A DNA stretch of 64,000 nt from Plasmodiophora brassicae (taxonomy: Eukaryota). Below the pieces are notes generated by a model. It ran no database searches and was not told where the DNA came from. It saw only the letters and a list, made by a program, of their open reading frames with translations. Below are positions 1 to 64,000 of this stretch, in pieces (position 1 is the stretch's first letter; each line of letters opens with the position of its first letter). The stretch lies in contig CP145426.1 of the NCBI GenBank assembly GCA_036867785.1, forward strand, positions 682,001-746,000. The letters run 5' to 3'. The translations under genes and the position numbers were made by a program.

Positions 1-3000
1 GATGCCTGACGTTGTTCAGCTTGGTGAGATGTGCGCGGCAAAGAAAGCTGACCATGTTCAGAATGAGCATGACGGTCTCGACCTGTTTCTCTTTCGAGGC
101 GAACGTCAGCACGACGAGTATGCCGTGCCACGCCGAATGGATGCTGCTGATGTGTACGGGGACCAGCCCCGCCAGGCACGCTATGACACGATGCCACAGC
201 GTCGACGAGTGCCGGGCGCCCCTGGACAAACGTTGGAGGCCTGTCCTCAGACACGAACGGGTCCGATTCACTGACATGATCGAAACGAAGACGTCGACGA
301 ACTGCCCCTGAAGCTTCGCCACCTGCGACGACGCACGTCAGCGCCCGGCCGGGCTAAACGAGGGGAACGGTGCGGCGAACCTCAGCAGACGCTTGCCTGC
401 TAAACGCTGCGTCCAGGATCGTGCCAACCGCATTGATAACCTTCTCGGCTTGCTTGGTCGGCGACTGATTACAAGCCTGCGCTCAGCGCGACGTTCGTTA
501 ACGACCTCAACCATGGGTGGACGCGCGCTGGCGAACGCAACCTGGACGAAATGCATGCGGACGATGGCCCACATCTGCAGGATCGTGTCGACGTCGCGGT
601 CCAGGTTCAGGATGACGATCTTCGCGATCCGATCGATCGTCTGCGTGCCGCCCAGGGCCAGCTCCTGCGTCGAGATGGCGCAGATGGACACGCAGTAGTG
701 AATGAACGCCCCCTGCGGCAACTTCGGCGTCGCCAGGTAGACCGACTGCAGGTGTTCCATCAGGGCGCGGTCGATGGCCGGGCTTCGTTCCAGATTCCAC
801 AGGAACTGCAGGACCGCCTCCCACGACTCGTCCAGGTCGCGGCCGTGGTTCAGCCCCAGGTCCAGGACAATCTCGATCACGTATCGGTGCGATGCAGTCA
901 GGGACGACGTCGTGCCCGACACCATTGTCGCGGGCGCGAACAGCTTCGTGCTGCGCCCGCCTTTGTCAGATGCTGGCCACGGTCACAACAACGCGCCACG
1001 AACGATACCTGTTGACAAGCGACTGCACGAAGGCGGTCCGGGCGACAACGGCGCCCATGGCCATTGACAGGAGGACAAACTCGCGGTACGAATCGATACA
1101 CCGTCGCCAGGTCTCAGCATCCAGGGCACAGTGCTCGGTAGCGACGCCGAGAGCGGCGAGCGCGGGCGGCCACCCGTTGACGAGCAGCGTTGCAATGCCC
1201 TCCTTGGCCGTGGACAAATCGATCGACGTTCGAGCGGACCGCAACGCGCGGCCCTCGTTCAGGACAAACACGGGCTGATCCAGAGGGCCAGGTGACGCTG
1301 GCGGCCGAGTGACCGGAGGGGGCGGTGACGATTCCGGTAGCAGGTGCAGCCCGATGCCAACGCCACTGTCTCGACGCAGAGGCGCATCCGGTGAGGTCGT
1401 AATGGATTCTAGATCGGGGGCCCCGGTAAGCGCGCCGCCAGTGCACGGGACAGGCCAGCGCGCATACGAATAAACTTGCGAAGTGACGCGGCAATCAGGC
1501 CGAGAGCGCGAACCGCCTGGACGATAACGGGATGGGCCCTGCTGGACGACGACGAGCTCTGCTCCACAGCGCTGGATATGGCGCCCTGCATGGGCCACAT
1601 AAACGTTGGTTACCGACCACAAGATCATCAACCACACGTCGCTCACCTGAAGCATCTTCAGTACCGACGTGAATAGTTTCGCAGCCGACGGGTGCGACGC
1701 ACGCGGGATGAACAAGTCGCCGAGGACCTGTGGGCGAAACGACAGGTACGCCAGCAGCTCCAGCAAGATCAGCACATGAGATTCCTGGCGCAACGACCCT
1801 GCAAGGACGGTTACACACACGCACACGTCATCGTACGTCGTGGGAACACTGCCCCCGGACCGGACCTTCCAGGACGACGCTCATCAGATGGTTGACGGCT
1901 AGGGCCAGCCCGTTCGGCAACGTTCGCGAAAAGCTCTCCGCAATCGAGCCTGCACGGTACACCCGTCAACATGCCATACCCCGGTTGCAAAGAGGACAGC
2001 AGAGCATACCCAGAACGGAAACGGCAAGACGGAAGTCCCGCGCCGATGGGGACACACAGTGCGAGATGAACGGGCCGACCAGGTACTCCTAGCGGGCAAC
2101 GACGGATCAGGCACCCGGGTTCAACCCGGTTCGGCGGGAGCGCACCTACGTTCAGCACTTCGGCCACAACGGGGTTCGACCGGAACCGGGGCCCGGCATT
2201 ACGAAGTATGAGGAGGATCATCTCGCGGGCAAACGTCTGCTGGCGGACGTCCGGCCCTGCGAAAGGGTTCGTCAGGGGGCAGCGAAGGGGAACACCCGTG
2301 CTCGATTGCCCACCGTCGACGTACGGAACGATGCGTTTCATGCTGAGGCGCAGGATCGTTCGCAGCGCGGTCAGGACTTCCTGGATCATGTCAGGTGGGG
2401 ACGAAATCGGCGCCGACTCTTCGCCCAGCTCGATGGCGACCGTGTCAACCAGGTTCCGCACAACGTTGGCCACGTCCGCCTGCGACGAACGCGAATAAGC
2501 CGCTGGAGCGCGACAGACGCCGTCGACCAGAGGGGTACCTCATCCGCCGGCCTCACCGGCAACGTTTCGTACCGGTCGACCATCGTAGTCAGGATCTGTG
2601 TCAACGTCGCTGACGCCATCGCCTGGTTCTGCGCGTTGTCGTTCCGCGAGTACACGTCGAAGCAAGTGCGGACGCAGACGACAACGGAGTCCAGATGCAT
2701 TCGACTTGTCGTCGACGACGCGGCCGTCAGGACAACCTGTCGACGACGCCGTGGCCACGTCAGCAATCGGGCGCGCCGCACGTTGACGGTGCCGAGCGCA
2801 CGAACCTTCAGGCCATGGTTCTTCACCGTGTTGTTCGCCGTTGCAATGGCAGGATGCACGACGGACAGCACCTACCGTAGGGACGACGTGAGCCACCCGC
2901 AACGGGACGCGCAGCGCCGACCGGCAGACCTCATCGACGGTGACGAGGTCGGTCGGCGAATCGATGCTGATGTCGTGGACGGAAATGACGGCGTTCTTGG

Positions 3001-3223
3001 CCAGGAGCTGGTTGAACGTGTCCAGGGCGATCTCGACGAGCGCGTTCGACTGGGAGGCGACGGCCGCGGACAGCCCGTCGAACACGGCCTTGGTCAGACG
3101 GGGCTGGCCCCGGATCGCCGCCAGCGACGCCTGCGCGGCACCCTTGATCGCCCCCTGGCGCCATCCGCACGTGCGCACGATGCGATTCAGCCCGTCTTCG
3201 GCGACGGCAGCAGCGGCCGCCAT
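1..3223 (-). CDS. Large ARF-GEF scaffold-like protein (BIG/Sec7/Mon2 family: DCB-HUS-HDS domains), multi-exon, runs off the window start
   Basis: ATG at 3223 (MAAAAAVAEDG). DCB-like VRTCFDVYSRNDNAQNQAMASATLTQI; HDS1-like GRDLDESWEAVLQFLWNLE; HDS2-like AFIHYCVSICAISTQEL...IDRIAKIVILNLDR...MWAIVRMHF. ORF pieces are joined by short introns. Confidence 0.75.
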
Positions 3224-3619
3224 CCTATCCCAGGCCGCGGAACGACGCTCGACGGGTTCTGGTGGTGGCCGTCCCCCACTGACCCTCATTCCACGGGTCA
3301 GACGGAGAGCGCGCCCGTTTTTGCTCCGGTCCACGGGGACGCACTCTGCGGGAGCGGACATTTCCGACTGCGGGACTGCACTGAACTGCACGTCGTCTGG
3401 CAGTCATCCGCCCCCGAACACCGCGGCACCTTGTCGATAGGGTCCACGTCGTCCGGCGCAAGCTTGCGCAGCGCCAGCACCAGCGGTGGGACACCTGCCT
3501 TCGTCCATCACGCAGCCGATCGTTATTTATAAAGGTAACCAGAGGACTCGGACGCGTCAGCAGCGGCGTCGCCGCCACATCGCCCGATGTGCACCTGGAA
3601 CGCGCGACTCGGTCTACCC

Positions 3620-4429
3620 TTAGGAATGCTGTGCTGCTGCGGGCGACGCGACCGGCCGGCGAATGGCCGGCGGCCGCACCTGCCGCTGGTACCGCCTGGC
3701 GGACGACAGCTGCTGGATGGCGGGGCACTGCGGCGACGGTGGGCGATACGCCCGTCGCCTCAACGCCGCCGAGTCGCGCCACGACAGCGCACCGCTCTGG
3801 ATCTGCCTCAGCAGGTCGTCGCCGGCGCCGCCTTCCCATGAGGCGCCCGCCGCCGCCGCATGCCGCTCCCCGCTCGTCTTCGCCGTGTCGCGATCGCCTT
3901 CGCCGACGTCGGGCAGGACTTGGCCCAGGTTGCCTGGGGCGAACACGTGTGGCGGGTCGACATGCCGCAGCCGTTTCATCTGGTCCAGGATCATCGCCAG
4001 CAGCGGGCTGACGCCTTCGGGCGCAGGCGCCGGTCGGCAGACGACCCGGCCGACCGGGAACGGTGGCACGACGACCGGCGCGGCAACGGGCCGTAATCGA
4101 ACGCAGCGGATCCGGTCGGCCAGGGACGGGGGCGGCCCAGGCGGCAACGGGGGCGGCATACGCGCCCGCGACCGGTGCACGATGATCCGGTGGATCGCGT
4201 CGAGGCGGTCGGTCAGCGACATGGACGGCGGCGGGTGCACGCCCAGGTGCGCCTCGATGTCGGCGACGTGCGCCTGGGCGGTCAGGTGGTCCTGGTGCAG
4301 GCGCCGCGCGTGCTCGCAGATGAACGCCAGGCGCGCCCGCGACGACAGCAACGCGCCGCCGCCCGGTACCGGCAGGCACAACGACGACTCGAGCTGGTGC
4401 AGGTCGCGCGACGACAGCGACATCGACAT
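3620..4429 (-). CDS. Proline-rich protein with WH2-like (actin monomer-binding) motifs
   Basis: 269-aa ORF with PPPLPPGPPP followed by SLADRIRCVRLRPV, LLAMILDQMKRLRHV and DLLRQIQSG...LRR. Confidence 0.55.
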   Translation of the reverse strand: MSMSLSSRDLHQLESSLCLPVPGGGALLSSRARLAFICEHARRLHQDHLTAQAHVADIEAHLGVHPPPSMSLTDRLDAIHRIIVHRSRARMPPPLPPGPPPSLADRIRCVRLRPVAAPVVVPPFPVGRVVCRPAPAPEGVSPLLAMILDQMKRLRHVDPPHVFAPGNLGQVLPDVGEGDRDTAKTSGERHAAAAGASWEGGAGDDLLRQIQSGALSWRDSAALRRRAYRPPSPQCPAIQQLSSARRYQRQVRPPAIRRPVASPAAAQHS

Positions 4430-4529
4430 TGTTTGGCCCAGGACGAGACAGTGGGCGAGAGCGCGCGCGCGCCGATCGAGGCGGCGTACCCTGTTGTTTA
4501 ATGATGGACGGGTGACGTGTAACGCAGGC

Positions 4530-6138
4530 CTACTCCTCGCCGATCTCGAACCGCTCCTGACGCGACCGGCGCGCCTTCTGCACCAGCAGGTCGCCGCCGT
4601 CGTCGTCGACCTGCAGGTCCAGCTCGAACTCGTCGTCGACGTCGCGATCGGTTATCTGCTCGGCGTAGGCGATGGAGCGCGTGTGGGGCCCCGGGCGCCA
4701 CAGGGCGGCGATGCCGAGCAGGACGGCGAAGTACAGGACCTGTGGAAACCCGTCGTACAGCAGGTACGTGAACTGCCAGTATCGCAGCTGGAGCGCCTGC
4801 TCGACAAAGTATCTGTCCGACGTGGTCAGCAACGTCGTCCTCCACATACGCGCTGGCCTACATGCGGAAGGCGCCGAACAGGCAGGCGACGACGAGCGCG
4901 GCGATCAGCAGCGCAGAGAACGACCACATGATGTCGTGCTTGGCGATTTGGTGCCTGTGTGGGCGGGTCCCGTTGGCGACTGCCGATGCGCTAGAGGCGG
5001 CGCCCCGATCGACGTACCTGGTGTGTAGGTCGTCGAGCGTGTCGCTGAGGGACGCGAACGTCCACCAGTAGAAGGCGGCGTCCATCAGCGTGACCGGCAC
5101 CATCAGCAGCAGCGTCGTCTGCGACGGGGACGCCGCACCGCGCACCGTCGCCATGTGCAGGCTCAGCTGGAGCAGCGCCTCGAGGACGGCGAACAGCGCG
5201 CCGGCCGCCAGGATACGATTCGTGGATCGCCCCAGCGACGGTTTGCTGACGCCGAACCCCATGCTGACGGCGACGACCAGCATCCTGGAGACGGCGCGGC
5301 GCACGGATCCGGCGACGAGCGACACGGCGAACAGCGCCATGGGGCGGTCGCCGGTGCGGTTGAACGTGCCGTAGTACGTCATCCACGAGAACGACTCGAT
5401 CAGGCACAGGACGAGGACGACCGAGATCGCGTGCTGCACCTGCATGACCTGCGTCCGATGACGAACGTTCATCAGGAGCCAGGCGGCGCCCAGGGCCAGG
5501 TACGCGAACGACAGCGCCGTGTAGAATTGCACGTACGGGTAGTCTAGCGAGCAACGTGCACGTCAGCGGGTGCATGGCGGCGGCGGGCGGGTCGCAGTAC
5601 CGATAGGGCTCAGCATGCCGGTCGGGTGCCGGACGACGACGGTTCCAGACATGGTGGCCGACATGGGCGCGAAGGCCGTGTCGGCGTTCGGGCACACGCC
5701 CACAATCATCATGACGAAGCGCGTGTCGGCGACGCTCGCCTTCGTGTACCAGGCGGTGCCGTCGACGACGTCCTCGGCGTAGACGCTGACCAGGGCCGGG
5801 TTGAAGACCAGGTGCCCCGGGCGATTGCACAGCTTCGACTCGTACAGGTCGCTGTCGCAGCAGACGTGCGCGCGCCCGTTCAGCTTCAGGCCGAGCGCGT
5901 CCCGTATGCCGGGCAGGTCGCCCGGGCGCATACCGATGACGGCGACCGAGATCGGGACGGGCGCCGCCGCCGGTTGCCCGTCGAACCGGACGTTCACCGT
6001 CACGGTCGCATTGTCGCCGTCGTCGGGCGCCACCAGCGACAGGCCAAAGTCGACCAGCGACCCGCGGTCGATCGGCTCCGCCTCGTACGTGAACGTCTCC
6101 GCCGCGGCCAGCGACGCCCACAGCAGCCAGAGCCACAT
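4530..6138 (-). CDS. TMEM87: Lung seven-TM receptor family membrane protein (TMEM87/GPR107-like), multi-exon
   Basis: Signal peptide MWLWLLWASLAAA; luminal domain with VCCDSDL; TM region with QVQHAISVVL, RRAVSRMLVVAVSMGFGVSKPSL and ALWRPGPHTRSIAYAEQI. Confidence 0.85.
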
Positions 6139-6261
6139 TCGACTGTCAACGCTGTGTCGTCGTCTGGCCGGTCACGTGAACAACGGGACAGGGTCACAGA
6201 GGAGGGGGTCGCTCTACGCGGAACACGTGTTGCTGTGTATTGCATTCAACGACGACGCGGG

Positions 6262-7261
6262 TTAGCGGCGACGGCAGGCGGCCAGCGCATCGTCACGATG
6301 GTGCTGGGCGGCCGTCTGGGCGCAGAGCTGACGGTCCCTGGCGCCGGCGCGCAGCAACACGTCGATCACGTCGACGTGGCCATGGGCGGCCGCCCGGATC
6401 AGGGCGGTCTCCCCGTGCCGGTTGGCGCGGTTGACGTCGGCGTGTCGGGCCACGCAGGCGTGCACGACGTCCAGGCGCCCGTTGGCCGCCGCCAGGTGCA
6501 GGGGCGTGTCGCCGTTGCCGTCTCCCCGGTCCAGGTCGGCGTTCGCGCGATATAGTATGTCAACGACGAAGACGTGCCCCTGCGTAGACTAGCTTGTGAT
6601 GCGCCCGTTTGGAAAGAGAGGGTGTGAGCGCGGGTACCTTCTCTGCCGCGAGGTGGATCGGCGTCCTGCCGCCGGCGTCAGCGGGATCGGCGTCGGCCCC
6701 GTAGTCGAGCAGGGTCAGCGTGGACGCCATGCGGCCCCTGGAGGCGGCCGCGTGCATCGGCGTACGACGCGCCGGCGTGGACAACGAGTTGACGTCGGCG
6801 CCCGACCCGATCAGCTCGTGCATGCACAGGATGTGGCTGCCGCGTGCCGCGAGGTAGAGCGCGGTGACGCCGTCGTGCAGCACGTCGACAGGGACGGCGC
6901 CGGCGCTGAGCAGGGCGCGGACGACGTACTCGTGGCCGTTGGCGGCCGCCAGGTGCAGGCAGCCGGTGAAGTCAGCGCCGTGCTCGAACAGGACGTCGAT
7001 GATGTGATCGAACCCGTCCCTGGAGGCGATCTTCGCCGCGGAGGCCAGCGCGCGCTCGTCGGTCCGCAGGCAGGATCCCTTGAGCAACGACGTGACACGA
7101 GATGTCGACCCCGTCTTGACCGCATCCAGCAGCGCCTTGGGCGGGTCGTGCCGGCAAGGAACGTCACCTGCGAACGCCTGCGTGAACCACGCCGGAAGGC
7201 TGAACGCATTGCCCGCTGCCATCGCCAGCGCCAAGCAGGCCAGCACGCGAAGGGTCGCCAT
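6262..7261 (-). CDS. Secreted ankyrin-repeat protein (2 exons)
   Basis: Signal peptide MATLRVLACLALAMAAGNA; repeats LHLAAANGH, TALYLAARGSH, TPMHAAASRG, TPIHLAAE, TPLHLAAANG, TALIRAAAHGH; intron ~6580-6637. Confidence 0.85.
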
Positions 7262-7574
7262 CGTTGCGAACTGATACTGGCGCCGGTCGCGTCAATGGCA
7301 ACGGTCGCGGCGACAGGGACCCGCCCTCGTCACACAGTGCGCCCCAGGCCAGTGAGTTGTACATATCTAGGCAGGAGGTCGCAGTACTAAACTGTCACCA
7401 GTGCTAAAACAAGGCGAACTTTCGCAAACGTCGGTCCCCGGTCTGGTTGAACCGGGAGAGCGCAGGCAAGGTGGGCGCCGGCCCTGTGACGAACCATCGC
7501 CGGGATGCCACGTACGTACGTACCGAGGAGAGGCTGCGTCGTCCAGCGGCCGCTGCCTGCCCTGCACAACAACG

Positions 7575-9149
7575 ATGGCGCTGTACAGCGGGCGCAAAGC
7601 CCTGCTGGTCCTGGCGGGCGTCTCCATTGTACAGCCGCTGCTCCTGCTCTGGCTGGGGGGCGTGTTCACATTTACCGACATGGAGGACACGGTCGAGGCG
7701 TTCTATAAAGGGGCCGACCCTGCGCCTTGGGCGCACGACGTCGACCTCCTCGTTCCGATCGCGTCCGCTGAGTCGTCATTCTACGAGGTGACTCGCCTGC
7801 TGATATGGTCGGCGTTGCTGTTCTGGCCGCGCCGGCACTTCCGCCTCGTCATCGTCACCGATGAGGAAGACCCGGAGACGCCCTCGGTCATGAACCAAAC
7901 GATGCACTACGCCAGGGGGCACCAGGCTGTCCGGAATATCGAGTTCCGGAACAACACGCTGGCGTTCAAGCAGTCGGGTCAAGGTCGGGCCCGACGCGGC
8001 GCTCTCGCCCATGTAGCATACGTTGCTGAGCCGCTCTGCACAGAGCGTCAGCAGTGGATCATGTTCTGGGCCGACAACTTCACCGACGCCGAGTACATCG
8101 GCCTGGTGGACACCGACACGGTCGTCACCAGCCGCATCCTGTACGAGGACATATTCGCAGAGGGTGATCGACCGCGCGTGCGGGTCGTCTACGGCCCACC
8201 ATTATGCTCCCCGTGTAGGATGAGGCGACGCGCGTGGGGGGCCGTTCGTCGAACTAAGCCGAATGCGCTGTCAGGGATCGAGACGCCGCAGGGGACGCTG
8301 TTCGCGACCGGATTCAAGGAGAAGTTCAAGGGCATGTCGCAGTTCCCGGTGGTGGTGAAACGCGCCCACCTGCACTCGTTCCGGGAGCACATCCGCCTGC
8401 ACCTGAACATGACGACGTTCGACGACGCCGTCGAGCTGCTGGTCTCCAAGAAGACGAGCTTGCTGTGGTTCGCGCAGTTCAACCTGATCGTCAACGTCCT
8501 GTACGAACTGTTCTACGACGACTACGTCTGGCATGTGTTCCGGCGGGAGCCCGGGTGGGATGGCCCAGGGCCCCTGGGCCAAGTTGCCAACGTAGGTTCC
8601 CCCCGCAGCTGCTGGACAGCGTCGTCGTGTACTGAGTGGCCCACTGATTGCGCACAGCTGGCCGAGGCCAATCTACGGCCGCAGGACATGCTGCTGTGGC
8701 CCCACGTCTGCATGCACTGGTCGTACAGGCCGACCAGCATCCCCCAGACGAACAAGCAGTTCGTCAAGCTCATGCGCGAAGGCCACTGTCACGGGCTGCG
8801 GAACGCCACGTTGCGATCGGGCGACGCGCCGTGGTACTGCGCCGACATCCGCGTCGCCGAGCGCCCCTGGGTCCGGCCCTGTTCGGATGCGGACCGACGA
8901 CGTCGCGGGTCTGACCGCATCGCAGATCGAATGGCTGTTCGAATTCGACTTCTTCTACGACGTCCCCGGCAACGACGACGCGCATCGGCGCCGTCGCCAC
9001 ATCATCGAGACCATCGCAGGTGCGTACCGGTGGAGGGGCCCGCGCACGCAGCGCAGACGGTTTTTCAACGCGTCGCAGACCACGAATGGGACCCCGCCCT
9101 GCTACGCCTGCTCGAGCAGCAGCCCGAGCCGACCCTCCTCAAAGAATAA
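7575..9149 (+). CDS. Type II membrane protein, putative GT-A-fold glycosyltransferase, multi-exon
   Basis: N-terminal TM (KALLVLAGVSIVQPLLLLWLGGVF); QQWIMFWADNFTDAEYIGLVDTD with a DxD motif; several short introns. Confidence 0.55.
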   Translation: MALYSGRKALLVLAGVSIVQPLLLLWLGGVFTFTDMEDTVEAFYKGADPAPWAHDVDLLVPIASAESSFYEVTRLLIWSALLFWPRRHFRLVIVTDEEDPETPSVMNQTMHYARGHQAVRNIEFRNNTLAFKQSGQGRARRGALAHVAYVAEPLCTERQQWIMFWADNFTDAEYIGLVDTDTVVTSRILYEDIFAEGDRPRVRVVYGPPLCSPCRMRRRAWGAVRRTKPNALSGIETPQGTLFATGFKEKFKGMSQFPVVVKRAHLHSFREHIRLHLNMTTFDDAVELLVSKKTSLLWFAQFNLIVNVLYELFYDDYVWHVFRREPGWDGPGPLGQVANVGSPRSCWTASSCTEWPTDCAQLAEANLRPQDMLLWPHVCMHWSYRPTSIPQTNKQFVKLMREGHCHGLRNATLRSGDAPWYCADIRVAERPWVRPCSDADRRRRGSDRIADRMAVRIRLLLRRPRQRRRASAPSPHHRDHRRCVPVEGPAHAAQTVFQRVADHEWDPALLRLLEQQPEPTLLKE

Positions 9150-9458
9150 GACGGGACGCCCCCACCCCGCGAGCGGAATACATTATTGGCAGCAGGTGGT
9201 GCGGCCGCGCGCTCTCGCAACATGTTCGTGTGCGCGACGGGCGCCCCAGTCGGAGCTGCACCGGGGTCGACTGTGGGCTGCAAACGGCCGGCTGCAGTTC
9301 CCGGCGGCAGCCGCGGAGGGACGTTGGCCCCGGGGACATACGAAAAAATCGCCGCGGCGACACGCGCGGTCCCCGATGCCGTCATTTTCCAATTTGGGGT
9401 GGCGGACCGACCCGGGACGGGGGCTGCCGCCGCTGCTGCTGCTGCTGCTGCTGTCGTC

Positions 9459-11559
9459 ATGTTGACGCGCGTCGTCTGGGGCGTCGGCATCTGGGTGGCC
9501 ACGGTCGTCCTGCGCACGCTGGCGTCGTGGCTGGTGGCGCTGCTGCCGAGTTTCGGGGGCGTGCCGGCCGCCCCGCGCACGGACGCCGGCCGCGACCTCG
9601 GCTTCACCATGTTCGCCGTGACGCCGCCGATCCTGCCCGACCTGTTCATCATCGTCGGGACGATCGCCACGCTCATGGCCGTGTCGAAACGCGATCGCAC
9701 CGGTGTCCCGTACGGCAATCGCATGACGAACCATGTCGGTGGATGTCGCGTTTGTCGCCCCGGCCGTCGTCGATGACCGCGCCGCCCTTGTAGTTGCTGT
9801 TCTGCGGCGGCGTCATTTGGGTGTTCAGCTCGCAGCTCAGCTTCCTGACGCAGACGGCGTCGCCGTCGGCGGAATGCATGATCGCCGTGCGCCCGCTGAA
9901 CTACGAGCAGTCGCTGTTCGCCCATACGAACTCGCTGCGGCTGTCGTTCCACGCCGCCTACCTGACCATGATCGTCCTCGGCTGGCAAATGTACCACCCG
10001 TCGGTCAATTCCGATTTCAGGTTCGATCGTGGAATCGGATCACGTCGCGCGTTCCTCCGTTTGCTGACGCGTGTGTGCAGCAAACGCCTCCTCATGGCGG
10101 CCTGGATCGTCGCCCTGATCTCCATCATCTCGTCGCGCATCGATTTCACGGCCGACGTCGTCCGCGGCAGCCTGTTCTCGTTCGTCGTCTTCTATTTCTA
10201 CCGGTACATGTGGCCGGAGAAGGTCAACCCGGTCGGCATGACGGTCGGCGCGGACGTCCTGTCAACCGGGGAGCGCGAAATCGTCGGCGTTCCGTCTTCT
10301 ACCAGGGTGTCCCGCAGGCGGTCTGCGAGGCGAAGTTCGCTGACGGCCACGCCGACGGCAACGACGACGACGCCACCGCCGGTGGCGCCAGCGGCGACGC
10401 AGACGTCCCCGCCGCCGCCGACGCCGGCAACGGATCTCCAAGCGGAGATCGCGCGCCAGCGTTCCAATTACCTGGCGCTGCTGCGTCATGCGCTGACGAA
10501 CACCATCTACGAGGACGAGCCGCTCGTCGTCTTCGACTGCACCGACCGGACCAACTTCGTGTCCGTCGGCAAGTACAATATTCGCGTTCGCGAATCGGGC
10601 CTCGACCTGCCCTCCCTGGCCCACTGTTCGTGCGTCGTCCTGTCGTCGTGCGTGGAACGTCGCGTTGACCGTGTGCCTGCTGGCGCAGGTCGCTCCGGGG
10701 GTATGCGCCTGCAAGCGCTCCATCAGTGCGTCGAGAAGGTCCTGGGCGGCAACGTCCCCGGCGACCTCATCGACGTCGGCGTGTGGCGCGGCGGTGAGGC
10801 CATCTACCTACGTGGCGTCCTGAATGCCTACAACTGCCACGACCGCACCGTGTTCGCCGTTGGCACGTTCCGAGGCCCGATCAGCATCCCTACGATGTAC
10901 GTCGCTTGTGCGGGTGGGTGTTGCTGGGCGTCCCTCTCTCGCTCAGCTGCTGTCCACACAGGCTGAAGCGGACGTTGCAATTCTTTTGCAGCATCGTCCC
11001 GATGATCTGGGTCGTCAACGTTCTGTCCGTGCTGACGAGGCTGATCCCGAAGGCGGCCCCGTTCCCGACGGTCGCCGAGCCCGGCAGGAACGGCAGGCAG
11101 CACCAGGCCTGGCTGCAGTTCCGCCTGGCGAATCCCGACGTTCTCGAGCGGAGCACCGTCGGCACCGACATCGTCTCCGTCAAGAACGCGTTCAAACGGT
11201 ACATGGTGTATCACCTGGCGCGCGCACGCACACACACAACGGCTGATCGTGTCGCCGGCAGGTACGATCTGCTCGACCCGCTCGTCGAATGCATTCAGGG
11301 CGACCTGAAGGTGACGCTGTCGCACCTGCACGGGCGGAACCTGTCCCTGATCCGGCTGGGATCCGGTATCAGCGACGCCGACTCGACGCAGGCACTGTCG
11401 CACCTGTACCCGCGGCTGTCCAGCGGCGGGTTCGTCATCGTCGACGACTACGCCGGCGCCATGGCGTCCATCGATCGGTTCAGGGACGAACGGCAGGTGC
11501 GCGACCCGATCGTCTGGATCGACCATCAGTGCGCCATCTGGCGGAAACAGGCCGCATAA
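9459..11559 (+). CDS. Fusion of an IPC/sphingomyelin-synthase-like (PAP2_C) multi-TM domain and a TylF/MycF-type O-methyltransferase domain, multi-exon
   Basis: N-half: RDLGF, FLTQTASPSAEC, LSFH, SRIDFTADV. C-half: NVPGDLIDVGVWRGG and LYPRLSSGGFVIVDDY...WRK. The start could lie further upstream in the same frame. Confidence 0.75.
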
Positions 11560-11762
11560 CGGGGACGCTCTCCGTACCGGTGTTGCCGCGCCGGGTGCCT
11601 CCTCGCCCAGGCCAGACGCGCGTGCGTCTGCGGGGGTTTCCAATCCCGTCTCGTATCTGTTTAACAACGAGTTCACCTATTTCACGAGCGGCTGCCGTCC
11701 CGAACGTAACAGGGTCTCGCCAGGAACAGCACCCGCGCCGGTCTTCTCTTCCAGGAGTTGCT

Positions 11763-22469: not shown

Positions 22470-23582
22470 ATGGTCATGCCGTGCCGACGTGGGCAGCAGG
22501 CGGTCGTCGTCGTCGGCGTCCATGGCGTGCGCGCGGGCAGGTGGATCGCGCGCCGCTACATGGGCAAGATGCGCACCTGTGGTCTGCCTCGGGCGCTGTA
22601 CGGGTGGACGGTGACCGATGGGCGCGATCACCCCGACGGCGTCTCCGTCGGCGCCGCCCTCGTCGAGGCCGACCACGCCATGGTGTGGCCCAAGTACGGC
22701 CTGTGCCAGCAGTGGGCGCTGGGCGCCGTCCTGTGCCAGTTCCTCGGCGGCGTACGCCACCTGCCGAATCGGCTGGCGGTCCCGCCCGAGCTCGACATGC
22801 GCCTGCCGGCGGCGCTCGTCGCCGAGTCGGTCCGGAACTCGATCCTGTTCTGCCACGAGCGGACGGCGGCCGCCAACATGGCCTCCCACGCGACGTTGTT
22901 CGACCGGACGTACGACATCATCTGCCCGCTGCCGGCGCTGGACGCTCGTCGCGCCTCGCTGGTCAACCTGGACATGGCGCGGGTCGTGGCGCGCGCCTGG
23001 GCCGACGCGGTGCCGTCGGCGCCGCCGCCGGCCGTCGTCGAGCTCATCCGCCGGTCGTTCGTCCTGACGCCCCGGTCGCTGGAGACGTACCGCACCCAGC
23101 AGCGGCAGTCGGACCCGGCCCGCCTGATCCACTTCAACTCGATCAAGATCGACCCGGAGCAGAAGGAGCGCGTGCGGGGCGCCCGTATCCTCGTGTGGCA
23201 CCACGACCTGTCCTGGGGGGCGCTGGCCGAGGCCGCCAGGAACATCCTCTTCATGGGCGGCGCCGACCGGGTCGACGTGCTCACGGCGATGGCCCCCGGG
23301 ACGCCCATGACGACCTGCTGCTTCGAGGCGGCCGCCGGTGCCAACCTGGACGACGTCCTGTTCGACATGGAGCGCCCGGCGAAGACGGACGATGTCGCCC
23401 TGGCGCGGACCGTGATCGTCGACAAGCACGCCGTCACCTGGGACCAGTCGAACGTCCACTCGGAAGCGAACGCGAAACGCGCCTGGCACGACGTCCTCGG
23501 CGAGTGGATCGTCGCCAAGTGGCCCAGGTTCGTGCCGAGCTATGTCCCCCGTAGCAATATCTACTACAAGGGCAACCTGTAG
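22470..23582 (+). CDS. ComF/type I phosphoribosyltransferase-like protein with a divergent PRPP loop
   Basis: YDIICPLP; VRGARILVWHHDLSWGALAEAARNILFMGGADRVDVLTA, which matches the PRTase core layout. Single exon. Confidence 0.6.
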   Translation: MVMPCRRGQQAVVVVGVHGVRAGRWIARRYMGKMRTCGLPRALYGWTVTDGRDHPDGVSVGAALVEADHAMVWPKYGLCQQWALGAVLCQFLGGVRHLPNRLAVPPELDMRLPAALVAESVRNSILFCHERTAAANMASHATLFDRTYDIICPLPALDARRASLVNLDMARVVARAWADAVPSAPPPAVVELIRRSFVLTPRSLETYRTQQRQSDPARLIHFNSIKIDPEQKERVRGARILVWHHDLSWGALAEAARNILFMGGADRVDVLTAMAPGTPMTTCCFEAAAGANLDDVLFDMERPAKTDDVALARTVIVDKHAVTWDQSNVHSEANAKRAWHDVLGEWIVAKWPRFVPSYVPRSNIYYKGNL

Positions 23583-23654
23583 CGAGCGCTGGACAACACC
23601 ATCCTGCCCTGCGCTGGCCCAAGTAGGCCACCACCGTCCAACGTCTTCCCGACG

Positions 23655-25571
23655 TCACCCCTGGCGCCGTTGTTTAATCCGGTCTTCTTGAAGGCGAACC
23701 GCAGGCGTGATGGCGTCGAGCGTCACCTCGACGTCGACCGTCATGGGCGACCCGTGATGGCCGGTCTCGGACCGGATCATCGTGTAGTGCAGGCCGAGCC
23801 GTCGGGCTTCGATCTGGAAGCAGGGGTAGAACCAGTCGGCGGCGCCCATCATCCCGACCCTCATGTAGATCTCGAACAGGGACGTGCCATTCGCCATGAA
23901 GATCGAGTTCGACAGGCCTGTGCAATTAACCAGCGCAGCGTGTGCGCGTCCGTTGTCAGCAACGCCATCCACCAGACGACAACGACAAACGTCGTACCGG
24001 CGCCATGCGGGCCGACCAGGACGTCGGCCTCGTAGTGCAGACGCACCATGCGCTCATACGAGTCGACGAACGAATCGTAAACGTCCACGACGGCGTTCGG
24101 GAACCGGCGCCGCAGCCCAGCGAGGAGGTCCTACAGCGAGAACGTTGCACGTCAGGGCGCGTCAGCGCAGGCACACAGACGACTGTACGAACGTTGTGGT
24201 TGACAATGTGGCGTGCCAGGTTCCCTCGCGACTGAAGAACGATGCGCACGGGACGGCGACCGCTCGGCACCTGCAGGGCCCATGTTGAGTTACGTTCGCA
24301 GGGCCGGTTTCGCAATCGAGCGGCCGGCCTACCCGCTGTGGAAACCGTTTCGCGAGGTGCAGGCGGAACTCGTCGCGAACCAGGACCGCGGCGCGGGGTA
24401 TCAATCGTCCTGTTTGGGTGAGTTCATCATCGAGGCCGTTGATCGCCTGCACGAGGTACCTCCAGCAGTGGCGGTCGGCACCAGCAATTTCTCGACGTGG
24501 TAGACCGTCCTGGGGTCGTAGTCGATGAAGCGCGAACGGTCCAGCCCTGGGCACGACGATGGTTACCAACACGACGGGCAGGGCACAGACCGGCAGCAGT
24601 GTCCTACCGAGCATGGCGTACAGGTCCCAGAGGCCGTCCGGCCCTGGGGGGCGGTACGCCATGATCCGGACGTCGGGGTTGGCGATCAGCCAGTCGCGTA
24701 CCATGGCCAGCCGCAGGAACGACTCGACCAGCCAATGAAAGTACCTGACCAGCCGATCCCACTCGAGTCAGCACGACCGTTCCCAGGCGACCGCATCCCG
24801 ATCCGGCTAACCGATAGGCCCAGAACATGGCGATGAGGACGACACGACCTTTGATTGGCGATACGGGGCCATCTGCCAGTGTCGGGTACGGGTTCCAGGG
24901 CCCTTCCTCGCAGCCGCCCGGGCGGTACACTATCGAGCAATCGTACACGATGGATTCATGGCCGGTGACGTACGCCTGCAACGCGCGAACGTTAGACGCT
25001 CCCTGCAGTCGGCCAGCAATTGCGGCACGACGACGTTCTGGAACAGGACGACCATGCCCTTGACCTCGTCGTAGTCGTAGGCCGGCAGCCGAACGATCAT
25101 GTTCGGATCGTCGGGCGGCGTCTCGGTCATGCCGACGTCCTTCTCGATCGTCGTCGCGTACTGCAACCCGCGCAGGGCATCGTCCAGACCGTGCAGGCAC
25201 CCTGATCGAATACACGTCAGCAGGTTGGAGCGCACGGCGATGTCGTAATCGAAGATCGAGAACAGACCCGGGTGGTTAAGCGGGCCGGGAAGATCCAGGC
25301 CGACGCCGAGAGACATCGGGTCAAGAAGCCGGAACGGCGCCGCCGGCTGGCCATGGACCCCTTTGGAACGGCGCACAACGGCGCGGTCGTCGAGGTCCTG
25401 TGGTTGTGGGCGGCGGGACATCAGCAGGGCAAACGTCGTCAGCAGCAGGAGAACGGCAGCGATCGATGCCAGCATTGGCGCGCCGCGCAGGGTCTTGGCC
25501 GGGTACCGTCGAGCCGTCCGAATCGCCTGCCGCATACGCCCTTCCAGCGTACGTCGCCTGCGGGATAGCAT
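23655..25571 (-). CDS. Glycosyltransferase family 61 (DUF563) type II membrane protein, multi-exon
   Basis: N-terminal TM; ADVLVGPHGAG/LSNSIFMANGTSLFEI signature split by an intron. Confidence 0.85.
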
Positions 25572-25715
25572 CGCTGCTGTACTAAATCTGGAAATAGCCG
25601 AGAACAGGGCTTCCGCCTTCCGGAAGCAGGAAGCGCGTGGTCACAAAAATGCGTGACTGGCAATCGGTTCTACATACCAACATACCAACAGCAGCGGGAC
25701 ATACGCATATACCAG

Positions 25716-26415
25716 AGTTAAACTTCGGTTGAAGCACCACCCTCGTTGGGCACAACCCCGGCTTTAAGCACCCGACCCCAGGAACAATAATTATTGTTCT
25801 CATAACCAGAACCGGTGTGAACATGTCCGAACCGAACTGAACCGTCATGGGACGTGTGAACCAGGAACCGAACCGAACCAGCGATCCTCGAACCGAACCG
25901 AACCGACACCGAGCCAGCGCTATATAACCGCGGTTTACCAGTCGCCGCGTGCGGCCACATGCTCCTGCCTTGCTGCCGCCCTTGCTGTTGCGGTTGCGGT
26001 CGTCCTCACCGTCGCCACCCTGCTTGGTGTATTGTTTCGTCGCTGCCGACTGCGCAGTCGTTACCGCCGCTATATCGCCGCCCTGCCTGCTGCTGCCCCA
26101 GTCCTGCCGTCGCCGATCTGCCGACATGCCGATCACGCTCGCAATCGGTCCACTTTCGACACCGTCGACCCGGGCAGACCCTACTCTGGGGACACCAATC
26201 GGGAAGGTCCTCATGACGCTCCCGCGAATCCCGGTAAAATCATTTATCGTCTATCGGAGTCGTCGAAAATCATTTATCGTCTATCGGAGTCGTCGACGGT
26301 TATTTTCAGAACGAGCCCTGCAAGTGGTTCAAAGGTAAACCTCGGTTTAAGCACCAACCTAAGCACAAACAATCCCGACTTGAAGCAACCGCCCCCAGGA
26401 ACAAGTATTGTTCCC
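25716..26415. repeat. Non-coding repeat-rich segment: diverged ~85-bp direct repeats, a GAACC array and an exact 30-bp tandem duplication
   Basis: TAAAC(T/C)TCGGTT(G/T)AAGCACCA...CCCCAGGAACAA..TATTGTTC at ~25716-25800 and ~26335-26415; GAACC(G) runs at ~25808-25905; AAAATCATTTATCGTCTATCGGAGTCGTCG twice at 26236-26295. Confidence 0.75.
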
Positions 26416-26666
26416 CGGGAACATACGCGAGAGTGTGATCAGCGAATCTGTATGTACCGCAATATGGGGCATGAATAACAAAACCGCGCGCTCGCCCCAA
26501 ACGCAGCTGCAAGCGCATGTGTGTGTGCCGAACTGGATACAGCGGACGGGGACCCGCACCACCGGTACGGGATGATGCGCCCCGCGCGCGACACGGCAGC
26601 AGGCAGCTGCCGTGTCGCGCTATAATTGGCGCGGCTCCACGACGACGACGACGGGGGTCTCATCAT

Positions 26667-29600
26667 ATGTGGCCGGCGGCGTCGCGAACGCTCCGCCCGG
26701 GCCGCCGCCCCTGTGCCAGCGCCGCCGCCGGGCAGGCGCGTCGCCCGCCGTTCCTCACGGTGAAGCAGTGCGACCAGGTCATGGGTCGCGTCCTGCAGGC
26801 GCACGAGGCGCGCCGGCCGAGCGCCGCCGCCGACCCTGACGCCGCCGCGTCGCTCGGCGTCGTCCTCCGCCAGCTGCCCGGGTTCGTCGGCCACCGTCTC
26901 GCCGACATCAAACGCCTGCCGCACATCGCCACGAAGCTCGTCAAGCTCAGCGCCGCCGGCCTGATCGGTACGTGTCCGGACGCGCGCGCCCCCCTCCCGC
27001 TGACCGTCGTCGTCGTCGCCAGGGCGGACCCAGGCGCACGACCTGCTGGGCGCGATCGAGGCCAGGACGCGCGACCACATGCACGCGCTGGACGGCCGCG
27101 AGCTGTCCACGCTGGTCACCGCGCTGGCCAAGGCGCCGCCCGGCCTGGTCGGCGCCGACTTCTTCGACCGCGTCGCCGTCCGCGTCGTCGCGGCCGGCGC
27201 CGACGACGTCGAACCGCGCGCCCTGTCCGGCATCCTCTGGGCCGCCGTCCAGGCCCGGTTCCGCAACGACGCCCTGCTCGACGCCGTCGTCGGGCGCGTC
27301 GTCGCCGACGCGCACCGGTTCGACCAGCACAGCGTGTCGTCGGTCGCCTGGGCGCTCGCCCGGTCCCGCGTCCGGCACGGGGCGGCGTTCGGCGCGATCG
27401 CGCGCCGCGCCATCGCCATCATGGGGACGTGCACGCCGCACAGCGTCGCGTCGCTGGCCTGGGCGTTCGCCACCGTCGGCGACCGCCACGACGCGCTGTT
27501 CGCCGCGATCGCCGCCCGCATCCAGGCGGACCCGCGCGGCTTTACCGGCCAGGCGCTGGCCAACGCCGCCTGGGCGTTCGCCACCGTCCGCATCGCCGAC
27601 CCCGACCTGTTCGCCGTGTTCGCCGCCGCCGACGTCGCCGCGTTCAACCCGCAGGAGCTGGTCAACGTCGCCTGGGCGTTCGCGACGCTCGGCGTGCGCG
27701 ACCAGGCCGCGTTCGTCGGCGGGGTCGCGCGGCGCGCCGCCGCCCACGCCGACCGGCTCACCGCCCAGCAGGTCTCCAACCTGGCCTGGGCGCTCGCCAC
27801 GCTCGGCGTGCGCCGCGACGACGCCGTGTTTGACGCGATCGGCCGCGCCACCCTGCGCCTCGTCGACACGTTCGCCGCGCAGGCCGTCGCCACGACCGCC
27901 TGGGCGTACGCGCAGGTCGGCGCCCGGGCCGGCGACGCCCCCGTCCTCGTCGCCCTGCGCCGCCGGGCGATCGCGCAGGTGCACGCGTTCACGCCGCAGG
28001 GCCTGGCGATGACGGCGTCGGCGTTCGCCAGCGTCGCAGGCGCCGGCGACGCCGACCTGTTCCGGGTGATCGCGCGTCGCGCCACCCGCGACATGGACGC
28101 GTTCGCGGCCCGCGACCTGACGACGCTGTCGTGGGCGTTCGCCCAGGTCGACAGCGCCGTCCTGGCGGCGGCCGGCGGCGCCGACGACCTGTTCCGGGGC
28201 GTCGGCCGGCGCGCCCTGGCCGTCGTCGACACGTTCGTGGCGGTCGGCCTGGCGCGGACGACGCGCGCCTTCGCCCGGGTCCGCGTCGCCCCCAGCGGCC
28301 TGTTCGCCGCCATGGCCCGCCGCGTCGTCGACCTGGCCGCCACGTTCTCCCCCGAGTCGATCGGCAACTGCGCCTGGGCGTTCGCCACGGTCGGGTACGC
28401 CGGCGACGACGCCGCCGACCTGTTCGGGGCGCTGGCGCGACGCGCCCTCGACGTCGCCGGCGCGTTCGACGCGCCCGCCCTGGCCGACACCGCCTGGGCG
28501 TTCGCGCAGGTCGCCGCACCGACACACGATGGCCTGTTCCGGGCGCTGGGCCGCCGCGCCGTCGTCGTCGCCGACGCGTTCACCGCCGAGCAGGTGGCGG
28601 CGACGGCGTCGGCGTTCGCCCAGGTCGGCGCGCTCGACGACGCCGCTGTCGTCGACGCGCTCGGGCGCCGCGCCCTCGCCCTGATCGACGCGTTCGACGC
28701 GCCCGGCGTCGTCCGCGTCCTGCGCGCGTTCACGTCGACGCCCGCCGGCGCCGACGTCGCCCGGCGCTTCGTCCGGGAGCGCCTGCCGGTCGTCGTCGAC
28801 GACCTGCCCGCCGACGGCGTCGTCGCGGTGCTCGTGGCGCTCGCGGACGCCGGAGGTGGCGACCCGATGATCGTCGAGCGGGTCGTCGGGCGCGCGGACG
28901 CGGTCTGCACTGCGGGGGACGTGGCGCGCGCACTTCGGGCCTGCGTCGGACTGCGCGTCCGGCGCGACGCCCACCTCGTGACGACGCTGCTGGACGCGTC
29001 GCTCGCGTCCGTCGAGGCGCTCGACGCGCAGGGCGTCGCTGATCTGTCGTGGGCGCTCGTCGAGCTCGACGACGATCGGTGCGCCGACCTGGCCGTCGCC
29101 CTGGCGTACCACGGGGCGACGGTGGCGCGCGAGTGCACCGGCGCGGCGATCGCAACGATCCTGTCGGCGTGCGCCCGCCTCGGCGTCGGCGCCCGGGACG
29201 CGCCTGCAACGACGAACCTGTTCGCCAAGCTGGGCAGGCGCGTCGCCATCCGCCCTGACCTGCTGCCGGACGGCGACGCGCTCGCCAGGACGGCCTGGGC
29301 CGTTGCCAGCGCCACGATCCGGTTCAGCCCGTTCGCCGGCGGCGACGACGACGACGACGACCGGGCCGAGCTCGCCGAGTACTGGCCGGAAGCCATGTCG
29401 GTCGGCCTGACCTACGCCGACCTGTTCGCCTCCCTCGGGCGGCAATGCGTTGCCGTCATTGCGGGCGACGACGTCGTCCTCCCGGGGCAGGTCGCGACGC
29501 TGTGCAGGGCGTTCGCGGCGACCGGCACCGGCACCGGCGCCGTCTACGACGCCCTGGTCGCCCGGGCCGTGTCCGCCCTCGACGCGTTCGACCGCGCGGC

Positions 29601-30216
29601 ACTGTCCGACCTGCTCTGGGCGCTCGCCGTCGCCGATGTCGCCGTCGACGACCGCGTCGCCGTCGCCTTCCTGCGCAGGGCGGCCGCGTTGCTCGACGAC
29701 GACGACGGCGTCCTGCAGGCGGCGACCCGGCGGTGGCTGCTGGCCATGGGCCCGGAACGGTCCAGCGACGTCATCGCGCGGGCGTCGCTGTCGGGCCTGC
29801 CCTGTTTGACGTCGCCAGTGTCGTCGTCGTCGTCGTCGTCCGACCCGGGCGCCGTGTCCGCCCTGCAGAGCTCCGTCGTCGAGACGTTGCAGGCCGTGCA
29901 GGCGCCCGGGTCTCGCCTCGTCGCCCAGTACGTGTGCCCGGACACGGCCTGCCTGGTCGACATCGCGTTCCCAGGCGCCAAGGTCGCCGTCCAGGTCCAC
30001 GACCCGGCCCGGTTCCGCCAGGACGTGCAGAGCGGGCGCCTGCAGCTGGACGGCGACGCCCTGCTGACGCAGCGCCTCCTGCGCCGGCACGGCTGGGCCG
30101 TCGTCAGCGTCGACTTCGCCGAATGGATCCCGCTGCACGCCGGCAACCCGCTGCACGACCACCCCGGCAAGGTCGCGTTCCTCAGGTCCAGACTGCCCGC
30201 CAGCGTCCTCCAATAG
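26667..30216 (+). CDS. Octotricopeptide (OPR)-like repeat protein with C-terminal RAP domain, probable organellar RNA-binding protein
   Basis: ~38-aa repeats of F..Q.LAN.AWAFAT type; RAP-like LVDIAFPGAKVAVQVHDPARF...QRLLRRHGWAVVSVDFAEW; Arg-rich presequence-like start; intron ~26968-27031. Confidence 0.88.
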
Positions 30217-30335
30217 AACCGGCTATTGATTCCAGCATGCACCGGGACGTACCCGCCCTGCGTTGCGATACGGTACGGATCGGGCTGGGGCAGCCGAGCG
30301 GCCGGATTCGATCTTCGCCCGCCCGCGTATCGCCC

Positions 30336-32105
30336 ATGAGCGCACGTCGCGGCGGCATGGCCATGCCGGACGCGCCTGCGACGTCGGCAGGGGACGATAG
30401 GGGCCGGTCGATGACGGCGGCGTCGAGGAACGAGATGGACGTGTTCCGGGACCAGCAGGTCTTCTTCCTGAAGAACGCCTTGGACGAGCAGCGCAGGCGC
30501 GCCCAGCGCCACGCGGCCGAGGCCGACGCCCTGCGCCACGAGGCCAAAGTTCGGGAGACGGGCAACCTGGACATGGTCGACTTCCTGCAGAAGCGCATCA
30601 AGGTCGGGCGCCGCCGTTGCCCCCCTCCGACCAGACGGGCCGCAGGTACCCAGTGACGGCGTGGACGTACAGGACGTCGAGCGCCAGAACGAGGACATTG
30701 CCAGGAAGCTGGACGAGTTCCTCGCCAACGAGGCCGACCACATTGCCTCGATCGACAGCATCGCCCAGGGCAAGATCGCGTCGGTGCAGGGCGACGCCCA
30801 CCGTCAGATCGCCGAGCTGCGCGTCAAGTACGACGAGTGCCAGGTGCGGCTGACGAGACACCGGCGTTGGCGCACGACGCCCTAACCCAGGCGGTATCGC
30901 AGGCCGAGCTGAACACGCTGAAGGCGTTCCGCGAGGAGAAGACCGCTCTGGAGCGCGACCTCGACGACGTCCGGCGAGCGGCCGACCAACGCGAGGCGCA
31001 GCTGTTGCGCCAGGCCGATCAGGTCGAGCGCGATCATCGCGCGGAGATCGTCAAGGTGACGACGACGCGCGCCCTGGATGCAACCGGCCGGTCGAGTGCT
31101 GATCCCCGTCTGGAACGCGCGGCAGATTCGTCAGGCGTGCGCGTCGGAGATCAGTGCGGCACACAGCGCGTCGCGGCGCCTGGCCGAGAGCGACCTCACC
31201 CTGGAATCGAAACGTCTGCGCGTCGACAACGCCCGGTTCCAGAGCGAACTGTACTTCCACGAGCAGCAAACCGCGCGTCTGGTCAAGGAGAACGAAGCGT
31301 TGCACGGGAAGGTCAAGGTCGCTCTGCATGCTGTACCGGTGCGCCCATCCCGCCACACCCGCTCGCTGACCACGCCTGGTGCGCACAGGAGCAAGCGCGA
31401 CAGCTGGAACTCGCTGCTGGCAAGGAGCGGCACTACGCGGAACGAGGCGCTCAGCAGCAGCGACGTATTCGTGAACTTTTACGCAAGGTCGACAGCGTCG
31501 AGCACGACCTGGTGCAGGCCACGCAAGCGGGCCAGGCGAGCGTCGTCGAGGTGGAGCAGGCGGCCAGCGCCGAGCTGGCCGCCTGTCGCATCGAAACGGC
31601 CGAGTGCAGGGCCGCCCTCGATGTCAAGGCACGCGAGCTCCAGCACATGCGCGTCCTGGCAAGGGTTGGGTTCCCGTCTCGGTCGCGTTGATAGGGGAAC
31701 GTCCATATTCACGTGCGCGGTGGTGACCGTCAGGCGATCCTGTCGCAGCGCACTCAGACGGAGCGGTTCTTCCACGAGGCACTGGAACAGGTGCGCGCTG
31801 AACGACAGGATCGCCAGGGCGTCCAGCAGCACGGCCCGGGTGGTGACGCGAAGGGCGACCAGACCGCCCCGACGCGGAGGCGACGACAGAACGAGAACCT
31901 GGACGACGTCGACCTGGACGAACGGGAGCGCATCCTCCGGCTGCTGTTCGCCAAGATGAACCTCAGCACTGTGCTGCGCGGACCGCCCGAGGAGCTCGCC
32001 CCGGAGCACTCGTTCCACGTCCAGCGGGACACGCGTCTGCCTCCACCGTACTCGCCCGCTGCGTTCCAGTTCGTCACCACCCTGGACGACGATAAACTCG
32101 AGTAA
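30336..32105 (+). CDS. BBOF1: Basal body-orientation factor 1-like coiled-coil ciliary protein, multi-exon
   Basis: Coiled-coil exons; DMVDFLQK; C-terminal ILSQRTQTERFFHEALEQVR and DLDERERILRLLFAKMN. Confidence 0.78.
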
Positions 32106-32516
32106 ACGACGTCGTCGACACAGATTTGTGCTGCACGGTCCAGTTCTTGCTCGGCAAGGACGACAGCAGCATGGGCACGTATAGTGTCGCCAGGAGTGTG
32201 TCTGCCGTCTCGCCCGCAACGCTCCAGTACAGAGGTCCCCGATGGCGACTTGTTATCGAAACCCGCATGCCCCACCAGCAACTCCACACATGAATGCTGC
32301 CTTCATATATAGCGGGTACGCTGACAGCGTCGGCATACGTTTTCGACTGGTCGGCACGTTTGCAAGGCCATATATTTATAACTGAGAGAATAGTACCTTG
32401 ACCTGGGCAGAGACAACGTATGTGGTGGACTGTTCGCAACTGACAGTGCCCAGGGCCTCGTTCCCGAACGGCAAACATATCCCTTCGTTGTACCGGGCGC
32501 GTTAATCGATGGAGGG

Positions 32517-32863
32517 TTCCCGCTCCACACCAACCAGTGCCAAGGGCCTCATAGCAATGCTACATCAACGGCTCCCAGGGCTCCAACACTTCAACCTTAC
32601 TTCAAATATCAGCAAGGGAATTAAGCGATCTCCTGAGCCGCACTGCGTATCGCCCGATATTGGCCTGCACCGGGAGGTGGTCAGAGATGCGCCAGTGTGT
32701 TGTGGCGTGCTGGGTTCGCGTTGTGTTTGTACCCTCCTTTGACCCGTGCAGCAGGACTTCGTTCGGGAGATTCCCCTTGCTGATATTTGAAGTAAGATTG
32801 AATGTTGCAGCCCTGGGAGCCGAGCATTGCTATAAGGCCCTTGGCACTGGTTGGGGTGGGGGA
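32517..32863. repeat. Inverted repeat (fold-back/MITE-like) with ~90-100 bp arms and a ~160 bp spacer
   Basis: CCAACCAGTGCCAAGGGCCT..TAGCAATGCT..GGCTCCCAGGGCT..CTTACTTCAAATATCAGCAAGGG at ~32530-32619 is reverse-complemented at ~32783-32855. Confidence 0.85.
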
Positions 32864-33827
32864 AGTTACTACAGCCGTATCATGGTAGTCGTCATCGTCT
32901 GTACTGGTCGGTGCTGCGCTTCAAGCGTGGCGGCATCGGCCCCAGCTTTGGCGGCTTTCCCCTTCGTTCTGGCCACATTAATTCGGTCGTCGGGCGTGGG
33001 CAGCGGTTCGTTCGTCCTAGGGCGCTTTGGGGCTAAGTGGTGCTGCGTGTGTTCGGTGTCGTTAATATCCATTCCGTCACCAGTGCCGGGTCGTGGTCCA
33101 TCCGTCCGGCCAGGGCGTGCGCCTCCTGCTGTCGCTGTTGAGGTCGGCGGGTGCGCCTCGGACTCCGTGGCGGGCTCATCTAGCGGAGGGCTGTGGCCTG
33201 TGGGTATTATGTGCGGGTTCTTTGTGGTCTGGTAGTTTTTACGGTGACAACGTGGCCGCTGAGATCTCGGTCGCGGCTGGCAACGTTCTATAGGTCATAT
33301 TCCGATGCCGCAAAGGGCTTTCCATGACCTTTGCCTGCAGGACTTCTTGAGTCCAGTCAAGCCCTCTACGTACGGCGGCTAGACTGATGAGGGGGCGTGT
33401 TAGATGCCAGTCTCCGTACTTACCACCGAATGTTTCAGGTTCCTCGGAAAGTTCCTGATGACGTCCGCACGACATCTGCTCGGCTACCGGACCGGGCAAA
33501 TAAACATAGTCCATGTTGGCGCTACCTGCATCATGTCGTTCGACATTGTTCGCTCCCAAGAAATACCTGCTAGCCTTGTCCCTGGCACGCCGGGCGCCTG
33601 ACGGCGGACCTCCAAATGGCTCTGGCTTGACCGTCAAACGGGGGGCTGACGGGGAAACCCACAGCAATATGGTCATGTTGGTTCCTGGCCATGACGCGAT
33701 CGTCAAGTGCCCCGACGGGCACCGGTCCGCGCGGTGGCGCCGCGGGATGACCCGCGACGTCGCTCAGCGATTCTTCGGAGTCCGCCGCCGCCGTGTTCGA
33801 CTTGGACCTGTCGATCGTGTGGGCAAC

Positions 33828-46485: not shown

Positions 46486-48747
46486 CTATGCCTGCGACGA
46501 CAACGACGACGGCGATGGTTCGGTTTGGTTGCCGTCGGCAGACTTCACAGCAGCAGCGTCCTTGTCGTCGCCGCCGCCCGGTTCCTGCGACAGGGCGGCG
46601 GCGCCCTTGTCAGCCTCGGCGACGACGACGACGGCCTGATCCGGCGGCGGCTCAGGCACGGGCGGCGCGGGTATCGACGTGCGCTTCGACAGGTTCCTGG
46701 ACTTGAGGTCGAACGACTGCCCCAGGGACGCCGGCCTGGCGTGCCCGGCCGGGTCCGTGTCGGCGGGGGCGGCGAACCAGCCGACGACGGAGCCGATCAG
46801 CGGCACCGCCCGGATGAGGTCGATGGCGCTGTAGTGCCGCTGCTGCATCTCCTCCAGGTGCGTCTGCGCCTCGACGATCCCCGTCTGCAGGGCGTCGGAC
46901 AGCAGGGCGATGACCTCGTCCGGGTAGTCGATCTGGGCCTGCGTCCGGGCGACCAGGTCGTAGATCGACCTGGCGACCTGGTCGTCGTCGTCGGCCGGGC
47001 ACGGGTCCGGCACCGTCAGGATGGCGACGCCGACGCACCCGTCGTCGGTGATGCACCCGCGGAACACGTTCGACAGGTCGAACAGGCGCCGCGCCAGGCA
47101 GTCGTTCAGGCCGTTGACGGCGTCGCGCGCGTCGGCGCCGTCGGGCAGGAACGGCGGCACCAGGCGGATCACGCCGATGCCGACGGGCGACGACGACACG
47201 CGGGCGCCGTCGACCCAGTCGAACTCGGCGGACGCGTCGACCAGGGCGCGCAGCGCGTCCCGGCAGGCGATGCCGGCCGCCATCCGGTCGACCTGCGCCG
47301 ACACGCCCGCCAGGAACGCGTCGACGACGGGGAACAGCGCCGACGCCGACGACGCCGACGCCAGCGGCTGGACGAAGACGACGATGTCGTCGGTGAGGTC
47401 GTCGAGCGCGACCGACCAGCCGAGCTGCGCCAGGGCGCCGGCGACGCGCTCCAGGATGATGCCGTTCAGCGTCGTGCTCCTCAGGGACAGGTCGCCGACG
47501 CCGGCCGCGACGACGACCTGGAACGACGGGCGCACGTCGGTATGCGACGACCAGCGCAGCGCGAACTGGTCGCCGTACGTCGTGGCCGCGCGCATCGCCG
47601 CGTACCGCACCTGAACGACGCACCCGGGTCAGGCGACGACGACGACGAACGGGCGGCCCAGGCGGACGTACGAGCTCGACGTGCGCGTCGGCGCTGCGTT
47701 GCAGGGGGCCGGCCAGGGCGGTGACGGCGATCCAGAGCGGGGCGGCGACGGTCCAGGGGGCGGCGGCGTCGGCGGCGACGGCGGGCGGCGCGGGTGCGGC
47801 GCCGACGCGCACCATGACGACGACCGTGTCGGGGCCGGCGCCGAACGACTGCCAGTCGCGGCCGGGGCGCACGACGAACGAGTCGGCGGCGTCGAGCGCG
47901 GTGACGACGACGTCGGGGCGGTCGTCGGCGGCGGCGAAGCGCAGGTCGGCGCCGTGCACGTGGATCCAGACGCCGTGCGCGTCGCACAGCGCCTTCAGGC
48001 GCACGAGGTCGTCGTCGCGGTGCACGAGGCGCCCGTCCCGGTTCAGCGTGGTGGGCACGGCGGCGAACACGATCAGCGGCATGGCGCCCTGCGACTCGTC
48101 GTCGTCGATGGCGCGCGACAACGCGTCCAGGTCGAGGCCGGCGACGCCGGTCGTCGTCGCGGGAACCGTGACAGGGACGACCTTGATGCACTTGTCGGGC
48201 GGCAGCAGCAGGCGGCGGCAGGCGCGGCGCAGGGCGTCGACGTACGGGAACGTGTCGGAGATGTATACGACGGGGAGGCGGTGGGCGCCCAGGCACGGGT
48301 ACCCCTCGGTGTCGAGCAGCGGGCAGCGCTGGCGCAGCGCCTGCAGGACGGCGACGTGCAGCATGGCGACCGGGGATTCACCTGGCGCGCGCGTTAGGAA
48401 CCCGACGACGTGCAGGGCGCAGGTGCGTTCGCGTCTTACAGATGTGCGCGACGAACGCGTCGTCCAGGTGCAGCAGGTCGTTCATCAGCGCGTTGCACGA
48501 GGCCGACATGGCCGACGCCAGGTGCGACAGGGCGGACCAGCGGTCCCGCAGGCGATACGCGATCCTGGCCGTGCCGGTCGCGTCAGAGCGCCTGTCCGAC
48601 GACGATCACAACGACGATGTGTGCGAGAGCGTACTGTGCGGCCGTGACGTCGTCGCCATCGTCAGGGCCGATGTCGAACGCGGCCAGCTCGGCCACGACG
48701 TCGGCGTCCGCCACCGCCCAGTGGATCACGCTATCGTCGACCACCAT
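46486..48747 (-). CDS. PDXDC1: Pyridoxal-dependent decarboxylase domain-containing protein (PDXDC1-like), multi-exon
   Basis: LDLDALSRAIDDD; DDLVRLKALCDAHGVWIHVHG; ADSFVVRPG; C-terminal LIRAVPLIGSVVGWFAAP and GQSFDL. The start is approximate. Confidence 0.75.
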
Positions 48748-48948
48748 CGGGGCGGTGCACGCTGCGCCACCGGGGCAGGCGCGTCCTGCGACGTCCACAA
48801 CCCGTAACCGACCGCGTTTCGGATCTGGACGGCACCGGGCCCCCACACTGGGACGGTTCGTGGTTGCCGGGAGGAGGCCCCCCGCACCAGGCGATGCCTA
48901 AATATAGGCCATGCTGGACCCGCCAACGGCACGTCTGATGTCGCTTCA

Positions 48949-49908
48949 TTAGCTCTTGGACCTGGTGTTGGCGGTGCTGTCGTCGTGGAGGTAGCGCAGC
49001 GCGCCCGTCAGACAGACGCGCCACTTGTTTGTCGCGTACAGGAGCGCGGCCGTGTTCACGAACACGTCCAGGGCGTACAGCATCGGGACCTTCACGCCCG
49101 ACTCCGTCGATCCCGAGACGCCCTCGCTGGAGGCTGACACGCTGACCAGGACGGCCACCGAGGTCATCGTCGCCACCGAACACGATACCAGGTTGATCTT
49201 GGCGGTGCGAACCAGGTCGCGCTGGCGACGGTACCGGTCGTCGTGCACCGTCGTCGACCCCGTTAGTGTCGATGGGTCTGCTGTCGGCGCCGCCGCCTCC
49301 TGATCATGATCGGGAGCGCTGGACACTGCCTGCTGGCTCCGCGGCTGGATCGCAACGACTTTGCGAGCGAAACGACGTGTGCTGAAGATGTGCTGCAGGA
49401 CGGTGACTGTGAACATGTACAGGTACGATGTGGACAGCGACATGTCCGCGCTCATCCACGCCATAGCCATCAGCCAGTGGACGCTGACTGAGCAGGCCTG
49501 CGTGTCGGTCAGGGCGCCTTGCGTGACGACCGCGCCGGCGACGAGCAGCGCCAGCGTACTGGCCAGCGTCACCCGGCGGATCCTGTTCCGAAACGTATCG
49601 GTGGATTTGTCGCCCAGGTCGGATTTCCCGATCAGGAACGTGTACACCAGGTACTTGAGGACGATATACGTGCAGGTGGACGTCGTGGCGAACACCTGGC
49701 AGGCGCTGGCCGATAGCGTCGTCGTTGTACAGTAGAAGAGGGCGGACAGCCACCCGACCTGCGACACGAGCAGCACCGTGACAATCTGAATGAGGAACTT
49801 CAACGTGCCTTGCGAATAGAGCTGCCAGGCGGACACCATTGCGACCACGGCGGTTGGCACGACGCTGCCCAGCAGTACGCCGATCACAACAGCGGGCCCG
49901 GACGTCAT
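48949..49908 (-). CDS. Seven-TM GPCR-like membrane protein
   Basis: 319 aa with seven hydrophobic helices, Cys at the start of TM3 and in extracellular loop 2, a long third intracellular loop and LDVFVN in TM7. Confidence 0.7.
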   Translation of the reverse strand: MTSGPAVVIGVLLGSVVPTAVVAMVSAWQLYSQGTLKFLIQIVTVLLVSQVGWLSALFYCTTTTLSASACQVFATTSTCTYIVLKYLVYTFLIGKSDLGDKSTDTFRNRIRRVTLASTLALLVAGAVVTQGALTDTQACSVSVHWLMAMAWMSADMSLSTSYLYMFTVTVLQHIFSTRRFARKVVAIQPRSQQAVSSAPDHDQEAAAPTADPSTLTGSTTVHDDRYRRQRDLVRTAKINLVSCSVATMTSVAVLVSVSASSEGVSGSTESGVKVPMLYALDVFVNTAALLYATNKWRVCLTGALRYLHDDSTANTRSKS

Positions 49909-50150
49909 CGCCTACCGTACGTTCGCGCTTCGTGGCGCGCCTGACTGGTGAAGATGCCTCAGGGACTACGTCCGGTAGAGAGGAGCCGTAATTGGTGGTC
50001 CACTATGTAACTGTGTGCCAGCAGCTGTTTGGGATATGGCGCCGCAAGAGTACGCCATGACGTAATAAACCACCTGTGACTGCGAGGCCAGCAAGGCTAT
50101 CGTCTCTGCTGACCCGTCTCCCATCGGCAGAATTCGGACCGAGACGAGGC

Positions 50151-52196
50151 ATGACGACGCTGCTGCCACAGAGCGCCGGCTGGATGGTCGTCATCGTCTT
50201 CTCGGTGACGTTCGGCGTCCTGACCATCGCAATCGTGAAAATCCAAGAGGTGATTGTCGGGCGGCCGCAAAGCTTCGACGTCTTCAATGTGGCGGGTCGA
50301 GCGGCAGGCATCGGCCTTAGCGCCTCTGTCGTCGTCTGCAAGTGGACGTGGGCGGCCACCCTCCTGCAGAGCTCGACGGTGACCTGGAAGTACGGACTGT
50401 CGGGGGCGTACTGGTATGCGGCCGGCGCCGCCATCCAGATCACGCTGTTCGCCGCCGTGGCCGTCAAGGTCAAGGAGCGTGCGCCGAACGCCCACACCGT
50501 CCTGGAAATCGTTCGGGCACGATGGGGAACCGCGGCGCACCTCGTGTTTCTCGTGTTCGCCCTGATGACGAACCTGATCGTGACCGGCATGCTGCTGCTG
50601 GGCGGGTCTGCGGTCGTCAACGCCGTCTGCGGCATGCCGCTCGAGGCGGCAGCCTTCCTGATCCCGATCGGCGTGACGGCCTACACATTAGTCGGAGGCC
50701 TGCGCGCCACCTTCATCGCCGGGTACCTGCAGAGCGCCATCATTTTCATCATGCTGACCGCCTTCGTACTCGTTGTGAGTCATTCTCATATTGGCGTACG
50801 AATGGTGGCGTGGCGGGATTGCACGTTGACCGCCCAGCACGCACAGGTCTACACTGGCGAAACGATCGGGGGCGCCGCTGGCATGTACGACAAGGTGGCC
50901 GCGCTGCAGCCGGATCCTATCGCCAGCACATTCCTCCAAGGCAACGCTGGCAATTCCTACCTGACGGTAACCCATATTCACGCTTCCCGGCAACCCCGCA
51001 TGTCCCCCGTCTGATCAGCGCTTTGCACGTGCCAGATGTCGAGCACGAACGGGCTCATGTTCGGCGTGATCAACGTAGTCGGCAATTTCGGGGCGGTCTT
51101 CATGGACAGCTCGTACTGGTCGTCGGCGATGGCGGCCGACTCGAGCCGCACCGCATCGGTATCGTTCCTGGTGGCCAGCGTATACTGGTTCTCGATTCCG
51201 CTGGCCATGGCCACCAGCCTCGGGTTGGCATCACGCGCTCTGCAACTGCCGATGACGGTCGACCAAGTCGACTCAGGGCTGGCGCCCGCGTTCGCTGCCA
51301 TCTTCCTGCTTGGCCGGTCGGGCGGCTGGATGATCCTCATCATCGTGTTCGCGGCAGTCGCCAGCACCGGTGCCGCCGAGCTCATGGCCGTCTCGTCCGT
51401 GATCACGTACGACGTGTACAAGGCGTACGTGAACCCGGCGGCCACCTCCGAGCGGCTCCTGCAGGTCTCCAAGGCATCCTGCGCCGTGTTCGGCGCCCTG
51501 ATGGGCGTCTTCGGCCTTGTCCTGAACGAGACCGGCGTCAGCCTGTCCTACGTGTACCTCGGCATGGGCATCTGTATCGGGTCGGCCGTGGCACCCGTCG
51601 TCTGCGCGATCCTCTGGCGCCAGTGTACGGGCCTGGCCGCCGTCTGCGCCGCCGTCGCCGGCCTCGTGCTGGCCGTCGCCAGCTGGATCTGGACCGCCCA
51701 CGCCGTCTATGGGACCGTGAACCTGCAGACCACCGGTGCCGACTACCCGATGCTGGTCGGCAACGTGGTCGCCCTGGTATCGTCGACGGTGTTGACGGTG
51801 GCCTTGACACTGATCCGGCCCGATCCCGGAACGGACTGGTCGTCCACGATGAGTATCGCGGACACGGCGGACGACGACGTTCAGCGTCGCGACAACTCGG
51901 GAACCGACGTCGCTGCCGACGATCGGGCGTGGATGGCGCCGACGTCGACTGCGGGCGTCGAAGACTTTCGACAGGAATGGGTGCGGTCGGTGCGATGGTC
52001 AGCCTTCATCACGTTCGTGATGGTGCTGGGCGTGCCTATCCCGTTGTACCTGGCCGACTGGGTCTTCACGAAACCATTCTTCATCGCATGGATCGTGACG
52101 ACGTGCCTGTGCGCCATCGCGTCTGCCCTGCTTGTCATTGGCATCCCTCTCTGGGACTGCTACCGCCTGATCAGCCGAATCTCGACGGACCTCTAG
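50151..52196 (+). CDS. DUR3: Urea active transporter (sodium:solute symporter family), multi-exon
   Basis: KWTWAATLLQSS; YGLSGAYWYAAGAAIQI; APNAHTVLEIVRARWG; GGLRATF; GNFGAVFMD; STGAAELMAVSSVITYDVYKAYVNP. Confidence 0.95.
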
Positions 52197-53339
52197 CCGT
52201 CGTCGCGCGTCCTCGTGTATGTACCCAGAACCAGATGTTTACCGCTGGCCTCCCGACCCGGCCACGGCTTGAACGTACATACATAACGGAAACTGGCACG
52301 AATCTGGTCATCGGTCAAGCCAGTCGCTACAAGATAGGAGTTATAACGCCCAGCCATCATTGCCCTTGCCACCATTTATCCACACCGATAGGCGTGGCTC
52401 CCGTAGAAGAGAGACATCGCCGGTACGGGTGGCGACCCTGTGACCTGTGTCGGCTCTGATTTGACATAGGAAGTCCCATCCAATATGATGTCCGGGGCAA
52501 GCCGTATTTGTGACCGCTTGCGGGCGAATCAAGATGTCGATCCATAGCTGGGGACCGCCATCTGGTGCGCGGGCGTGGACCTGGCCACCTGCAAGCATAT
52601 TGTAAAACAAGGCGTTGATTGCGACATCGAGCCACCGTCGGCGCCCAAATGAAAAAGTACCGTTACAAAGGGCAACACAAGTAAGAGGCAGGTGGGCTAT
52701 TTGCATTACCATGCGTCTCACCGCTCTTCGCGTATCGCGAAGAATGTCTCGCAACTTGTCCAGGTATGCTGATTTCACGAAGTCAAAAGCAGTGCGCAAA
52801 ATGCCACGCGTGTCCTGCTTTGGCGCAGCCGCGCGCTGAACCATGGATGACGTCACAGGGCGTCTCGTTGTGGAGAAGCCGGTGACCTGATGATCAACCA
52901 AGGCTATACGGCGGGCTTCATTACTGCCCGTGTCCTGCCATGGTCAGAGCGCGATGCGTCGGCGACGGCAGCTGCCGGTCGCCAGCACCGCCGCAACGAC
53001 GCCCAACATGGCCGCCCGGCATGCCGTTGTGTTCGGCATCACACGGAGCAGGCCATTTGCGATCCTGACACGCCTGCCTTCCCTGCCTGCACCTGCGCCG
53101 GCGTCGCCGCCGACCAGCGGCACGGGCCAGCGGACCCACACCACAACACGTCCTGCTGGACATTCGCATCCACGACCATAACATGTCCTGCTGGAATATG
53201 CCTGCCGTTGCGTCCGGCTGTCTGGAAGGACGCCTTACACCTCCAGGAAAGGTACGATTGGTCACCTGATCAACAGACCGGCCAGGTCCACTAACTCGTG
53301 GCGACAGGGCATGCCTGCCGTCGTCTGCGGTCCATCATC

Positions 53340-53979
53340 CAGAATGAACTGGACCACGTTCGGCCATACCGTGCCGTGCACGAACTTGGCCGGTATCATT
53401 ACTTGCAGCAGCAAAGTTCAAGGGCATCGGCCAGGAAGCGCTGCGGAAAATGTGGCACAATTCGGAAAGCGGTCATCGAATGCGAGCCTCTCTGGTTCGC
53501 CATTGGTTGGGCTGGCATTTTCGAAGGGATTAATGTCGAAATCCGCATGTCTGATTCCACGATGACAATGGACGACGTCCTTAGCCACTTGGACCACGTT
53601 CGGCCATACCGTTCCGTGCACGAACTTGGCCGGTCAGCAAATGTATTTTATTACCCACTTAATATTTGCATTGAGCAAATGGGCGGCTTGTCGCCTCGAC
53701 CCACAACTGTTTCCCGAGGAATTGACCGCTCTCTTACTCAGCGGCATCCCCACCATGTGCAAGTGGTCCGCGTCGCTCGAACTGGTGAGTGAGATCGCAC
53801 ACTACTTGCGAATTCTGCGGGTCCCGAGCCACCATAGATCGCTGAGAAAGTGTGTCTCGTACCTCCTCGACAAAGAGGTGAAGGGCTCGGGCGGCTGCAT
53901 GCCCAAAGGCAAGCATGTCAAGTCGACGTTCTATTTGCGCGCGATGCCAATCGATATATACGTCTATGGCGGGGCTGCT
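53340..53979 (+). pseudogene. Frameshifted fragment of an alpha-helical protein with a CxxC motif (copy A of an inverted duplication)
   Basis: RKRCGKCG...HLDHVRPY, a frameshift, then QMYFITHLIFALSKW...ELVSEIAHYLRIL...CVSYLLDKE, then another shift to QSIYTSMAGLL. It includes a 45-bp internal direct repeat (~53350 and ~53590). Confidence 0.6.
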
Positions 53980-54084
53980 CAGTTTGGTGAACAATTGGGT
54001 GCGAACGCCCGGAAAACGTACTGGTACCAAGAAGGCTACGGTTTCCCGGCGTTCGTATCCGGTTGTTCATCGAACTGCGTCTCT

Positions 54085-54841
54085 AGCAGCCCTACCACTG
54101 ACGTGCATATCGATTGGTATCGCAACTAGAACGTCGACTTGACATGCTTGCCTTTGGGGATCCAGCCGTCCGAGCCCTTCACCTCTTTGCCGAGGAGGTA
54201 CGAGACACACTTTCTCAGCGATCTATGGTGGCTCGGGAATTCGCAAGGAGTGTGCGATCTCACCCACCAGTTCGAGCGACTCGGACCACTTGCACATGGT
54301 GGGGATGCTGAGCAAGAGAGCGGCCAATTCCTCGGGAAACAGTTGTGAATCGAGGCGACAAGCCGCCCATTTGCTTAATGCAAATATTAAATGGGTTATA
54401 AAATACATTTGCTGACCGGCCAAGTTCGTCCACGGAACGGCCGGTATGATCGAACGTGGTCCAAGTGACTAAGGACGTCGTCCATCGTCATCGTGGAATC
54501 AGACATGCGGATTTCGACATTAATCCCTTCGAAAATGCCAGCCCAAACAAGGGCGAACCAGAGAGGCTCGTATTCGATGACCGCTTTCCGAATTGTGCCA
54601 CATTTTCCGCAGCGCTTCCTGGCTGATGCCCTTGAACTTTTCTGGTAGGGCCACAGGTCGGGCATACCATGTACGGTTCGTACGGAATGCCACAGCCGGG
54701 AGCAAACGCGAAAAGACTTGCCAGGTGGTGCTGAGCCAGACATTGACGGAGTTCATCAGCTTTAATTTGTCGGGCCCACGTCTCGGGATCTGGCTGAGTC
54801 ACAGCATTCATGTAAACGAACTCGGAGCGCCTCGTCGACAA
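54085..54841 (-). pseudogene. Frameshifted inverted copy B of the same gene
   Basis: The ORF track shows near-identical peptides (SSRASARKRCGKCG..., QQMYFITHLIFALSKWAACRLD) on the minus strand, with an extra upstream CPTCG and several frameshifts or stops. Confidence 0.65.
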
Positions 54842-56099
54842 TACAGGACTTCTGATTGTTTATTGTGGGAACAAACAAAGCTGGAGGTCGCCCGGCGAGG
54901 CTGTTATGCAGCGCCGGGTCGTCAGCGATACCGGTCGCCCGAGCACTTGGTGATGGTACGCACTGCGCCGCTCAGCCAGATACGGCGAGCGGCGCGGTGC
55001 TCGACGCGCTTTACGCGGGCCCGGCCAGCGCCCCGACGCCCTGGACCGAAATCGACAACGGCGCGCCGTGCAGGCACTTGGCAACGGTCGCCCGAATCAC
55101 CGTGCCCAGCACGTGCATCCACCGGCGCCGGCGCCCGCCGCCGATCGAGGTCGCGATATCGTCCTCTCCTGCGTGACGACCTGCATGGCGAGACAGGCAA
55201 GATGTGCAACACCACAGGCATGTACGGCGTTGTACGTAGCACGCACGTACGACACCTGGTGGCGCCCGAATTCCAGCAAGCCTCTCGGGTTCACTGTGGC
55301 TAGGTGCGCCGCCGGACCAGAACTGTCGCGACTCGACACCGATCGTGAACGGGCCTCGTGTGATTGTTCTGTAGAAGGGCGGTTTCCGTGGTGGCAAGTC
55401 CATATACGACCCTCCCAGGTCTGTTCACAAGCATCGAATGAAGGTGGACGTCGGCCATCGTGAAGCAGGCGCTGACCCCGTGCGCTGTGGGCAACGTTGG
55501 CGCGCGATCAACGATCCGACGACGCTGACGGCCGCCACGTAGCCCACTGCAACGTCGTAGACGGTCGTCCAATATGCCGATGTGTGTTCGGCATCGCAGG
55601 TGTCGACCCCCTGCTGCCAACACGAGATGGTGGACGCGATCTGATTCGTGTCCTACCGTTGATCGGACGCCCTGTACTTGCAGGTCAGGTGCGATTCGTC
55701 GCCTGATGTAAGTCTCCCAAGATCTCTGACATTCTCGACAGGACGCGCCTGCCGTCGGCGCAGGTCGGACATGAATCCCCTGGGCACCGGCAGGGCTCCC
55801 ATACCGATGACGATCAGTGGCTGACATTCAGTTCGTCCTGGATGACATCGACGATGCTGTGGCGATGTTGCCAATAACCCTCCCGAATCGTTGCAGTCCG
55901 GGTCGACCTTCAGGCGATTGCAAGCTGCTTCCAACATTGCAGTCAGGTACGTCGCCCTTCGTTTCCCTTTGCCAGCGATTTTCCCAAGGTGTTTGCAGGT
56001 CGTTTCCATATCATGACGGTAGCTGTATCACCATCCTCCGACTGCTGCCGACGATGCGTGCCGGCTCATGCGGGCGGCGTGCCGTCAATGCGTTTCGCC

Positions 56100-56697
56100 A
56101 CCTGCATATCAGCGTGCTGGCCATCGCATGTGACGTCAGGCACGTCGCCGTCGCCAGAACGCTGCTGAGCGACAGCAGGAACGACCCGACGCGGATCGAA
56201 ACGTATCACTGGGTATCGTGGCGCGACGTGGCCCTGTTGGCATCGTCCGGCTGCTGGTCGGCGACGCTCGCCTCGTGCGCGCCCTGGATTGCCCCGGCCT
56301 CCTCGTGGCCTGCAATTGTTCGGCCATTTCAACATCGTCGACAGTACCCTGGTGAGTGTTCGCGACGATTTCACATTGCCTCGTGGACCGGCGCTAAAGG
56401 TCGCTATCAGGAACGGCAACCTGAGCGTCCTCAATGCCCTACTAATTGCCGATGCCCAACTGGACTTACGCGGTGACGTCGATATCGCCCTGCTCTCCGC
56501 CGGTCGCTCCAATTCCGATGCAGGCGTCGCTCAGCGGCCATTGTGACGTTGTGCGGCTACTGACCGACGGAACGCGAGTTACGGACCGAGCAACACTTCT
56601 CAGGGCCATCACGGTCGCCAACGCGCGTCGTCTTACCGGTGTCGCTGACCTGCTCGTCGGAAAATGGCGGGACCAACGTGCCATCATTCACACATAG
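56100..56697 (+). pseudogene. Frameshifted ankyrin-repeat remnant
   Basis: FGHFNIVD, ALKVAIRNGNLSVLNALL and ASLSGHCDVVRLL lie in different frames without clear introns. Confidence 0.5.
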
Positions 56698-56732
56698 CGG
56701 TGCTTTGAGGAGGGGCTGGTGCGCGTCCATTC

Positions 56733-57266
56733 GTGTGCCTCATGGTCGGCATGACGCCTGTTGGCACGTGCCGCAACGTGACGTTCGCATGCCATTTCGA
56801 TCGGCGTCTCGAGCAGATCATGATGTCCAGGCGGGACTACTTTCGTCGCCTATGGTTCTCTTCGAATCCACAACTGACGACGTTGGCCGGCATGATAATG
56901 GCCATCGCGCCTCTCGAACTTTGTTACGTCATCTCTGCCTGTGCGCTCGCGTCCGACCTGTACGTAGGCAACAGCCTTCTGCTGCTGCTCACCATCGGTA
57001 TTCACACATCCAGGTTTATCTGTGTGTTGAGCGTGTACGTTTCCCTGTTCACGCCAAACCCGACACCGTGTTCTCTTGTGACTCTTTCAATTTTCAGTCT
57101 CTCCCAAGGCCTGGTCGCCTTGAGCTCCAGCGTACCGTTCGCGGATGTCCGGATCCCATCGTCAACGGCAAAGACGGTCTTCGCCACTCTGCTGGCCATC
57201 GACTATACAGTGATCGCCCTCCTGCTGTTCCGCAAGCGCGGTGCCCTCGTGACACTGAATGAGTAG
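56733..57266 (+). CDS. Hypothetical multi-TM protein (start uncertain)
   Basis: ORF with about 4-5 hydrophobic segments; no family recognised. Confidence 0.4.
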   Translation: MCLMVGMTPVGTCRNVTFACHFDRRLEQIMMSRRDYFRRLWFSSNPQLTTLAGMIMAIAPLELCYVISACALASDLYVGNSLLLLLTIGIHTSRFICVLSVYVSLFTPNPTPCSLVTLSIFSLSQGLVALSSSVPFADVRIPSSTAKTVFATLLAIDYTVIALLLFRKRGALVTLNE

Positions 57267-58994
57267 GGCCGTCTGACAGCTGACAACGCATGACGCAAGA
57301 AGAAATCGGCCCAAAAAAATCGCATTTATGGACCCAGTTTTTTGGGACGTTAAGCCCCTTTGCCGAGCAACGTTGCCGCTTTAGCTTTCGCCCACGCCGG
57401 TGGCGGCAGTATGGGACCTGTGGACGACATCGCGCCTCCGGCCGACGGATGCCGTGTCGGCGTGAATCAGTCGCCGACTCCGTGTTGCGCTGCGACTGAC
57501 GACGCTGACGATGCAGCCGATCGCCCACGTCCCCTGCCAATCGCCGACGATCCGACGACCAAGCCGGTGGTCGACGCCGCCCACTACATCGCCGTACACG
57601 GCTTCCCGATACGCCACGATGTTCACCATCGCACCTCGCCGATCGCCGACGACCTGTCGCGACCGCGTGCCCTGCCAGTGTCTGCGCCGTAAGCCGTTGC
57701 ACCTCGAGGACAGGTACGAGTCATCGTTTGTTGCACAGTGTCCCAGGCCCTCTGACGCGTTCGACACCGCCCTTATGCAGTCTCATGCCGTCGAGTCGGA
57801 CCAGGTCCAACATGACCCCGGCGTGGTGGCTTCCGACGCTTGGAACAATTGGTCATGCACGCCCCATGCCCGGCACCATGCGTTGATAGCGGGCTAACCA
57901 GTCGATGTCGTCGCCGGCCTCCCTGTCTGCGTGTCGAGCGGTGCCTGCCTGCTGCGTTGTGTTCGTCCTCGCGTCTCTCGAGTCGTCGACGTCCCGAGGC
58001 GCCTGCTCGCTGTTCCTGCGATCGACTGTGACGTAATCGATGCATCCCACTGGACGTATGCCAACGCGCCCAACACGTCTGGACGACGCCATGCTCCGGT
58101 ACGGACCGCTGTCTAATGCAAATGATCACGGCCTCACACGTTCTGCACAGGACACTGCCGTCGCCAGTTACGACGCTGCCGGTCGTCAATGCCGCCCACT
58201 ACATCGCGATATTCGACTAAGTTCGCGTCTGCAGGCTGCGGGTCCCCAACGACCCGTCGTGCTGCTCGCCGTGCTTACGTCCGCGTCGAAGTCACCGCCG
58301 AGCACCGACATGGGCCAACGGGATCACCTGCAACGCGACCATAAGGGGGCCTGCTGGGCTTCTGTGCATCTCCTGGTCAGGAGCGTGTCGTTGCCAAGAT
58401 GCCCCATCGCCTGATACGGCTGCCTGCCCTGCTTGCGTCCGCGCCGACGTCGCTGCGACCGGGCCAACACATCGTCTACTAGGACAGCGGAACGTGATCA
58501 TCTTCCTTAAGCGCGCCCAATATCTCTGGGTGCGATTCCAGGACAGGTATAGTTTCTCGGCTGATGCGATATGACCTTCGCCTCTGACATGTGATGAACA
58601 GGCTAAGCCAGCTGCCGTGGGACGTCGCTTGTCCATCATGGGAGCCTTCAAGCAGCCGTGGTTCTGCCAAATTGTCATTCTGCTCCACACGTGACGCGGT
58701 CGACTGCCCCACCCTAGCCGCCGGATGCAATTCGCCGTCTGCCCTGAACCGTCCTGCGATGACGGGCACTGGTGCAAATGCGTCGCCGGCCCCCCATCTG
58801 CCTGGTCGGCTGCCTCTGCCAACTCTGCTGGTTGCCCAGCAGGGTAGCGGTGCCCAGCGCCCGTTGCTGCCGGAAGCCTCGCGGACACCTGACTTTCGAC
58901 AACGATCGTGCAGCATCCTTGACGCTATATCCCGATAACCGTGGCCGTTCAATACACGCTGAACATGTTGACATGCGCGTACACCCACACGTGA

Positions 58995-59590
58995 AGAGCG
59001 TAACCAAGGACCAGTACATTCGTATGTGTGAGACCCGCTGCCCGCAACGGGCGGAGGGTGCCGTGTTGCTCCTCGACGTAAGCGGGCGTTAATACATTTT
59101 CAGAATTTCAGTAAGGTGCAGGTGCCGTACATGTACGAGTTGATGACAATAAGACCAACCGAAGGGGATCGTAGCCAAGGAACAATACTCTCGATCGGAT
59201 GTCTCAGACCCGCTATCCGCAACGGGGAGACAGTGCCGAATTGCCCTTCGTCGTAATCGGGAGCGTTAACACACTTTACGAATTTCAATACGGTGCAGAG
59301 GCCATCCCTTTACAAGTTTACGACAATAAGACAAACCTAAAGGGAAGGTAACCGAGGAACAATACACTCGGAGGTGTGTGGCCCGCTGTCCGCAACGAGG
59401 AGAGAGTGCCGAATTGCTCCTCGTCGTAACCGGGAGCGTTAACACATTTTAACAATTTCAGCAAGATGCAGGGGCCAAACGTTTACGAGTTCCCGACAAA
59501 CGTAAAGGGAACGTAACCGAGGAACAATACAGTCGGATGTGTGGGACCCGCTGTCCGCAAAGGGTGGAGAGTGCCGAATTTCTCTTCGCG
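58995..59590 (+). repeat. Diverged tandem repeat, ~165-177 bp unit, about 3.5 copies
   Basis: CCGCAA anchors at ~59042, 59217, 59390 and 59555; GCGTTAA at 59086, 59263 and 59436; shared GGAACAATAC and GTGCCGAATT. Confidence 0.88.
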
Positions 59591-60894
59591 GTTCTTCGGA
59601 GGGAAGGTACTCGACATTAAACGAGGGCAGTCGAGTTCGTACCTACTGATCTAGTTCCATCTCGGTATATGGATTTCCAATGAAGGCTGGCCTCGGCGAA
59701 AGTCCAGCAGGGCGCACCACTCCGTAGTTGCGTCGTCGTCGTCGCCGACGACCCGGCTACGCTGCCTGTCGTCAACGTCGTCCACGACATCGCCGTAAAC
59801 GGTTCAACGGGTGTTCTGCGCCGTCGCACATCGCGGGTCGCCGACGACATGTCGTGCCTGCCTGACCTGCTTGCGTCCCCGCCGCCGTCTCCGCCGACCA
59901 TATCGTCACGGGCCAAGGCGTCCCCAACGAAGGCAACGCAACCTGCTGCGGCTCAGTACCTCTGGATGATGAATTGTATTCAGAACAGGTAAGTAGTATC
60001 GCGTATGACAAGCAACCATGGGCTGAGACATGTGCTGGACAGGAGACGGCAGCCGTCGATGCCGGGCGGTGCCAGGCGGTCCGACCACCTGCTCCACACC
60101 TGGGGCTATCGCATGTCGCGTATCCCCGACGACAGGTCCACGCCGACGTCGCCGCCGACCATATCGGCACGTGTAAAACGCATCCCCGGGGAAGGCAATG
60201 CAACCTGCTGCTGGTGTGTCAACGCGCTCAGTACCTCTGGATGAAGTATATCCAGAACAGGTACGCCGTAGCGCGTATGACCAGCGACCATGACCTCTGA
60301 CATGTGATGGACAGGAGACGGCAGCCGTAGCTGTACCGCATCGTCAGGCTTGCGACCACCTGGTCCCACGCCTGAGGCGACGCCTACCCCCTGTCGATCG
60401 CTGCGGTTGGTCGTTCGCGTCCCTGCCATAAACCCGTCATTCCATGTCGGCCACAGCGAGCAAGGGCGCCGCCAGCGCCACCGTCCGCAAGCCCAGCTGC
60501 GCATGCCTACGCTGCTGGTTGCCCAACGTCCATTTCTACCGGCCGCCACGCGAACGCCTGCTATCTGATGACGATCGCCACCATCCCGGCCGGCGTATCG
60601 CGGCAAACAGGACCGTTCAATACAGGCAGAACCAGTTGTCACGCGTGTACACCGGCCATGCATGGCTTCCTGGCGTCAGCTGGTGCCGACCAGAGCAGGG
60701 CGGGACGCCGTCCGTCCCCAGCGTGTTCATCGACGTTGCGCCCGTCCCTTCATGTCGACGCATATGAAACCCATCCCATGACGTTGCCATGCCTGGTTAG
60801 GCCAAGCAATGCCTACCCTTACAATCGACCATCGACGCTCTCGATGCTGCACCTCAAACAGACCCGTCCCGTGTGTTAAGTTACAAATACAAGT

Positions 60895-63800
60895 TTATGA
60901 ACGGATACCATTGCATCTGTAGAAGAGCAGCCTGTAGACGCGCTTGTGGAGCAGGCTAGCCACTTGGGACTCTCCATACCGCACTAGGCGATTGGTGTCG
61001 CAGAAGACCCAGGAACCACCGGGTTGCTTGACCCAGGATATATAATGCCCTTCATCGTGCCCAGCCAATTGGGTGTCACTACCCTGGTAATCGACCAGGC
61101 CAACGAGATCGAAGTACGCTCTGCCAGTCTGAAACGTCACTTCTGGCACCACGTCCTGCCCACAGGAGATATCAGACATCCAAGAGATCCACCCATCATC
61201 ATCGCTTGATGTCCTGCACCTACCACCGTGGTCCTACGACGCGCCATGCTGATCTGCGCTCCGTCAGGGCCGGGTTTCTGGACGATCTCCATCGGATCCT
61301 GCCGAACAATCAACAGTGACCCCGGCGTTGGACTCCTGGCCATGTGGCGGAACGTTGTCGACCGGTGCTCGACATCGTGACCAGGTTGGCAGGGAACGTT
61401 GGAGGTGCACCTCCTGGTGATCGTCTCCGACTGCTCCCCGACCAGAACCGTTGAGAGTTTGACTCGCCGGTGGCAGCCCTGCAGCATGACGACGGGCTGC
61501 TGACAAGGCGGGCGCGACGAGGCATGGCCGCAGGTGGCACACGTATCAACCACGTGTTCGACGAACTCGACGAGACTGCCAACAATCGGCTGTCCATCAG
61601 CGCCGACCATACGGTATGCCTCCATCTGCGATAGCAGTTCCAGGACGAAGTCGTCTGCGTCGTGCTGATGTCCGGCAGGAAACGACCGTGTCGCCCGGTC
61701 GGCGTTGCCCAGGCTGCTGATGAGCTCAACGAGCGCGTACGACGCCACGTTCGCATCCAGGCGGGGGTTCATCACCTGGTTGAACAGGCCCACCCAGGGC
61801 GCGTCGCCCGACACGCGGTGCCATCCAGGCAAACGACGCAGGATATGGACCGGTGCAATGGCGAAGCAAATCTGCCGGCAGACGCCGGCCGCATCCACGT
61901 TCGATATGCCCGCTGGAAGTAGCGTGTCAGCACCACACTCCTGAACGTCAACTTCAGCAGCGTCGATGACAATTGGATCGCGTTTCGTACCTGCGCAGGA
62001 GGTTCCGACCCTTGGGCGGGATCGCTGTGGGCGATTCGTTCGGTGCGGCTCGAACGGTCGACAGCAGGTCGTTCGTGGACCTGCAGTTATTGCACGCATG
62101 TCAGCTGTCTCCCTCGCCACAGTACCGGCGTTGGCAATTGGCAAACCTGTCTGCGCTTCCTCGCTGGGCGTTTCGCGAGGAGAGCCACTTGAACCCTCCT
62201 CCGCTTGCAAGTAAGCTTGGGTGCCTGCAATGTCACGGGGGTTCAGTCTACACCCCGCTCGCAATACCTTCTAACCCAAATCACCCTGTACTCCGACGAC
62301 CTGGAGGACGACTCGCAAACGTCGTTCGTGTCCTGGGACGGTGCGTCGCTGTCGTCGTCGCTCGACATCGGGTCCACATCCATCGTACTCTGTTCAGGCC
62401 CACAGTGGATCAGCAGGATTGCACAATCAAGGCGAATATCATCAGTACACGTACAGTTCGTCGGCACCTGATTGCCGACCGGTTCTGCAGTAGTGCTGCC
62501 CGCCGACTGGTTACTGTCCTGCGTACGGGGCGGCGCTCGTCACCGGCGTCGTCTCCTGCACCGCCGTCCTCAGATCCGTTGGCACCGGCAACGTCGATGC
62601 CGCTTCGCCGCCTTCGGACGGCGTCCAGGTACATCGGCACAAGCCGGGCAACGAGCGACGCGATCCGCTCAACGACGACATCGTTCTGGCGCCTCGACGT
62701 CAGGACGATGAGTTCGATCGCCACCAGCAAGACGTCGTAGGTGTGCTTCGTCGCGCACCAGACCTCGTTGAGCTTGGCGCCGACAGCGCCGATCAGCATG
62801 AGTTCGTGGGCGAAGTCGTCCCACTCAACCGCGCCTGCGTCCAGCGACCTGAGGACCGCCGACATGTCGACGACGTGGTCATCGCCGTCCCGCTCGTCAG
62901 CGTTCCTCTTCTCACCCACGTACGTCAACACTCGTCGACCGAGGCCGCGCGCATGGAAGATCATAAGGATGATCCTCTGCTGCAGGCCCCACTTGGACAG
63001 GTCCACGGGTGACGGCCACAGACCAGACACGCTCTTGACGAGTTTGCTGACCTGCGTCGACATCTGCCGGGGCGACTTCGACAGTTCAATCGTGTCGTCG
63101 ACGCAGGGCCTCTGAACCAGCACCGCGTTGTGTGGATCGCCCAGGAACCCGTCCCAATCGACCAAGACCGGGGTGCCTTTCCCGTCCTTCCTCGAATGCA
63201 TCACGCCCATGATCAGGGCCATGGCTTCCCACGGCCAATGCCGGCGATGCTTGTTCCCGTGGAAGGCGGACGGCAGCGGCAGCTCCGCCCACGACCCTTG
63301 AGCCTGCGCCAGGGTGACCGACCGCGACGACAGCGGGACCTTGCTGATCTGCAGCGATCCAGCTGACGTCAACGGTACGATCAGGTCGGGATCACAGAGT
63401 GGCGGGACCAGCATGACGACCTGCTGGAGGATGTTCTTGAACTCGGCGGTAGGCACCCATCGACCCGCCGGACGCTGGCGCAGTGCACGACGCTGGGCCG
63501 GGCTGCTGTCGCCGGACGCCATGAGCATGCGGAGATAGGCGTCGGTGACTCGCTCCGGAGGCGCATCAACAAGGACGACGGGAGGATGTACGACACGGCC
63601 ATCCCAGCGTAGACGCAACGACACGTGAATGACATCACGCCCCAGGGCTCGGCGCCTGCCTTGTACCCTCGTCACCAACGCGCGCATGACGTCGGCCTCT
63701 CGGAAACGACTAAGCGGCACGATGGACATGACGTCACGCCAGAGCGCTACGTGCGGCAGCGTGTCCACGCCGGGCGACATCCAATTGAATGCCACCCACT

Positions 63801-64000
63801 CGGCGAACGTGATGTGTTGCATCGACGCGACTGAGGGGTCCAGCACGGATCCAGGGCTCGCCAGGCGATGCAGGGCGGCCGGTGACGGAAGGAACGACTT
63901 GAACAGATAGTCGTAGTCCTGGTCCAGGTCTGGGCGATCAAGCGCATGGCTGACGTACGGCGCGAGGACCTTCCTGGACCGCAGCTGGTCGAACGCGTAC
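60895..64000 (-). CDS. Large protein starting beyond the window end, with a C-terminal ubiquitin-specific protease (C19)-like domain
   Basis: Cys box GISNVD..QICFAIAPVHIL; QHDADDF; finger CATCGH; His box FDLVGLVDYQG..GHYISWVK..WVFCD; in-phase intron 61156-61223. The upstream ORF is open from the window end to 62410; its linkage to the peptidase exons is inferred. Confidence 0.65.

Follow-up and report, generated by a model that had tools for sequence, protein, structure and literature searches.

An SMS-like membrane domain fused to a TylF-type methyltransferase fold, with altered catalytic residues in both halves, in Plasmodiophora brassicae

The clubroot agent of brassica crops, Plasmodiophora brassicae, is unculturable, and the functions of its genes have therefore mostly been inferred from sequence. 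The window analyzed here, 64,000 nucleotides of its genome (assembly GCA_036867785.1, contig CP145426.1, positions 682,001 to 746,000 of the forward strand), contains a gene whose 596-aa product is deposited at NCBI as 'Macrocin-O-methyltransferase (TylF) [Plasmodiophora brassicae]' (here P0002). This name obscures half of the protein and suggests an activity that has probably been lost. An initial annotation of the window had described the locus as a degenerate sphingomyelin-synthase-like (SMS-like) domain joined to a degenerate TylF sugar O-methyltransferase. The question raised is whether the two halves belong to one protein, and what such a protein may do. Both parent families, SMS and TylF, act on lipid or sugar headgroups, and a conserved fusion of two enzyme folds in which both catalytic centres have undergone a fixed change would offer a clean case of enzymes turned into binding or regulatory proteins, or towards new chemistry.

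The coding sequence, like all features described below, lies on the forward strand (9459..11559 of the window) and comprises 596 codons and a stop in six exons: 9459-9734, 9794-10020, 10081-10625, 10689-10896, 10962-11198 and 11262-11559. The exon search against P0002 gave this single solution as an exact match, and the spliced product reproduces the deposited protein letter for letter. All five introns are of the GT-AG type and 59-65 nt long. Exon 3 covers TM5, TM6 and a T/P/A-rich linker and extends ~65 residues into the TylF half, so the junction of the halves lies within one uninterrupted exon, as had been proposed; the bounds given for it (about 10082 to 10630) have to be corrected to 10081-10625, with the donor GTTCGT at 10626. 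The alternative donor GT at 10630 was rejected because the resulting 59-nt intron breaks the TylF frame.

All five introns are absent from contigs of four out of four runs, which come from four studies (X1, X2, X4 and X9), the kinds of the sequencing runs behind the contigs being guessed. The whole six-exon coding sequence, with both halves, is covered by one contig in X4 (record 9) and by one in X9 (record 10). Contig pieces from X1, X2, X4 and X9 over 10078-10625 and 11261-11700 do not differ by a single letter within the coding sequence; the sole two differences, both from X2, are located in the 3' UTR at 11596 and 11630. Short contigs of 123 nt (X1 and X2) keep intron 4, with which the frame would stop at 10964-10966. 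The gene is real and transcribed, and the codons of its altered motifs are not due to assembly error.

The N-terminal half (residues 1-211, 9459..10210, across introns 1 and 2) corresponds to an SMS/PAP2_C-like six-helix membrane domain. AF2 places its helices at residues 2-28, 58-76, 85-110, 144-159, 166-186 and 191-211, the number being six in both models. A profile built from the clade sequences only was aligned by hhalign with a profile of canonical SMS-like proteins with 98.2% probability (E 3e-14, 162 columns). Of the Pfam families, PAP2_C scores highest on the N half of P0002, its 24.5 bits falling under the 27-bit cut-off. In all five clade members scanned it ranks above every other family except TylF, and none of the five reaches 27 bits (19.6 for P0003, 22.0 for P0011, 24.1 for P0012 and 16.2 for P0016). 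The Pfam score of AtPDCT1_2 did not reach family level in P0002. When the HMMER profile of the N half was run against 1.84 billion representatives, 16 matches were obtained at E <= 0.001, comprising three known sequences (P0003, which is the ortholog from Spongospora, and P0001 and P0010, both ORFs of the window itself), seven clade fragments, the 1830-aa protein P0018 and five canonical SMS-like proteins (E 6.8e-5 to 8.7e-4), all five of which pass Pfam PAP2_C with 59-80 bits.

Structural comparison points in the same direction. Human SMSr (8ijr_A) was the top hit of the N-half model in VIA-align among 48,161 chains (Z 12.8, 167 aligned residues, 4.9 A), a value to be read with the moderate quality of the model (pLDDT 67.5) and the tool's own warning that values in this range can arise for helical bundles. 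The rows that follow are all PAP2 folds: LPP1 (9.3), G6PC1 (8.8), Aur1 (9ivc_A, 8.8), PgpB (7.7) and LpxE (7.4). Feature and structure neighbours of the N half in the Atlas are PAP2_C/AtPDCT1_2 clusters (0.93-0.95; TM 0.73-0.75). Foldseek gave no match for the N-half model at E <= 0.001, SMSr standing in its first row at 0.033, and the clade-only profile did not match SMS among PDB sequences. A mixed profile of clade and canonical SMS-like rows matched SMSr at 2.6e-18; this match is circular because canonical rows had been included, and it was used for residue mapping alone. As judged from profiles and predicted structure, which both match SMS, the N half is a relative of SMS/PAP2_C proteins with a putative six-TM PAP2-type fold.

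All of the motifs quoted in the initial annotation (RDLGF, TQTASPSAEC, SFH and SRIDFTADV in the N half; GVWRGG, GTF, IRLGSG and GGFVIVDDY in the TylF half) are present in the protein. The D1-like motif RDLGF...ILPD was located by profile alignments at residues 45-61 (RDLGF 45-49; 9591..9641), and its D61 aligns with E205 of SMSr, whose role is taken from an excerpt of PMC11663969. TQTASPSAEC stands at residues 111-120, and the R-R of the SMS motif D2 reads N-H. Alignments place the D3-like TNSLRLSFHA at residues 137-146 (SFH 143-145; 9926..9955); it keeps His145, with the SMS C-G-D replaced by T137-N138-S139 (S-S-S in Spongospora), and SFHA is kept in all five clade sequences that reach the site. 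The D4-like motif SSRIDFTADVVRG (residues 185-197, SRIDFTADV 186-194; 10130..10168) carries Asp189 (codon 10142-10144) in place of the catalytic histidine and keeps Asp193; hhalign pairs RIDFTADV with RFHYTIDV of the canonical profile. This position, equivalent to H272 of SMS2, is Asp in five out of five clade sequences covering it, as the earlier claim of a His-to-Asp change in an SMS-type D4 had it. The SMS catalytic triad is thus incomplete in P0002, with His145 and Asp193 present and Asp189 standing for the D4 histidine; Ser186, Arg187 and Asp61 are also kept around Asp189. According to excerpts of PMC11663969, the substitutions H229A, H272A and D276A of SMS2 each kill its SMS, CPES and PLC activities, and the headgroup is held by an N-P bond on the catalytic-triad histidine.

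The two halves are connected by a linker, basic and then T/P/A-rich (residues 212-283, 10211..10426), which is poorly conserved and predicted to be disordered (pLDDT <50 over 217-268). The remaining residues (284-596; 10427..11556, across introns 3-5) form a TylF-family class I methyltransferase fold by three lines of comparison. Pfam TylF (PF05711) matches P0002 with 173.4 bits (E 7.1e-51, cut-off 23 bits) in two stretches parted by an insert; MycF is matched by sequence at 2.7e-38, the identity to TylF/MycF/NovP/SpnH being ~29-30%; and Foldseek finds MycF (4x7u_A, 8.2e-20) as well as NovP and SpnH, with TM by target of 0.85-0.93. The half is predicted with pLDDT mostly >90.

Column counts against standalone TylF relatives separate what this half has kept from what it has lost. 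SAM motif I is retained as DVGVWRGG (residues 378-385, GVWRGG 380-385; 10772..10795): each of its columns is kept by 35-37 of the 38 relatives, and P0002 shares the G, W, R, G and G and has D at the first position, where 36/36 relatives have E. The pair D559-D560 of VDDY (residues 558-561 within GGFVIVDDY 553-561; 11440..11451) is D and D in 38/38 relatives and in both plasmodiophorids. The family motif RLD[GA]DxY reads RLGSGIS (residues 529-535, IRLGSG 528-533; 11353..11373). Both of its aspartates, which we take to be metal ligand and base, are found in 38/38 relatives and are replaced by G531 and G533 in Plasmodiophora and by G and R in Spongospora, in agreement with the loss of the DxD that had been claimed. 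The use of a divalent ion and a nearby base is described for NovP and MycE in an excerpt of PMC4426599. Position 535 is Y in 37 relatives and F in one, and S in both plasmodiophorids; position 513, F in 38/38 relatives, is altered in Plasmodiophora. Position 408, the first of GTF (residues 408-410), is D in 37/37 relatives and changed in Plasmodiophora; the reading of DSF as GTF is right for this species and does not extend to Spongospora, which has DNF, so this change is Plasmodiophora-specific. Because motif I and the Asp-Asp pair are kept and Spongospora retains the DSF-type Asp, the TylF half may bind SAM, and possibly even a metal through two ligands.

The insert that parts the two Pfam stretches is specific to the clade and had not been described in the earlier note. 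Alignment to relatives delimits it to residues 414-484 (10880..11157, across intron 4), and it is missing in 38/38 standalone TylF relatives. It occupies the lid region, at the same place as the ~27-residue segment 139-165 of MycF, the lid thus having grown by ~45-50 to 71 residues. Within it, two predicted helices (418-430 and 433-446) form a hydrophobic hairpin (residues 418-446, 10892-11043), and no other 19-mer of the whole protein is as hydrophobic as residues 426-444 (KD 2.07). A transmembrane helix at 426-444 was considered and rejected since the confidently predicted Rossmann fold would then straddle the membrane. The insert is 54% identical to that of Spongospora, with identity rising to 80% in the hairpin window 435-449.

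The fusion is kept outside Plasmodiophora. The 579-aa ortholog of Spongospora subterranea (P0003) has the same architecture, the D4 His-to-Asp change and the loss of DxD, and three fragments (P0011, P0012 and P0016) contain D4, with its His-to-Asp change, the linker and the TylF start in one frame; together with the position of the junction in exon 3 and the contigs spanning both halves, this shows the proposed fusion to be genuine. Identity between Plasmodiophora and Spongospora is 43% in the N half, 57% in the TylF half and 12% (9/72) in the linker, and within the N half conservation is highest in D4 (12/13) and D3 (8/10). The term degenerate, in so far as it implies drift, hence has to be corrected.

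A word-index search with the N half gave three matches (P0002 itself, the window's read-through ORF P0001 and Spongospora P0003). The search with the C half among shorter proteins gave 33, the window's ORF and 32 ordinary TylF proteins, with no new clade member; the RLGSG state is therefore known from two species, the C-terminal TylF motifs being seen in two clade members. None of the pattern matches from metagenome scans with N-half alignments was confirmed (0/144 and 0/595). The Atlas queried with the whole protein returned no usable feature match and no cluster having both domains, and outside the clade the searches gave ordinary TylF and SMS-like proteins alone, with no close equivalent. 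Neither the Atlas nor literature searches yielded a description of this architecture, in line with the initial annotation. The SMS-like-TylF fusion is a real, lineage-restricted and undescribed architecture, limited, as far as could be seen, to plasmodiophorids and a few relatives.

How the protein may sit in the membrane can be judged by homology. The catalytic triad of SMS is lumenal or exoplasmic (excerpt of PMC11663969), and in P0002 basic residues, as read from its sequence, cluster in the loop 77-88 and past TM6. We infer that the motif face of the N half is directed towards the lumen or the outside and that both termini are cytosolic. If the protein is oriented like SMS, its two 'active sites' would lie on opposite sides of the membrane, a point that the earlier note had not raised.

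Since key catalytic residues of both halves carry fixed changes, the function is probably other than the reaction of either family, and both canonical reactions have probably been lost. We would give even odds to a reading in which neither half is catalytic in the canonical sense and a lipid-binding SMS-like pocket and a SAM- or ligand-binding TylF module make up a conserved pseudoenzyme pair. Its six-helix bundle would hold a lipid or a headgroup, with no covalent phosphotransfer taking place, and the disordered linker would lead to a cytosolic TylF-type Rossmann domain. The proline-kinked hydrophobic hairpin of the lid would probably dip into the cytosolic leaflet, the TylF domain would act as a membrane-apposed module binding SAM or another ligand, and the whole protein would take part in the lipid metabolism of membranes in a structural, regulatory or sensing capacity. 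Within the N half, conservation peaks at the altered motifs, which would fit a changed but working active site equally with a binding site.

Such a working site is what other readings assume. The TylF half may still transfer methyl groups by an altered chemistry directed at lipids, binding SAM and acting on a membrane lipid or glycolipid headgroup at the cytosolic leaflet either without the usual metal and base or through the remaining Asp-Asp pair, with the lid hairpin giving access to the bilayer and the silent SMS-like domain serving as anchor or substrate-binding partner. We regard this as a possible, rather doubtful alternative. The retained motif I and VDDY, the confidently predicted fold (pLDDT mostly >90) and the identity of the TylF half (57%) and the insert (54%) between two genera speak for it, and the insert occupies exactly the site of MycF segment 139-165, where PDB titles name E139 variants taking another substrate, so that this substrate-contacting lid may have turned membrane-active. 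Yet the Asp pair of RLD[GA]D, invariant in the 38 relatives, is gone, D408 and F513 are lost in Plasmodiophora and Y535 has become S in both plasmodiophorids, and among the sequences compared no TylF-family member functions without DxD.

A bifunctional enzyme, in which the SMS-like half would transfer a phospho-headgroup with Asp189 as an acyl-phosphate-type nucleophile and the sugar or inositol headgroup of the product would then be methylated by the TylF half, is in our opinion very improbable. Consecutive pathway steps are commonly fused, Asp can serve as phosphoryl acceptor in other enzyme families, His145, Asp193, Arg187, Ser186 and Asp61 remain around Asp189, and conservation in the N half is highest in the motif regions. 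However, to our knowledge no Asp nucleophile occurs in the PAP2 superfamily, the DxD of the TylF half is missing, and by SMS topology D3 and D4 would face the lumen whereas the C-terminal domain is cytosolic. The C-G-D of D3 is also gone, and C293A, G294A and D295A appear in an excerpt of PMC11663969 in the table of mutations of residues tied to the CPES activity of SMSr. As for an artefact (gene models merged in error, a faulty assembly or a pseudogene in decay), the intron-retaining 123-nt contigs and the sub-threshold PAP2_C scores could be cited in its favour; the chance of it is nevertheless negligible, because the junction lies within exon 3, spliced contigs of four studies cross it (two spanning the coding sequence) without one difference in the coding sequence, the 579-aa Spongospora protein and P0011, P0012 and P0016 share the fusion, and both halves are much more conserved than the linker.

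A further reading, which we consider unlikely, is a two-sided membrane device found only in phytomyxid parasites. Its lumenal, SMS-derived pocket, rebuilt around Asp189, His145 and Asp193, would take up a sphingolipid or the charged headgroup of one and, via the bundle and tether, control a cytosolic, membrane-dipping SAM-binding TylF domain that methylates or gates a lipid of the opposite leaflet in a metal-independent way; if true, this obligate biotroph, which lives on host lipids, would couple its methyl-group metabolism to sphingolipid status.

As the searches gave no close equivalent outside the clade, a step of membrane lipid handling that is specific to the parasite may be marked by this protein, and the PAP2-type His-to-Asp swap would be of enzymological interest if phosphotransfer survives.

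Among known systems, the SMS family (human SMS1, SMS2 and SMSr; PDB 8IJQ/8IJR) resembles the N half in its six-helix core, the order of D1-D4, the D3 His and the D4 Asp; P0002 differs in the D4 Asp for His, T-N-S in D3, N-H in D2, the C-terminal TylF domain and the lack of a sterile alpha motif domain. Plant IPC synthases/PDCT and fungal Aur1 are close by the Atlas PAP2_C/AtPDCT1_2 neighbours and the Aur1 match (9ivc_A, Z 8.8), with the same differences in catalytic residues as for SMS. Plasticity-related genes (PLPPR) encode membrane proteins of the PAP2 fold which, despite the loss of catalytic residues, are conserved and functional; the likeness is one of analogy alone, as PLPPR are an LPP-like animal subfamily without a methyltransferase domain. 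TylF, MycF, NovP and SpnH share with the C-terminal half the fold, motif I, the N-terminal motif AH..G..RL and the VDDY pair, but the known enzymes of this family are soluble and, by their PDB titles, act on antibiotic deoxysugars, whereas P0002 is eukaryotic, membrane-tethered, devoid of the RLDGD Asp and equipped with a 71-residue lid. Bacterial multidomain TylF proteins (P0008, 552 aa; Atlas cluster 'Glycosyl transferase family 2/Methyltransferase/Rhamnosyl O-methyltransferase') likewise carry TylF C-terminally to a glyco- or lipid-related domain, but their partner is soluble and glycosyltransferase-like and their motifs are canonical (RLDGDMY in P0008).

The gene at 9459-11559 (+) encodes a real, expressed and lineage-restricted protein in which a membrane domain of the sphingomyelin synthase (SMS) type is joined to a TylF-type domain, and each domain carries conserved replacements at residues required for the canonical reaction of its family. 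In the window, which is eukaryotic with a GC content of about 57-76% (2-kb bins) and short introns, TylF and weak PAP2_C matches fall on stop-to-stop ORFs within this region. The read-through ORF 9794-10966, used as a query, retrieved nine proteins: P0002 (596 amino acids; NCBI name 'Macrocin-O-methyltransferase (TylF) [Plasmodiophora brassicae]'), its Spongospora subterranea ortholog P0003 (579 amino acids), the window's own ORF and six ordinary TylF proteins. Exhaustive combination of GT/GC-AG introns against P0002 gave a single solution, with a spliced translation identical to P0002 and six exons on the forward strand (9459-9734, 9794-10020, 10081-10625, 10689-10896, 10962-11198 and 11262-11559) separated by introns of 59, 60, 63, 65 and 63 nt. 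TM5, TM6, the linker and the first part of the TylF domain all lie in exon 3 (10081-10625); the two halves were thus joined neither by splicing nor by an annotator, as the initial annotation had argued in rejecting a gene-merge artefact. Its single exon at about 10082-10630 stands with corrected borders: the donor used is at 10626, and the GT at 10630 was rejected as it would break the frame.

Four public runs, drawn from four studies and guessed to be RNA, supplied contigs that were compared with 9300-11700. All five introns are skipped at their exact GT..AG borders in contigs of each run, and every exon, from before the start to beyond the stop, lies on one contig in runs X4 (record 9) and X9 (record 10). 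The kind of run was only guessed, yet intron-less contigs are what spliced mRNA gives. No sequence differences were found within the CDS in contigs of the four runs; the only two differing letters, both in X2, are in the 3′ UTR (11596 and 11630). Contigs of 123 nt from X1 and X2 (10868-10990), with high word depth, retain intron 4 beside the spliced form, introducing an in-frame stop (10964-10966) at which translation would cease immediately ahead of the lid insert. Pre-mRNA not yet spliced, carried-over DNA and regulated retention are all possible explanations.

No stop separates the annotated start from an in-frame ATG 79 codons upstream (9222-9224), and poly-Ala would be read from a (GCT/GCC)n run located at about 9428-9455. 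The annotated start at 9459 looks right, since P0003 and the clade fragments P0014 and P0015 begin at the equivalent position and the X4 contig (record 9) starts at 9398. Next upstream, also on the forward strand, is an ORF of 524 amino acids (7575-9149, +) whose N terminus carries a hydrophobic anchor and which includes a VDTDT stretch; the X9 contig (record 10, 6736 nt) runs into it, extending about 1.5 kb upstream of 9300. The ORF matched no Pfam family at E ≤ 0.01 and may be an unrecognised membrane-anchored enzyme. The convergent downstream gene (11763-12980, -) is a NOB1 homologue (PIN_6, 3.9e-21; Zn_ribbon_NOB1, 6e-23); its stop is about 200 nt from that of the fusion gene, so the two 3′ UTRs probably overlap.

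Homology of the N half (residues 1-211) to the SMS branch of PAP2, previously proposed from motifs, is established, although both P0002 (24.5 bits) and P0003 (19.6 bits) score under the 27-bit cut-off of Pfam PAP2_C and a word-index search gave nothing new. Both N halves were combined in an HMMER profile, which gave 16 matches among 1.84 billion representatives (E ≤ 0.001): P0003, the ORFs P0001 and P0010 of the window itself, the clade fragments P0011-P0017, P0018 and the canonical SMS-like proteins P0019-P0023. The latter (E 6.8e-5 to 8.7e-4) bear SGH(T/S) and HYT(V/I)D, and all five pass PAP2_C with 59-80 bits. Residues 1555-1648 of P0018 (1830 amino acids) matched the N-terminal part of the profile in eight stretches (E 2.4e-7), a match that low complexity or repeats may explain. 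Alignment by hhalign of a clade-only profile with that of P0019-P0023 (98.2% probability, E 3e-14, 162 columns) placed RDLGF on PD(I/L)G(F/H) in family motif D1, SFHA on SGHT in D3 and RIDFTADV on RFHYTIDV in D4. In the ESM Atlas, residues 1-235 had PAP2_C/AtPDCT1_2 clusters as neighbours (score 0.93-0.95), and a structure search there reached plant PAP2_C, SMSr and SMS1 clusters with TM 0.73-0.75. When the N half was modelled by AF2 (pLDDT 67.5), human SMSr was the first Foldseek row (E 0.033) and, among 48,161 chains, the top VIA-align match, with a Z of 12.8 (167 residues, 4.9 Å) of a size that can arise by chance for helical bundles; LPP1, G6PC1, Aur1, PgpB and LpxE came after it, and the caveat is countered by the next seven rows, all PAP2 folds, and by the agreement of the sequence profiles.

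A study of the SMS family (PMC11663969) gives D3 as C-G-D-X3-S-G-H-T and D4 as H-Y-T-X-D-V, describes Ala mutants of each residue of the SMS2 triad H229/H272/D276 as devoid of SMS, CPES and PLC activity, joins the headgroup to the catalytic-triad histidine by an N-P bond, and lists SMSr E205D, C293A, G294A and D295A among the mutations at positions linked to CPES activity; a review (PMC12292559) quotes a pentad E-H/D-H-D from SMSr cryo-EM work. In a mapping drawn from the profile alignments, SMSr E205 corresponds to Asp61 of Plasmodiophora (acidic residue kept), C293-G294-D295 to Thr137-Asn138-Ser139 (lost), H301 to His145 and D348 to Asp193 (both kept), and H344 to Asp189. This replacement of the D4 histidine, already noticed in the initial annotation, is present in 5/5 clade sequences covering the position (P0002, P0003, P0011, P0012 and P0016), and SFHA in the five covering D3 (P0002, P0003, P0011, P0012 and P0017). 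Plasmodiophora and Spongospora agree at 12/13 residues of D4 and 8/10 of D3, whereas identity is 43% across the entire N half and 21% in TM1. The initial annotation's term 'degenerate' suggests drift, but this conservation shows a site that was remodelled and thereafter kept constant, not one that decayed.

The C half (residues 284-596) matches Pfam TylF (E 7.1e-51, split over two stretches), MycF (2.7e-38) and NovP (2.9e-36). In the full-length AF2 model (pLDDT 78.5) the TylF part is mostly above 90, and Foldseek returned MycF, NovP and SpnH at E 8e-20 to 5e-14. In NovP and MycE a divalent ion holds the substrate and a nearby residue is the base, according to PMC4426599. Motif I and the VDDY pair, conserved in 38 standalone relatives, are kept in both plasmodiophorids. 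The two Asp of RLD[GA]D (38/38 relatives) are replaced by Gly531 and Gly533 in Plasmodiophora and by Gly and Arg in Spongospora, bearing out the reported change of LRLDGD to IRLGSG; the following Tyr (37 Y, 1 F) is Ser in both, and the Phe of GWF (38/38) is Leu and Val, respectively. The reported loss in DSF is confined to Plasmodiophora (Gly), the Asp (37/37) being kept in Spongospora. In TylF enzymes the RLD[GA]D aspartates serve as metal ligand and base.

Between FRGP (410-413) and residue 485 the plasmodiophorids have 71 residues versus about 27 in MycF (139-165), and the extra lid segment, mostly encoded by exon 5, occurs in 0/38 standalone relatives. It contains FFCSIVPMIWVVNVLSVL, whose hydrophobicity (KD 2.07) exceeds that of any other 19-mer in the protein; this stretch is uncharged, with a conserved central Pro and basic residues on either side, and the AF2 model predicts two short helices here (418-430 and 433-446). 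Identity to Spongospora is 54% over the insert and 80% over residues 435-449. A full membrane crossing was rejected because it would split the confidently predicted Rossmann fold, and the lid hairpin is accordingly read as monotopic; it would place the former active site's lid within the bilayer.

Six predicted helices would place both termini on one side, and in P0002 Arg and Lys abound in the 77-88 loop and directly after TM6. In SMS enzymes the triad is on the lumenal or outer face (PMC11663969). D3/D4 would then face the lumen and the TylF domain the cytosol, an arrangement counting against the halves acting sequentially on one headgroup.

We weighed the possible functions by residue logic and conservation only. 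The most likely reading, with roughly an even chance, is that both canonical reactions have been lost and that the protein acts by binding, with the remodelled lumenal pocket as candidate binder of a lipid or headgroup and the membrane-apposed cytosolic domain as candidate binder of SAM or another ligand. An active lipid-directed methyltransferase of changed chemistry is a distinctly less probable reading, and a bifunctional enzyme with an Asp nucleophile is improbable, its two halves being predicted on opposite membrane faces. Set beside the one-exon junction and the spliced contigs, an artefact is barely conceivable.

Plasmodiophora and Spongospora both belong to the Plasmodiophoridae. The fusion is present in at least three further sequences, as fragments P0011, P0012 and P0016 each run in a single frame from D4 through a variable linker to the TylF N-terminal motif; no clade relatives were found in JGI metagenome contigs. 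The suggestion that the architecture is undescribed agrees with our searches: the ESM Atlas held no cluster of at least 50 members with both domains, and full-text searches, outside subscription journals and supplementary tables, found no paper on Plasmodiophora with macrocin or on TylF with sphingomyelin synthase or PAP2. Macrocin O-methyltransferase was not found among the matches listed from the phytomyxid literature, and three papers that concern Plasmodiophora together with O-methyltransferase and sphingolipid proved unrelated, judged by title and abstract. Other TylF fusions exist: P0008 (552 amino acids), of bacterial type with a canonical TylF domain (RLDGDMY) and an N-terminal domain that reads as glycosyltransferase-like, and a 935-amino acid ESM Atlas cluster named 'Glycosyl transferase family 2/Methyltransferase/Rhamnosyl O-methyltransferase'. 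The literature searched describes neither the combination of domains nor the hairpin lid nor the fixed His-to-Asp change, features of more interest to specialists in pseudoenzymes, PAP2 chemistry and phytomyxid biology; the SMS and TylF folds are themselves both well known, and the public annotation names just one of them.
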